From positions 128,001 to 192,000 of the forward strand of contig JBJMOW010000006.1 in the NCBI GenBank assembly GCA_045803545.1: DNA of 64,000 nt. The letters are read 5' to 3'. This stretch comes from Gemmatimonadaceae bacterium (lineage in GTDB: Bacteria; Gemmatimonadota; Gemmatimonadetes; Gemmatimonadales; Gemmatimonadaceae). The notes beneath the pieces were generated by a model that was not told the origin of the DNA, ran no database searches, and was given only the letters and a program-made list of their open reading frames with translations. Positions 1-64,000 of this stretch are shown piece by piece (positions within the stretch are counted from its first letter, which is position 1; every line of letters begins with the position of its first letter). The translations under genes were made by a program, and so were the position numbers.

Positions 1-163
1 CGTTGTGGCGTCGGGCCCGCGTTGCCACGCGTAACCGCTCCACAATGGCGAAGGCTTCATCGCCTTCCAGTCTGCGTATTACCCGCCCCAACGTCGCTGC
101 AAGCCAGCGGACGTCCTCATGGAGGGGTAGATCATCTTTTCGGGGAGGTGCGGGGCTTGGCAC
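1..163 (-). CDS. ppc: Phosphoenolpyruvate carboxylase, N-terminal fragment (runs off window start)
   Basis: Manual minus-strand translation from GTG at 163 gives VPSPAPPRKDDLPLHEDVRWLAATLGRVIRRLEGDEAFAIVERLRVATRARRHN, matching the PEPC N-terminal pattern LxEDVRxLxxxLGxVIxxxEGxxxFxxVExxR. Not in the ORF track. Confidence 0.7.
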   Translation of the reverse strand, partial: MPSPAPPRKDDLPLHEDVRWLAATLGRVIRRLEGDEAFAIVERLRVATRARRHN

Positions 164-263
164 GGCGGAAAAATATCATTGTCTGACGGTTAAGGGGCTA
201 TCCTGGACCCTCCGTGAATCGTCCTATGAATGCCACGATTCACAGCGCCGTCAGTTAACAAAT

Positions 264-1142
264 ATGAAGATACCTCACAGCCGTCCAATCCTTGTTTCCT
301 TCGGACTGGCGTCAACGGCACTCGTGCTGTGCGCCCTGCTCGTGCTGGAATGGAGAGGCGGTTCAGCTGCAGTCGAGTCCTTCGAATGGGTCAGTCATAC
401 CCTCGAAGTCCAGCGTGAGCTGACGACCGTCGAAGCTCGCATCAGCGAGGCAGAATCAGGACAGCGTGGCTACCTGCTCAGCGATGACCCGGAATACCTG
501 CGCCAGTACACCGAGGCGACGCGCGACGTCGCCAATCGCCTGTACAATCTCAGACAAATCGTCGCCGACAACTCCGCGCAGCTGCGCCGCTTGCTGATCA
601 TCGAATCGCTTTCCCGGCGCAAGCTCGCCGAGCTGGATTCAACGATCAAGCTGGCCCGCGCCGGCAGGAAGTCTGATGCGCTCAGTTTCACGCGCAAACC
701 CTACAGCGACAGCCTGATGACGTCGATTCGCTCCAGCCTGCGGGCGATGACTGAGGAGGAAGCGCAGGTACTGCGCGCCCGCCAGAAGGACCTGGTCAAC
801 GACATGCGGGACGCTGACATGGTTTCGATAGCCCTTAGCGGCGGTTTGGCGCTGATGTTCGTCGCACTGCTGGTGATTGCGCGCGGCGCCGAGCACTACC
901 GGAACCTCGTGACACTCTGCGCGTGGACTCGATCGGTCGAGTACGAGGGCGAGTGGATAAGCTTCGAGGAGTATCTGCGCCGCAAGTTCCAGGTAAGCAC
1001 CACTCACGGGATCTCGCCCGAAGCGTTGACGCAGATTCAGGTTGGGCTCGATGAAGACAAGGACGATAAGATCGTTCCGATCGAGCCAATTGATCCGATC
1101 GAGCCAATCGAGCCGATCGATCCCAAGAAGCTGGCTAGTTAA
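264..1142 (+). CDS. CHASE3-domain membrane sensor protein without a kinase domain
   Basis: ATG at 264; TM helix, CHASE3 motif (VSHTLEV..EAESGQRGYLLSDDPEYL), second TM, short cytoplasmic tail LCAWT..W..E.YL..HGISP, then PIEPID repeats. Confidence 0.8.
   Translation: MKIPHSRPILVSFGLASTALVLCALLVLEWRGGSAAVESFEWVSHTLEVQRELTTVEARISEAESGQRGYLLSDDPEYLRQYTEATRDVANRLYNLRQIVADNSAQLRRLLIIESLSRRKLAELDSTIKLARAGRKSDALSFTRKPYSDSLMTSIRSSLRAMTEEEAQVLRARQKDLVNDMRDADMVSIALSGGLALMFVALLVIARGAEHYRNLVTLCAWTRSVEYEGEWISFEEYLRRKFQVSTTHGISPEALTQIQVGLDEDKDDKIVPIEPIDPIEPIEPIDPKKLAS
1071..1124 (+). repeat. Imperfect 9-bp coding tandem repeat (PIE/PID) at the CHASE3 protein C-terminus
   Basis: atcgttccg atcgagcca attgatccg atcgagcca atcgagccg atcgatccc. 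Confidence 0.7.
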
Positions 1143-1180
1143 TCCACGAGCCGCGCCGGCAGCCAGGCGCGCTCGTCTAA

Positions 1181-1894
1181 CTACCGCAGTCTTCGCGCGA
1201 GGCCCGCGAGGTAATCGGCAGCCTGCGCGATCGGCTTCGCGCCAGCCATCACTGCACGATCGAGCGCCGGGATGCGCGGCTCACCATTAATGTTGCGGAT
1301 TCCGAGTCTGCGTCGCAATTCGTCGCGGAGAGCCCGCGCCGGGCGATAGAAGACTTCACGATACGTCCGCCAGGTGCGCAGGTTGTGCTCCATTAACTCG
1401 CCGCTCTGTTGATCGAGCGCTTCGTCTTTTTCTGCGTCCGAGGATGCAGCAGGCAACGGGTCAGACTCCAGGGATTTGACGAACTCGCGATCACTGCCGG
1501 CCTCAAACCGCTTCATCTCGTCGGCCAGTTGCAACGCTTCGATTTTCAGTTCGGCGGTATCGAGCACGGAGAGCTGACTGGTCAGCGTATCAGTCGTCTC
1601 GGCGACGACCCCATCCACCGCTGTCGGAGATTCGAAGCCGGTAAAACGCGGACCGGTGACCAGCAGCCACAAGAACTCCGCAAACGTCGTCACGAAATAG
1701 CACGAAGCCGCGACGACAATGAAGCGGATCACTTTTGGCTCGCCGCGCAGGACGCCGTGTCCCTGCCAGAGTATGTTAAGCGCGGCGATGGTAACGCAGC
1801 CGGCGATTCTGGTGGGTTGTGCCAGCGGAAGCTGTTCCCACGCGATCGGAGTCGCGCGCCGCAGAACGCGAATAACTATTGGAGTTCTCACCAT
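1181..1894 (-). CDS. Hypothetical membrane protein
   Basis: 237-aa ORF with two N-terminal hydrophobic segments and a helical acidic C-terminal part; no recognised motif. Confidence 0.65.
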   Translation of the reverse strand: MVRTPIVIRVLRRATPIAWEQLPLAQPTRIAGCVTIAALNILWQGHGVLRGEPKVIRFIVVAASCYFVTTFAEFLWLLVTGPRFTGFESPTAVDGVVAETTDTLTSQLSVLDTAELKIEALQLADEMKRFEAGSDREFVKSLESDPLPAASSDAEKDEALDQQSGELMEHNLRTWRTYREVFYRPARALRDELRRRLGIRNINGEPRIPALDRAVMAGAKPIAQAADYLAGLARRLR

Positions 1895-2055
1895 GAAAAG
1901 ACTGTTGCGTGAGCTAGGCAGTCACGCTACCACAGAAGAGTTTCGGAGCAAGTAGGTGTTACCTATTTGCTGATTTGCTTCTTGCCTGGCCGGTTAACGC
2001 GAAACCTTTACGCGATGATGTCGTAAGGGAAAACTCGCTCGAGCACAACACCACA

Positions 2056-2838
2056 ATGAACTCCGGCTATACGGACGAACTTCCGCTTCTCTACGACCAC
2101 GTTGCCCTTTACGGGTCACGAGGTGACATCGGATTCTACGTCGACCTTGCTCGGGGTACCAAAGGCGATGTTCTTGAGCTGGGATGTGGTAGCGGTCGTA
2201 TCCTGCTGCCCATCGCTCGACTGGGTAAGCGCATCGATGGTCTTGATTCCTCAGAGGCGATGCTGGCTCGGTGCGCGCGCAAACTCGACGCGGAGCCGAA
2301 TTCTGTAAAGGCCAAGGTCTCGTTGCACGGCGGCGATGCACGTGGCTTTGATCTCGGCCGCGTGTTTGCACTGGTCATAGCGCCGTTCCGCGTACTTCAG
2401 AATCTATGTTCCATCGACGACCAGCTCGGATTCCTTAGAAGCGCCGCCCGCCATCTCGCCGGCGACGGCCGCCTCGCGTTTGACGTCTTCAATCCCAACT
2501 TCAGCGCTATGGTCGCCTCCGACGGGATAGAACGCGAAGACACGCCACCAACAACCTTGCCCGACGGCCGCGTTTTTCGGCGCACTGCTCGCGTAAAACG
2601 TGTACGGAGGGTGGATCAGATCAGTGAGATCGACCTCACGTACTACCTGATCAACGCCAGCGGGGAAGACGTGCCTCTGTTCGTACACTCACTCGAAATG
2701 CGGTGGTACTTGCGATCGGAACTGGTGCATCTCATCGAGCGGTCGGGAATGGCCATCGAGGCTATTTATGGTGACTTTGACGGGAGCCCGCTGACCGACG
2801 CATCGCCGGAAATCATCGCTATCACGCGGCCCAAATAG
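2056..2838 (+). CDS. Class I SAM-dependent methyltransferase
   Basis: Motif I VLELGCGSGR, GLDSSEAML, GDARGF; ATG at 2056 is in frame with the ORF. Confidence 0.9.
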   Translation: MNSGYTDELPLLYDHVALYGSRGDIGFYVDLARGTKGDVLELGCGSGRILLPIARLGKRIDGLDSSEAMLARCARKLDAEPNSVKAKVSLHGGDARGFDLGRVFALVIAPFRVLQNLCSIDDQLGFLRSAARHLAGDGRLAFDVFNPNFSAMVASDGIEREDTPPTTLPDGRVFRRTARVKRVRRVDQISEIDLTYYLINASGEDVPLFVHSLEMRWYLRSELVHLIERSGMAIEAIYGDFDGSPLTDASPEIIAITRPK

Positions 2839-2855
2839 TCTTTAGGTCGATTGGC

Positions 2856-3398
2856 TTACAGCGGTCGGGACATTATGTGGTCGTCGCCGATTTGCTCGCC
2901 GAAATGAAATGCTGCAGATCCGACTGCGGTAAACCCCATCCGCTGATAGAACCCGATCGCCCACGGCGCCTCTTTCCAGACTTGGAGCCAGATCGTGTCG
3001 GCGCTTCGCTGGCGCGACTCGTGGAAGCATTTCTCCATCAGCGCCGCACCAATCCCGCGGCCCTGCGCGGCTGCCTCGACGTAGAATCGCACCACCTCGA
3101 AGCTGTTGTAGCTGCTCACGCCCTCGGGAAGCTCTCTAGTTTTGCGGAGAAACGCGTAACCGAGCGGATGCGTCGTTTCGTCCTCGGCGACGAACATGGT
3201 CACATCACCGTCTGTGATTTCGTCGCGGACTTTATCGCCCGAGAATGAACGCGCGAGATACCGACTGAGCTCCGGTTCCGGATGCGTTGGTCCGTATGCC
3301 TCCGTAAACAGTCGCGCGGCTAGCTCCCCCAGCATCTTCGCGTCGCTTGCCGTGCACCGGCGGATTGCGAATTCACTCGCGGTGCGCGTCGCCATCAC
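2856..3398 (-). CDS. GNAT family N-acetyltransferase (PaiA-like)
   Basis: Acetyl-CoA motif RFYV..AQGRGIGAALM, IWLQVW, AIGFYQRMGF. Confidence 0.9.
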   Translation of the reverse strand: MMATRTASEFAIRRCTASDAKMLGELAARLFTEAYGPTHPEPELSRYLARSFSGDKVRDEITDGDVTMFVAEDETTHPLGYAFLRKTRELPEGVSSYNSFEVVRFYVEAAAQGRGIGAALMEKCFHESRQRSADTIWLQVWKEAPWAIGFYQRMGFTAVGSAAFHFGEQIGDDHIMSRPL

Positions 3399-4618
3399 CG
3401 CACTCCGGAAATTGCGCGAATGAGCTGGCCGTCATCGGCGCCGATTTCCCAAATAATGATGCCGCCGAGGTTGTGCTCGCGCATGTAGTCTACTTTGGCC
3501 CGCACGGATTGCGGATCGTCGTAGGTGATCCACGTTCCGTTCAACGCATCGTACAGCCAGGGAACTTTTGCCGACGCTTCCCAATGCCGAACGTAGCGGG
3601 GATCGCTGAGCCGCGTGCGCGACAGTCTGCGCCAGTCGCCGTCCGATTCGTGCCAGTCACGCGGCTTGCCGGGCGACGGTTGAAAGAGTCCCGCGTTGGT
3701 CTTCGGAACGCGCCCATACGCGCGAGCAAAGAATGGCACACCGACGAGCAACTTTTGCGACGGCACACCTCCCTGCTCGAACGCGCGCATCGAAGCGTCG
3801 ACGTTGAGGTCGGGAGTCGGATCGTTCCTGGCCGCGAACAGCGGCGCGTTGAAGTGCGCGATCGGACCTTCGGTGTGATAGTCATACGTCATCACGTTGA
3901 TGAAATCGAGCAGCGGAGTGATCTGCGCCAGCTCGACGTTCGCGATCTCCGATGGTCGCGCTGAAGCGGCGATGGTCAGCTCATAATGACGGTTGTCGAC
4001 TTTGCCCTGCGCATCCAGCTGACGACGCAGCTCGGCCAGCAGCAGCGTAAAGTTGTGCTTGTCTGCCGGTCTCTCGACGTTACCCTTGAGCCCGCCCTGT
4101 ACCGGAAATTCCCAATCGATGTCGATGCCGTCGAACAGTCCGGGCCATTTGTGGAAGAAGAGCTCGATCGCAGACTCAGTAAACCGCTTGCGCGATTCAT
4201 CGGTCAGCGCAGCATCGGAGAACCGCGCCGATCCGCCCCACCCACCGATCGAGATCGTGAGCTTCAGATGTGGATTCTTCGCCTTGAGCTTGCGCAGCTC
4301 GCCAAAGTTTCCGCCCGGTTGCCCGGACGACGATTCGCCACGTCCGCACACGCCGATGTCGACACACCGATCGCCGAGCACCACCTCGCCTGACGCGTCT
4401 ATCAGCGCGAAGGCGTAGTAGATGTGAGTAAGCTGGTTTGCCGGCAGTTTTGCGATGGGGGTGCCTTTCGACTTCACTCCCCACGAGGCTAGGTAACCCA
4501 CGACGCGCATGGGGGGCGCGGCGGCTGTGAATGGAGCCGCACCGGTCGCCACGACGAGTGTCGTTAGAGCAGCGAGCGCAATGGCGGCGTATAGTCCGCT
4601 GCGCAATCTGCCAATCAC
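3395..4618 (-). CDS. Glycoside hydrolase family 18 chitinase, secreted
   Basis: SIGGW and catalytic FDGIDIDWEFP (DxxDxDxE), VMTYDY, C-terminal IIWE; signal peptide. Start placed at GTG 4618 because the longer ORF runs through a non-coding hairpin. Confidence 0.9.
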   Translation of the reverse strand: MIGRLRSGLYAAIALAALTTLVVATGAAPFTAAAPPMRVVGYLASWGVKSKGTPIAKLPANQLTHIYYAFALIDASGEVVLGDRCVDIGVCGRGESSSGQPGGNFGELRKLKAKNPHLKLTISIGGWGGSARFSDAALTDESRKRFTESAIELFFHKWPGLFDGIDIDWEFPVQGGLKGNVERPADKHNFTLLLAELRRQLDAQGKVDNRHYELTIAASARPSEIANVELAQITPLLDFINVMTYDYHTEGPIAHFNAPLFAARNDPTPDLNVDASMRAFEQGGVPSQKLLVGVPFFARAYGRVPKTNAGLFQPSPGKPRDWHESDGDWRRLSRTRLSDPRYVRHWEASAKVPWLYDALNGTWITYDDPQSVRAKVDYMREHNLGGIIIWEIGADDGQLIRAISGVR

Positions 4619-4620
4619 AG

Positions 4621-4768
4621 AACGAAAGCCGGGAGCTACCAGCTTAGGGAGCCTATTAGCTCGGAGCACGGTTGTAAGCACGCCCTCATATAAGGTTGCG
4701 CGCACCCAAAAATCAAACCGTGCTCGGCGCTAAGCTGCTCCCTAAGCTGGCAGCTCCCGGCTTTCGTT
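4621..4768. repeat. Long intergenic inverted repeat (53-bp arms, 42-nt loop)
   Basis: 4621-4673 is the reverse complement of 4716-4768 with 6 differences by manual alignment. Confidence 0.9.
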
Positions 4769-4815
4769 TCGTGGATGCTAGCCCGCGACTAGCCTCTCCG
4801 CCGTCCGTCCGATCC

Positions 4816-5967
4816 CTATGCTGCGTCCGGCCGCGGCAGTGTAAACGAGAACGTCGCCCCCTGCCCCGGCTGTGTCTCGCACCATATCATGCCGCCGTGC
4901 GCTTCGACCATTCCCTTGGCGATGGGGAGGCCGAGGCCGACGCCGCGGTGGTCGTTGCGGGATTGCCAGAAGTTGTCGAAAAGGTGTTCGACATCCCCGG
5001 GATTGATGCCGGGGCCGGTGTCCGATACGTGAAACGCGACGTTGTGTCCGTTTGGTGAAGCGCGCAGGGTAACCGTGCCGCGCTCTGGTGTGAACTTGAG
5101 GGCGTTGCCAACCAGATTGCCCATGATCTGAGACACCCGAAACGGATCCGCGCGCACCACGACGTCGTCGCCGGGCGGAACGGCGACCAGCTCGATGCTG
5201 CGATTCGCAGCGAGCGGGCGGAATGCCTCTTCGGTCTGGGAGAAGATCGTCTTTACCGGCAGTTCTTCGACGTCGAGCGTGAATTTTCCCGCCTGCAGTC
5301 GCACCGTGTCGAGCAAGTCTGCGATCAAGCGGTTCATCTGCCTGGCCGACCGCATCATCACCGACAACAGCTGCCTTTTCTTGAACCGGTCCAACCTCTC
5401 CTGCAGCATCAGGTCCGCCGAGCTGACGATGATGCTCAATGGATTGCGTAGATCGTGTGCAACGACCGCAAGAACTTCCTCGCGCGCCCGCGCCATCAGT
5501 TCCGCGGTGCGACGACGCTCACGCTCGTCGTTGTAGCTGCGCCCGACTTCCTCGTTCATGCGCTTGAGCTCTGCCGCGCGCAATTCCGCGAGCGCACGTG
5601 CACGCTGCAGCGCTGTCATCGTAGCGGTGATCGTCACGGAGACGATCAGGAAAGCGATGATCTCGAGCGCCTCGATTCTATCGATGCGGAGAGAGCCACC
5701 GGGCGCGAAAAAGTTGATGTCGATCAGCACCAATGCGAGCAGCGTCGCCACGCTGCTTGGTCCTACGCCGCCGTACCACGCCGAAAGTGCAACCGCAGGA
5801 ACAAAGAACAAAAAGCTCGGCGTAGGTCCATCGCGACGTAGGACGAGTGTAGCTGCCAACGCTATTGCAGTAGCGGCAAATGCAAGCGCGAAACGCGCCA
5901 GGTGCAATCGTATGTTTACCGACCGTGGTTTCGTCACTTGGCCGTGATTCAGGTCGCTCACCAGCAC
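4816..5967 (-). CDS. Sensor histidine kinase with DUF4118-type TM region
   Basis: Four TM helices, H-box VAHDLRNPL, N-box NLVGNALKF, G-boxes DTGPG and GVGLGL. Start uncertain. Confidence 0.92.
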   Translation of the reverse strand: MLVSDLNHGQVTKPRSVNIRLHLARFALAFAATAIALAATLVLRRDGPTPSFLFFVPAVALSAWYGGVGPSSVATLLALVLIDINFFAPGGSLRIDRIEALEIIAFLIVSVTITATMTALQRARALAELRAAELKRMNEEVGRSYNDERERRRTAELMARAREEVLAVVAHDLRNPLSIIVSSADLMLQERLDRFKKRQLLSVMMRSARQMNRLIADLLDTVRLQAGKFTLDVEELPVKTIFSQTEEAFRPLAANRSIELVAVPPGDDVVVRADPFRVSQIMGNLVGNALKFTPERGTVTLRASPNGHNVAFHVSDTGPGINPGDVEHLFDNFWQSRNDHRGVGLGLPIAKGMVEAHGGMIWCETQPGQGATFSFTLPRPDAA

Positions 5968-6087
5968 TCTGATTACGCCGCTGCAACCGATAGCGTTGAC
6001 GCGACCTATGTAGTCCTTGTGTCATTTCGTCGTGTTGTGTGCGGAATTTGCTAATGTCGGCAGTGAACGCCTAACCAGAGGATTGAC

Positions 6088-6420
6088 ATGAAATTCCTTA
6101 CCATCGCGGCGACTGTAGTTGGCTACGCGGCACTGGTCGCCGCCGCGCCAGCTCCGGCGCCAGTGCCGGTGCACAGCGCGTGGACCTTGCAGCAGGCCTG
6201 TCCGGCAGCGCCCGCAGTCGCCCGCGGCTATTTGGCCAATCAGGTATCGGCCGGCCGCAAGCTGACGATGTCACGCGCCGCCGCCGTCGCCGAGATCACG
6301 AAGATCACTGGCACCGACGGAGAGTTTGCGGGCCTCAAGCCGTGCGACTCGGGTTACCCGAACGCGGTGCGGTTCTACCTCGACGAAGTGATCAAGGCCG
6401 GCACAAACAACAGCGTTTAG
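6088..6420 (+). CDS. Small secreted hypothetical protein
   Basis: GAGGA Shine-Dalgarno, signal peptide, Pro/Ala linker, two Cys. Confidence 0.7.
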   Translation: MKFLTIAATVVGYAALVAAAPAPAPVPVHSAWTLQQACPAAPAVARGYLANQVSAGRKLTMSRAAAVAEITKITGTDGEFAGLKPCDSGYPNAVRFYLDEVIKAGTNNSV

Positions 6421-6422
6421 AC

Positions 6423-7520
6423 CTAACGGCGGTCGATACAGGGCTCGATAATCTGACGCTTCGCGGAGCGCGGGTCGTTGATCGTTTCGTAAAACTCGTC
6501 GAAATATTTCAACGTCTCGCGCACCGTGTCGTCGTCCAGCAGCTTGCCAATCGGGTCACGATATAGCGCGTAGATCTCGGCCCTCTTCTCGTTGAACAGT
6601 GCGAAGACCTTCGTGAACATCGCCGGATCGCCGCAGTAACCGCGGAAAAGTCTCCGGCGCACGTTCGGAAGGTTGAGCCTCTCGTCTGGAATCGCGTACG
6701 ACGCGTTCACTGCACCGGCGAAATCAAAGTCGTAGGCAATTGGCATCACGTTGCCATCGTTGGTGAATAGCAGCTCGACGTTGTGCAGGCCGGCTACCGA
6801 GAAATCCGTGTTCCCGATCATGTACTGGAACACGCCGAATAGCGCATTCTGGAACGGGTCCAGATCAGATCCGCCAGCGCCCTTCTGCTCCATGACTTTT
6901 CCATTCAGTCTCGAGCCGAGCGAACCTGGTTCCTCCATGATGAACCCGAACCTGTGCGCGCGCACTTTTCCGCTGCCGCTGTCGGCGTACGTGAACTTGA
7001 GCAGCCGCGCGCGATGACTGATCGGCGTCAGTATCTGATAGACGCGATAGAGCTGGAATTCCTCGAGGAGGTAGCGCTCATACCCGTCGCGATCCTGGCA
7101 GTAGCTCACCAGCTTTGGCTTGTCGAGCCGGCTGAAGATCGTTCCTTTGGAAGTTTCACCGCTGAAATTCAGCTTGAGCGGCGGGAAGTCGCACATCCTA
7201 AGACGCCAGATTCCGCGCGTGCGTGCTTTGAGTGGAAGGGAAACCGTCGCGCCGGCAGTGTCCTTGTACGACATCGTCGCCGGACGCCACGGTGCTTCAG
7301 CGCCCTTGTCGCCTCGAATCCTGCCGATATTCGTGGTGAAGGTCACCTCCAGCGGCTCCTGAGCGTCGTACAGCGGTGCAGGTACGAAAGTCTTGGTGTG
7401 TTCGACCTTGACCGCTGGCGTTTGCTGAGTGCTGGCTACAACAGGCTCCTGCGCACTCACTCCTGAAGAAATGAGCGCGGCACACGAGCAGGCAAAGAGA
7501 TAGGTGCGGGTTGCCGGCAC
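6423..7520 (-). CDS. Secreted hypothetical protein, possible CotH-like atypical kinase fold
   Basis: Signal peptide; RTRGIWR..CDFPPL, YMIGNTD....HN and PIAYDFDFAG resemble CotH-like motifs. Confidence 0.7.
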   Translation of the reverse strand: MPATRTYLFACSCAALISSGVSAQEPVVASTQQTPAVKVEHTKTFVPAPLYDAQEPLEVTFTTNIGRIRGDKGAEAPWRPATMSYKDTAGATVSLPLKARTRGIWRLRMCDFPPLKLNFSGETSKGTIFSRLDKPKLVSYCQDRDGYERYLLEEFQLYRVYQILTPISHRARLLKFTYADSGSGKVRAHRFGFIMEEPGSLGSRLNGKVMEQKGAGGSDLDPFQNALFGVFQYMIGNTDFSVAGLHNVELLFTNDGNVMPIAYDFDFAGAVNASYAIPDERLNLPNVRRRLFRGYCGDPAMFTKVFALFNEKRAEIYALYRDPIGKLLDDDTVRETLKYFDEFYETINDPRSAKRQIIEPCIDRR

Positions 7521-7620
7521 GGTCTACCTCCGAGAGACGGACGCTCGAATATTGTGCGAGCATCTGGTTCGCGCCATAGCGAGTCGATGGCGCCATGACG
7601 ACCTCGCTCGACGATCGCCC

Positions 7621-7662
7621 TAAAAAAAACAAAACCCGCCGAGTTAGCTCGACGGGCTTTGT
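7621..7662 (-). terminator. Rho-independent terminator of the HEAT/lipoprotein unit
   Basis: Minus strand: GCCCGUCGAG-CUAA-CUCGGCGGGU followed by UUUGUUUUUUUU. Confidence 0.85.
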
Positions 7663-7680
7663 CCCCTCTCCAGCGAAGCC

Positions 7681-8139
7681 TTACAGGCTCCACTGCAGTC
7701 GTTCAACAAAAATGGGTTTAGCGAAACGTCCCAACAGCGTCGCCGTACTCTGAACCTGAGAGTAGCTCTCCGGTCCGACCACGACGTAGAGTGCGCCGTT
7801 CCGCAGAAATCTGTCGCGCGCCATGATGCCGCGCAGAAGCGGAACGATCAATCTTGCATCCGCACCGCTGACCGCCCGCAGATCCACGATCAACCGCTCC
7901 GCGGAAACCGCGTCGGCACTCTCGAACATCCGCCTGATCAGCACATGGATCGGCTCACGCCCGTCATCCTGCAGTCCGGCGAACCGAACGTAGACGGTTC
8001 GATGTGATGCATCGATCGCAAATGTGCTTACCGGTCCTTCCGCGCTCATTACCGCCGGCGCGTCGGGAGTCGACTTGACGGTCGTCGGCTCGACGCAACC
8101 CAATGCGAGTAGAGCGCATGCTATGCGAATCATGTTCAT
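7681..8139 (-). CDS. Hypothetical lipoprotein
   Basis: Lipobox LALGC, GAGG SD; a VYVRF..LIVDLR segment is reminiscent of an S41/ClpP-crotonase fragment. Confidence 0.75.
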   Translation of the reverse strand: MNMIRIACALLALGCVEPTTVKSTPDAPAVMSAEGPVSTFAIDASHRTVYVRFAGLQDDGREPIHVLIRRMFESADAVSAERLIVDLRAVSGADARLIVPLLRGIMARDRFLRNGALYVVVGPESYSQVQSTATLLGRFAKPIFVERLQWSL

Positions 8140-8148
8140 ACCTCGATC

Positions 8149-9531
8149 TCACGGAAATGGACGCGGACGCGGCCATGGCCACGGCCACGGGTCGAACGAG
8201 CGCGCGCCAGCCAGTCCGCGTACCGCTGCTTCGCGCACTTGCGGATCACTCGAGTTGAGTAGCTCGGTTAATGTTGCCTCCGAGCTCTCGCCCGATTTCA
8301 TCAATGCACGGATCAACGCTTTTCTGACACGATCGTTGCGCTCCGATTTGAGCGCGTCACGAATGGCAGACAGCGCATTCCGGTCCTGCATCTGTCCAAG
8401 CGCCCAGGCTGCCTTGAGCCGCGTGTCCGTGTTCTCGTCCGACAGCAACCGCAGCAATCCTGCGGGCGCACTCGCCCCCTCGTCGTCCAGCTGGCCAAGC
8501 GCCCACGCAGCCGTGCCTCGGACATAAGCACTGCGATCGGAGGTTGCTGCATCGAGCAGAGCAACCGATGCATGGTCACCGATGTTGCCGAGCGCCCACA
8601 CCGCAGTCTCGCGCACGCGCTCTTCACTGTCGCTGCGGATTGCATTTCCAAGCGCCGACACGCCACGCGTGTCTTCAATGTTGCCAAGCGCCCACGCCGC
8701 CATTTCACGCACGCGTGGTTCGGCGTCTCGTCCGAGCACCTCGATCAGCGCGGGTACACCTTCCCTTGCCTCCATCTTGCCGAGTGCCCACGCAGCAACT
8801 CGGCGAACGTTGGGCGAATTGTCCTGTCGCGCGACACGGATCAACGCCGGAACAGCGCTGGTGGACTCGAGGTGGCCAACAGCAGCGACGGCCGCCTCCC
8901 GCACCTTCTCGGCGTCGTCGCTGAAGAGATTGACCAGCGGATTGAGCGCGCGTCCATTCTCGATCCTGCCGAGCGCCCAGGCAGAATTCGCGCGCACTTC
9001 CACGGCAGCATCACGCAGTGCGCGTATCAGCGGCTCTACCCCCGTTTGTGCCTCGACGAGACCAAGTCCAAGCGCCGCGACGGCGCGCGTAGGTCCGTCG
9101 CTCGCACCCAACCGAGTGACGAGCTCACTGCCAACCGTCTCAGCTCTTTGAGTTCCGATCAATCGCACCGAGAGCTCCCGCACGCACGCATCGTCCGAAG
9201 ACAGACCCGCAAAAAGACGCTGTACATCTTCAGTCGAAAACGCGCGGCCGTCATGACCGCTGTACGTCAGCGGCCCCGACGATGCAGCGAGCGGCGTGTA
9301 CGGCGCGTCCGCCCAACCGCCCCAACCATTCCCGACCGACCCTGCGGCCAACGAGCAGATCATCGGCGGTGCGCCGCGCGCAGCTGTCAGCAGCGCAGCC
9401 ACATCGATGGTGGCGCGCTGCTGTCCTTCGTCAGAGCTCCAACTCGACTCTTTCACAGTGGCAGCTGCCGGGACATTGGTTAGCGACGAAAAGGCAAACG
9501 TCGCGAGCGCCAGTCCGATTATGCGTTGCAT
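8149..9531 (-). CDS. Secreted HEAT/PBS-lyase repeat protein
   Basis: ATG 9531 with GGAG SD, signal peptide, repeated D....VR..AAWALG units, C-terminal PWPWPWPRPRPFP. Confidence 0.9.
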   Translation of the reverse strand: MQRIIGLALATFAFSSLTNVPAAATVKESSWSSDEGQQRATIDVAALLTAARGAPPMICSLAAGSVGNGWGGWADAPYTPLAASSGPLTYSGHDGRAFSTEDVQRLFAGLSSDDACVRELSVRLIGTQRAETVGSELVTRLGASDGPTRAVAALGLGLVEAQTGVEPLIRALRDAAVEVRANSAWALGRIENGRALNPLVNLFSDDAEKVREAAVAAVGHLESTSAVPALIRVARQDNSPNVRRVAAWALGKMEAREGVPALIEVLGRDAEPRVREMAAWALGNIEDTRGVSALGNAIRSDSEERVRETAVWALGNIGDHASVALLDAATSDRSAYVRGTAAWALGQLDDEGASAPAGLLRLLSDENTDTRLKAAWALGQMQDRNALSAIRDALKSERNDRVRKALIRALMKSGESSEATLTELLNSSDPQVREAAVRGLAGARSFDPWPWPWPRPRPFP

Positions 9532-9568
9532 GATTACTCCGTTCATGAAGCCCGCCTTGTTGCGGGAA

Positions 9569-9584
9569 GTTGAAAATTCAGCAC
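9569..9584. promoter_or_regulatory. Putative BlaI-1 operator upstream of the HEAT gene
   Basis: GTTGAAAATTCAGCAC is the exact reverse complement of 12252-12267 upstream of blaI-1. Confidence 0.7.
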
Positions 9585-9592
9585 TGACCTTC

Positions 9593-9623
9593 AAAAGAGA
9601 GGGCGCCGACCTGGCGCCCTCTC
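9593..9623 (-). terminator. Rho-independent terminator after the M56-HEAT gene
   Basis: Minus strand GAGAGGGCGCC-AGGTC-GGCGCCCTCTC-TTTT. Confidence 0.8.
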
Positions 9624-9626
9624 CGA

Positions 9627-11774
9627 TTACCTGTCGCTCGGATAAGGGCGCGGCTGCGGCCACGGTCGTGGCCACGGTCCCGTCGCGTGTCCGCCTGCTA
9701 ACGCTTTCACAGCAATGGTTCTGATCTCCGGATCCTTCGACTCCAGCAGCGATTTCAGCGCGTCAACCGACTTTTCGCCAGTTGCCGCAAGTGCGCGGAT
9801 GTATGCGATCTGCAGCTCTTTGTTCTGTTCTCTGCTCATCGCTGCCTCGAGACCAGGGATTGCCGCCGGATCTTCGATTTCGTACAGCGCCCAGGCCGCG
9901 GTCTCACGGGTCTCGGCATCGCTGTCCTTGAGCAGGTTGATCAACGCTGGAGGCGCCTGCTTGAGATCGAGATTGCCCAGCGCCCACGCTGCACGCTTCC
10001 GCATCTCGGAGCTCGGATCCGACAACGACTGAGCGAGCGCGTCTGCAGCGTTGCGGTTTCCAACGCTCCCGAGCGCCCACGCCGCGGTAAGCTTGACCTG
10101 GGTGTCTGAATCGCGCAGGCCGGCTATCAACGCTTCCGTTGCAACCGCCGAATGATCGCCCTCAGCCAGCGACCACGCCGACATCTCTCTTACTCTCGCA
10201 TCGCGATCGGTGCGCAGCGCTTTAGCAAGCGCTTCTGCAGCATCCTGACGATCGGCGTACTCGGACAATCCCCACGCTGCAATCCGGCGCAGGTTGGCGT
10301 CAGCGTCCGTCGTCAAAATCTTCGCGAGCAGCACCGGACGTTCATCGGTGTCGCTCTTCGCGCCCTGGGTATTGAGGAGGTTGAGTAGAGCCGTCTGGCC
10401 CGCACTCATACCAGCCTTCACGCCCTGCTCTACGACGTAGTTGAGGGACATCTGGGTCTGAGTGTTAGTCGTTCGCGCCGTTTGCGTACTCGTCGCCTGT
10501 GAAGAACTTTGGCTGGTCGACTGCGCCGCCGCTCTCGCAGCTGCTTCGGCGCTTGCTTCCTTCCCGAAGGACTTCTCCATCTTCCTCTCGAGACGTGGAT
10601 CCGGGTACGCGCGATCGACGACGTTCTGATTAGCCATGTCGAGATCGCTCGCGGCGGGAGCAACGGTTGCTGCTGGCGTTTGTTGACGGGGAGCTGGCGC
10701 AGCGGCACCGACCACGATCGAGATCAACGCCAGCGATCCAATCAACGCAGCCGACTGCTTGCGGCTCGGACTCGAGTGACGAAGGTCCGGATCGAGAATC
10801 GCCAACATGCGACCTTCGAATTCCTTGCGGCGCGCCATCGCCAGTGCAACCGACGGCGTCGCGTCACGCTTCACGCTGGTGACGATATCGAGCAGATGTT
10901 CGGCGTAGTCAGTCGCGCGCGCCCCGCATGCAAGCGCGAGATCATCGCACGCGCGCTCGCTCTCTGAGCGGAGCTGCTTGGCGGCAGTCCACACCAGTGG
11001 ATGGAACCAGTAGAACGCACAGGCCAAACGCCCGAGTGTGTGCCCAACCAGATCGTGACGCCGAACGTGCGCCAGCTCGTGCAGCAATACCGCGCGACGG
11101 CGATCGAGCGTCCAGGTGTCGCATTCGGCCGGGAGTACTATAGTCGGAGTGAGCACGCCACAGGCAAAAGGCATCTTGGTGTCTTCGCTGCGCAGCAATC
11201 GCGGAGGCTCTTCGAGCGCGAGCCGGTCCGAGACTTCGTACAGCGGGTTCATCCAATCTTCAGTCGTCAGCGGGCGTGCGCGATTGACAATGCGCTTCAC
11301 CAGCATTGCTGCGTAGCCGAGCGATGCGGCGATCACTACGACCACGATCGCCCAGATCGAGACGAGCAGCGATAGGCCACTCAGAATGGGCGAGCCTGCA
11401 ACTTCGCTTTCGATTGAAGCCGGGGTTGAAAGATGGTTGCCCGACGCATTCCCATTGATGACGACCGGCGTCTGTTTGTCGACCTTTGATGCTGACTGTG
11501 TCTCGTTGAACGACGGTGGCTGAATGTTTGGAGACGCTTTCTCAGCCGGGAGAATGCGGATAGGAATCGGCGCCCACGCAGTCAGTGCGGGAACCAGCAG
11601 CAGCGTGGCGAGTGTGACGAGCCATACCAGGTGACGCGCGCCAGCAGAGGCCCGCTGCATGGAAAGCGTGATACCGAGTGCAACAACGAGAATGAGCGTA
11701 GCCTTGATCAGCAGCGCCGCCATTGAGAGACTGGTGCCGCTGAACTCAAAGCCGGACAGGATGTTGGAGAGCAT
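9627..11774 (-). CDS. BlaR1/M56 family metallopeptidase with C-terminal HEAT repeats
   Basis: N-terminal TM helices, HELAH zinc motif, WFHPLVW, SERACDD; HEAT repeats; tail GPWPRPWPQPRPYP. Confidence 0.92.
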   Translation of the reverse strand: MLSNILSGFEFSGTSLSMAALLIKATLILVVALGITLSMQRASAGARHLVWLVTLATLLLVPALTAWAPIPIRILPAEKASPNIQPPSFNETQSASKVDKQTPVVINGNASGNHLSTPASIESEVAGSPILSGLSLLVSIWAIVVVVIAASLGYAAMLVKRIVNRARPLTTEDWMNPLYEVSDRLALEEPPRLLRSEDTKMPFACGVLTPTIVLPAECDTWTLDRRRAVLLHELAHVRRHDLVGHTLGRLACAFYWFHPLVWTAAKQLRSESERACDDLALACGARATDYAEHLLDIVTSVKRDATPSVALAMARRKEFEGRMLAILDPDLRHSSPSRKQSAALIGSLALISIVVGAAAPAPRQQTPAATVAPAASDLDMANQNVVDRAYPDPRLERKMEKSFGKEASAEAAARAAAQSTSQSSSQATSTQTARTTNTQTQMSLNYVVEQGVKAGMSAGQTALLNLLNTQGAKSDTDERPVLLAKILTTDADANLRRIAAWGLSEYADRQDAAEALAKALRTDRDARVREMSAWSLAEGDHSAVATEALIAGLRDSDTQVKLTAAWALGSVGNRNAADALAQSLSDPSSEMRKRAAWALGNLDLKQAPPALINLLKDSDAETRETAAWALYEIEDPAAIPGLEAAMSREQNKELQIAYIRALAATGEKSVDALKSLLESKDPEIRTIAVKALAGGHATGPWPRPWPQPRPYPSDR

Positions 11775-11779
11775 TGGTG

Positions 11780-12199
11780 TTATCTCCCGCTTTGACGAGC
11801 ACGCCCGATGATGGCGCGCAATCTCTTGACGTCCGAATCACTCATCTCAGCATCCGACATCCGAAGCAAAGCAGTCATTGCCTGCTCCGGCGAGTCGCCG
11901 AAGTACGTGCGGACCACGTGCGCGAGAACATCTTCGCGTGCCATCTCGGTCGACTGTGCCGGATAGTAGATGTAGCGGGGACCATCCTCACGATGCTTGA
12001 TCAGACCCTTCTCGCCGAGGATGCGAAGCACGGATCGCACGGCAGAATAGGTTGGCGGATCGGGAAGGTCGGCCATGATCTCGGCGACGGTGGCGCCGGT
12101 GCGGCGATGGAGGATGTCCATCACCTGGCTTTCGCGTCGCGAAAGCGCGGATGGAATTGCAGAGGCTTCTTCTTTTTTGGGCATCAGCGTAGCAGCCAT
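11780..12199 (-). CDS. BlaI/MecI/CopY family transcriptional repressor (BlaI-1)
   Basis: LSRRESQVMDIL..TYSAVRSVLRILGEKG..YIYYP; directly upstream of an M56 gene. Confidence 0.93.
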   Translation of the reverse strand: MAATLMPKKEEASAIPSALSRRESQVMDILHRRTGATVAEIMADLPDPPTYSAVRSVLRILGEKGLIKHREDGPRYIYYPAQSTEMAREDVLAHVVRTYFGDSPEQAMTALLRMSDAEMSDSDVKRLRAIIGRARQSGR

Positions 12200-12236
12200 G
12201 GGAAATCACCAGGGATTCAGAGAATCCCATAAAGGT

Positions 12237-12286
12237 GTTGAAAAATCAACCGTGCTGAATTTTCAACAGTCCTACGGCTTTGTCAA
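12237..12286 (-). promoter_or_regulatory. blaI-1 promoter region with two GTTGA-N4-TCARC operators
   Basis: GTTGA-AAAA-TCAAC (12237-12250), GCTGA-ATTT-TCAAC (12254-12267), and a minus-strand TTGACA at 12281-12286. Confidence 0.7.
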
Positions 12287-12296
12287 TAGCGAAGTT

Positions 12297-14615
12297 TCAG
12301 GAGCCCTTTCTGAGCACGATGTCGCCGTTCACTGTATTGACTCGAATCAGCGGTCCACCGCTCCCAACCTGTTGGCGCACACGGACATAGCGTCGCGGCG
12401 TCCCGTGACTCGTATCCCAGTTGTTCGTTTCGGTAACCGTCAGCGGCCAGTCGCTGATGATGCGAGTCTTGTCGCGGAAATTGTCCGTGTAGGCGGTCTC
12501 GAGCTCAAGGTTCGCATTTAAATCATCGGGCACCGTGATCACCACTCGCCCGGTTCCGGATGTCACATCGACCGAGCCAGCACCGCGAAAATCGATCGCC
12601 ACGCTGCCGGCGCCGGTGTGAGCTTCAACCGATCCGCGAGCCGGACCGATCTCGATGTCACCGCCGCCAGTCTCGGCGTATACGGCACCGCCTGAAGGTC
12701 CGATGGTGACCTTGCCGCCGCCGGTGGTGACGTGGGCGCCGTTCGGCGCAAATGGAAGCTTGAGTGAGCCGCCGGCAGCAGACATTCTGATGGGCCCGCC
12801 AGTCGCAACGGCGTAGCCAGTAGTATCGCCGTCGACAGTCGCCATCGCCGCCGCACCCTCGCCGGTGCCGTAGCCGTAGCCTTTACCAGCGCCGCTCGCA
12901 TCGGTGTAGATCACCGGCCCGCTACCGGACGAACCTTTAAAGTGACCTTTGACGCCGATGATGCGAACGAGTCCGCCACCGGTGCTGACGTTCCCTTCGA
13001 GGTTGGAATCGTCGACGTACACTTCCCCGCCACCGGTGCTCAGGTCCACGCGGCCGTTGACCTTGTGGAGTTTGATATTGCCGCCGCCGGTGCTGCCACG
13101 GAATTCGCCGCTGGTGTTGGAGATGTCGATCGATCCGCCGGATGACTTGATCCGAACGTTGATCTCGCGTGGCAACTTGATGTCGAAGTCGTGACTGCTG
13201 CTCTGATTTCGCGAGAAGCGGCTGAAATCACTCGACAGAGTGGCGTCGCCACCCGAACGCTCGAGCGTGACGCGCGTGTCGCGCCAGCTGCTCCCACTCA
13301 AACGCGCATCGACTAAGACTTCTGGCTTGTCCCAGCTCTCGATCGTTATTCCGCCGCCCGTTTTCAGATCGATGTAGAGCGTACCGCCCGAGCGTATCGG
13401 CGCCGAGAGAGTGAATGTCGAATCGAAAACTCTTTTAGAATCGCGTCCGACTTTTTCTATGTCGTTGGCCTTTTCGGGAGTCGCGATCAGCGGATTCGGC
13501 GCGTCAACCGGCGTGGCAGAAATTTTGGGGGCGGCACTCACCGTTGGCTTTGCGGCTGCCTTGCGCTCAACCGGTCGGAATGCTGCGAGCGGTAACACCA
13601 CCAATAAAGAAATCGCGGCTGCAACCCATCTCGCCGTTCGGGAGGCCGCGACCCTCTCGCGGGATTCGTTCAGCACGGCGAGCAGTCGTCCCTCGAGCTG
13701 TGATGGTCGCGCCATCGCTACCGACAGGAAGCCGGGCGCACCGAATGCGCGGGCGGATCTCGCTACCTCGAGCAAATGCGACGCGTAATCCGCCGCCGGC
13801 GTGCCCAGCGAAACCACACGATCATCGCACGCGCGCTCACACTCTGCGCGCAACCTGCGTTCGAGCATCCAGACAAGCGGATGGAACCAGTAAATCGCGC
13901 AGACGAAGCCGGCTAGCAGCTGCGACAGAGAATCCGCTCGGGAGATGTGCGCCATCTCGTGGCGAAGCACCACCCGACGATGGTCCTCAGACCAGTCGAG
14001 TGCATCGTCGGGCAACAGGATCACGGGATCCAGGGTGCCCCAGGTGAGGGGCGTGCTGACGAACGAGCTGGTCGATAACCGTACGCTGCGCGTTACGTCT
14101 GCTTCGATGCGGACTGCGTCGAGAAGCCTCTGCCACTCCGGTTGGCTGAGTGGCCAGGCCTCGCGTGCAATCTTACGCAAGCGGAGACGGCCGATCGCGA
14201 GCCAGGAAAGCACCGCGAACAAACCGATCGCCCACGCGAGAACGGGGACGGCGTCAAGATTCAGTCGCGTCGGATTGCTGGTGACGCCGCCGGCGGCGAA
14301 TCGCGCACCGCTGTTGGCGTCATTCGTCGATATGTTGGCCGGCGCGGAGGGAACGGCGGTTGAAGAGGAGCGTTGGTCCCCGATGGCCGCTGCGACGTTT
14401 GGTATGAGCGCGGCACTCGACTGCGGCAGCACCCCAACTTCCCAGCGCGGCGAGATCAGCATCAGCGCGGGCAACGTTAGCCCACAAACGAGGGTCGCCA
14501 GCAACACGAGATGCCGGACCGAAGATGAAACGCGTCGCATGGCCGCAGCGACCACGAGGCCTGCGCCAAAGATGAGAGTCACCTTGATCAGCAACCCAGG
14601 AATGAACGCGGTCAT
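12297..14615 (-). CDS. BlaR1/M56 family metallopeptidase with C-terminal DUF4097-like (beta-helix/adhesin) repeats
   Basis: HEMAH, WFHPLVW, CERACDD; repeated xTGGGxI units in the C-terminal half. Confidence 0.9.
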   Translation of the reverse strand: MTAFIPGLLIKVTLIFGAGLVVAAAMRRVSSSVRHLVLLATLVCGLTLPALMLISPRWEVGVLPQSSAALIPNVAAAIGDQRSSSTAVPSAPANISTNDANSGARFAAGGVTSNPTRLNLDAVPVLAWAIGLFAVLSWLAIGRLRLRKIAREAWPLSQPEWQRLLDAVRIEADVTRSVRLSTSSFVSTPLTWGTLDPVILLPDDALDWSEDHRRVVLRHEMAHISRADSLSQLLAGFVCAIYWFHPLVWMLERRLRAECERACDDRVVSLGTPAADYASHLLEVARSARAFGAPGFLSVAMARPSQLEGRLLAVLNESRERVAASRTARWVAAAISLLVVLPLAAFRPVERKAAAKPTVSAAPKISATPVDAPNPLIATPEKANDIEKVGRDSKRVFDSTFTLSAPIRSGGTLYIDLKTGGGITIESWDKPEVLVDARLSGSSWRDTRVTLERSGGDATLSSDFSRFSRNQSSSHDFDIKLPREINVRIKSSGGSIDISNTSGEFRGSTGGGNIKLHKVNGRVDLSTGGGEVYVDDSNLEGNVSTGGGLVRIIGVKGHFKGSSGSGPVIYTDASGAGKGYGYGTGEGAAAMATVDGDTTGYAVATGGPIRMSAAGGSLKLPFAPNGAHVTTGGGKVTIGPSGGAVYAETGGGDIEIGPARGSVEAHTGAGSVAIDFRGAGSVDVTSGTGRVVITVPDDLNANLELETAYTDNFRDKTRIISDWPLTVTETNNWDTSHGTPRRYVRVRQQVGSGGPLIRVNTVNGDIVLRKGS

Positions 14616-15037
14616 GCTGCACCTCCCTTGCTTCGCGCGCGCTCGATCAGGCGCTCGAGCTCGTCCAAATCTTCGTTAGTTAGATGGTCCTCGTACATAC
14701 CCACCATCGCTGCCACCGCGGAGCTGGCCGAGTCGTCGAAGAAGGTTCGCACGAGGTGGCGCATAGCGGACATGCTGACCCGATCGGGATCCACTGTCGG
14801 ATGGTAGACATAGCGGGGACCATCCTGCTCGTGCCGGAGGTGGCCTTTACTCTCCAGCCAGCGAAGCATGCCTCTGACTGCGGTATAGGTCGGTGGATCG
14901 GGAAGATCGGCGAGAACGTCGGCGGCGCTAGCCCGACCGCGACGGTAAACGATCTCCATTATCTGACGCTCTCGGCGTCCCAGCTGCTCCAATCCACGCT
15001 TTTGCATCGCGGCTCCGTCCGGTGACTGTTGCGCCAC
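14612..15037 (-). CDS. BlaI/MecI/CopY family transcriptional repressor (BlaI-2)
   Basis: LGRRERQIMEIV..TYTAVRGMLRWLESKG; ATGA overlap with the M56 start. Confidence 0.93.
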   Translation of the reverse strand: MAQQSPDGAAMQKRGLEQLGRRERQIMEIVYRRGRASAADVLADLPDPPTYTAVRGMLRWLESKGHLRHEQDGPRYVYHPTVDPDRVSMSAMRHLVRTFFDDSASSAVAAMVGMYEDHLTNEDLDELERLIERARSKGGAA

Positions 15038-15049
15038 TGGAGGGCCAAG

Positions 15050-15086
15050 ATGTCAATAGGTTGACATACTGTCAATAGGCTGGCAC
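15050..15086. promoter_or_regulatory. blaI-2 operators TGTCAA-N4-TTGACA (one perfect, one degenerate) overlapping a -35 box
   Basis: ATGTCAA-TAGG-TTGACAT (15050-15067); second copy TGTCAA-TAGG-CTGGCA (15070-15085). Confidence 0.7.
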
Positions 15087-15117
15087 GAGTCCAAGGTTGA
15101 CGAGGTTATCCGAGGCC

Positions 15118-18012
15118 TTAGTCTCTTCCAATTCGTCGAGGGTCGGGCTTTACCGCGAACGGCTGGCTGTAGGTTTTCGCATTTACAGTCAGCCGCGCTG
15201 TAAAGTTGCCGACGTAGCGCCGGTCCAGCGGCCCGCCCTCGTCAGCAGGCGGCGCCCCGCGCGGGCGCTCTCGCAAGGGGTTCCAGACAACCCGATGCAT
15301 CCCGGCGGATGTCGGCAGCGGCTCAGGCGACGTCTGCCAGAGCGGCGAAACTCGAGGCAGCGCGTTCGATGCCTGACGCGGATCTCCGGCTGTCGACTGC
15401 GCAGCCGCGACGCTCGAGAAAGTGCGAATGACTTTGCCCGCGTCATCCAGGATCTCGACGGTGACCGGTGTCGTCGCGGCGCGCTTCAGGTAGTAGTCGA
15501 TCGCCGCACCATCGGGCAGGTTTTCAGCCTGCGGCTCGTCTTTTTGCAGCGGTGTGCCGTTATCGGTGCCTTCGATGTAATTGATCGCGTCGGCCGGCTT
15601 GAACAGGTATGCGTCCCCCCGTGTCACGGCGTCGGTCAGCTGACGCAAAGGAGAGACGTCGTCGATGATCCAGAATCCGCGGCCGTGCGTCGCGACGATC
15701 AGATCGTTGCCATAGAACTCAAAGTCGCGCATCGACGTCACCGGCATGTTGAGCTGCAGCGGCTGCCAGTTGTCACCATCGTCGAACGAGACGTGAATTC
15801 CGCGCTCCGTTCCCGCGACCAGCAGCCCTCGGTGCTGAGGATCCTCCTTCACCACGTGCACATAGACCCCTGCCGGCAATCCTTTGGTGATTTTCTGCCA
15901 GCTGCGACCCATATCGCTTGTTCTATAGATGTAGGGATCGAAATCCTGCAACTGGTGGCGATCGACGCTGGCGTACGCCGTATTAACGTCGAAGTGGGAT
16001 GCCTCCAGCATCGTAATCCTGCTCCACGGCGCAATTGCGTTTGGCGTCACGTTTTGCCAGTTCACGCCGCCATTCGATGTCACGTGGATCAGACCGTCGT
16101 CGGTTCCGGCCCAAATCGCAGGTGCGCTGAGTGGCGAAGGTGAAATCGTGTAAACGACACCTCGCTTGCCATTCCGATCCGTTGCGTTGGCAGCGGTCTC
16201 GTCGAGCGTCGGCGGCACCACGATCTCGCGACGGGTGAGATCAGGGCTGATTTGCGCCCAGGTCTTCGCGCCGTCGCTCGTTCTGAACACGAACTGATTC
16301 GCGTAATAGAGGTCCTGTTTGTTCGCCTTCGAGAACACCAGCGGCTGGGTCCAGTCGCTGCGTGCCGGCTCTGGTGACTCAGGCCTTGTTGTCGATTCGT
16401 CGGGAACGTTGGTCTCGAGATTCCACCGCTGGCCATCCCCACCATAGACGATGCCAGGATTTAGCGGATCGCCGGCCGTGTACCCGCTCTCACCACCCGG
16501 AGCGATGGGCTCCCAGTCGTGCATCGAGATCTCGGCGAATTTTCCGCGTGAGCGCACTGCGATCGCGCCCGAGTCCTGTTGCGCGCCAGTCACCCAGTAC
16601 GGAAAGCGATAATCGATCGAGAGATGATAGATCTGCGCTGTCGGCTGATTGAGCCACGATGTCCACGTAACGTCGCGCGGGTCCCGTGAGCGCGCGTTGC
16701 GCGTGATGATCGCGCCCTGATCGCTCGCCACGATCATCGTGTTCGGATCGTTTGGCGAAATCCACGGCTGATGATAATCATCGCCGCCAGGCGATCCGCG
16801 CAGCACCGCCCATGTCTTGCCGCCGTCCATCGTGCGGTTCACGGCCACGTTCGGCACGTACACTGTGTCGGCGTCGCTCGGATCGACAGTAATTTTCTCG
16901 AAATACCAGCCGCGTCCCCAGAGTGCGGGATCGTTGGACAGTCGCGTCCACGTCGCACCAGCGTCGTCGGAGCGAAAGAATCCGCCCTGCCCGGGAGGAG
17001 GCGATGATGGGCGCGCACCGGCTGCCGAGGGCGTAGGAACCGGAGTGCCGAGTGGTGGCTCGGTCTGCGGCGGCGTCTCGGGCACCAGACAATCGACGAT
17101 TGCATACACGCGATTGGGGTTGGCTGCAGCCACCGCAATGCCGGTGCGCCCGATTCCTTCCCTCGGCAGCCCATTGGTGAGCCGGGTCCACGTCGTCCCG
17201 CCGTCCATTGATTTGAAGATTCCACCGCCCGGACCATTGGTCGGCGCGTAGGTGAACCAGGGTGGGCGGCGTGTGTTCCAGAGGCCAGCGTAGACGATTT
17301 GCGAGTTCGAAGGGTCGAAAACGACTTCGACCGCGCCGACGTTGTCGTCACCGAGAACCTTTTGCCAGCTGCGACCGCCATCGCGAGAGCGGAAGAGCCC
17401 GCGCTCCGGATTGGCCGCGTAAAGTTTTCCGATGGCCGCTACGAAGACGTTGTTTGGATTGCGCGGATCGATCGCGATCTTACCGATGTGGTGCGTCTCG
17501 TCGAGTCCGAGGTGCGTCCAGGTTTTTCCAGCGTCGGTGGACTTGTAGACTCCGTTTCCATAACCCACTGAGTCGCGGAGTGTAGACTCGCCGCTGCCGA
17601 CGTAAACGGTGTCGGGTGAGCTCGGCGCGACCGCGATCGCTCCGATCGACGCTGTCGATTGGCCATCGAAAACGGGCAGCCAGATGCGTCCACCGTCGAT
17701 GGTCTTCCAGACGCCCCCGTTGACGGCGCCGAAGTAGAACTCGTTAAGCCGCCCCGGAACTCCGGTGGCAGCAGCGACGCGCCCACCGCGGAACGGTCCG
17801 ATCATCCGCCAGCGCAGGCCGGAGAATAGACCTTCCGCGACGGGCGACGAAAGAATGCGCGCCGATGTCGCTACATCTTCTCGATGCGTCGCAGCAATTA
17901 GCGATCGATCGAGACCGAGCGGGAAAAGCGAAAATGAAAAACCGGCGGCGGACACGCGGGAAACGAAGGCCCGGCGCGTCCACCTATCGTCGGACCGGTC
18001 GTTCTCGCCCAC
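15118..18012 (-). CDS. VPS10/BNR (Asp-box) beta-propeller glycosyl-hydrolase-like protein, Tat signal
   Basis: TRRAF twin-arginine motif, WRMIGPFRGGR, many S.DGG.TW Asp-boxes. Confidence 0.88.
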   Translation of the reverse strand: MGENDRSDDRWTRRAFVSRVSAAGFSFSLFPLGLDRSLIAATHREDVATSARILSSPVAEGLFSGLRWRMIGPFRGGRVAAATGVPGRLNEFYFGAVNGGVWKTIDGGRIWLPVFDGQSTASIGAIAVAPSSPDTVYVGSGESTLRDSVGYGNGVYKSTDAGKTWTHLGLDETHHIGKIAIDPRNPNNVFVAAIGKLYAANPERGLFRSRDGGRSWQKVLGDDNVGAVEVVFDPSNSQIVYAGLWNTRRPPWFTYAPTNGPGGGIFKSMDGGTTWTRLTNGLPREGIGRTGIAVAAANPNRVYAIVDCLVPETPPQTEPPLGTPVPTPSAAGARPSSPPPGQGGFFRSDDAGATWTRLSNDPALWGRGWYFEKITVDPSDADTVYVPNVAVNRTMDGGKTWAVLRGSPGGDDYHQPWISPNDPNTMIVASDQGAIITRNARSRDPRDVTWTSWLNQPTAQIYHLSIDYRFPYWVTGAQQDSGAIAVRSRGKFAEISMHDWEPIAPGGESGYTAGDPLNPGIVYGGDGQRWNLETNVPDESTTRPESPEPARSDWTQPLVFSKANKQDLYYANQFVFRTSDGAKTWAQISPDLTRREIVVPPTLDETAANATDRNGKRGVVYTISPSPLSAPAIWAGTDDGLIHVTSNGGVNWQNVTPNAIAPWSRITMLEASHFDVNTAYASVDRHQLQDFDPYIYRTSDMGRSWQKITKGLPAGVYVHVVKEDPQHRGLLVAGTERGIHVSFDDGDNWQPLQLNMPVTSMRDFEFYGNDLIVATHGRGFWIIDDVSPLRQLTDAVTRGDAYLFKPADAINYIEGTDNGTPLQKDEPQAENLPDGAAIDYYLKRAATTPVTVEILDDAGKVIRTFSSVAAAQSTAGDPRQASNALPRVSPLWQTSPEPLPTSAGMHRVVWNPLRERPRGAPPADEGGPLDRRYVGNFTARLTVNAKTYSQPFAVKPDPRRIGRD

Positions 18013-18854
18013 TACGGAAGCGTCAGGTAATTGCCGAGGAAGCCGCGCGCTTCAGGCGTGTCGAGTCGCCAATCCCAGGTCGTCGCGCGGCAGTTGTAAT
18101 CACCCGTCGTAACGGTCGCGAGGATCATCGTGGTGTTGCCATCGATGAACTTCGGTCCGCCCGAGTCTCCGTAGCAGTCACCACCTAATCCGGTTGCGTT
18201 GGTGTTCATGAGCAAGCCGAGCCACGTCGGCTGGAGGCCCATGAACTCAGACTTCGAATAGCTGCGCTTGCCGTCGTAAGGAAAACCGGGCTTCCCGGTA
18301 AGAGTCGCCGATGTGCCGTAGCCGACGTTGATGAATGTAAGGCTGTTGATGACTCCGCTTGCCTTCAGCTTGTCGAGATAGCCTGCCGGCGGCAGCTGCA
18401 GCGGCGTGATTCCGCGGGTCGAATTTTTTGGCAGGAAGACTACTGCCAGATCGTGGAGGTTTGCCTGATCGTGGCCGTACTGCGGATCCCACACGTATCC
18501 AGTCGCCTTGATGTAGCTGAAGGATTTCGAGTACAGGTCGGGAGAGAACGAGACATAGAACTGAGTACCAGCGGGCGTAATCGGATCGGGCGCGACACAG
18601 TGAGCCGCCGTCAGGAAAATCGTTGGCGTGACCAAACTTCCGGTGCAAAGCTCGTCGTCGCCGTTAATGACGCCGTTCTGGTCGTAGTCGATCAGCAGCG
18701 CGCCAACATTGCCGTAAGAGTTGCCAGTCGGTTGACCGTTCACGATGAATGCTGCAGTAGCCGGAGCTGTTACGCGGTTCGCTGCATCGGTGCACGCGGT
18801 GGACGCGAGTGCAATTGCGACGGTGGCAAATCGAAGGATCGATAGGCGGCGCAT
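18012..18854 (-). CDS. S1 (trypsin-like) serine protease, lipoprotein
   Basis: Catalytic motifs LTAAHC, DLAV, GDSGGP; lipobox STAC. Confidence 0.9.
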   Translation of the reverse strand: MRRLSILRFATVAIALASTACTDAANRVTAPATAAFIVNGQPTGNSYGNVGALLIDYDQNGVINGDDELCTGSLVTPTIFLTAAHCVAPDPITPAGTQFYVSFSPDLYSKSFSYIKATGYVWDPQYGHDQANLHDLAVVFLPKNSTRGITPLQLPPAGYLDKLKASGVINSLTFINVGYGTSATLTGKPGFPYDGKRSYSKSEFMGLQPTWLGLLMNTNATGLGGDCYGDSGGPKFIDGNTTMILATVTTGDYNCRATTWDWRLDTPEARGFLGNYLTLP

Positions 18855-18994
18855 AGACTTCCTCGGAGGGTGGGATAAACGGATGCCTAGACTATATCCA
18901 GTTCAGTCTTTTGGCAAACGCGATTTCTCGTGAGCAGCAAGTGCGTGTATCGCTCGCGCGTTGCCGTCCCACTCGGTTTCGCCAGCCCACCCGG

Positions 18995-19591
18995 TCACCT
19001 CCCAGTCGTCTCCGCCGTTCCGTCGAACAGCGCCTCGATGCGACTGTCCGGAATCAACCAGACCAATGCAACAAAAGCGTAGATGGCGTCGGATATCCAC
19101 TGATTCATGAACGCCAGCGGAATCGCCGAGGCGTACATAACGATCGAGATCTTGCCCTTGGTGTCGGCACCGACGGCCGTTGCCAATCGCGAATCGACAT
19201 CCTGGTTGCGAATGATCACCTGCTCGAGGATGTAGTAGGCGATCCCTGCAAGGAGGAGAACCGCTCCGTACAGCGCCGTCGGCAGCGGAGCGAAGTGGTT
19301 TTCACCCATCCAGCCTGTCACGAACGGCATCAGCGATAGCCAGAACAGGAGATGAAGGTTTGCCCACAGCACACCTCCCGTGACGCGATCGGTGAGGTAG
19401 AGCAGGTGGTGATGATTGTTCCAATAGATGCCGACCACGATGAAGCTGAGGACGTAGACCAGAAAGGCGGGCAGCACCGCCGACAAAGCGGCGAGATCGC
19501 TGTTGTGCGGCACTTTGAGCTCGAGCACCATGATCGTGATGATGATCGCGATCACACCGTCGCTAAATGCGTTCAGCCGTTCCGGAGTCAT
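18995..19591 (-). CDS. TMEM175 family potassium channel
   Basis: RLNAFSDGVIAIIITIMVLEL, YWNNHHH, six TM helices. Confidence 0.92.
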   Translation of the reverse strand: MTPERLNAFSDGVIAIIITIMVLELKVPHNSDLAALSAVLPAFLVYVLSFIVVGIYWNNHHHLLYLTDRVTGGVLWANLHLLFWLSLMPFVTGWMGENHFAPLPTALYGAVLLLAGIAYYILEQVIIRNQDVDSRLATAVGADTKGKISIVMYASAIPLAFMNQWISDAIYAFVALVWLIPDSRIEALFDGTAETTGR

Positions 19592-19768
19592 TTGTCTCGC
19601 CGACTCAGCTCAGTCACAGCGCAGCAATCTACAGTGTGTCGACTACCCCGAAATGGCCCTGGCGGCTTCTACGTCATTTTCGTGTAATCTACGTAATCAT
19701 ACGTATCGACCCCTCGATCCGGTCTGGGTAGAGTCGCTCCAGCAAAACACCCATCACCGGAGCGAACA

Positions 19769-21004
19769 ATGGAAAGAACTCGCAGCGTGCTGGCGCTCGT
19801 CATAGCGTCGGCAATCGGATTGGCAGGATGCTCGAACGATTCAGCTTCGCCGGTCTCGACTGACCTCAAGCTCGCCGCGAAGCTTTCCCCCAAGGCCGCA
19901 TCCTACATGACCAACTACGTAGCGATCGGTACCAGCATCAGTATGGGGTGGGCGAGCGATGGTGTTGTCGCGGGCTCCCAGAACAACGCATGGACGAAGC
20001 AGCTTGCTGACGAAGCAGGAGTCGATTTCACTTTGCCGCAGATCGACGTCCCAGGCTGCAGGCCTCCACTCGCAGCGCCGTTGATTTCGTTCGCGCGCAT
20101 CGATGGCAGCTCCGCGGCTGCTTCTTCGGTGTGTGCGGAAAACGTCGCCGGTGTCGCGCTGCCGACGCACAACCTCGCGGTGGAGAACGCGACGGCGGCA
20201 GAAGCGCTGAACGCGACACCCGCCACCGCATCGCAAGGACGCGGACCCGTCACGAGCAGAATCCTCGCCGCCGGTATGACTCAGGTAACCACGATGCGCT
20301 CGCTCAATCCAACTTTTGTCTCAGTGGAGCTTGGCGGCAATGAGCTACTGCCGGCGCAGGTCGGTCTGCTCTACCCCGGCGTGACCTACACCCCGTTTGA
20401 TTCGTTCCGCGCGACGTACGATCAGATCATCGATCAGGTCAAAGCCGCTGGTGCGCGGGCGCTACTCGCCACGGTGCGCACAGATCTGCGGAACTTCCCG
20501 ACTATTCGCACCTCTCAAGAAGTCGCGTCACAGCGGGGAGCGTTCGGCAGCTACAACGTCAGTGTGAACAGCGACTGTGATGCTAGTGCGAACTTCATCT
20601 TCGTGCGGGGCAAAGTACTCACGGCGATTGTCACCGGCATCACTCGCGCGCGGATGGGACTCGGCCCGTACGATCTGAGCTGTGCTGATGTTCCGGGCAC
20701 CGTCGATTATGTGTTGACGCCGAGCAACATCGATCAACTGAATGGCCTCGCCGGTCAGATGAGTGATTACATCGAAAGCAAAGCCGCTGAAAACGGCTAC
20801 GCCGTCTTCTCGATCGGATCGCTCTACGATCGATCCAAGGACGACGTTCCGTTCGATCTCGAATCGTACCTGAAGTCGAACAACCCTTACGGTGATCTAA
20901 TCAGCCTCGATGGCGTACACCCGAGCGCGAAGGGCCAGACCGTTCTCGCTCGCAACGCACGACAGGCCATTCAGCGGACTTACGGAACGGGGCAGCCCGA
21001 CTAA
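19769..21004 (+). CDS. SGNH/GDSL hydrolase family lipoprotein
   Basis: Lipobox LAGC; block I GTSISMG, block III GGNE, block V DGVHP. Confidence 0.82.
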   Translation: MERTRSVLALVIASAIGLAGCSNDSASPVSTDLKLAAKLSPKAASYMTNYVAIGTSISMGWASDGVVAGSQNNAWTKQLADEAGVDFTLPQIDVPGCRPPLAAPLISFARIDGSSAAASSVCAENVAGVALPTHNLAVENATAAEALNATPATASQGRGPVTSRILAAGMTQVTTMRSLNPTFVSVELGGNELLPAQVGLLYPGVTYTPFDSFRATYDQIIDQVKAAGARALLATVRTDLRNFPTIRTSQEVASQRGAFGSYNVSVNSDCDASANFIFVRGKVLTAIVTGITRARMGLGPYDLSCADVPGTVDYVLTPSNIDQLNGLAGQMSDYIESKAAENGYAVFSIGSLYDRSKDDVPFDLESYLKSNNPYGDLISLDGVHPSAKGQTVLARNARQAIQRTYGTGQPD

Positions 21005-21075
21005 TCGAACGGGCGACGGCGGGCGAATGTTTAACGGGTTGTGGAATTCTCACTCGCTGCTGATACTTGCAGCGG

Positions 21076-21867
21076 ATGGACAACTTCAGCATTCGATCCG
21101 CCGTCGCCAGCGATGCTCCCGCGCTGGCGAGCATGCTCGATCAGCTCGGGTATCCGACCGACGCCGGTGAAATCCCCGGCCGCCTCGCGCGAATGGCGGA
21201 ACGGCCTGGCACCACGGTCTTTGTCGCGGAGCATCGCAACAAGCCCGTAGGCGTGGTGACCGTCCATCTTTTTCCGTCGTTACATACGAGCGAGCCGGTA
21301 GCCTGGCTGACTGCGGTCGTGGTCGACGAAGCGGTGCGCGGCACTGGCGTTGGGTCCGCGCTCGTCAAGCACGCGGAGGATTGGGCGCGGCGGCGGGGAG
21401 CCAAGCGTCTGGCGCTGACGTCTCACCTCCGTCGAGTGGAAGCACACGAGTTCTATAAGAAGCGGCATTACGAGCACACAGGCGTTCGCCTGGCGAAGGA
21501 CTTGACGGCTCAGACCTCGCATGCGACCCAGAAGAAATCTGACGCATTCCATGTCCTGGAATTCGACCATCACGACGAAGCTGCCGCATTTGTCGCGGCG
21601 CTGTCGCGTTTTGTCAGCTCGCCGGCAACCGCTCGCGACCCCGAGTCAGTCGAGGTTTGGGCACGCTCGCCGGTGCATCGTGAGTCAGTAAAACTTTTTC
21701 TCAACGACCGCGCTCTCGACGCGGCACAGACAGCATTCTCGCCGGTGCCTCAGCATAAGACGGTGTCGCGCCAGGCACTTCCTGACGAATGCTTCCTCAT
21801 TATCGGGGACAACACTACGGCGTGGGGCGCGGACGAAGCATCGGCCAGACTGACCCAACGCGCATGA
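21076..21867 (+). CDS. GNAT N-acetyltransferase fused to an unrecognised C-terminal domain
   Basis: VVDEAVRGTGVGSALV..AHEFY in the first ~145 aa; ~110 extra aa follow. Confidence 0.82.
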   Translation: MDNFSIRSAVASDAPALASMLDQLGYPTDAGEIPGRLARMAERPGTTVFVAEHRNKPVGVVTVHLFPSLHTSEPVAWLTAVVVDEAVRGTGVGSALVKHAEDWARRRGAKRLALTSHLRRVEAHEFYKKRHYEHTGVRLAKDLTAQTSHATQKKSDAFHVLEFDHHDEAAAFVAALSRFVSSPATARDPESVEVWARSPVHRESVKLFLNDRALDAAQTAFSPVPQHKTVSRQALPDECFLIIGDNTTAWGADEASARLTQRA

Positions 21868-24191
21868 GGATACTTCGTTTGATCCGCAACTTATCTATTG
21901 GATCGTTGATGACGATGACGTTCGTCGTCAGCGGCTTGCCACTCGCCGCGCAGGCGACACGAGAATCACCGCTCAATTCAGCGCGCGCGCCTCAATTCGC
22001 CGATTCGATTCTGCGCTTGATGACGCTCGACGAAAAGCTTGGCCAGCTCAATCAGCTCCCTGGAGGCGGCCAGCAAATTTCGGCCAATGACCGGCAGGCG
22101 CTCCGAGCCGGACGTGTCGGGTCGTTCCTCAATGTTTTCGGCGCGGATTTCACGCGGGAATTGCAACGTATCGCTGTGACCGAGACGCGGCTCAAGATTC
22201 CGCTGCTCTTCGCGCACGATGTCATTCACGGCTTCCGCACTATCTTCCCAGTACCGATCGCCGAAGCCGCCAGCTTCGATTCGGCGCGCGCGGAATTCTC
22301 GGCGCGTCAGTCGGCGATCGAAGCAACAGCGCACGGGCTGATGTGGACTTTTGCGCCGATGGTCGACATCGCGCGCGATCCGCGCTGGGGACGCATCGTC
22401 GAAGGAGCGGGCGAGGATCCTTACCTCGGCACGGTGATGTCCGCGGCACGCGTGCGCGGTTTCCAGGGCGGCGACAACGCGGCGAACCTTGGCGCGACCG
22501 ATGCGATGTTGGCGACCGTCAAGCATTTCGTGGGATACGGCGCCGCGGAGGGCGGGCGCGACTACAATACCGTCGAGCTCTCGGAACGCACGCTCTGGGA
22601 GACGTACATGCCTCCGTTCGAAGCAGCGATCAAAGCCGGTGTCGCGACCGTGATGGCATCATTCAACGAAATCGGTGGCACTCCATCGCACGCGAGCGAC
22701 TGGCTACTCGGCGATGTCCTGCGAAAGCGCTGGGGATTCAATGGGCTTGTTGTCAGCGATTGGGGCGCGATCTCGGAGCTCGTTCCGCACCGCGTGGCCG
22801 CAGGCACTGGTGAAGCCGGCATTCTCGGATTGCGTGCCGGTGTCGATTTCGACATGTCGGATCACGTGTACGTCGACAGCATGGGCGTAGCGGCAAACGC
22901 CGGAAGAGTGCCGGTCTCACTGATCGATTCGGCAGTGAAGCACGTGCTGCGCGTGAAGTATCTACTGGGACTCTTTACCGATCCCTACAAGTTCAGCGAT
23001 GCCGGCCGCGAAAAACTCTACACGCTGGCACCCGGCCATCTTGGGGCGGCACGAATGGCGGCGCGTGAAGGAATCGTGCTGCTCAAGAATGCAAACAAGA
23101 CCCTGCCGCTCAGGAGAGACCTGCGCTCGATCGCGATTATCGGCCCGCTCGCAAACGACAGCGCATCGTCGATGGGTAGCTGGGCGGCCGACGGACGAGC
23201 GAGTGAAGCGAGTACGGTACTGGCTGGGATTCGCGCAGCACTCGGCACCTCTACGCGCATTATCATGACTCGCGGCGCACCTGTCGATACGGTCGATACC
23301 ACAGGCTTTGCACAGGCGCGTAGCGCCGCGTCGGAAGCGGATGCAGTCGTGCTGGTGATCGGCGAGCGCGCTGACATGAGCGGCGAAGCGTCGAGTCGAG
23401 CATCGATCGAGCTGCCCGGAGTGCAGCGCGAACTTACGCTCGAGGTAATACGGGCGGCGCGGAGCTCACCGGGTGGCGACACAAAACCGGTCGTTGTCGT
23501 GCTGATGAACGGCAGACCACTGGCGATCCCGGAGGTCGCGAGCGCAGCGCCGGCAGTGCTCGAGACATGGTTCCTCGGGACGGAGCACGGACTCGCTGTA
23601 GCGGACGTCCTCTTTGGTGACTACAGCCCGGGCGGCAAGCTGCCCGCCACGTTCCCGCGCGCGACGGGACAGATTCCGATTTACTACAATCACCGCAGCA
23701 CCGGCCGGCCGGCAGACAGCGCCAATCACTACACATCGAAGTATCTGGACCTGCCGTGGACGCCGCTGTTTCCGTTTGGATATGGCCTGAGCTACACGAC
23801 GTTCACCTACTCCAATCTGCGAATGTCGTCGCCGACAATTCGCGCTGGCGATTCGCTGGCCGTTTCGCTGGAAGTGAGAAACGCGGGAGATCGAACGGGG
23901 GATGAAGTCGTGCAGCTTTATATCCGCGACAACGTCGCCAGCGTGGAGGAGCCGATCAAAGCGTTGAAGGGCGCACGTCGGATTACTCTCCAACCCGGCG
24001 AAACTCGTACGGTGACTTTCAAGCTCGGCCCGGATGCCTTTGCGCTCTACGATCGCGACATGCGACGGGTGATCGAACCTGGAGCGTTCACGATCTTTGC
24101 GGGCACGAACTCGGTTGACGTGAGTAGCGTTCCGCTGCAGGTAACTGGCGACACGTTCGTGCTGGCGCCATCGACTCCACGCATGCGCTAA
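21864..24191 (+). CDS. bglX: GH3 beta-glucosidase (BglX-like) with Fn3-like C-terminus
   Basis: MTLDEKLGQL, DVIHG, RDPRWGR, KHF, nucleophile VVSDW, PFGYGLSY. Confidence 0.9.
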   Translation: MRILRLIRNLSIGSLMTMTFVVSGLPLAAQATRESPLNSARAPQFADSILRLMTLDEKLGQLNQLPGGGQQISANDRQALRAGRVGSFLNVFGADFTRELQRIAVTETRLKIPLLFAHDVIHGFRTIFPVPIAEAASFDSARAEFSARQSAIEATAHGLMWTFAPMVDIARDPRWGRIVEGAGEDPYLGTVMSAARVRGFQGGDNAANLGATDAMLATVKHFVGYGAAEGGRDYNTVELSERTLWETYMPPFEAAIKAGVATVMASFNEIGGTPSHASDWLLGDVLRKRWGFNGLVVSDWGAISELVPHRVAAGTGEAGILGLRAGVDFDMSDHVYVDSMGVAANAGRVPVSLIDSAVKHVLRVKYLLGLFTDPYKFSDAGREKLYTLAPGHLGAARMAAREGIVLLKNANKTLPLRRDLRSIAIIGPLANDSASSMGSWAADGRASEASTVLAGIRAALGTSTRIIMTRGAPVDTVDTTGFAQARSAASEADAVVLVIGERADMSGEASSRASIELPGVQRELTLEVIRAARSSPGGDTKPVVVVLMNGRPLAIPEVASAAPAVLETWFLGTEHGLAVADVLFGDYSPGGKLPATFPRATGQIPIYYNHRSTGRPADSANHYTSKYLDLPWTPLFPFGYGLSYTTFTYSNLRMSSPTIRAGDSLAVSLEVRNAGDRTGDEVVQLYIRDNVASVEEPIKALKGARRITLQPGETRTVTFKLGPDAFALYDRDMRRVIEPGAFTIFAGTNSVDVSSVPLQVTGDTFVLAPSTPRMR

Positions 24192-24218
24192 CGTTCGAAT
24201 ACCAGCTACAACAGGCCG

Positions 24219-24773
24219 ATGCAGACACAGTTATCTGCGCTCGTCGACTCTTTCGAGTCGGCCCAGCAAAAATTGAGATCGCTGAGCGATAAGGTTTCGA
24301 GCGCGCAGTTTACCAGGCGTCCCACAGCCGACGCCTGGTCAGCCGCCGATTGTGTCGAGCACCTGAACTTGACGTCGCGTGCCTATGTCCCACTTCTCCG
24401 AACAGCGATCGCGGAGGCTCGATTGCTGCGAAGGCCGGCTTCGCAACAATACACCATGGATCTTCTGGGCAGAGTGTTTGCCTTCATGGTGCGGCCGATG
24501 AGGCACATCGGAAGGTTTAAGCTCGTCCGAGTGAAGACCACCGGGCCGTTCACTCCTCGCGGCGGTCAAACGCGAGAGCAGCTGCTTTCAGAATTTGTGC
24601 GGCTGCAATCGGATCTGATCGGACTCATTCGCACCGCCAACGGTCTACCGATTGATCACGTGAAGATACAGTCGCCATTCGGAAAGATGCGCTACAACGC
24701 GTACTCGGCGTTGGAGATCGTTGCTCAGCACGAGCATCGCCACTTACAACAAGCTGAAGAAGCCGCTAGGTAA
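24219..24773 (+). CDS. DinB family protein
   Basis: WSAADCVEHL..HEHRHLQQ histidine triad. Confidence 0.88.
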   Translation: MQTQLSALVDSFESAQQKLRSLSDKVSSAQFTRRPTADAWSAADCVEHLNLTSRAYVPLLRTAIAEARLLRRPASQQYTMDLLGRVFAFMVRPMRHIGRFKLVRVKTTGPFTPRGGQTREQLLSEFVRLQSDLIGLIRTANGLPIDHVKIQSPFGKMRYNAYSALEIVAQHEHRHLQQAEEAAR

Positions 24774-25164
24774 TCGTCACCGAAAAAATCACTGGTGGGA
24801 TGCCATTGACCCTTGCCTGGATCTGTGCGCTGCCCGCGGCGGCTCCGGTGGTGTAGGTCACCGACGACACGCCGCCCTCGACGGTCAGGTTGCTCGTTTC
24901 ACTGACCGAGCCGCCTCCGGAAAGAACTGTCCAGTCGACGGTCACGTTCTTTAGCGAATTACCAAACTGATCGAGTACGATCACTTCAAACGCTACCGGA
25001 AGCGCAGTGTTCGCCGGGCCACTCTGGGTATCGCCAGCGTGTTTGATCAGCACACTCGGGTCGTTGACGTCGACGTTGAGGGTGCAGGCTCCGGCGAAAA
25101 GTGCGATTACGACAGCAGATAGAATCCGGGCAATGGAGATGCGGCGCGGACGGATAAGCTTCAT
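24766..25164 (-). CDS. Lipoprotein with bacterial Ig-like domain
   Basis: Lipobox FAGAC; GDTQSG..VIVLDQFGN..VDW..SGGGSV. Confidence 0.75.
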   Translation of the reverse strand: MKLIRPRRISIARILSAVVIALFAGACTLNVDVNDPSVLIKHAGDTQSGPANTALPVAFEVIVLDQFGNSLKNVTVDWTVLSGGGSVSETSNLTVEGGVSSVTYTTGAAAGSAQIQARVNGIPPVIFSVTIT

Positions 25165-25248
25165 CTCGAATCCCTCATGACGGGTGGGTGCGGTAAAGAA
25201 AATTATATCGCGCTGGCGTTTTTCGGAGCGTGCGCTCACCATTCATCG

Positions 25249-25617
25249 GTGCCGCGCAATCCCCTGCCTCGACTCCGTAAACTCGCGCTCTCTTTTCCCG
25301 AAGCACATGAAGTGGAGGCGTGGGGAGAGCCAACGTTCCGGGTCAGGAACAAGCTGTTCGCCATGTATGCGTCGTCCGGCAACCACCACGGTGAGGGTCG
25401 GCCTGCGGTTTGGTGCAAAGCCAAGACAGTGAACCAGCAGCTGATGATCTCCATGGCGCCGCAGAAATTCTTTTCGCCGCCGTACGTTGGTCCAAGTGGA
25501 TGGGTTGGCGTGTGGCTGGACGGCGAGATCGAGTGGGACGACCTGCGGGAAATTCTGCTCGATGGCTATCGAATGACGGCGCCGAAGAAGTTGTTGTCCC
25601 AACTAGGCGACGACTGA
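25249..25617 (+). CDS. MmcQ/YjbR family protein
   Basis: WGEPTFRVRNKLFA, FFSPPYVGPSGWVGV. Confidence 0.88.
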   Translation: MPRNPLPRLRKLALSFPEAHEVEAWGEPTFRVRNKLFAMYASSGNHHGEGRPAVWCKAKTVNQQLMISMAPQKFFSPPYVGPSGWVGVWLDGEIEWDDLREILLDGYRMTAPKKLLSQLGDD

Positions 25618-26015
25618 TGGCAGTGCGCGTCGTACGACTCGGCCAGCCTCGCACTAACGGGGAGGGTCTGCGCCTCGGCACCGTGCGCCGTCCACCGCGT
25701 GGCGTGCGCAAGGAGCAATATGCGTCTCTCGATTTCTTCGACGTGTGGATGCCGGAGCTCGCACCGAGCGCGCCACTCGTATCATGGGCGTTGTCGGAGC
25801 CCTGGACCGATAAACGGTGGGCCAAGTACGAGCGCTCATATCGCAGCGAGATGAAGAACCCTCCCGCGGCGCGGTTGCTTTCACTGCTCGCCGCGCTATC
25901 TCGCCAGACGGATTTCTCCGTCGGGTGCTACTGCGAGAATGAATCCCGCTGTCACCGCTCGATCCTGAGAGAGCTGCTCAGAGACGCCGACGCGGACATG
26001 AGAGATTCGGAATGA
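25617..26015 (+). CDS. DUF488 family protein (YeaO-like)
   Basis: RRPPRGVRKE, WMPELAPS, CYCENESRCHR; TGATG coupling to the upstream gene. Confidence 0.85.
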   Translation: MAVRVVRLGQPRTNGEGLRLGTVRRPPRGVRKEQYASLDFFDVWMPELAPSAPLVSWALSEPWTDKRWAKYERSYRSEMKNPPAARLLSLLAALSRQTDFSVGCYCENESRCHRSILRELLRDADADMRDSE

Positions 26016-26230
26016 TCAACCTGAACCTTCCGCCCCGCGACGATCATCGACGCCCTGCAAAGAATTCACGTTTCCTGATCGTGGTCATCGTGGCGATGGC
26101 CACGGTCCTCTCACTTCAATACACGTCGCATCCGTTCTTCGGACCGGATAAGACCGCGACGCTCTGGGGAATGTTTGTAGGACTGTTTATTGGGGGATTT
26201 CTGTTTGGATGGCTTCGGAAGCCGTGGTAG
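26012..26230 (+). CDS. Small two-TM membrane protein
   Basis: ATGA overlap with the DUF488 stop; two hydrophobic helices. Confidence 0.65.
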   Translation: MINLNLPPRDDHRRPAKNSRFLIVVIVAMATVLSLQYTSHPFFGPDKTATLWGMFVGLFIGGFLFGWLRKPW

Positions 26231-26397
26231 CTGCGGGAGGACGGCGAACTGACCGAGAGGCTGCGGGAGGAGAGCTAACTGATTGCTGCGAACTGCGAGC
26301 TGGATGAGAGTTGCGGGCTAGTTGCGAGAAGAGGGCTGGTTGCGAGAAGAGGGCTGGTTGCGAGAAGAGGGCTGGTTGCGAGAAGTCAGCTGGTTGC
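26227..26397 (+). repeat. Left arm of the inverted-repeat element, with an 18-bp tandem unit GTTGCGAGAAGAGGGCTG (3 perfect + 1 degenerate)
   Basis: Units start at 26321, 26339, 26357 and 26375; the arm is complementary to 26881-27045. Confidence 0.95.
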
Positions 26398-26439
26398 CCG
26401 CGACGAACGATGCTACGGGGCGCAAAATGATGATGACAG

Positions 26440-26874
26440 GTGAATTCATTCCGCTATGCTGTCGGGGTGAGTCACTCAAAACCTGCTTACTCGTTCGACG
26501 ACAGCGACCCACTGTCGAAGATGCAGGCGGTACAAATCACGCGCGCCCTGCTTCCGGAATGCTGGGACGACGCGGAGAAGCTGGCGCATAACGAGCTGAC
26601 CAAGAATATCGGCGGACAATTGTATGCTGCGATGGGCTCGATTCTCGCTAATCTCGGTGAGGGTTACTCGAGAAGCTCCGGCCGTGACCGCGCAAAGATG
26701 TTTGAGTACGCGCTAGGCTCCGTCCGCGAGAGCATGATGTGGTACCGGAGCAGCGTCCGCATTCTCGGCCAGCAGACGATAGACAAGCGGCTCGACAAGC
26801 TGGAGCAGGTACGTCGGCTCTTACTAGCAACAATCCCGCGGGAACGGGATCGCGTAATCCGACCAAGACGGTAA
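26440..26874 (+). CDS. Four-helix-bundle protein (23S rRNA intervening-sequence protein / bAvd-like fold)
   Basis: Family signature QLYAAMGSILANLGEGYSRSSGRDRAKMFEYALGSVRE. Start uncertain (GTG 26440 or ATG 26521). Confidence 0.88.
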   Translation: MNSFRYAVGVSHSKPAYSFDDSDPLSKMQAVQITRALLPECWDDAEKLAHNELTKNIGGQLYAAMGSILANLGEGYSRSSGRDRAKMFEYALGSVRESMMWYRSSVRILGQQTIDKRLDKLEQVRRLLLATIPRERDRVIRPRR

Positions 26875-26880
26875 AGTGCG

Positions 26881-27045
26881 CAGCTCTCTTCTCGCAACCA
26901 GCTCTCTTCTCGCAACCAGCCCTCTTCTCGCAGCCAGTTCTCTTCTCGCAGCTAGCCCGCAACTCTCATCCAGCTCGCAGTTCGCAGCAATTAGTTAGCT
27001 CTGCTCCCGCAGCGCAGCCGTCAGATAGGCTCCTCCCGCAGCTAC
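26881..27045 (-). repeat. Right arm of the inverted-repeat element (four 18-bp units plus unique arm)
   Basis: Units CAGYYCTCTTCTCGCARC at 26881, 26899, 26917 and 26935; 26953-27013 is complementary to 26260-26320. Confidence 0.95.
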
Positions 27046-28370
27046 ACGAGGGATTCGACGCCCTTAGCCGTAACCCGGTGCGAAACAAGAGGCAGTACTT
27101 TCGGCCTTCCCTCGCCAATCACGATTGCCTTCGCCAGAATCGATTCGCCCAGCTTCAGGTCGCTTTCGCTCCGCGCGTGAATTGTCCCCAGCGCATCGCC
27201 CTTGGTGACTCGCACTCCCGGCTTGGTGGTAATAACGAAGCCGACCGCAGGGTCGACGCTGTCTTCCATGTTGCGCCGTCCCCCGCCGAGGGCGATTACG
27301 CCGTAGCCAATCTCCCGCGGCTCGACACGCTGGACGACACCAGATACGGGAGCGAGGAAGTAAGCCTTGTGCGCTGCCTGCGGGAGGCGCTCCGGTTTGG
27401 CGACTACGGAGTCGTCGCCCCCCTGCGCGCGCACAATCTCCCTGAACTTCTCCAGAGCGCGCCCGCTCGTCATCGCATCGATCATCATCGCAGAGGCATC
27501 CTTGCTCGACTTCGCAATGCCTCCCAGCACCAGCATCTCTGCCCCCAGCGCCAGCGTCACTTCGACCAGATCGGCGGGGCCGGCCCCCTTCAGCACGTCG
27601 ATCGATTCGGCAACTTCGAGAGCGTTGCCGCAGGCGCAGCCGAGTGGACGATCCATCGCCGTCAACAGTGCGACGACCGGACAGTCGTGCGCGTCGCCAA
27701 GCTCGATCATCGCGTTGGCCAGCGCGATCTCCTGCTCCAGTTCCGGCATGAATGAGCCTGCCCCACGCTTGATGTCGAGGACAAGTCCCGTCAGTGACTC
27801 CGATATCTTCTTGCTCATGATGCTGGATGCGATCAGCGGGATGACTTCCACCGTCGCCGTTGCATCGCGGAGCGCGTAAAGTTTTCGATCGGCCGGGACG
27901 ATCTCCTCGGTCTGGCCGATCATTGCGCAGCCAATTCTTTCGACCTGGCGCTCCGTCTCGGCGAGCGAGAGCGAAGTGCGGAATCCGGGAATCGACTCGA
28001 GCTTGTCGAGGGTGCCGCCGGTATGGCCCAGCCCACGCCCTGACATCATCGGCACAGCGACGCCCAGCGACGCGATTAGCGGAGCCAGAATGAGTGAGGT
28101 CTTGTCGCCGACGCCACCGGTCGAGTGTTTGTCGATGCGCGGCTTTGCCAGATGAGCGAAATCGAGCCGCTTGCCGCTCGCCAGCATCGCATCCATCAAA
28201 GCGTTCATCTCGCTTCGATCGAGGCCGCGATAGTACACTGCCATCAGGAACGCAGCCATCTGATACTCGGGCACTTTGCCCTCGGAAAAGGCGATCACCA
28301 GCTCGTTGATCTCCTGGGGCTCGAGCCGGCCACCATTTCGTTTGCGCTCGATCAGACGGGGTACGATCAT
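27042..28370 (-). CDS. pdp: Pyrimidine-nucleoside/thymidine phosphorylase
   Basis: DKHSTGGVGDK, SGRGLGHTGGTLDKLE, SIMSKK. Confidence 0.95.
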   Translation of the reverse strand: MIVPRLIERKRNGGRLEPQEINELVIAFSEGKVPEYQMAAFLMAVYYRGLDRSEMNALMDAMLASGKRLDFAHLAKPRIDKHSTGGVGDKTSLILAPLIASLGVAVPMMSGRGLGHTGGTLDKLESIPGFRTSLSLAETERQVERIGCAMIGQTEEIVPADRKLYALRDATATVEVIPLIASSIMSKKISESLTGLVLDIKRGAGSFMPELEQEIALANAMIELGDAHDCPVVALLTAMDRPLGCACGNALEVAESIDVLKGAGPADLVEVTLALGAEMLVLGGIAKSSKDASAMMIDAMTSGRALEKFREIVRAQGGDDSVVAKPERLPQAAHKAYFLAPVSGVVQRVEPREIGYGVIALGGGRRNMEDSVDPAVGFVITTKPGVRVTKGDALGTIHARSESDLKLGESILAKAIVIGEGRPKVLPLVSHRVTAKGVESLV

Positions 28371-28427
28371 TTAGTGACCGACGGGGTAAACACCATGACC
28401 AACTTCAAACTCGTAATTGGAGCTCAT

Positions 28428-29192
28428 ATGCGCGTCGCCCACCTTGTCTCCGCAGGAATGTTGCTTGTTGCAGTTGGCGCGCGTGCCGGCGCCCAGTCGG
28501 CCGCCGACCACATTGCGCTCGGGGACAAAGAATACGTCGCGATGCACGCTCCCGCCGCCCTCGAGCATTACGAAGCGGCGTTAAAGGAAGATCCCAAGAG
28601 CTACGACGCCTTGTGGAAGGCGTCGCGATCGGCAGTCGATCTCGGTGAGTTCGAGAAGGACGACGCCAAGCGAGACGATTACTTCAAGCGGGGCGAGCTG
28701 TACGCGCGGCGGGCGGTTGAAGCCAATCCCAATGACGCCGAAGGGCATTTCAACCTCGCCCGGGCACTTGGCAGGAACGCGCTGACCCAGAGCCCGCGCG
28801 GTCGCGTGAAGTACGCTTCCGACGTACGAAATCATGCGCTCGAATGCCTGAAATTGAATCCGAAGCATGCGGGCTGCCTGCACGTCATGGGGATGTGGAA
28901 CGCCGAAGTCATGCGACTCAACGGCTTCACGCGAATGATCGCCAAAAACTTCCTTGGCGGAAAAGTCTTCAGCTCGGCGAGCTGGGACGAAGCAAAACGC
29001 TACATGGAGGAGTCGGTGGCGGCAGATCCTGAGCGGATCACCCACCGTGTCGACCTGGCGGGCGTTTATCGGGACACCGGCGACAAGGCTAAGGCGCGCG
29101 CCGAATGGCAGGCAGTGATGAAGCTGCCCAATCGCGACTACAACGACCGCTATTACAAGGGTGAAGCAGACTCGGGGCTAAGGTCGACCTGA
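28428..29192 (+). CDS. Secreted TPR-like helical repeat protein
   Basis: GGAG SD, signal peptide, TPR-like A..A...NP..AEGHF repeats. Confidence 0.8.
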   Translation: MRVAHLVSAGMLLVAVGARAGAQSAADHIALGDKEYVAMHAPAALEHYEAALKEDPKSYDALWKASRSAVDLGEFEKDDAKRDDYFKRGELYARRAVEANPNDAEGHFNLARALGRNALTQSPRGRVKYASDVRNHALECLKLNPKHAGCLHVMGMWNAEVMRLNGFTRMIAKNFLGGKVFSSASWDEAKRYMEESVAADPERITHRVDLAGVYRDTGDKAKARAEWQAVMKLPNRDYNDRYYKGEADSGLRST

Positions 29193-29494
29193 GTCGAGGC
29201 GAGATCGAGCTCCGCAGCCAGCTGTTCCCAGAGGTCGTCATCCTCCTGGCGTCTCACCTTGTTTGCAATGCGATGCCGGGTTTCTTCTCCGCTGGCCGGA
29301 GCGAGTAGCAGGGCAACCGACGCCCCGAGGATTGCACCGAGAGCTATACCAGTGGCGAACAACCCGATCGCACTCCAGTCCGGCACCATTTCAACCGGGG
29401 CATCGTCGGGGCGAGGCTGAGGGATCGACCCGGGTCGGGGTGCCTTTGGAATCGACGAGGTCAAAGGTTCAGAGGGGGTCGAAGTATCGAACAT
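29153..29494 (-). CDS. YtxH-domain-containing protein
   Basis: GIALGAILGASVALLLAPASGEETR. Confidence 0.8.
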   Translation of the reverse strand: MFDTSTPSEPLTSSIPKAPRPGSIPQPRPDDAPVEMVPDWSAIGLFATGIALGAILGASVALLLAPASGEETRHRIANKVRRQEDDDLWEQLAAELDLASTQVDLSPESASPL

Positions 29495-29563
29495 AGGCTA
29501 ACTCTAGGGATGGTAAGAAATTTGCCCTATACCGACCCAGCAATAGCCGTGCGAGGATACTGA

Positions 29564-29942
29564 ATGAGCAATTCAGGTAAAATGGTATTACTGGTAGAAG
29601 ACAACGAAGACAATCGAATCGTCTATTCCACCATCCTGAAGCATTTTGGGTACGAGGTCACCGAAGCATTAAACGGTGAAGAAGGGATTGCAAAGGCTCG
29701 ATCGGAAAAGCCCGATCTGATCCTGATGGATATCTCCATCCCGATCATTGATGGCTGGGAGGCGACGCAAGTGCTGAAGCACGATCCCTCAACCAAATCG
29801 ATCCCGATCATCGCGCTGACCGCGCACGCGCTCGCCTCTGACCGTGAGAAAGCGATGGAAGTCGGCTGCGACGGATACCTCGCCAAGCCATGCGAGCCTA
29901 GAGCCGTGGTCGCTGAAGTTCAACGCTTCCTCGGCAAAAACA

Positions 29943-29953
<11 letters not shown>
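29564..29953 (+). CDS. Single-domain response regulator (DivK-like)
   Basis: VEDNEDN, PDLILMDISIP, ALTAHA, GCDGYLAKP. Confidence 0.92.
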
Positions 29954-33081
<3,128 letters not shown>

Positions 33082-33097
33082 AATCGTCCTAGATCGC

Positions 33098-33643
33098 ATG
33101 GCAACCAGAGAGGGTCCAGAGTTGATAGGTCTCGCGCAACGCACGCTGCGCGATTTGCGGCTGCGCGTCGCCGGCGCCAGTGGCGGCGGCCCCGACGCAC
33201 TGCGCGAGGCTGGATACGCTGGGGCACCATCTCTGTTCGACGCCTTCGAGCAATGGCTCGAGGAGCGCGGATTCGGCCGCGCCGAAGATCTGGAAATCGA
33301 CGAGTTCTCCCAGCGCGCGGGTGAATTCTTTGAGAATGCCGGTTGGGGCGGCGTGACGTTCCGCTCGCTCCACGATGCGCTCGCGGTGATCGACATCGAG
33401 GATTGCTGGGAGGCACAGCTGCACGGCGAAGGCGAGCGCGGCTGCCATCTCACCACGGGCACTCTCGCCGGGTTCCTCGGCTGCCTCGCCGATTATCCAG
33501 TCGGGGTGATGGAGATCGAGTGTTCGACCGGATCTCCGGCGCGGTGTCGGTTCTTAGCGGGGAACGCAGAGATGCTCGAGCACGCGTACGAGCGAATTGC
33601 GCGGGGAGAATCGTGGGAGACTATTGGCGCTGGAGAGTTCTAA
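33098..33643 (+). CDS. V4R (4VR) domain protein
   Basis: GWG, CWE, CHLTTGTLAG, EIEC....CRF pattern. Confidence 0.82.
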   Translation: MATREGPELIGLAQRTLRDLRLRVAGASGGGPDALREAGYAGAPSLFDAFEQWLEERGFGRAEDLEIDEFSQRAGEFFENAGWGGVTFRSLHDALAVIDIEDCWEAQLHGEGERGCHLTTGTLAGFLGCLADYPVGVMEIECSTGSPARCRFLAGNAEMLEHAYERIARGESWETIGAGEF

Positions 33644-33644
33644 A

Positions 33645-33861
33645 GCTGCGGGAGGAGAGCTAACAGATTGTTGCGAGCTGCGGGCTAGTTGCGAGATGAG
33701 AGCTAACTGCGAGACGAGGGCTCGCTGCGAAATGAGGGCTTGCTGCGAAATGAGGGCATTGCGAACAAATCGGAAGGGCGGCTAGCTCTGAACCCGCAAC
33801 TAGCCCGCAGCTCGCAACCAGCCCGCAGCTCGCAACAATTTGTTAGCTCTCATCCCGCAGC
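33645..33861. repeat. Gene-less inverted-repeat element of the same family as 26227-27045
   Basis: Starts with GCTGCGGGAGGAGAGCTAAC, identical to 26260-26279; 33645-33695 pairs with 33811-33861 (3 differences); four degenerate 18-bp units inside. Confidence 0.92.
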
Positions 33862-33863
33862 TT

Positions 33864-34394
33864 TTACTCGGGTTCGAGGGCTTCTGCGTACAATGGATTG
33901 AGCACGAGCTCTCCATCGACGAGGATTTCGCGGTCCCAGGGCAGAACGATCGTGCTCTCGGTCGCAACCGCGTGAAAATCGGGAGCGAACGGGCCGGTGC
34001 GAAATGCAACCGCGGTGCGAACGTCCACCGCACCGGCATCCAGAACGGCCGCTGTAGCCAATCTGATCGTGTCGCCGGAGTCGCAGGTTTCATCCACGAT
34101 CAGCACCCGTCGACCTCGCACATCACGCGGTGCAGTGCCGAATACTTCCGGCGATTCGCGGAAATACTCGGCGTGGTATTTCCGGCTGACCATCAGCGAG
34201 TGAAACTCGCGTCCAAGAATTGCCGCGATGACCGCTCCGGGAATCACCCCAGCAGTCGCGATGCCGATTACGACCTCGGGGTCATAGGCGCGAGCGACCT
34301 TCAGAGCCAGTCCGCGAGATAGCTCGCCGAACAGCGGCCACTCGATTTCGAGCACGCCTTTGGCAGCATCTACTGTCCGTTTGCGCGGTGACAT
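33864..34394 (-). CDS. Phosphoribosyltransferase family protein
   Basis: PRPP-binding loop VLIVDETCDSGDT. Confidence 0.88.
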   Translation of the reverse strand: MSPRKRTVDAAKGVLEIEWPLFGELSRGLALKVARAYDPEVVIGIATAGVIPGAVIAAILGREFHSLMVSRKYHAEYFRESPEVFGTAPRDVRGRRVLIVDETCDSGDTIRLATAAVLDAGAVDVRTAVAFRTGPFAPDFHAVATESTIVLPWDREILVDGELVLNPLYAEALEPE

Positions 34395-34471
34395 TTCGCT
34401 CTCAAATGGTTCAGGGAAAAGCAGTTAGGTTAAGCTAGCCCTCTAAACTGATAGTCGGTAGATTCGACCAA

Positions 34472-34957
34472 ATGTCAATCTGGGACCGCTTGACGGGCGG
34501 CGGAAAACCGAAGCCTCGTCAGCCCGACAATCTCGACTACCTCAGCGAGGCGCTGGCGTTGGAACGCCAGGGTGACTACGACGCCGCGCTGACGTCATAT
34601 CGGCTTGCCCTCAGACAGAAACCCAACAATCACAAGGTTTTGCAGAACATGGCCATCGCTTACTCAAAGCTTGGTCAGCTCGACGAAGCCGTTCGCTGTT
34701 ATCGGCGCGCGCTAACAATCGAGCCCAAGCTTTCAGGAGCGCACTACGGCCTGGCCTTTCTTCTCTTGCGTCGCGGTGATGTAAGCGACGCTGCATATCA
34801 TCTCGAAGCGTTTCTGATCGATCCCCCACGCAGTCCCGAAGCCGAACGCTGGGTGAAGCACGCACAAAAAACACTCGACGAGATGAAAGGCTCCGCCGAA
34901 CCTCCTCCATCGAGCCCCAAGGTGAGAGCGAGCGAGATCCCGGGGATTCTAGAGTAG
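34472..34957 (+). CDS. Tetratricopeptide repeat protein
   Basis: Three TPR motifs (GDYDAAL..YRLAL, GQLDEAV..YRRAL). Confidence 0.88.
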   Translation: MSIWDRLTGGGKPKPRQPDNLDYLSEALALERQGDYDAALTSYRLALRQKPNNHKVLQNMAIAYSKLGQLDEAVRCYRRALTIEPKLSGAHYGLAFLLLRRGDVSDAAYHLEAFLIDPPRSPEAERWVKHAQKTLDEMKGSAEPPPSSPKVRASEIPGILE

Positions 34958-35725
34958 ATGGGAGCTGTCCTCGCCGTCGTAAGCCAGAAGGGAGGAGTCG
35001 GCAAAACCACCACCGCAGTCAATCTCGCCGCTGCATTCGCGCGACGCGGGATGAAGACACTGTTGATCGACGTCGACCCACAGGGGTCGGTGCGATATGG
35101 TGCCGGACTTCAACGCGGACACGAGACTGCCGGCTTCGCAGATTATCTCAATGGCACTCGCACTCTCAGGGAGATAATTCTCCCCACCGCGCTGCCCTGG
35201 CTCCGCGTTATTCTCGCCGGATCCGTCGCAGATGAAGCGGATCACGCCGTCTATTCCCAGCTGGTGCGCGAGACCAACGTGCTCCAGGAGCTCTTGCAGA
35301 TGGCCGAACAGCGGTGCCAGGTAGTGGTCGTCGACACTCCGCCTGGACTCGGCTCCATCGCGCGAAAAGTTCTCGGCGGGGCCGAGCACGTGATCGTGCC
35401 GCTGCAGTGCGAGCCGCTGGCGCTGCAGACGACGCCACAAATCCTGCGAATGATTCAGGACATCGTCGGCGTCAATGAACGGCTCACGCTCGACGGTATA
35501 CTTCTCACGATGTTCGAAGAGAACAATCCGGCCAGCGACCGGGTAGTTGAATACGTGAGAAGGCATCTCCCCGCCAACATCGTTTTCGACGTCGTCATTC
35601 CGCGCACGGTCGCGACTGCCGACGCATTTGCTGCCGGTCAACCCGTCGTTGTCCGCAGTCCGGCCGACGCTGCCGCACAGGCTTATGTGAACCTCGCCAC
35701 CATTCTCGCCGACCGGCTGGTATGA
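34958..35725 (+). CDS. ParA/Soj family ATPase
   Basis: Deviant Walker A QKGGVGKTT, DVDPQG, DTPP. Confidence 0.93.
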   Translation: MGAVLAVVSQKGGVGKTTTAVNLAAAFARRGMKTLLIDVDPQGSVRYGAGLQRGHETAGFADYLNGTRTLREIILPTALPWLRVILAGSVADEADHAVYSQLVRETNVLQELLQMAEQRCQVVVVDTPPGLGSIARKVLGGAEHVIVPLQCEPLALQTTPQILRMIQDIVGVNERLTLDGILLTMFEENNPASDRVVEYVRRHLPANIVFDVVIPRTVATADAFAAGQPVVVRSPADAAAQAYVNLATILADRLV

Positions 35726-36534
35726 TCTCGAGATTTGGCGCCGCGCGATCAGCGCGTGGGAGAGCCATTGGATTCGTCGCCGGCTTCGTTGGGGTCGTTG
35801 CGGTGCCGTCGATCATCGCGCTTGCCTGCAACGACATCAGCGGTAACTCCGATTCGATTCTTTCACTTCAGTTCGATACACTCGCCTCGCCGTCAGTAGT
35901 CGTCGGCGATACGCTGCGCGACACGAGTGGCAAGGTCGTGCTTCCGACGGTTCACGCGTTCAACTACAAAGGCGGCGAGATCACGTCCGCGACAATCTAT
36001 TTTCAGTCGCCGGATTCGGGCGTGACGGTCGATAGCGCAACCGGAGTCATCGTTGGCGACAGCCTGAGATCGACTCCGGCGAGAATTATTGCGACCGTCG
36101 GCAAGCTGCAGGCGATTCAGCGGATCAATCTTACTCTGAGACCTGATACAATCGTTCCATCCAACGCCGTCGATACGATTTTTTTCTCTCTGCTCGATAG
36201 CACCAGGGACACCTCAGAGGTGATGAAAGTCAAACTGCTACACGGCCTGGCGACTAGCGACAGCGTCGTCAGCAATTACATCGTGAGTTTCGCGATTGTA
36301 TCGCAGAGCAATCCGAATCTCGCAGACCTGATAACCGAAGGCGGCAAGCTCTCGCGGGTCGACACAACCGACGGCAGTGGCATAGCGGGACGCAAGATTC
36401 TGGTGCATCCTGTGAACCTCGGCAGCGCCACCGCGGTCGACTCGGTGATTGTGCAGGCCACGGCTAAATATCGCGGGCAGTTGGTAGCGGGCAGTCCAGT
36501 GCGATTGGTCGTTGTGCTTCAGCCCGGCAGCTAG
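35722..36534 (+). CDS. Hypothetical lipoprotein, beta-rich/Ig-like
   Basis: Lipobox ALAC; ATGA overlap with parA. Confidence 0.72.
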   Translation: MISRFGAARSARGRAIGFVAGFVGVVAVPSIIALACNDISGNSDSILSLQFDTLASPSVVVGDTLRDTSGKVVLPTVHAFNYKGGEITSATIYFQSPDSGVTVDSATGVIVGDSLRSTPARIIATVGKLQAIQRINLTLRPDTIVPSNAVDTIFFSLLDSTRDTSEVMKVKLLHGLATSDSVVSNYIVSFAIVSQSNPNLADLITEGGKLSRVDTTDGSGIAGRKILVHPVNLGSATAVDSVIVQATAKYRGQLVAGSPVRLVVVLQPGS

Positions 36535-36561
36535 ACTTTTCCTCGAGAGGGTGAGCAATAC

Positions 36562-38415
36562 GTGATGCAAGCCAGAGGAGGACCGCGCCCGACTCCGGGC
36601 ACGCTCAATCAACTTTTCTTCGACGCCGCGGACAGGTTCAAGAAACCAAATGCGCTGCAGTACAGAAAGGACGGCGCATATCGGCCGATTTCTCACGCCG
36701 AAATCGTTGAGCGCGTACGACACCTGGCGCGCGGTCTGGCATCGCTGGGGATTCGTCGCGGCGATCGCGTTGCGATCCTTTCCGAGAACCGGCCGGAGTG
36801 GGCGATTGCCGACTTCGCATGCCTCACTGGCGGGATGACCGATGTTCCCATCTATCCTACCATTCCATCGGAGCAGATCGCGTACATCCTCAAGGATTCG
36901 GGCGCCGCCGCAATCTTCGTTTCCAATCAGGTCCAGGCCGAGAAGATACGCGAGATAAGGAGTCAGCTTTCGGCGCTCAAGGCGGTCATCGGATTCGACG
37001 AGCTTCCCGGACTCGCCAACATGTCGATCGCGGAGCTGGAGAAGCGCGGCACCCAGGGTGAGAACCGTGAGACGATCGCCACATACCGCGAAGACGCGAT
37101 GACGGTGCGGCCGGACGACATCGCTACAATTATCTACACATCAGGAACCACGGGCGAGCCGAAGGGCGTGATGCTGACCCACGACAACATCTATTCAAAC
37201 GTCCAGGCAGCTCGCACTGCGATTCCGTTCGAAGGCGAGGATACGGCGCTCAGTTTTCTACCGCTGTCGCATATCTTCGAGCGGATGGGCGGTCATTATC
37301 TGATGTGGGCGACCGGCACCTCGATCGCGTACGCCGAGTCGATCGACACGGTGCCGATCAATCTGCAGGAAGTGAAACCGACGATCGTCCTATCCGTGCC
37401 GCGACTCTACGAGAAGATGTACGCCCGCGTACTCGAGACGGCGCTCACCGGCGGTTTTCTGAAGAAGAAGATTTTTTTCTGGGCGCGTAGTGTCGCAGAT
37501 CGTTGGGCCTCAGAGCGCCTCGCTGGCCGCACCCCGGCTGGAATGTTGGCGAGCCAATACGGAATTGCGCAGAAGCTGGTCTTCTCCAAACTCAAGGCGA
37601 GAACTGGCGGCCGCCTCAGATACTTCGTTTCAGGCGGCGCTCCTCTCGCCCCGGAGATCAACAAGTTCTTTTATGCGGCGGGTCTCGAGATCCTCGAGGG
37701 ATACGGGCTGACGGAAACTTCGCCCGTCATCGCCGTGAACACACCGGAGAACTTCCAGATCGGAACCGTCGGCAAGCCCATTGATGGAGTCGAGGTCGAG
37801 ATCGCAGCTGACGGTGAGATTCTGACGCGCGGCCCGCACGTCATGAAAGGCTACTACAACAAGCCTGACGCGACGCGCGAAGCCATTGATCCCGACGGTT
37901 GGTTTCACACCGGAGACATTGGCGAGATTCGCGACGGCTTCCTCGCCATCACCGATCGCAAAAAAGACATCATCGTCACCGCTGGTGGGAAAAATATCGC
38001 GCCACAACCGCTGGAGAATAAAGTCAAAACCAACAAGTACATTGCTCAGGCGGTAATGATCGGCGACAAGCGGAAGTTCCCGTCGATGTTGGTCGTCCCG
38101 AATTTCGACCAGCTCGAGAAATGGGCGATGAAGCGCAACATCATCTGGACCGATCGTGCTCAGCTGCTGCGGATGCCGACGATTCAGGCGAAGATGGAGC
38201 GCGAGGTGGCGACGGAGCTCAAGGGCGCCGCGCATTTCGAGGTGCCGAAGAAAATCGGCTTGCTGGAGCACGATTTCTCTATCGAGAGTGGCGAGCTGAC
38301 GCCGACGCAGAAGGTCAAACGTCGTGTCATCGACAAGAATTACAAAGCGCTGATCGACTCGCTATACGATGAAGCTGAGAAGACTGGCGTAACCGACCAG
38401 CACGCGATCGCCTGA
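36562..38415 (+). CDS. Long-chain fatty acid-CoA ligase (AMP-binding)
   Basis: YTSGTTGEPKG, EGYGLTE, GWFHTGD, DRKKD. Confidence 0.93.
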   Translation: MMQARGGPRPTPGTLNQLFFDAADRFKKPNALQYRKDGAYRPISHAEIVERVRHLARGLASLGIRRGDRVAILSENRPEWAIADFACLTGGMTDVPIYPTIPSEQIAYILKDSGAAAIFVSNQVQAEKIREIRSQLSALKAVIGFDELPGLANMSIAELEKRGTQGENRETIATYREDAMTVRPDDIATIIYTSGTTGEPKGVMLTHDNIYSNVQAARTAIPFEGEDTALSFLPLSHIFERMGGHYLMWATGTSIAYAESIDTVPINLQEVKPTIVLSVPRLYEKMYARVLETALTGGFLKKKIFFWARSVADRWASERLAGRTPAGMLASQYGIAQKLVFSKLKARTGGRLRYFVSGGAPLAPEINKFFYAAGLEILEGYGLTETSPVIAVNTPENFQIGTVGKPIDGVEVEIAADGEILTRGPHVMKGYYNKPDATREAIDPDGWFHTGDIGEIRDGFLAITDRKKDIIVTAGGKNIAPQPLENKVKTNKYIAQAVMIGDKRKFPSMLVVPNFDQLEKWAMKRNIIWTDRAQLLRMPTIQAKMEREVATELKGAAHFEVPKKIGLLEHDFSIESGELTPTQKVKRRVIDKNYKALIDSLYDEAEKTGVTDQHAIA

Positions 38416-39249
38416 TTAACGCTTGCGACCAACCGCGAGTAAGTGGGCGCTGCTACCAATCACGAATGGCTCCCGCTCAAGCATCCGCGCGACGCTGAGG
38501 ATCATTGCCCTGCGTTCGGGATTCTGCCAGCGCTCGGAAAAATCCGTCAGCAGCCACGCCGGCCCTTCTATTCCATAGAGGTTTTCCACCGCCAGCCCGC
38601 CTAGTGCGAGCTCATCCGACAGTTCGTCAGGGCGATGGAAGTAAGCGGTGGTGAAGAAATCGGCTCGCTCCGTTTCGTTGCGGTGCTGCCCTTCCCGAAT
38701 ATCGCGATCGACGATTCCTGCAAATCGCTTGTCGAGGAACAGCTCACGAGCCAGGCCATCAAGTGCCGACGCCCAGCGAGAGATCGCGGCGGCGAACAGA
38801 ACTCCACCGCGCTGCAGCACGCGGCATCCCTCGCGCAGCGCCGTCACTCTGTCTTCGGCTTCGGTCAGATGGTAAAGCGGACCGAGCATCAGAACGACCG
38901 ACACACTTTCGTCGTCGGCCGGAATATTTCGCGCGTCTCCGACGCTGCACGCGATCAGGCGGTGCGAGGCCGTTGAGTTGCGATACCGTGCTTCCTCGAT
39001 CAAACGAGGAGAGGCGTCGACGAGCTGCACCTGATAGCCGCGTTCCGCGAGCCAGAAGGCATACACGCCGGCACCACCACCAACATCGACGACCTCGGCC
39101 GGTGCTTTCGGCAGATGTCGCTCGATCAGCTCGCGGGTGCGCGCCTCCTCGAGAGGGCCAGGCCCGAATTGCAGCCGGGTCTCTTCGGCGTTCCGCTGAT
39201 AATAGGCCTCTATGTGCGGGTCGAAGCGAGGTGGCGCGCTGTCGCTCAT
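38416..39249 (-). CDS. Class I SAM-dependent methyltransferase
   Basis: VVDVGGGAG, GDAR, LGPLYHL. Confidence 0.9.
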   Translation of the reverse strand: MSDSAPPRFDPHIEAYYQRNAEETRLQFGPGPLEEARTRELIERHLPKAPAEVVDVGGGAGVYAFWLAERGYQVQLVDASPRLIEEARYRNSTASHRLIACSVGDARNIPADDESVSVVLMLGPLYHLTEAEDRVTALREGCRVLQRGGVLFAAAISRWASALDGLARELFLDKRFAGIVDRDIREGQHRNETERADFFTTAYFHRPDELSDELALGGLAVENLYGIEGPAWLLTDFSERWQNPERRAMILSVARMLEREPFVIGSSAHLLAVGRKR

Positions 39250-39722
39250 CGATGGGTGGGGACAGCATCATACACTTCAATTCCAATCAGAATGAATTGA
39301 GGCGGCTGAGTTGGCATCACAATGTCGGACACCCATATCACAACAAATTTCTCCGGTACGAGAGCGCTCAGGGATTGACGGCGACCGTCCTGAGACTCGA
39401 TCGGCAAGCAGGTCGGGGTTTGAAAGACAGGTTCAGGATAGGGATAGGAGCCACCTCCAATCCCATTTGTCGAGACCGTCAGGATTCCAGAAGTCGAATC
39501 GTAACTTTGAATGAAAGCGCTGATGTTCCTGCCGCGACGATCCAGCGGGCGGTTGCACGATCGCGTCACCGTGATTGTGGTGCCGGCTCCTCGAAAAGGT
39601 ACCCGGCTTATTGAGGGCAGCGTCGCCCTCGACCTCAGTTGCGCCGACGCGGTAGTGAGACAAGCTGATACTGCGCTGACCCCAAGAACCAGGAAACCGA
39701 TGGTGACGGCATTCGCGCGCAT
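39246..39722 (-). CDS. Hypothetical exported protein
   Basis: Strong GGAGG SD, signal-peptide-like N-terminus, ATGA overlap with the downstream gene; no motif recognised. Confidence 0.5.
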   Translation of the reverse strand: MRANAVTIGFLVLGVSAVSACLTTASAQLRSRATLPSISRVPFRGAGTTITVTRSCNRPLDRRGRNISAFIQSYDSTSGILTVSTNGIGGGSYPYPEPVFQTPTCLPIESQDGRRQSLSALVPEKFVVIWVSDIVMPTQPPQFILIGIEVYDAVPTHR

Positions 39723-39847
39723 TGCTCCTCCCTACGTCCGCTGATTGGCGCCCGGCCCCGTTCACAAATACGTTACAACGCTTCAACGATCCGGGAATAG
39801 TTTATTCCCTGGCACGGAGTTCCGCACTTCACCGGTTAGACACACCA

Positions 39848-40873
39848 ATGACGAAATTCGCCAGTATCCTCGAGACCGTCGGCAGAACGCCGATTGTGAA
39901 GATCAATCGCATTGCGCCGGCGAACGTCAACATGTATGTCAAAATCGAAGCCTTCAACCCGCTCGGGTCGGTCAAAGACCGCCTCGCCCTCGGCGTGATC
40001 GAAGATGCAGAGAAGAAAGGCCAGCTCAAGCCGGGTCAAACCGTGGTCGAAGCCACGAGCGGTAACACCGGAATTGGCTTGGCGATGGTGTGCGCGGCGA
40101 AGGGCTACCCGCTCGTCGTCACCATGGCGGAATCGTTCAGCGTCGAGCGCCGCAAATTGATGCGGTTCCTCGGCGCAAAGGTTGTATTGACGCCGGCGCC
40201 CGAGGGCGGAACAGGCATGGTCAGGAAAGCGAACGCGCTGGCGAAGAAAAATGGCTGGTTCCTCACGCGTCAGTTCGAGAACGAAGCGAATGCCGATTAT
40301 CACTCACGGACGACTGCACGCGAGATCGTCGATGATTTCAACGGCGAGCGACTCGATTACTGGGTAACAGGCTTTGGAACCGGCGGCACACTCAAGGGCG
40401 TCGGAAGAGTGCTGGAGAAAGAGAGGCCCGAGGTGAAAATCATTTTGGCCGAGCCCGCCGACGCCCCGATGGTGAGCAGCAAGACGGCACAGGAGCGAAA
40501 CGCAGATGGGTCACCCGCAAGCCGTCACCCCTCGTGGAAGCCACACCCGATTCAGGGTTGGAGCCCGGATTTCATCCCGAAGCTCACGGGCGATGCGATG
40601 GAGATGTCACTGGTAGATCGGGTCATCACGATCCCCGGGCCCGTGGCAATGAATTGGAGCAAGCAGCTCGCGCAAAAGGAAGGAATCTTCGTTGGCATAT
40701 CAGCGGGCGCTTCCTTCGCGGCCGCACTCGAGGTAGCAAATGGTGCTCCGAAGGGCACAACGATTCTGGCGATGCTACCCGACACCGGCGAGCGCTATCT
40801 CAGCACGCCGCTGTTCGCTGACATTGTGCCGGAGATGAACGAGGAAGAGGCTGCCCTGGCAGCATCGGTTTAG
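39848..40873 (+). CDS. cysK: Cysteine synthase A
   Basis: NPLGSVKDR (PLP lysine), ATSGNTG, GTGGT, PDTGERYLST. Confidence 0.95.
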   Translation: MTKFASILETVGRTPIVKINRIAPANVNMYVKIEAFNPLGSVKDRLALGVIEDAEKKGQLKPGQTVVEATSGNTGIGLAMVCAAKGYPLVVTMAESFSVERRKLMRFLGAKVVLTPAPEGGTGMVRKANALAKKNGWFLTRQFENEANADYHSRTTAREIVDDFNGERLDYWVTGFGTGGTLKGVGRVLEKERPEVKIILAEPADAPMVSSKTAQERNADGSPASRHPSWKPHPIQGWSPDFIPKLTGDAMEMSLVDRVITIPGPVAMNWSKQLAQKEGIFVGISAGASFAAALEVANGAPKGTTILAMLPDTGERYLSTPLFADIVPEMNEEEAALAASV

Positions 40874-40897
40874 CCGAGCAGCTAGAGCGCCTCGCGC

Positions 40898-41383
40898 TCA
40901 CCCAATCCGTGGCAGGGAATCGTGGCTGGGGAAGCCACCGGCGTCGAGTTCCTGTGATTCGGAGTCGGTGATTCGCAGCACTGCAAACGCTTCGTGCGAG
41001 AGCACGCCGAGCATTAGCTCGCCGTCCCGGTAAAGGATCGGATCTTCGAACCATCCGTCCTGCCAGGGATCGTACTGAAAAAAACCCTCCCTGAGCGCGT
41101 CCTTCAGAGCGATGATCGATGTTTCGTTCAGCGCCCACCGTTCAGTGGGACGAGACAGATCATCCGCCGTGCGACCACTCATTCGCTCCAGTTTCGCCTC
41201 GCCAAGCGAGAGCGGGCGCACCAGTTCGTCGAACTGTTCCCATCTATCTCCGGCACCACTCGCTTTGCTCGAGAGAAAGTCGATCGTGAACTCGTTCGCA
41301 CCGAGACTCATGCACCATTCGACGAGCTTCCAGCTCTTCGCGACGGAGTAATCGCTCGGAATTAGATATCGTTTGATCAACAA
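40898..41383 (-). CDS. Hypothetical protein
   Basis: 161-aa ORF co-directional with the upstream operon; no motif recognised. Confidence 0.6.
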   Translation of the reverse strand: MLIKRYLIPSDYSVAKSWKLVEWCMSLGANEFTIDFLSSKASGAGDRWEQFDELVRPLSLGEAKLERMSGRTADDLSRPTERWALNETSIIALKDALREGFFQYDPWQDGWFEDPILYRDGELMLGVLSHEAFAVLRITDSESQELDAGGFPSHDSLPRIG

Positions 41384-41408
41384 TCGTCGGTGAGCTTGGT
41401 CACGTGAC

Positions 41409-41852
41409 TTAGAGAGCTTTGCGAAACGTTACAATCCGCTCGACTTCCGTGTACCCCGAAGCCTTGTGTGCGCGATGGCTGGTATCGTTGTCGAGCAGCG
41501 CATCCGACGCCATCTCGCGATAGCCCTGGCGCCTCGCCCAGTCTTCGGCGGCATCGAGAAGGGCTCGCCCGTAACCCTGTCTACGAAAGTCGTCGTCGAC
41601 GTACCAGGCCTCGACATACCCAACGGGTGTGGTATCGCAACCTTCGGCGTAAGGACGCGAGCCAGCTTCTACGAAGCCAGCAAGCGAGCCATTTCCACGA
41701 TCGAGGACAAAGACTTCGCCGTCAGAGCGCGCGCGAAACTCGCTCATGCCATTCGCCAGGTCGGCTTCCGTGCAGTCGTTAAAAAGTGCGAGACTCATTC
41801 GCAGCCATTCTGCCCAGTCTGAGTCCCGGTAGCGACGAACCTGCAGGGGCAT
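41409..41852 (-). CDS. GNAT acetyltransferase, AAC(6')-I-like
   Basis: GFVEAGSRPYAEGCDTTPVGYVEAWYV..RRQGYGRAL..EMASDALLDN..HKASGY.EVERIVTFRK resembles the AAC(6')-Ic/Iy subfamily. Confidence 0.8.
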   Translation of the reverse strand: MPLQVRRYRDSDWAEWLRMSLALFNDCTEADLANGMSEFRARSDGEVFVLDRGNGSLAGFVEAGSRPYAEGCDTTPVGYVEAWYVDDDFRRQGYGRALLDAAEDWARRQGYREMASDALLDNDTSHRAHKASGYTEVERIVTFRKAL

Positions 41853-41859
41853 ACTGCGT

Positions 41860-42285
41860 TCAGTGCCAGAGTTGGAGGAGGCCAGAGATCGCCTCGAACA
41901 CGAGATCCATAGCGCCTTCCGTCCCCAGCAATTTCTTTATTTGTTGTGGACCGTCCGAGGCCTCAATGCCAATGCGATGGCGGACGGCGTCATATTCTCC
42001 AGCGTCGAGCCAGATCCCATCACACGTCATGCAGCGGTCGATCTCGATGCCCTCGATGGTCTGCGCGGCCATGGAAATCTTGCAGCCAGGGCAAGCGCGA
42101 TATTTTCGCCGAACACGACGCTCTTCTGGAACGCGTCGAGTGGCCTGCGAAAGCCGTTTAGGATCTATGAGCTCTACGCGCGCACTGTGCGGCAGCCAAA
42201 GCCCCCGACATTCGGGGCATGAAGCAAAACCGGTCGATCCAACAAGCTCCTCAACGAGCTCGGCGCGATCGACCGGGCACTTCAT
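41860..42285 (-). CDS. Protein with two zf-TFIIB-like zinc ribbons
   Basis: MKCP..CPECRGLWL and CPGC..CMTCDGIWLDAGE. Confidence 0.8.
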   Translation of the reverse strand: MKCPVDRAELVEELVGSTGFASCPECRGLWLPHSARVELIDPKRLSQATRRVPEERRVRRKYRACPGCKISMAAQTIEGIEIDRCMTCDGIWLDAGEYDAVRHRIGIEASDGPQQIKKLLGTEGAMDLVFEAISGLLQLWH

Positions 42286-42293
42286 AACGACGC

Positions 42294-44933
42294 CTACCGG
42301 GCTGTCGTCCGGTGGATGTTCCAACCCGTCACGATCACTCGCGCGGGTGCTCCGCCTAGATCACGCACGTTGTAGCGCGCGCTCAACGTGCGTGATTCAC
42401 CAGGGAGCAAGGTCACGTAGTTGTCCTCCCACGTCACCGGCAACGCTTCTTCCCCGCCCTTGCCCACGACCTGCAGGCGCATGAAGAACGCGATGGCGTT
42501 GGTCGGATTCTTTAGCGTCACCGTTGTGGTGCCGATGCTGCCGTTGCGTGAAGACCGCGCTGAGGCGCTCACCGCCGACTGAGGCATGCTGCGCAATGCG
42601 GTGAAGTCCGCGTAGTTCTTGACGGGTGTCATATACCACGTCGATGAATCAGACAGTGCGTCCATCTTCGTCGACAGCCAGTAGAAGTTGCTGCTGATCG
42701 GACGACCGTCGGACCCAGTCAACCTCAAGTCCACGAAGTAAGCGGGCGTCGAGAGGTTCGTCGGCTCCGGCAAGGTGAATAGACGCAACGTCGAATCCGC
42801 CGGGATATCGATCACTGTGTCCCTGGCAAACTTCTCGGAATTATCCAGACCAAGTATTCGCGTGCGCAGATGAACCCCGCGTACGCCGGAACGCGGCTTG
42901 TTGTCGTTCACTACTGCAATCGTACGATCGTCGTAAGAATAGACCGCGTGCACCGGCTCGTTGGCCTTCTTGGTGCCGAAGTACCCGCCCGCCGGCAGCA
43001 GGTACCAATCGAACAAGTGCCAGTAAATCGACGGCCAGGCGTTGTTGAACATCCACTGAATCACTCCCGTCGACACGTACTTGTTGCGACGATACGCCTC
43101 GAACATCGCGCGCTCGCCCTCGTACGTCATCAGCTGCGCCGTCACCGTATAATCCTCGGCGGTGATCGGTGCGCCGTATCGCTGTGAAAGAGCAGCGTTG
43201 AAACGATCGAGCAGCTTGGTGAACTGTCCGCCAGCAGCGTGGTAGAACCAGACTGTATCGAGCGGCCACTTGAGATTCTCGGCCGGAATCATCTTGCGCA
43301 TGCTCTCGATCGGAGGCACGGCTGCGCCGGGACTCGTCTCGGTGTTGTAAGCCCACGCGCCCCCGTGAGTGCTGTCCTGCATCCAATAGCCAGGCGGTAC
43401 CCAATCGTACGGACCGGTCATCTTCACACCGCTGGCGCCCGAGAACTGCGCCGGCTTGGCACTCGCGGAGCTGATCGTAGGATTCGGCCAGAGCTCGTCG
43501 CGCTCAATGTTCAGATACATCTGCTCAACGTCAGCCGGCGGCGGATTATCGCTGCCGTTGAGCCACGTGAAGACACTCGGGTGTGCGCGCAGGCGACGGA
43601 TCTGATCCCGCAACGACGCCGCGGCGATCTGATGCTGCTCAGGTTTCCACTTCGGCCACTCTTCCCACGGGCCGCAGCAGACCCAGCCCGTCATGATGAG
43701 GACGCCGAGGCTGTCGGCTTGATGGAAGAAGCGATCGTTCTCGTAGTTCCCCTCCAGGCGAAGCGTGTTGAGATGCATGTCGAGCGCATACTTCATCTGC
43801 GCGTCCTGCCGCTCGGGTTGGGGGCGGAAGAACATGTCGGGCGCCCAACCCCCGCCGCGGATCAGAATGCGCTTGCCATTGATGCGGAACAGTCTTCCGC
43901 CTTTTGGCGTCGACTCCGAAGTGACTTCGCGAATACCAAAACGCTGCGTTTGCTGATCGGAGACACGGCCGTTATTCACGAACTCGATGTTGAGCGTGTA
44001 CAACTCTGGCGATCCAAGTTCGAGCGGCCACCAGAGCCGGGGGTTGGTGAAGTGAAGTCCCGGAGCGTCAGCCGGAGTGATACTCACGAGCGCACTATCA
44101 TTCGCGCCGATCGTTACCGGCTTGCTGAACGACACAGTCCCGATCCGCCCGCGCAGAGTTCCACTCACCGGCTGAGATGTGAGATTGTGCAAACCGCTGA
44201 CAACGGTCAGATCCGCTGATTTCAGCGAAGCGGTATCGATGTGACTTATCACACCCGGATACTGGATCACGACATCACCGCTCGACGCCAGGTATGCCGG
44301 CTGCCAAATGCCCATGTCCTTGTCGGGTGGCGACGGATTCCAGTCGACCCACGTCGTTTGAAGATCGGGCGTATCCGGTGCAAAGATCTCAACCGCCAGC
44401 GCGTTCTCGCCGCTTCGATTGACGGCGTCGGTCACGTCGAACTCGTAACGCCTATAGGTGCCCGCGACCGCCGCGGAGTCAGCGATGCGCTTGCCGTTCA
44501 GCCAGAGGTTCGCGCGGTAGTTGATCCCGTCGAAGTTTAGGCGCACGCGCTTGCCACGCATTGACACCGGCACGCGAAAACTCGTGCGATACCACCACGG
44601 TACCACGAAGGGACTGGCGGAATCCATCGCGGTGTGCACGAAGTTCGCACCGATCTTGAAGGTCGTTCCCGGAATGCTGCGCAGGTTCATCCCATAAAAC
44701 GGATCCTTGTAGACACCGGCATCAACGAGAGCGCCGACCACAGTCGATGGCACACTCACGCTGTACCAATCGGTCGGGTGATATGAAGTCGACGAGATCG
44801 CAGCGCCATCAGTGCCGACCTTGGCCGATGACTGGAGCTGCCAGCGCTCGTTCAGCATCGACCGCTCCTGCGCGGCCACCACGTTTGCTGCCGACAGAGT
44901 AAGAAAAAGGGCCCAGTGAGAAAACTGCTTCAC
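42294..44933 (-). CDS. GH2 exo-beta-D-glucosaminidase (CsxA-like), secreted
   Basis: GINYRAN, DWNP.PPD, RLEG, GWVCC..WE, WLNGSD (Asp acid/base), KMTGPYDWVPP, NTETSPG; GTGA overlap with the permease. Confidence 0.88.
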   Translation of the reverse strand: MKQFSHWALFLTLSAANVVAAQERSMLNERWQLQSSAKVGTDGAAISSTSYHPTDWYSVSVPSTVVGALVDAGVYKDPFYGMNLRSIPGTTFKIGANFVHTAMDSASPFVVPWWYRTSFRVPVSMRGKRVRLNFDGINYRANLWLNGKRIADSAAVAGTYRRYEFDVTDAVNRSGENALAVEIFAPDTPDLQTTWVDWNPSPPDKDMGIWQPAYLASSGDVVIQYPGVISHIDTASLKSADLTVVSGLHNLTSQPVSGTLRGRIGTVSFSKPVTIGANDSALVSITPADAPGLHFTNPRLWWPLELGSPELYTLNIEFVNNGRVSDQQTQRFGIREVTSESTPKGGRLFRINGKRILIRGGGWAPDMFFRPQPERQDAQMKYALDMHLNTLRLEGNYENDRFFHQADSLGVLIMTGWVCCGPWEEWPKWKPEQHQIAAASLRDQIRRLRAHPSVFTWLNGSDNPPPADVEQMYLNIERDELWPNPTISSASAKPAQFSGASGVKMTGPYDWVPPGYWMQDSTHGGAWAYNTETSPGAAVPPIESMRKMIPAENLKWPLDTVWFYHAAGGQFTKLLDRFNAALSQRYGAPITAEDYTVTAQLMTYEGERAMFEAYRRNKYVSTGVIQWMFNNAWPSIYWHLFDWYLLPAGGYFGTKKANEPVHAVYSYDDRTIAVVNDNKPRSGVRGVHLRTRILGLDNSEKFARDTVIDIPADSTLRLFTLPEPTNLSTPAYFVDLRLTGSDGRPISSNFYWLSTKMDALSDSSTWYMTPVKNYADFTALRSMPQSAVSASARSSRNGSIGTTTVTLKNPTNAIAFFMRLQVVGKGGEEALPVTWEDNYVTLLPGESRTLSARYNVRDLGGAPARVIVTGWNIHRTTAR

Positions 44934-46330
44934 GATGTCGCCTCCGCGAAACCGAATGGCCAACGCTTGATATTCCAGGACCAGAGGAGAAACACTGCAA
45001 ATCCCAGCGCCAGGACGCCGATACCGAAGAAAATTACCTGCAGCTGCGTAGTCGCAAACACGAAAATCCAGCCCAGCATCGCGATCACCGCCGGGATCGG
45101 ATACAGCCACATCCGATAAGGGCGCGGCATGTCAGGCGCGTGCTTCCGCAGCAGCATCAACCCGACGATCTGGCCCATGAACTGTACGACGATGCGCGTT
45201 ACGATCAGCGCATCAATCACCGTGCCCAGTGAAAAGAAGCCGGCGAAAATTGAAAGTACACCGAGTACCAGCAGCGACACGTAAGGGAAATCCTTGGTCG
45301 GGTGCAGCTTGCCGAATATCCGGAAGAAGTACCCACTCTCCGCCGCTGCGAACGGAATCCGCGAGTAGCCAAGCAGCAGCGCGAAGACGGAGCCGAACGC
45401 GGTCCACAGCACCAGCAGCGTAAAGATCGTGGCAACCGTTTTACCGTAGACCTTCTGCATGAAGATCGAGACGATGAAGTTGGACTCTGCGTGCTGGTCC
45501 GCCGGCACGAACTCGCGCCACGGTACGACGCCGATGATGGAGAAGTTGATGCCGATATAGATGATGGCCACCGCAATCGTGCTGACGAGAATCGACCGCG
45601 GAATGACGCGCCCCGGATTCTGCACCTCGTCGCCGATGTAACAGACGTCGTAATAACCGAGGTAGTCGTAGATGCCGATTCGGGTGGCGGCGCCGAGGCC
45701 GAGGAAGAACCCGAGGGAGAAGTTGAACGCGCCGGGTGGGAAATCGAACGCAACCGCCGGATTGAAATGAGTCGCACCGGTGAAAATGACGGCCAGCACG
45801 GTGATGAGGGTACCGATCCACAGTGAGATCGTGATCTTGGCGATCGACTGAATGCGGCGATAAAGCAACACGATGTTGATGACTCCGACGACCGTCACCA
45901 GCACGATCACCCACGGCCGCGTCAGTCCGGACCACAGATACTGCGCGTACTGCGTGAACCCGATGTAGCCGGAGGCGATCTCGAGCGGACCACTCAGCAC
46001 GAACTGCCACACGAACAGAAAGCCCATCAACCGGCCGAACTTCTGGGCTCCGAAGGCTTCACGAAGGTACCGGAAGGAGCCGCCGGATCCCGGCAACGCC
46101 GCACCGAGCTCGCTCCACACCATGCCATCGCAAATCACGATCACCAACGCGACGATCCAGCCGAGCATCGCCTGCGGTCCGCCAAGCGCGGACATGAGAA
46201 GCGGGATCGTAATAAACGGTCCCGCTCCCATCATGTTGGTCATGTTGAGCGCGGTGGCGCTCAGCATATTGAATCGCCGTTCCAGGTGAGTATGGCCGGC
46301 CGATTCGACGGTTGACGACGTATTGCTCAT
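44930..46330 (-). CDS. APC family permease
   Basis: NMMGAGPF, SELGAALPGSGG, EVQNPGR.IPR, about 12 TM helices. Confidence 0.92.
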   Translation of the reverse strand: MSNTSSTVESAGHTHLERRFNMLSATALNMTNMMGAGPFITIPLLMSALGGPQAMLGWIVALVIVICDGMVWSELGAALPGSGGSFRYLREAFGAQKFGRLMGFLFVWQFVLSGPLEIASGYIGFTQYAQYLWSGLTRPWVIVLVTVVGVINIVLLYRRIQSIAKITISLWIGTLITVLAVIFTGATHFNPAVAFDFPPGAFNFSLGFFLGLGAATRIGIYDYLGYYDVCYIGDEVQNPGRVIPRSILVSTIAVAIIYIGINFSIIGVVPWREFVPADQHAESNFIVSIFMQKVYGKTVATIFTLLVLWTAFGSVFALLLGYSRIPFAAAESGYFFRIFGKLHPTKDFPYVSLLVLGVLSIFAGFFSLGTVIDALIVTRIVVQFMGQIVGLMLLRKHAPDMPRPYRMWLYPIPAVIAMLGWIFVFATTQLQVIFFGIGVLALGFAVFLLWSWNIKRWPFGFAEATS

Positions 46331-46345
46331 TCGCGTCCGTTCATC

Positions 46346-47728
46346 CTATTGTCCTCCGACATAGACCCTCAGCGAAACCGGGCCGAGCTGTTGGCCATCG
46401 GCGTCGGCGGCCCAGGTGATTGTCTGCCACTCGGATTTACTCAACCTCGGTGCGACAAGTCTAACCCGCACCGGATAATCGTCGTGTGGTCCTGCGACAA
46501 ACGTCGTCATTGGCCACGGATGTCCGTGCTGCGCTGACGTGCTATCCACCGACCATCCCGCCGGCAGCTGCGTGCGCAGATGAAACGTAACTGCCTTATC
46601 AGTGTTGTTGCGCAACAAGAGCATCACCGGAAAATGCTGACTACTCCCGACGCCGAGCTCAGGTGCAATGAGCGTGTTCATGACGTCGACGCTGTGCGCA
46701 GGGTAAAAACGCTTATAGAACGCCCACGCCTGTCCGAGCTCGATCGAGAGCGCCGGCAGGTTCTCAGGGCGATAGCCACGCACTGGGGCGAAAGCGATTG
46801 GCCGGCCGCCTACGCCGTCGAGAATGTCCGCCGTCGTTGCACCGCCAACGAGTGACTTCGCCAGCACGAACGGCAGCGGCTGCTCGAAATCCTTGAGATT
46901 GTTTGTGGCAAGCGCTCGCGCCGGATCGTCGCCGTACTGGGTGCGATGGAAGGTTTGCTCAGTGGCGGCCAGCCTGGCGTACGATACACCGCGTGCAGGA
47001 GAGACTGCCGTCATCGAGTATTCCGGTCCCTTCCCGTTCATGAACTCGAAATGCGTCGCGTCAGTGTAATAGTAAAGTTTCTTCGGCTGCCACGGACGCA
47101 AACCCTCCATCAGGTTGCCGTAGTAGAGGCGGTCTTCCGGCATCGCCACCTGCTCCGCGAATGCTGTTGGATCTCCCGCCAAATCGAACGCTTCCGTCGC
47201 GATGACACCAGACGCCTGATGATCTTCGTGGTTTTCCCCTGAGACCGTCGCGGGCAACATCGTGATCACGACTTCGGGACGAGTGAGACGAATGAAACGC
47301 ACGGCATCGGCGAGCGCCGCACCGTGGTTCCCCGTTTCGAGCGACCGCAAAACGTCGGCAACGTCGAATCCAGGCGTGTCCGGCATTCGCAGAAAAAAAA
47401 CCTTGTCAATGCCGATTGACGCCAGCGCCTGTCTTGTCTCGATCTCGCGAATCTCTCCCAGCGTGCGCGCCTGCTCGTAACCAACCAGATTACTCCCGGC
47501 ATCACCTCTGGTAGTGACGACTACGGCGACGCGCTTCTTGTCGTCGAGCACTGCCTTTGCCAGATAGCCGGCGATCGTTGTTTCGTCGTCCGGATGTGGT
47601 GCTATGACCAGGATATCGACTTTGAATCTTTCGTCGGGTGCCGGATTGGTCGGCTGCTGGGACGCGAGAGGCCTGACGAGGGCGGTAACCATCAGCGCGG
47701 CGCCGAGTGTCAAACGACCACTGTGCAT
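46346..47728 (-). CDS. PIG-L/LmbE family deacetylase, secreted
   Basis: APHPDDE, TRGD, HEDH; signal peptide from ATG 47728. Confidence 0.9.
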   Translation of the reverse strand: MHSGRLTLGAALMVTALVRPLASQQPTNPAPDERFKVDILVIAPHPDDETTIAGYLAKAVLDDKKRVAVVVTTRGDAGSNLVGYEQARTLGEIREIETRQALASIGIDKVFFLRMPDTPGFDVADVLRSLETGNHGAALADAVRFIRLTRPEVVITMLPATVSGENHEDHQASGVIATEAFDLAGDPTAFAEQVAMPEDRLYYGNLMEGLRPWQPKKLYYYTDATHFEFMNGKGPEYSMTAVSPARGVSYARLAATEQTFHRTQYGDDPARALATNNLKDFEQPLPFVLAKSLVGGATTADILDGVGGRPIAFAPVRGYRPENLPALSIELGQAWAFYKRFYPAHSVDVMNTLIAPELGVGSSQHFPVMLLLRNNTDKAVTFHLRTQLPAGWSVDSTSAQHGHPWPMTTFVAGPHDDYPVRVRLVAPRLSKSEWQTITWAADADGQQLGPVSLRVYVGGQ

Positions 47729-47815
47729 CGCACTGAAATACGGAAACTCCACGCGCTCCGCAACGAGTTGTCGCATATGGTCTGCTATCGCACCGTCAAA
47801 CAGCAAGGAGCTCTC

Positions 47816-48754
47816 ATGAAGCGGGCATTGATTGGTATTTGCTGCATCGTCGGTTGTACCGCGAAGTCGGACGCGAGCAAATCCGCCGACTCGACCTCAG
47901 CGGCGCCCGCTCAAGCCGATCGACCAATAGCGATTGTCCACGACGGCCTGGCCTCGGCGGAAGCCCTCTCATTCGATCCGAAGCTCAACGTCTACTTCGT
48001 CAGCAACATCAATGGCGACCCTGGCATCAAGGATGGCAATGGCTTCATCACGCGAATCACTGCCGACGGCGTCGTTGACAGCCTGCATTTCATTCAGGGC
48101 GGACGAAACGGCGTGACACTCAACGCGCCGATGGGCTCTCGGGTGCAGGGCGATACGCTTTGGGTCCTCGACGTCGATGTTCTGCGCGGGTTCAACGCCC
48201 GAACCGGCGCTGCGCTCAAGTCAATCAGCCTCGCGGCGCAGGGCGCGGGATTCCTCAACGATCTTGCGATCGGCCCCGACGGCGACTTCTACATCACTGA
48301 CACTGGCGTCCGACCGGTCAGCGGTAACCTGCAACATGTCGCGCCGGATCGGATCTATCATGTCGATCGCAGCGGCAAGGTTACGATCGTGGTCGAAAAT
48401 CCGGCGCTGTCGATGCCTGACGGAATCGGCTGGGACCCCGCCGGCCGTCGGCTCGTGCTGGCTCCTTTTGGCGGTAAAGCCGTGCAGGAATGGCATCCCG
48501 GCGACAAGGCGCCAACAGACGTGGCACCCGGACCGAGCAAGTTCGACGGCGTAGAAGTCGAGCCCGACAATACGATCGTCGTCACGATCTGGAACGACTC
48601 CTCGGTCTCAACACTCACCGGCAACAAGCTGGTCAAGAGAGTCCGGCTGTCGATGCCGCCTGCTGACGCCAGCGTGGATGTCAGTCGCGGGCGGGTTGGC
48701 GTTGTCTCAGTCGCAGTCGATCGATTCGAGCTGTGGCCGTGGCCCGCGCACTAG
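47816..48754 (+). CDS. SMP-30/gluconolactonase-like beta-propeller lipoprotein
   Basis: AAGGAG SD, lipobox IVGC, FLNDLAIGPDG.FYITD, PDGI, FDG. Confidence 0.82.
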   Translation: MKRALIGICCIVGCTAKSDASKSADSTSAAPAQADRPIAIVHDGLASAEALSFDPKLNVYFVSNINGDPGIKDGNGFITRITADGVVDSLHFIQGGRNGVTLNAPMGSRVQGDTLWVLDVDVLRGFNARTGAALKSISLAAQGAGFLNDLAIGPDGDFYITDTGVRPVSGNLQHVAPDRIYHVDRSGKVTIVVENPALSMPDGIGWDPAGRRLVLAPFGGKAVQEWHPGDKAPTDVAPGPSKFDGVEVEPDNTIVVTIWNDSSVSTLTGNKLVKRVRLSMPPADASVDVSRGRVGVVSVAVDRFELWPWPAH

Positions 48755-49413
48755 TTCTGAGACGTCTCGATTTGAATCGAGCCGGCACCGACTGAGACTT
48801 TGAGGTCGGCCAGACGCCGAACGACTGCGTCCGCCGCCACCAGATCCTCGGACGGATATGTCGCGGCGACGGCGATCACTCGCATGCCTCCCGCGTGCGC
48901 GGCCTCAATCCCCGGAGGCGTGTCTTCGATCACCACACACTCTTCCGGTTTGAGGCCCAGATGCGAAGCAGCAGTCAGATAGCCCTCGGGATGCGGCTTC
49001 CCGTGCGAAATCTCATCCGCGCACACCATCACACGTGGAACAGGAATACCGACGAGATTCAGTCGGAAGGATGCAATCGCGCGCGTACCTGACGTCACGA
49101 TCGCCCATTGATTCACCGGCAGCCGGGCGATCAAGTCGCGCGCGCCCTCGATCTCATAGATGCCTTCGCTCGTCATCCCCTCTTGCAGCTCGAGGCTGGT
49201 GACTTCGTTCAGCACATCCAGATGGGGCGCCACCGCCCGAACCGTCTCGATCGTTCGACGACCGTGCGCGATTGCAATCACATCCTCGGCGTTCAATCCA
49301 TGCTGCGCCGACCAACCGCGCCACGCACGCTCGACACACTCGGCGGAATCAACGAGCACTCCGTCGAGATCGAACAGAATCGCTTTGCAATCCAGTGCGG
49401 AGCCGGCGCTCAC
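48751..49413 (-). CDS. HAD family phosphatase (YfbT/sugar-phosphatase-like)
   Basis: FDLDGVLVDS, VTSG, GKPHPEGY, IEDTPPG. Confidence 0.9.
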   Translation of the reverse strand: MSAGSALDCKAILFDLDGVLVDSAECVERAWRGWSAQHGLNAEDVIAIAHGRRTIETVRAVAPHLDVLNEVTSLELQEGMTSEGIYEIEGARDLIARLPVNQWAIVTSGTRAIASFRLNLVGIPVPRVMVCADEISHGKPHPEGYLTAASHLGLKPEECVVIEDTPPGIEAAHAGGMRVIAVAATYPSEDLVAADAVVRRLADLKVSVGAGSIQIETSQN

Positions 49414-49432
49414 AGATCTTGGGACACCACAA

Positions 49433-50923
49433 TCATGGCATCGATGAATTGCTGACGAACGCCAGTCGCTTTCCGTCGGGCGACCACGACGGCACGTTGA
49501 TCGTTCCCTGGCCGCCATAAACGTACGCAATCACCCGCGCCGGCCCGCCACCGACCGGCATTAGCCGGATCATGACGTGCTTGTAGAATGGGTGATCATC
49601 CGCGGGAACACTGAGCGGGAATGAGATGAAGACGATTTGCTTGCCATCCGGAGAGATGTGCGGGAACCAGTTGTTGAAATTGTCATTGGTGATTTGTTGC
49701 TGATCGCTACCGTCGGGACGCATCCGCCAGATCTGCATGCGCCCCGTTCTCGCCGAGTTGAAGTAGATGTACTCCCCGTCCGGAGTGTACTCGGGGCCGT
49801 CATCGAGCCCGGCGGTCGTCGTTAGCTGGGTCTCTTCTCCACCGTCGACCGAAATTTTATAGATATCGAAGTCGTCGTTGCGCTGACCGACGTACACGAG
49901 CCAGCGGCCATCCGGCGACCAGCCGTGCAGGTAAGACGGACCTTTTGCCGTGATGCGCCTGGGTACGCCGCCCGTTGTTGGCACTGTGTACACGATCGAG
50001 ACGTTGCTATCCGCAGGTGAGTGATTGCTGATCGCGAGCATCTTGCCGTCGAACGACAACACGTGGTCGTTGTTGTTGCGCGTGGCAAAATCGGTGTTGA
50101 TCACCTCGGCCGCGCTCGTTGCGAGATCAAAGCGATAGAGCTTTCCCTCCTGAGCGTAGATCAACGCTTTGCCGTCAGTCGTCCAGTTCGGTGCCTGGAA
50201 CGATCCGCGATACTGATGCACGATCGTCGCATTTCTGGTCGCGAGATCCAGAATCTCCAGATTGCTACCAAGGTAGTCGCGGTAGGGCACGAAGCCTGTC
50301 TTCGGCGGAAGGGTGATCCGCACGTTGCTGAATTCACCTCGCTCGACGACGGAATCGTTGTGTGCGCAAACGAACAGGCCAACGTACACCGTGTCAGGCA
50401 GCGATACGTCCGCGAGCTGAGTACTCACCAGCGTGTCACCGAACTGCGCGACGGACATGATGTAGACTCCGTCGCGACGCTCGAGCTGAATCACCGCGTC
50501 GGCGTTTGGAAGGCTGTCCGCAGATCTGCTTTCTTCCGTCGTCGCGCCCGGTGTCCGGCGAAACTGGAGAGACATCAGTCCATCACCATGGAGCGCGGCC
50601 GTCACCTGCGGGCTCCTCGGGTCGAGCGTCGATCGGATCGTCCAGCCTATCTTCCGGTGTGCTTCGACACCTCGGCCGACAAAATGAGCGCGCGTCGAAA
50701 GAATGAAATTGCCGGCCAGTCGCTTCCACACGTAGTGAAAGTCGTCTCGCTCGGCCCACATGTTCTTGCCAGATCCAGCAATGACATAACTCTGCGTGCG
50801 CGGATCGTACGATGCTGAGCCAGCGTGACGAACGCTGCCGACGTCACCGTGCGCGGCAAAGATTCCGATCGGCATCAGGTGCGCCATCATCAGAGAGTAG
50901 AGAATAGCCAAAGGAAGCATCAT
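49433..50923 (-). CDS. TolB-like PD40 beta-propeller protein with an N-terminal beta-sandwich
   Basis: Repeated WSPDG/SPDGK/YTPDG motifs. Confidence 0.85.
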   Translation of the reverse strand: MMLPLAILYSLMMAHLMPIGIFAAHGDVGSVRHAGSASYDPRTQSYVIAGSGKNMWAERDDFHYVWKRLAGNFILSTRAHFVGRGVEAHRKIGWTIRSTLDPRSPQVTAALHGDGLMSLQFRRTPGATTEESRSADSLPNADAVIQLERRDGVYIMSVAQFGDTLVSTQLADVSLPDTVYVGLFVCAHNDSVVERGEFSNVRITLPPKTGFVPYRDYLGSNLEILDLATRNATIVHQYRGSFQAPNWTTDGKALIYAQEGKLYRFDLATSAAEVINTDFATRNNNDHVLSFDGKMLAISNHSPADSNVSIVYTVPTTGGVPRRITAKGPSYLHGWSPDGRWLVYVGQRNDDFDIYKISVDGGEETQLTTTAGLDDGPEYTPDGEYIYFNSARTGRMQIWRMRPDGSDQQQITNDNFNNWFPHISPDGKQIVFISFPLSVPADDHPFYKHVMIRLMPVGGGPARVIAYVYGGQGTINVPSWSPDGKRLAFVSNSSMP

Positions 50924-51351
50924 GACTGCACCTCCGAGGTTCGCCTAAGGACGACTGCAACCACGAGTGCGACGAGGAATGCGGGCAACGCGGTAATCAA
51001 CGGCCAAATCAGCAGCGACAGCTGAATCGAGCGCAAATGCGGGGTGGAAACACGATAGCCATGAATGGTCGCCGCGAGCGCGAGTCCGAATGCGCCGAGC
51101 GCGGTACCCAGCGCAGCGTGAAATGCGGTTGATGTCGCTCGATACCGCATGCGAATCCTGTCGCGCGCGACGTGGACGCCAAACACGATCGCGCTCAGGA
51201 GCCATGCCATGCCCCGCCAGAAACGCTGACGCGGGCCCGGCACTCCACCAGCGAGCTCGGCCGACACCAATCCGATGAGCAGGTAGAGGCATCCTGCGGC
51301 GAATGTCGCTGACACCCAACTCGAGCTTACCGGACGCGAAGATGCAGCCAT
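50920..51351 (-). CDS. Hypothetical four-TM membrane protein
   Basis: Hydrophobic helices; ATGA overlap with the TolB-like gene. Confidence 0.65.
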   Translation of the reverse strand: MAASSRPVSSSWVSATFAAGCLYLLIGLVSAELAGGVPGPRQRFWRGMAWLLSAIVFGVHVARDRIRMRYRATSTAFHAALGTALGAFGLALAATIHGYRVSTPHLRSIQLSLLIWPLITALPAFLVALVVAVVLRRTSEVQS

Positions 51352-51397
51352 TGCCGTAAATACTGCCTTATCTTCCGGCACCACGCCACAATCCGAC

Positions 51398-51964
51398 ATG
51401 CAATTCGAACTGCAGCCAACTCTCAAAGGCGAGCTCGTCGAGCTCAGACCTTTGCGTGCCGACGATTGGCACGCTCTCTATGCAGTCGCGAGCGATCCTT
51501 TGATATGGGAAATCCATCCAGAGCGAGACCGCTATAAGGAAGAAGTTTTTCGCCGCTACTTTGACGGCGCCATGGAATCCGGCGGCGCCTTTCTCATCAT
51601 TGACCGCAAGTCCGGCGAGGTTATCGGCAGCTCCCGCTACGCTCACCTCGTCCCAGAGCGCAGCGAGATCGAGATCGGCTGGACGTTTCTCGCGCGCTCA
51701 TACTGGGGCGGCCGCTACAATTGGGACTTGAAGCGGCTGATGCTCGCACACGCGTTAAAGTTCGTCAATCGAGTGGTTCTTCTCGTCGGGCCGCAGAATT
51801 TTCGCTCGCGACGAGCAGTCGAGAAGATCGGCGGCGTCGAGCGCGGACGACGGATCGCGGATGGGCGCGAATCGATCGTCTACGAAATCACCGCCGAGGC
51901 TTTTAGCAACGGACCCCTGGCAACGCCCGCGGAGGCGAAACCTCAGCGCGCGACACGCGAGTAG
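51398..51964 (+). CDS. GNAT acetyltransferase, RimJ/RimL type
   Basis: LKGELVELRPL, EIGWTFL, NFRSRRAVEKIGG. Confidence 0.9.
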   Translation: MQFELQPTLKGELVELRPLRADDWHALYAVASDPLIWEIHPERDRYKEEVFRRYFDGAMESGGAFLIIDRKSGEVIGSSRYAHLVPERSEIEIGWTFLARSYWGGRYNWDLKRLMLAHALKFVNRVVLLVGPQNFRSRRAVEKIGGVERGRRIADGRESIVYEITAEAFSNGPLATPAEAKPQRATRE

Positions 51965-53928
51965 CGCCGCCCGAAGCCAAACGGATAAAGCGGGTGAGCG
52001 GTGTCGTGCGGCACATCCGACTTCTGCGCCTCGACGTCCGCCATCGATGACGGGAGCTCGAACGGCAGTCGACCCTGTGGTTGCGCCGCGCCGGTAACGA
52101 CATCGAGCAGCGCCACATCGCTCACTCCAAAGTTGGCCAGCAACGCCGTCGCCCGGTCCTTGACGCCCGTCAGAATCGCCGGACGGTCGAGTGAAACGGT
52201 CAGAACCGTCGGCACCGCGGCGCTGATGCGCTTGATCTCCTCGAATTCCTTATCACCATCGCGGAAGCCGAGGTCACCCTCGTGCATCATCGCGCCGAAC
52301 ACGTACTGCGGGTGGATAGTCTGGTATGGCGCACCGGTGCGAACGATCGCCAAATCCGCCTGCGACAGATCAGACACGACGGTGAAGCCGTAGCGCGTCG
52401 CCGTCGCCGAATCGATGCCGTGCAGGAAGACTCGTTTGCCACTCGCGGCAACCGGGAGGAAATCCTTTTTATTCTCGAGCAACACCAGTGACCGACGCTG
52501 GGCATCAGTTGCCTGACGTTGGAATTCGCTGTTTCCCACCACTTGCCCCGCCCGAGCCGGATCGACGTAGGGATTCTCGAACAATCCCTGCCTGAATTTC
52601 TGTACGGCGATGCGATATGCAGACTCATTCACCTTTCGCTCGTCGACTTTGCCCATGCGAACTGCTTCAACGACGTATTGAGACTCTTCCACACCGCCGA
52701 ATTGGTCGACGCCGGCATTGATCGCTTTGGCAAAACGATCGAGCTTCGACAGGTTCTCCACGCCCCATGGCATCCCAACGTCGGCAAAACTCGGACGCTC
52801 TCCGGCTGGCGCTCCATTCTGACACTTGTCGGCACAATCGTTGGTGATCGCCCAATCGGTGAGGATAATTCCGTCAAAACCATATCGCTTGCGCAGCATC
52901 TCGTTTAGCAGCTGCTCGTTGAATCCCGCTCCCACCGGCACGATCGGCCGGCCATTGACAGTTGCGCCCTGCAGGATCGAATAAGTCGGCATCACCCCGC
53001 TAACATGGGCGGCAAACGCGCCGAGGAACGGCTTGATATGGATCTCGAGATCACCGGGCGAAAAGCTCGCGAACTTGCCGTAACTGTTATGGCTGTCGAG
53101 TCCGTTTTTCTGGGCGCCGTAACCAACCCAGTGCTTGACCACGGCGAGCACACCCAACGAGTCGAGGCCGGACGTTCCGTGCTGGAATCCTTGCACGTAC
53201 GCTTTGACCAAATCACGCGCGACGTCCGGGTCCTCGCCAAAAGTCCCGCTGATACGACTCCACCTTGGCTCGGTCGCAATATCTGCCTGCGGCGACAACG
53301 TCTCTTCGATCCCAACCGCGCGGTACTCCTGCCGGGCGATGTCAGCGAAGCGTCTGACCAGGGCAGCGTCACGAAGGGCAGCGAAGCCTAGAGTTTCTGG
53401 CCACTGCGAGAATCCACTCGCCTGTACGCTGGCACCGAGCGTGTATTGGAAATGATTGCGCGGATCGGTACTGATGGTGAGCGGAATTCCGAGTCGGGTT
53501 CTCTCGGCGATCTCCTGCAGCGAGTTGTTCTGGGCGGCGAGTGTCGCCGGATCGCCGCGCAACCTGGTGATAAAGCTGTTGACGGCGGCGTCGCGAATCA
53601 GCCTGCCCATCGCCGCGGTGTCGTAGCCGGTGCCGGCACCTACCATTCCCAGGGGGCCGCTGCTGCGTGCGGTGCCGTGCATCATCATTCCCGCTTTTTC
53701 TTCGAGCGTCATCCGCTCGACCAGATCAAATGCCCGGCCGCGGGGCGTGCGCCGCCAGTCCTCGAACGGTTCCAACCGGCCATTTCGATTGAGGTCCTTG
53801 AACTTTTTGCCGCCGACCTGAATAATCGGGGTCGATCGCGCGCCGAGGGTGGGTTGAGGAAGAGTCGTGTCCTGGGCATGGACGACGATCGGGACGAGCG
53901 AGAGCAGGATGGCGCGCGACGATATCAT
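51943..53928 (-). CDS. GH3 beta-glucosidase/xylosidase, secreted
   Basis: FKDLNRNGRLEPFEDWR, EPRWSR, KHW, nucleophile ILTDW, YPFGFG. Confidence 0.9.
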   Translation of the reverse strand: MISSRAILLSLVPIVVHAQDTTLPQPTLGARSTPIIQVGGKKFKDLNRNGRLEPFEDWRRTPRGRAFDLVERMTLEEKAGMMMHGTARSSGPLGMVGAGTGYDTAAMGRLIRDAAVNSFITRLRGDPATLAAQNNSLQEIAERTRLGIPLTISTDPRNHFQYTLGASVQASGFSQWPETLGFAALRDAALVRRFADIARQEYRAVGIEETLSPQADIATEPRWSRISGTFGEDPDVARDLVKAYVQGFQHGTSGLDSLGVLAVVKHWVGYGAQKNGLDSHNSYGKFASFSPGDLEIHIKPFLGAFAAHVSGVMPTYSILQGATVNGRPIVPVGAGFNEQLLNEMLRKRYGFDGIILTDWAITNDCADKCQNGAPAGERPSFADVGMPWGVENLSKLDRFAKAINAGVDQFGGVEESQYVVEAVRMGKVDERKVNESAYRIAVQKFRQGLFENPYVDPARAGQVVGNSEFQRQATDAQRRSLVLLENKKDFLPVAASGKRVFLHGIDSATATRYGFTVVSDLSQADLAIVRTGAPYQTIHPQYVFGAMMHEGDLGFRDGDKEFEEIKRISAAVPTVLTVSLDRPAILTGVKDRATALLANFGVSDVALLDVVTGAAQPQGRLPFELPSSMADVEAQKSDVPHDTAHPLYPFGFGRRYSRVAR

Positions 53929-53986
53929 TTGGATACGGGTAGGCTGTATGGGCTATAATATTCTCTCCCATTTTCCGAGTTCGCCA

Positions 53987-54904
53987 ATGCTGAAGTCGCT
54001 CGTACTCTCAGCGGTTCCCCTGATTTTCTCCTCTGTGTTATCCGGGCAACAGCAGACGATCGCTGAGCGATTAGGGTATCCGCGAGACGCCAAGCTGCTG
54101 ATCATCCACGCAGATGATCTCGGCTTCGCACACTCGGCGGACGCCGCGAGCTTCGACGCGCTCAATGCGGGTGCGATAACCTCGGCAAGCATCATGATGC
54201 CGACTCCGTGGGTGACCGAAGTCGCCGCTTACGCGAAGGCTCACCCGGAGGCTGATCTCGGGCTGCATCTCACGCTGACCAGTGAATGGGCGACTTACCG
54301 TTGGGATGGATTGGCGCCGACCGACAAAGTTCCAAGCTTGTATGATCCGGACGGTACGCTACCAAACGACGAATCCATCGTCGCGAAGCGCGCGAAGCCG
54401 GAAGAAGTCGAGCGAGAGCTACGAGCACAGGTCGAACGAGCGCTGGCGCTTGGAATCAAGCCGACACATCTCGACAGTCACATGGGTTCCCTGTTCGCGA
54501 CACCTGCGCTGTTCAATGTCTACACGAAAGTGGCGCACGATTATCACCTGCCGTTCCTCGCAGTGCGACAGGGGCCGCTTGGCGCTGGGGATTTCGTGCT
54601 GGCACCGAAAGATGTGCCGCTCGATGCCGTTGTCATCGCCGGCGACAACGTGCCGCGCGACAAGTGGAAGGAGTTTTACCTCGACGCCATCAAGAATCTG
54701 AAGCCCGGCGTTACCGAGCTAATTATCCATCTCGGTCACGACGACGCCGAGCTGCAAGCGGTGACCGTGAATCATGAGCCCTACGGCTCCGCCTGGCGTC
54801 AACGTGATTACGATGTCGTGAACAGCGCCGAGTTCAAGCAGGCGCTGAAGGACAACCACATCGTTTTGATCAGGTGGCGGGACCTTGGGAAGCTCGTTCA
54901 ATAG
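53987..54904 (+). CDS. ChbG/YdjC family carbohydrate deacetylase, secreted
   Basis: HADDLG, GLHLTL, THLDSHM, ELIIHLG; signal peptide. Confidence 0.88.
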   Translation: MLKSLVLSAVPLIFSSVLSGQQQTIAERLGYPRDAKLLIIHADDLGFAHSADAASFDALNAGAITSASIMMPTPWVTEVAAYAKAHPEADLGLHLTLTSEWATYRWDGLAPTDKVPSLYDPDGTLPNDESIVAKRAKPEEVERELRAQVERALALGIKPTHLDSHMGSLFATPALFNVYTKVAHDYHLPFLAVRQGPLGAGDFVLAPKDVPLDAVVIAGDNVPRDKWKEFYLDAIKNLKPGVTELIIHLGHDDAELQAVTVNHEPYGSAWRQRDYDVVNSAEFKQALKDNHIVLIRWRDLGKLVQ

Positions 54905-54946
54905 GCGCGTGACGGGAGATGCGGGTCCGCCAGCGGGAGGTCGTTG

Positions 54947-56794
54947 CTAGAGCACCAGGCGTTGCCGGGATTTGAAGTAATCTCGCCATGGGTCTACCTT
55001 TGCCCGCCGCAGGCGATCCCGGATGTTCTGCACGGTCCATACGTCGCTTGCTTTGAGGCGCGTCAGTTCGTCCCATGCCAGGGGCACCGACATCGCTCCA
55101 TCAGGCGCTGCACGGGTCGAGAACGCAGCGACAGCAATCGACGTGCGGTAGTTCCGTTTGTAGTCAATAAGAATCTTGCCTCGGCGCGCTGATTTCTCGA
55201 ACGACAGCGTATAACGCGCAGATTCTTCCGTTAGCTCATTTGCGACCTGCCGGCTGAATTCAAATACGGCGTCCCAGTCGTGTTCGGGGCGAAACGGTAC
55301 GACGACGTGCAAGCCCTTGCCTCCCGTCGTCTTGACCCAGCTTTCGAGGTCACTCGCGTGCAGCAGCTTGCGTAGTCTTCGCGCTGCTCCAGAGACGTCA
55401 CGCCACGGAACGTTGTCGCCCGGGTCGATGTCGAACACCACGCGATCCGGCCGCTCGACATTGTCGGTGCGCGCATTCCATGTGTGCAGCTCGACGACGC
55501 CTGACTCGATGAGCGCAATAAGCGCGTCACGTGAATCGACGTAACAGTACTCACCGATTTTTTTCTTTTCCGATATGTGGACGCGTGGGACAGTGTCTGG
55601 AACGAATCGCTGGTCTCGCGCTGTGTGGTGCACGAATTTGGCTTGCGATCTCAGCGCATCGGCGCGGGTTATCGGCGCCGTCGCTCGGACGAGGGTGAGT
55701 GGGCGGCGCTCGACATGCGGTAGCGCCCAGTCGGCGATCTCCGAGTAGAGCTGCGCCAGATCGGACCGCGTAAACCGAATCCGGGGATACACGAGCGGTG
55801 AGTCCGGTTTCGCCTTTGATTGAATCGCGTTCGCCGCTCTCGAGGCCTGTTTACCACCGACGTGGGCTTCCTTTTCGCGATGTACATCCCGAGGATCCTT
55901 GTCGTTACGAAACCCCTGCAGTGATGGGTGGCGAATGTGGCCATCGGCGGTCCACTCTGTGAATTCGATTTCGGCGACCTTCACCGGCTTCACGTAATGC
56001 GCATTCCTGCCGAGCCAGCCTGGTGGTTGCGGGTCGAACGGCGTGCGATCGATTTCGATTTTCTCTAGATCACGACGTAGCTGCCGACTAAAAGCGTTGC
56101 TCCAACCGGCGCCTGTACCGACTTTCCCGGCGAAGCGCAGGTGGCTGCGCTCGTAATAGCCGACGAGAATCGAGCCGACTCCGACGCGCGCGCCCGATGG
56201 ATCGGTGAACCCTCCGACGACAAATTCCTGGCGTTTGACGCATTTGATTTTCTGCCAGTCGGAGCTGCGCGCGTCCAGGCGATATGGCGCATGACGGAGC
56301 TTGCTGATGATTCCTTCGGCACCGAGTGCACACGCCTGCTGAAAGACGTTCATGCCGTCGCGATCGAAGTGGTGGTTGTAACGAATGACCCTGGCGCCGC
56401 TGCCGACGAGTTTTTCAAGGATTGCTTTTCTCTCGAGCAGCGGCCGCTTGGTAAGATTCTCGCCGTCGAGCGAAAGCAGATCAAACGCGAAGTAGGTCAG
56501 CCCTCGCCTGCTGTTCCCCAGCTGCTGCAGTAGCTGAAAGCGCGACACACCATTGGCATCGAGCACGACGATCTCGCCGTCGATGAGCGCGTTCTTGGCC
56601 TTTAGCTTGCGCGCCGCAGCCACGATCTCCGGGAATTCGCCCGTATAATCGGTTCCGCGACGCGAGATGATGTGCACTCCCCTTCCCTCGATGAACACGC
56701 CCATGCGGAACCCATCGAGCTTGAGCTCATGAATCCATCTGTCACCCGCCGGTGGTCGATCGACGAGGAGGGCTTTTTGAGGGCGGTACTCCAT
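54947..56794 (-). CDS. ligD: DNA ligase D (ATP-dependent ligase + primase-polymerase domains)
   Basis: ELKLDG, DGEIV, AFDLL, EGIISK, WQKIK; C-terminal FDIDP, KTTGGKGLH. Confidence 0.93.
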   Translation of the reverse strand: MEYRPQKALLVDRPPAGDRWIHELKLDGFRMGVFIEGRGVHIISRRGTDYTGEFPEIVAAARKLKAKNALIDGEIVVLDANGVSRFQLLQQLGNSRRGLTYFAFDLLSLDGENLTKRPLLERKAILEKLVGSGARVIRYNHHFDRDGMNVFQQACALGAEGIISKLRHAPYRLDARSSDWQKIKCVKRQEFVVGGFTDPSGARVGVGSILVGYYERSHLRFAGKVGTGAGWSNAFSRQLRRDLEKIEIDRTPFDPQPPGWLGRNAHYVKPVKVAEIEFTEWTADGHIRHPSLQGFRNDKDPRDVHREKEAHVGGKQASRAANAIQSKAKPDSPLVYPRIRFTRSDLAQLYSEIADWALPHVERRPLTLVRATAPITRADALRSQAKFVHHTARDQRFVPDTVPRVHISEKKKIGEYCYVDSRDALIALIESGVVELHTWNARTDNVERPDRVVFDIDPGDNVPWRDVSGAARRLRKLLHASDLESWVKTTGGKGLHVVVPFRPEHDWDAVFEFSRQVANELTEESARYTLSFEKSARRGKILIDYKRNYRTSIAVAAFSTRAAPDGAMSVPLAWDELTRLKASDVWTVQNIRDRLRRAKVDPWRDYFKSRQRLVL

Positions 56795-57026
56795 CGGCCA
56801 GGTCTATTTCAAGACGTATTCCGGGACGTCCGTCTAGAGCGACCACGCGGGGTTCAAGAACTCGCCACGCGTCAGTCGGCGTAAACCCGTTCCGTCGGCG
56901 TTTGCGACATAAAGGGTGTTCGGGGGTGTCAACTGTGGTCCAGGATTCCGATGCCGTCAGAAACGACACTGCGGGCGACCCCAGAAGGAATCAACCCGCA
57001 GTTCGTTATGTCCGTAACACCTGACT

Positions 57027-57809
57027 TTAGAGAATTCCGCCGCTTCTCACTCTGAAGTCGACGTTGTCGTTGATCCACTTCCAGAGCTCCGCCTGCTGCT
57101 CGGGAGCCGCGCCGTCCTTGTAGTGCTGGCGCCAGGTGGCCATGACTTCGTCATCGACTGTCCAGATTCTTACGCGACGGCGCGGGACGCTTTTCTCCCA
57201 GTGCACTGCGACCGTCGGACGCGGATAAAGCAGACGCAGCGTGGTGTTCTTCGAGAGGTACTCGAGCCCGTTGACGCTGATCTTTCTGTATTTGCTCAGG
57301 CTGTCGTTCTTCGAGGTCGGCGTGTCCGGGATACCGTCGGTCAACATCACCACGTTGATCGGCGACAGTACCAGGTTCTGACGCTTCACCAGCGTCGCGA
57401 CGCGCTCGAAGAATGGATTGAAATCGGTGAGTCCGTCGTGCGGCGGATATTCCTTACGCAGATATGCGGCAATCTGCGGTACCGTCATCTTCTCGAAGGT
57501 CATGATCGGCTGGAACGACTTCGTCTCGCCGGGTTTTTCGCCGCCGAACGAGCCGACGAACACAGCTGTCGGCTCTTTGAGGCCGCCCAAACCGTGCAGG
57601 TGTGCGTACAGATAGTTTGCCGCGAAATCCACTGCGCTTTCGTAGCCGCGCTTGCCGCTGAATGAGCCGCTGACATCTATTGCCAGCACCAGCGTGGAGC
57701 GCGCAACCCGCGGGCTGCTCTCGGCCGTCGAGCAGCCAAAGAGAGCGAGGGTCACCATGCCGACGAACGCCGCGCCGGTGACGACTTTCACAATGCGTAG
57801 TTTGCTCAT
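57027..57809 (-). CDS. VWA-domain lipoprotein
   Basis: Lipobox LFGC; MIDAS DVSGS, T (GLTDF), D (MLTDG). Confidence 0.8.
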   Translation of the reverse strand: MSKLRIVKVVTGAAFVGMVTLALFGCSTAESSPRVARSTLVLAIDVSGSFSGKRGYESAVDFAANYLYAHLHGLGGLKEPTAVFVGSFGGEKPGETKSFQPIMTFEKMTVPQIAAYLRKEYPPHDGLTDFNPFFERVATLVKRQNLVLSPINVVMLTDGIPDTPTSKNDSLSKYRKISVNGLEYLSKNTTLRLLYPRPTVAVHWEKSVPRRRVRIWTVDDEVMATWRQHYKDGAAPEQQAELWKWINDNVDFRVRSGGIL

Positions 57810-59074
57810 GATGCGATCCTCGGCATTGGGTCCATCGGCGTGCGGTGTCTGCCCTTGTCACCCGACGAGCGAGAATTGAACGGTACCGGCGTCGCCGCCA
57901 GGATGTCCTCGAGGGAAGTGAACGGCAGCACGAAGTGAGGCCGTGACTGCACGATCACAACCGCGAAGTTGATCGCGGCAGCGAACAGCTGCAGCACCGG
58001 AAGCGACAGCAGCTCGAACATGCGCTTCGCTTCCTCGTGGAACCAAGCCGTCTCCGCCTTGAGAGCGTTGACCGGCTCCCGCCAGAGGCCAGGCTGTGGA
58101 GCCGCGGTCGGTATTTTGGTTACGCCTTCATGGTTTACAGCCTGGCGCGACAGGATCGCTAATAGAGCCGGCGTTCCAAATCGACCAAACAGGAACCACG
58201 ACATGCCGCGTACGCCCAGCCAGCCGAAAGAGGCAAGGCCAATCGTGGCGCCGATGCCGAGGTGAACTGAATCACCCGACTGCTGCGCAATCCACGGCGT
58301 GATCGCGTCGATGAGTTCGCGATAAAGGAAGATGACTTCGAAGAACATCACCGCCGCTTCAACGACGAGCATCTGTGCAATTGTGCCTGGCTTCTTAGCC
58401 TTGACGGCTTCCGTTACGACCTGGACGCAGGCAAAGCTTCCCGCCACCAGCAGGAAGAGGAACATCCACAGCAGCGGCGCCATGACCGCCGGATTGGGAT
58501 CGAAGCCCGTCAGACTGCCGAATACTTCAACGAGTGTCGGCTGTAAGGTGAACGTGAAGATCGTCGCTTCAATCGCGCACCATATGGTAAGGACCATGAA
58601 GGCGACCCACGGCACACCCGGCTGGAAGTAGCTGCGTGACGCACCGTCGAGGAGCGTCAGCGGCGAGCGCACGATGCCAAGCAGAATGTTCTTGATCATC
58701 AACAGCCCGAAACGAATCGAGCCGATCACCCAACCAACCAGGGCAACGCCAACGCGAAGCATGCCGGTCCAGAACAGCCAGATGCAGCGAGCGGCATCCC
58801 ACCACGTCATAAGCAGCGCGGTCATGAAATGGCCGCGACCAGAGCGGAACGGCAGCGTATACAGAGAGGCCGCAGTGCACCACGCGCCGGCCATTAACAC
58901 GAGCACCGGTACGAGTAGCACGACCCAGGTAAATACGCGCGCCGCCGGATGTCCATTGATCAGCGAGGACAGCATCGCCGGCTGCCACTGGCCGAGCCAG
59001 CGCAGAGGCGCAGTTAAAAGCATCACCGCGGGCTGCCACTGCGCGGGGAATAGTTGCGCGAACGAATCAAACAT
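57806..59074 (-). CDS. Uncharacterised multi-pass membrane protein
   Basis: GAGGT SD, about 8 hydrophobic helices, ATGA coupling to the VWA gene. Confidence 0.8.
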   Translation of the reverse strand: MFDSFAQLFPAQWQPAVMLLTAPLRWLGQWQPAMLSSLINGHPAARVFTWVVLLVPVLVLMAGAWCTAASLYTLPFRSGRGHFMTALLMTWWDAARCIWLFWTGMLRVGVALVGWVIGSIRFGLLMIKNILLGIVRSPLTLLDGASRSYFQPGVPWVAFMVLTIWCAIEATIFTFTLQPTLVEVFGSLTGFDPNPAVMAPLLWMFLFLLVAGSFACVQVVTEAVKAKKPGTIAQMLVVEAAVMFFEVIFLYRELIDAITPWIAQQSGDSVHLGIGATIGLASFGWLGVRGMSWFLFGRFGTPALLAILSRQAVNHEGVTKIPTAAPQPGLWREPVNALKAETAWFHEEAKRMFELLSLPVLQLFAAAINFAVVIVQSRPHFVLPFTSLEDILAATPVPFNSRSSGDKGRHRTPMDPMPRIAS

Positions 59075-59238
59075 TTTTAGACCTCGCAGTGAGGTTTGCA
59101 TCGAGCCCGAAGACACACGGGCGGAGGCACCGCGAATCGTGACTGGCGGTGCCAGTTCTGCGAGTTTGACGCGTAACGGCTGAGCTTGGATACAGCGAAG
59201 CCGTTATCCGCACGAGCAGGCGGTTTACTGCCGGTTAC

Positions 59239-59276
59239 CAAAAGCAAAAGCCCCCGGCGATTGCCGGGGGCTTTGC
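59239..59276 (-). terminator. Rho-independent terminator of the SusC/SusD operon
   Basis: Minus strand AAAGCCCCCGGC-AATC-GCCGGGGGCTTT-TGCTTTT. Confidence 0.88.
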
Positions 59277-59288
59277 CATCTGTTCGGC

Positions 59289-60086
59289 CTACCTGTTGGT
59301 CGTGTTATCGAGGCACGTCTTGTTCGACGCCGCGCAACCCGTGGTTGTCGGCGCGACGGTGATGTCCCCGCGCGCGGTGATCGTGTAAACTCTGCCGCCG
59401 CTGAAAGAAACACCGGTTCTCGACAGCGCATTGGTCGTCGCTCCGTTGTAGCGCGTACTGATGTCGTACGCGCCCGCGGGGATGTTGACGAATGCACCAG
59501 CCTGTTTATACCCGACTTCGGCACCGATTGGAAGTTCGGCGCCGGTGGTAGTGGGCTTTGCGTACAGCGTCATCGGATTCGCATTGGAGATTGCATTCAC
59601 GAATCTGACCGTCGCCGTATTGAGATCAGGCGGCGGAGTGAACGGATCCTCGACAATGAAGTTGTCGACAGTCTTGGCCGTACTGTTGTAGATCCCGCTC
59701 ATGTAGAACGAGTAGTACTTGCCGTCCTCGATGTTTGCGGTGAGAGTCGAGATCGCGAGATCCTTATCAGTAGCGGCCGCGATCTTCCCCGCCAACGCGT
59801 GCGAGCCCGGAGCAATGGCCGAGTAATCCCCACCACCCGACACGCCGCCGTAGGCGATGCCGCTCGTCGACTCAGTTCCCGTCGTTGACAAGACCGCGGA
59901 CATCTTCGTCTCGTCGGCGTAGAAGTTCACACTCGGCGCGTTGACACCGAAGTTGAAGAACCGGACTCGCGAATTCGCCAGCGGCGCCTCAGTGAGGTTC
60001 TGCACCGTTTTGTCGCCACACGCTGAAAGGAGGCCGGCCGCGACCAGCACTGCCAGCGAAGCATATCTATTCATTAGCCTGGTCAT
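59289..60086 (-). CDS. DUF4397-like lipoprotein
   Basis: Lipobox LSAC; two VRF.N..AP beta-sandwich repeats; typical third gene of SusCD loci. Confidence 0.82.
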   Translation of the reverse strand: MTRLMNRYASLAVLVAAGLLSACGDKTVQNLTEAPLANSRVRFFNFGVNAPSVNFYADETKMSAVLSTTGTESTSGIAYGGVSGGGDYSAIAPGSHALAGKIAAATDKDLAISTLTANIEDGKYYSFYMSGIYNSTAKTVDNFIVEDPFTPPPDLNTATVRFVNAISNANPMTLYAKPTTTGAELPIGAEVGYKQAGAFVNIPAGAYDISTRYNGATTNALSRTGVSFSGGRVYTITARGDITVAPTTTGCAASNKTCLDNTTNR

Positions 60087-61651
60087 GGGAGGATGATCCA
60101 CAACGGTTTGGTGTGATAGTCGGTATCGAGCCCGCCGATGACATCGAGGCTCGCTCTGTTCCAGACGTACTCGGAGTTGAACCTCGGCCGAATGCGCTGC
60201 ACAACCTTACCCGCGTTGTCTGGATAAAGGCTCGTCGGGGGCGCAAAGCCGCGGAAGATCTCCACTCCGCTGACCGGATCGTTATCGGTGTAATGGTACC
60301 GGCGCATGTCCATCCATAGCTCGTTGTGTCCCCACGCCCACTGCGCGATGACCTTCTGAGACATGATGTGGGACAAGTCCAGCACCGCCGGGAAAATAGT
60401 TGGCGATGCCATGAACGTGGCCTTCGCCGTGGCATCGATCTGGGTGACAGCCTGACCATCGTCGCTATTGTGCGCGTTGACGAAATCGATGTGCGAAGAG
60501 ATCGCGTTCCGATACGCTGTTTGCGCCGTACCCTGATCGCCCGACCGCAGCGCCGCTTCAGCCTTGATGAACTGAAGCTGCGAGTAAGTCATCAGGGGCA
60601 TCTTCGACTTGTCCGAGAACAGATACCGGCTCGGCGACTGACGTGTACTTCCGGGATAGCCGTAGAAGTTGTTGGGCTTCTGCGGGTCAGTGAGCGCGCC
60701 GTATCCCGCGACGTTCGGATCCAGTCCACGGAAATTTCCATCCGGCGACGGCGACAGCATCCGCGACATGCGTGGATCGACGGTGCCGCCGAATTGGGTG
60801 CCATCCATCAGGCCGACGATGAATCGGGTTTGACGGTAGTTCGTGATGTTGTCACGCGATGGTCCCCAGAAATTGCGGTCGGCGTTGTCGGTGCTCAGCG
60901 CCGGATACTGCAACTGCGCATCGTCGGCGTTGCTCGCGAAAGACCTGTCGACGTCTGCGATAACTGCCGCCGGATCATAATTCGCTTTGTTGCTGTAATG
61001 ATTGAGGCTCAGGGCGCGGAATCCGTACGCAAACTTCAGCCACTTCGTACGATCGCCATTGTAGATTTTGTCGCCTTTGGAGAGGTAGGTCGCGTCGACT
61101 GCACCATCCGTCCGCTGCAACAGCACGATTGCACTGTCGAGCAGCCGTTTGACTTCCTCGTACGCGTACTGCTGGCTGTCGTAATCAAACGCGGTGCGAG
61201 ACGGATCGATCGCTTCCTTGACGATGATCTCGCCGTGCAGATCAGTCAGCACCTGCCAGCCCCAGGCCTTCAAGATGAGACCGACACCAAGCAGATCCCA
61301 CCGCTGCTCGGCTTCGGCCTTGTTGTTCATGTCGATCAGATTCTGGCCCAGCGACCAGTAAACATCACGCCATTGCTCGGCGCCGTTGTCGCTGGATGGA
61401 TCGTAGCCCATTCGGTCCCACGTGCTGAGCACCGTCTGGCCGTTGGCTAGCATCCACTCCTGGGTGTAACGACCGACGAAACGGCCGTCGAACTGCGGCG
61501 CCGTCACCATCCAGTGAATCATGGGCGGCAGGTACAGATTCGCAGTGACCGTCTGTGGTCCGTTCGGGTTCGTGTTTACATCGAGGTAGTCGCTACAAGC
61601 CGCCGAAACGACGAGAGACCCCGCGAGTAGAGAGATAAGTGTCTTCTTCAT
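60083..61651 (-). CDS. SusD/RagB family outer-membrane lipoprotein
   Basis: SAAC-SDYLDVNTNPN, LTDLHGEI, FIKAEAA, WMDMRR. Confidence 0.92.
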   Translation of the reverse strand: MKKTLISLLAGSLVVSAACSDYLDVNTNPNGPQTVTANLYLPPMIHWMVTAPQFDGRFVGRYTQEWMLANGQTVLSTWDRMGYDPSSDNGAEQWRDVYWSLGQNLIDMNNKAEAEQRWDLLGVGLILKAWGWQVLTDLHGEIIVKEAIDPSRTAFDYDSQQYAYEEVKRLLDSAIVLLQRTDGAVDATYLSKGDKIYNGDRTKWLKFAYGFRALSLNHYSNKANYDPAAVIADVDRSFASNADDAQLQYPALSTDNADRNFWGPSRDNITNYRQTRFIVGLMDGTQFGGTVDPRMSRMLSPSPDGNFRGLDPNVAGYGALTDPQKPNNFYGYPGSTRQSPSRYLFSDKSKMPLMTYSQLQFIKAEAALRSGDQGTAQTAYRNAISSHIDFVNAHNSDDGQAVTQIDATAKATFMASPTIFPAVLDLSHIMSQKVIAQWAWGHNELWMDMRRYHYTDNDPVSGVEIFRGFAPPTSLYPDNAGKVVQRIRPRFNSEYVWNRASLDVIGGLDTDYHTKPLWIILP

Positions 61652-61652
61652 T

Positions 61653-64000
61653 TTAGAATCCCATCCTGACACCGAAGTTCACGCCGCGGGGAATGGGGAA
61701 GTTGCCGAAGTCGATGCCTGCACCTCCGGATCCTCCAACTGCCGCACTGTTGCCGTTCACAATCGGATCAAGCCCTTTGTAGTTGGTCCATAGCGCCAGG
61801 TCGGTGCCCTTGACGAACACGCTCGCGTTACGCGTGCCGAGGAAACCGTTTGGCAGCAGATAACTAAGCTGGATGTCTCTCAATCTCAGCCAGTTGATGT
61901 TCTTTTCGATGAAAAGTTCTTCGCTTATCAGACGGTAGTAGTCCGTCTGCACGCTGGGAACGACGACGATGTTATTGATCGTCGGGTTCGCCGAGTCTTC
62001 CCTTCCGTCACGCAACACGCCCTTGATGACTCGGGGCTGGTCGCGATCGAGAGTTTCGGTGCTGAGACCTCTCGCGGTCAGATAGTGCTCGGTGGCGTTG
62101 AAGATGTCGCCGCCTCTGCGAATATCGAGCAGGAAGTCGAGGCTCAGTCGGTTCTTTCTGAAAGTGTTGGTGATACCAACGTTGTACTTCGGCTGACGAT
62201 CGTAGCCGTTGTCGATGAACGAAGTCGAGCGAATCGGCAGGCCGGTCGACGGATCGATGAGCAGATCGCCGTTCTTGTTGCGCAGGTAGAACAAGCCGGT
62301 AAGCGACATTGTCGACAGGCCGGGCATGGTGCCGTTTCGCACGTTTCCGTACAGCCACGTATCCGACACGTAGGACTCAGGCAGTGCGTGTGGCAGCGAC
62401 ACGACCACGCCACGTGCGTGCGAATAGTTCGCCTGGAAGTCCCATGAGAAGCCTGCGGATTGAATGGGGGTGCCACGGAGGGTGAACTCAACGCCCTTAT
62501 TTCTCGTCGCCGCGCCATTCAGGTTGAACAGAATGAATCCAGTGCCGTAACTGCCACGGATGTCGTTTACGATCTGATCGAGGGTCTGCTTGCGATAGAC
62601 CGTCGCGTCGAGTCCCAGGCGATCCTGAAGGAAGCTCAGCTCGACACCGAACTCGCGCGATCTCGCGAATTCCGGCTTCAGATCGAGGTTCGGGCCCCAG
62701 AAGTCATAACCATAACCACCGTACGCCGTGGTCTTGTACTGCAACGCAGGGCGGTATGCGTACGGTCTCGCGTCCTTACCCACTGAGGCGACGGCTGCTC
62801 TCAGCTTGCCAGTCATGAAATGACGAATGCTCGGGAACGCGTCCGAAAAAATGAAGCTCGACGAGAACGAAGGGTAGAAGAACGAGTTACGTCCCTTCGG
62901 AATCGTCGACGTCCAGTCGTTACGACCGGTGGCGTTGAAGAAAAGGTAATCCTTCCAGTTCAGCGTCAGCTGTCCGAACGCACCGACCAGACGGCGCTGC
63001 TCGATGGTGGTCTTGCTCGTCCTCAGGTTGGTGTTGTTGATCGAGACGAAGTTTGGATCGAGGAAATCTCTTCCCGTCGCCGCGTCCGTAGTCGCCTTGT
63101 AGTCAGAGATGGAATTGCCGAGAAGTCCGCTGACAGAAAGGCTGTTGGTGAACGGGTGCGGGTTGAAGTTGAGCAGGGTCTGCACGTTGGTGTTTCGCTG
63201 AATTAAATCGGCGAGGTCGAGGAGTCCGTTGTAGTTGGCCCCAACAACGCTCTCCGGATTGCGCAGTAGTAGATTCGAATTCGCATAGGCATCGGTACCG
63301 ATGTTGGACTTCAGATTCGCCCACGAAACGGGCGTCAGCGTGATTCCCACATTGGCGATGATGCGATTGTTCTTCGAATTGATCGCATTCTTCGCGACGT
63401 TGAAGTACGGATTGTCGACTTCGGTTCCCGCCGCCAGTCCGCTAACGCCCGGTAGCGACGAACCGATTGTGACGAGCCTGCGCCGGGTCCCGGACGCCGT
63501 GAGGAAGTTTGTGGCGTCGTCGGTCTGGGGCCAGGTCATCAATCCCATCAGAGGGCCGATTTCGCCCTTGTACACCTGATCGTTGGTGTCCGTTATGTAC
63601 GACATCGACAGATCGGTATTCAACCACGGAAGGATCTGCGCCTGTGACGCGCCCGTGACGTTGACACGACTGTAGTCGGAACTGGGAACTACGCCTTGCT
63701 GCTTGTCGAACGAAGTCGCCAGGCGGTAGTTGATCTTGTCGTCTGCGGTTGCACCGCTAAATGCGAAGTTGTTGGTCGCCGTTTTACCGGTTCGCAGGAA
63801 CCCCCCGATGTTGTCATAAAACTTGGTGTCGGCCGCGTACGGTGCGCCGAAATACGCGAACGAGTTTGTCGCGGCGAATGGACTCGACAGAATTCCACTC
63901 GGTCCCCAGATCTTCTGCAGCTCCGGCTTCGCTCTCGTTGATTCGAAGCGGAAGCTGTTGCTGTACTGGAAGCCGCCACCCTGTCTGCCACGCTTGCTCG
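61653..64000 (-). CDS. SusC/RagA TonB-dependent outer-membrane transporter (5' end outside the window)
   Basis: Frame stays open to the window end (SKRG plug-end motif); GRNDWTS, FFYPS, NLDLKPE, terminal Phe. Confidence 0.93.
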   Translation of the reverse strand, partial: SKRGRQGGGFQYSNSFRFESTRAKPELQKIWGPSGILSSPFAATNSFAYFGAPYAADTKFYDNIGGFLRTGKTATNNFAFSGATADDKINYRLATSFDKQQGVVPSSDYSRVNVTGASQAQILPWLNTDLSMSYITDTNDQVYKGEIGPLMGLMTWPQTDDATNFLTASGTRRRLVTIGSSLPGVSGLAAGTEVDNPYFNVAKNAINSKNNRIIANVGITLTPVSWANLKSNIGTDAYANSNLLLRNPESVVGANYNGLLDLADLIQRNTNVQTLLNFNPHPFTNSLSVSGLLGNSISDYKATTDAATGRDFLDPNFVSINNTNLRTSKTTIEQRRLVGAFGQLTLNWKDYLFFNATGRNDWTSTIPKGRNSFFYPSFSSSFIFSDAFPSIRHFMTGKLRAAVASVGKDARPYAYRPALQYKTTAYGGYGYDFWGPNLDLKPEFARSREFGVELSFLQDRLGLDATVYRKQTLDQIVNDIRGSYGTGFILFNLNGAATRNKGVEFTLRGTPIQSAGFSWDFQANYSHARGVVVSLPHALPESYVSDTWLYGNVRNGTMPGLSTMSLTGLFYLRNKNGDLLIDPSTGLPIRSTSFIDNGYDRQPKYNVGITNTFRKNRLSLDFLLDIRRGGDIFNATEHYLTARGLSTETLDRDQPRVIKGVLRDGREDSANPTINNIVVVPSVQTDYYRLISEELFIEKNINWLRLRDIQLSYLLPNGFLGTRNASVFVKGTDLALWTNYKGLDPIVNGNSAAVGGSGGAGIDFGNFPIPRGVNFGVRMGF

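Follow-up and report, generated by a model that had tools for sequence, protein, structure and literature searches.

Several described systems resemble the element reported here. Closest in organisation are the RAYT genes and their REPINs, which, as far as they are described in passages of PMC3116915 and 10.1101/2021.07.10.451892, share several features with it. One gene copy lies among inverted doublets that belong to a population scattered over the genome, a genome has several such gene/family pairs, and the doublets are extragenic and decay to singlets; inheritance of the gene at one site and erosion of the family where the gene is replaced are shared in part. Closest in design are the ORF-bearing intervening sequences (IVSs) in 23S rRNA of Coxiella and Leptospira, in which, according to passages of PMC4990558, a gene of the same protein family (S23p) lies in the loop of a long stem of complementary ends. 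MITEs and BIME/REP arrays are comparable in being non-autonomous, internally deleted relatives of a gene-bearing element and in their location at gene 3' ends; the passages of PMC3733652 that describe REPs at gene ends are silent on arms around the gene discussed here. The protein family itself, PF05635, has been noted in cas loci in a passage of PMC3936711 that is likewise silent on arms around the gene. Its structural relative Avd, of diversity-generating retroelements, grips an RNA stem-loop with all five protomers, according to passages of 10.1101/2023.10.23.563531.

The locus lies in a 64-kb stretch of DNA (the window, to which all plain positions refer) from a Gemmatimonadaceae genome of 3.7 Mb that is 93% complete (G000). 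It is situated between protein genes and outside any 16S/23S rRNA gene, and no Rfam match was found in the 64-kb window. The element fills the whole interval between the stop codons of two convergent reading frames. On the left ends a 72-codon ORF (26012..26230, plus strand) with a hydrophobic C-terminal half, which an earlier note on this DNA had taken for a DUF488 gene, and from the right runs pdp, a pyrimidine-nucleoside/thymidine phosphorylase gene (27042..28370, minus strand). No intrinsic terminator was found at this junction. The earlier note had described pairing between 26260-26392 and 26881-27013 with 9 differences in 133 bp, a perfect outer 15-bp pair (26227-26241/27031-27045) and four 18-bp units per arm. 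Recomputation gave exactly nine mismatches (on the plus strand six G·U, one G·G, one U·U and one C·C), and both the outer pair and the 18-bp units were recovered in the sequence. A fold of 26200-27070 gave z = -19.7 against 20 shuffles.

Read from left to right, the element starts with an outer left duplicate (26227..26259, plus strand), a degenerate copy of the arm's terminal ~30 bp that covers positions 26228-26230, where the small ORF upstream has its TAG stop. It is followed by the left arm (26260..26392, plus strand; family A, see below), which consists of a terminal unit, degenerate 7-nt units and then the four 18-bp units (26323-26394). The loop contains a predicted sigma-70-like promoter (26433..26460, plus strand) and the PF05635/TIGR02436 four-helix-bundle gene (26467..26874, plus strand), which makes this the gene-bearing 'master' copy of family A. 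The right arm (26881..27013, minus strand) starts 6 nt past the gene's stop, with its four 18-bp units at 26881-26952, and the outer right duplicate (27014..27045, minus strand) covers the TAG stop of pdp (27042-27044). The outer pair, a tandem copy of the arm's end that thus overlaps the stops of both neighbour genes, is missing from three more distant orthologous cassettes (L337, L339 and L340) and is fuller in a fourth (L338). The longest ORF in the loop begins at 26440, the start used in the earlier note, but since homologues begin MSH the gene probably starts at GTG 26467 and encodes 135 aa. By their names, its closest named homologues indicate Gemmatimonadaceae. The -10 box ends 6 nt ahead of this GTG, which suggests a leaderless-type layout, and an mRNA from this promoter-like site would be without the left arm. 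The same promoter-like -10 layout is present in the four orthologues L337-L340; it is only modestly enriched over the family as a whole (24/124 PF05635 genes versus 110/1428), and Shine-Dalgarno-like motifs are rare at PF05635 genes (7/124 versus 31%).

The identification of the loop ORF as an IVS/Avd-like four-helix bundle held up, with scores of 37.9 bits against PF05635 (curated cut-off 33.8) and 47.3 bits against TIGR02436 (curated cut-off 24). A search of the PDB with the single sequence gave no match, but a profile search did, with 2GSC at E 3.9e-16. The protein model has a pLDDT of 90 and superimposes on Xcc0516 (2GSC), BT_0352 (2RLD) and Avd (4DWL) with TM-scores (query) of 0.67-0.71 and an rmsd of about 2-2.5 A, showing the fold of Xcc0516/BT_0352. 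Six polar residues, Q51, S58, N62, E65, S85 and E88, are near-invariant in the protein family. Values of dN/dS for the gene were 0.03-0.11 among four of the five orthologous sequences, L340 being omitted for its length difference, and judged from its sequence the loop gene is intact and under purifying selection. To our knowledge, structures of PF05635 members have been solved since 2006 and no function has been assigned to the family, and we know of no nuclease or recombinase with the four-helix fold of this family. The Avd proteins of diversity-generating retroelements (4DWL, 8UB7-8UBE) have the same fold as this protein (PMC10053308) at only 10-11% identity.

The genome contains eight PF05635 loci, all of which are flanked by inverted arms (8/8), and every arm is a different sequence. 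From the best-scoring PF05635 matches (one search alone gave 397 matches in 81 genomes) 147 loci were tested, of which 146 were distinct and 125 had 300-nt flanks on both sides. Arms were present at 115 of these 125 loci (92%), the other ten being unarmed at the threshold, compared to 2 of 841 (0.2%) other genes of 300-600 nt that a simple gene caller predicted in G000. The enrichment of arms around four-helix-bundle genes that the earlier note had anticipated was thus confirmed, and since only 2/841 other 300-600-nt genes have comparable arms, those at this locus are not due to chance. A 20-mer from the arm that had been put forward as a marker of four-helix genes fared less well, as a four-helix gene is present at only one of its four exact copies. 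When the sample was widened to include Chloroflexota, Verrucomicrobiota and other groups, 42 of 70 loci were armed and 28 unarmed at the same threshold, after 10/80 loci with short flanks had been dropped. The type of arm follows the type of protein: in 52 of 55 nearest-neighbour comparisons the arm cluster coincided with the protein clade, compared with an expectation of 9%, and arm and protein distances were correlated (Mantel rho 0.33, with 0/500 permutations as high), a co-variation that is partly expected from linkage alone. The pdp-locus, armed-locus, strand-bias and arm/clade sets include four loci from genomes flagged unpublished. An RNA stem was also sought by G·U strand bias, with a null outcome in three sets: the ratio of G·U to A·C mismatches was 252:290 in 127 cassettes, 124:126 in 43 co-directional doublets and 89:75 in 42 more, and the six G·U among the nine mismatches at this locus were treated as chance.

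Most copies of every arm family in G000 are without a gene. Counting the two arms of each cassette itself, the families A to H comprise 19, 8, 6, 24, 8, 13, 30 and 12 arm loci, respectively, and the only overlap, which occurs twice, is between B and E. Gene-less doublets in the window include an A doublet at 33645..33861 (no strand assigned) that fills a convergent junction stop-to-stop, and an F doublet at 4616..4776 (no strand assigned). The gene-bearing copy of family F, on contig C6, is frameshifted (G000:C6:61404-61760), and its hairpin family persists with 13 arm loci, the one at 4616-4776 included. The 1545 intergenic regions of G000 were also clustered without reference to the gene, which resulted in 14 clusters of at least three regions. 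By our reading, two of these resemble tRNA genes and a third represents a local array, leaving 11 dispersed families, of which eight contain a PF05635 cassette and three do not; a profile of 125 proteins found no ninth PF05635 paralogue in G000 for the orphan families. Two gene-less A doublets are 82% alike over 218 nt, loop included, and in the related genome G088 a family (X) has 19 copies of a polar 193-nt unit with a mean identity of 89%. As far as sequence comparison can show, gene-less copies therefore replicate as whole units, loop included.

The families are also narrowly distributed. The motif of family A has 44 matches in G000, compared to 0-2 per genome in the 80 others of the genus, which is as few as the reversed control gave. 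Two hairpins, X and Y, were chosen in relatives at an orthologous junction with no gene in sight. Out of 81 genomes, G088 alone contains motif X, with 63 matches, and motif Y gave 26 matches in G014 and one in G088. Among the matches listed, which leave out 14 of X, both families include one pair that flanks a PF05635 gene. In genomes with a full PF05635 list, the best match of five out of seven junction hairpins is a cassette in the genome they come from, and the other two match none. For protein clade K, at least two matches to the arm motif were present in 15 of the 18 genomes that have a K gene (at least 67% identity) versus 25 of 63 in which no K gene was found, counts in which related genomes are not independent and assemblies are incomplete. 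One genome in which no K gene was found (G085; 91% complete, 10 contigs) has 14 K-motif matches, and another (G090) has three K-armed genes, so that one gene per family is not a rule. Some of the A, X, Y and K motif and PF05635 tallies come from genomes flagged unpublished (G063, G078, G093 and G094), and no conclusion depends on these alone. The data show that several families, each with its own paralogue, share one genome, and that their dependence on the gene is not strict. Families without a gene would be explained as relict families, or by a mover other than this protein.

Other repeats were observed alongside these families. A hairpin family with a branched conserved loop, unlike the families of 7-nt units, has seven or more copies of 110-150 nt that are often paired (G000:C2:235195, 240354, 678887 and 695321; C4:242102 and 1221051; C6:79391); a gene copy of it was not found. 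At G000:C2:638000-658600, about 20 kb, where genes are poorly called, 13 intergenic regions have a common repeat. Around the family-E cassette (G000:C4:1501600-1522000) and elsewhere, dense tandem 7-nt arrays bracket whole genes and operons, and one cluster of such arrays comprises 45 intergenic regions. In G088, one or two diverged 21-nt units are present at one polar end of many X copies (e.g. L283, L322 and L332), and these may be the remains of an older, replaced hairpin.

The turnover of these hairpins could be followed from site to site. Of 24 X elements examined, 19 have a colinear site in G000, and seven of these sites contain a full A element and about three, by eye, an A remnant, while none contains a member of families B-H; at nine or more of the 19 the orthologous junction is empty. 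Of the seven X/A sites, one is where X was chosen, and another four had initially been identified by starting from family A. Among 10 genes compared, that of X is the closest to the A gene (70%), and the arms of the two are colinear (41 of 70 nt). Shuffled A/X pairs were as similar as the orthologous ones in 638/720 permutations, so we rejected plain in-place inheritance of the hairpins and conclude that their sequence was replaced in place. The gene-less populations thus carry the same arms as the cassettes, land just behind stop codons (see below), and are replaced in place by a newer family. No target-site duplication was seen at two clean empty/filled pairs, and a sharp end motif was not found. 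Three layouts occur among family-G cassettes, doublet-gene-doublet, arm-gene-doublet and short arm-gene-doublet, in L114 (G014:C172), L112 (G030:C87) and L006 (G000:C4), respectively, which suggests insertion into or beside existing doublets.

The gene-bearing copies have a history of their own. Four metagenome contigs (L337-L340), whose proteins are 80-94% identical to the one described here, have the cassette at the same junction, with A-type arms in all; the core is inverted in L338, which could be a misassembly. The earlier note had recommended inspecting the DUF488-pdp junctions of relatives. The gene is kept in these four close orthologues, and it was found at none of 29 other pdp loci of the genus. 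The pdp junction of G014 has a Y hairpin in the cassette's place, and family A is present in that genome only as a single-arm remnant at a site shared with G000, as would be expected if a family shrinks where its gene is lost. In G095 the pdp junction has a third hairpin, and its near twin G067 has almost none there. Flanks were unrelated for 319 of 344 gene pairs at 65% identity or more, and one site has different paralogues in G000, G088 and G012, with the G012 copy in the opposite orientation. The gene copy appears to be inherited vertically for long periods, may flip, and occupies new sites between lineages. Among the contigs listed from four soil DNA runs, two pieces over the cassette are 92-95% alike and none joins across it, which is uninformative on excision. 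No RNA run was listed among the sequencing runs that contain the cassette.

The organisation itself, an armed gene accompanied by gene-less families, is real and well supported, and we hold it with high confidence. From it we infer, with a probability of roughly 0.55, a two-part element with the organisation of RAYT/REPIN systems, of which this locus would be the copy that carries the gene; a protein of the Avd fold would take the position of the RAYT and drive the spread. The earlier note had proposed that the protein spreads the repeat, and this is still a plausible role, with the correction that each paralogue has its own arms and that most copies are gene-less. In the proposed mechanism, the protein would be made from its own loop promoter and would probably form a pentameric ring like Xcc0516 and Avd, the pentamer being suggested by likeness to 2GSC. 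Its target would be the cognate arm in the form of a DNA hairpin, which could be extruded from either strand, for example at transcription ends or on the lagging strand, and it would promote the formation of new copies of arm-bounded units at gene ends or in place of hairpins already present there. The exchange of strands could be performed by the protein's own Q51, S58, N62, E65, S85 and E88, or by recruited host repair enzymes. Template switching between arms would account for the homogenised arms, for the symmetric duplications at their ends and for the inversions. On this view, the 23S rRNA IVSs with an ORF would have arisen from copies inserted into an rRNA helix. A wider proposal, which we regard as tentative, gives PF05635 proteins the role of sequence-specific mobilising factors for hairpin elements of a widespread class: as small Avd-fold rings they would copy arm-bounded units to gene ends and replace older hairpins, with no known transposase or reverse transcriptase involved; the rRNA IVSs would then be stray insertions and the Avd of diversity-generating retroelements a recruited relative.

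The location of the gene-less doublets at gene ends also fits another explanation, in which the protein is an RNA-binding regulator and the hairpins are 3'-end signals (terminators or stabilisers) of a lineage that lacks RNase III, each paralogue binding its own arm family, its own mRNA included, while the hairpins spread and are rewritten by host recombination or gene conversion without the protein. Leaving out family E, 24 of 75 gene-less doublets of G000 are located at convergent junctions (odds ratio 2.9), and of 43 co-directional doublets 29 lie within 15 nt of the upstream stop and only two within 15 nt of the downstream start. The same 3'-end bias also follows from selection against promoter insertions. 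The junction at 33645-33861 contains a long hairpin in six of six genomes, a different one in each, and conservation of a hairpin despite differing sequence would suit a 3'-end signal, as would the lack of an intrinsic terminator at the convergent junction of the cassette and the RNA stem-loop binding described for Avd in 10.1101/2023.10.23.563531. Against a regulatory role speak the orthologous junctions that are often empty, the lack of any G·U strand bias in sets with a known direction of transcription (124:126 and 252:290), and the species-specific families with fast turnover, which are unlike a regulon. We consider this explanation rather unlikely.

If the doublets were REP-like and moved by another, unrecognised enzyme, the gene could be a passenger that was captured in a doublet long ago and has an unrelated function, and its arms would resemble the family simply by belonging to it. 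Arms do capture other genes, and unrelated genes enclosed by arms were found in two cases in G000. A 128-aa membrane-protein gene within family-A arms (L207; G000:C4:1137714-1138408) is inverted relative to G014, G088, G090 and G025, and in G088 it sits within family-X arms; a ~150-aa gene is enclosed by arms of a family that lacks PF05635 (G000:C2:39095-40002). The existence of families without a gene copy would likewise be accounted for. This view is difficult to reconcile with the presence of arms at 92% of the family's loci versus 0.2% of other genes, with a different family for each of the eight paralogues, and with an arm type that tracks the protein clade across sites, whereas the captured membrane gene switches arm family between species; a passenger gene is in our opinion improbable. 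Candidates for another enzyme were sought in four transposase, reverse transcriptase and nuclease families, in genomes that are incomplete. Y1 transposases (PF01797) were found in 2/16 genomes and in none of G000, G014 and G088, and reverse transcriptases (PF00078) in 4/16 genomes, again in none of these three. For IS110, G000 has only a 34-residue match (E 5.7e-4), G088 none and G014 one full match, and a GxxExxY partner was not found in G000. Adenine mutagenesis of the type seen in diversity-generating retroelements was rejected, as substitutions among X copies are not adenine-specific.

RNase III was not found in G000. PF00636 gave no match in six genomes, and PF14622, run on 61 genomes of the order with a completeness of at least 90%, gave one; that single match, on a short contig, finds nothing in G000. 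The order may have lost RNase III, and such a loss could favour the accumulation of long hairpins. A structured RNA that is cleaved by this enzyme, as considered in the earlier note, is not supported, given that RNase III was not found in 60/61 genomes, that there is no G·U strand bias and that the promoter-like site lies in the loop. The note's broader description of a free-standing IVS-like unit survives in part, as the design is that of ORF-bearing rRNA IVSs and the arms are tied to the gene family, and what falls away is the processing by RNase III. That read-through RNA folds into the long stem, is cut by RNase III, and so releases the ORF as a separate RNA and splits the host transcript, is very improbable in spite of the excision by RNase III of the Coxiella IVS of the same design (passages of PMC4990558), the very stable predicted stem and the six of nine mismatches that are G·U on the sense strand, considering the missing enzyme, the lack of a family-wide G·U bias, the promoter-like site within the loop, the core inverted in one close relative and the gene-less families, which an IVS leaves unexplained.

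The preferred reading, a two-part element with the PF05635 protein as driver of spread, does not reduce the locus to any described system. RAYTs are HUH/Y1 transposases, whereas the protein here is a 135-aa four-helix bundle; the arms are 25-170 bp of degenerate 7-nt units instead of 20-40-bp REPs, there is no conserved GTAG/CGTC end, and the gene occupies the doublet's loop and is found at different sites in different lineages. IVSs with an ORF differ in that the element here lies outside rRNA, in a host apparently without RNase III, and is accompanied by gene-less families, and its ORF is under purifying selection with a promoter-like site, whereas the Coxiella ORF is decaying according to the passages of PMC4990558. 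Diversity-generating retroelements differ in having RT, TR and VR, none of which is present here, and in adenine-specific substitution, which the copies do not show. With regard to MITEs, no target-site duplication was seen at the two clean empty/filled pairs, and no Y1 or full IS110 partner was found among the families searched. The element fits no known family by its defining features, and it fails the HUH test that identifies a RAYT. In the literature covered, from which subscription papers and bioRxiv supplements were absent, we found no account of PF05635 genes with arms in a non-rRNA context, nor of gene-less families cognate to them. This genome contributes the pairing of paralogues with families, the prospective recovery of the gene from the X and Y hairpins, the in-place replacement and the missing RNase III.

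The eight paralogues with distinguishable arm families provide a direct test of cognate versus non-cognate binding or movement in one genome, and since the lineage seemingly has no RNase III, the element can be viewed apart from the only known route of IVS processing. If the protein is a regulator, it would represent an unknown class of 3'-end control, and if it is the mover, it would be a new kind of mobilising protein with a changeable sequence specificity.
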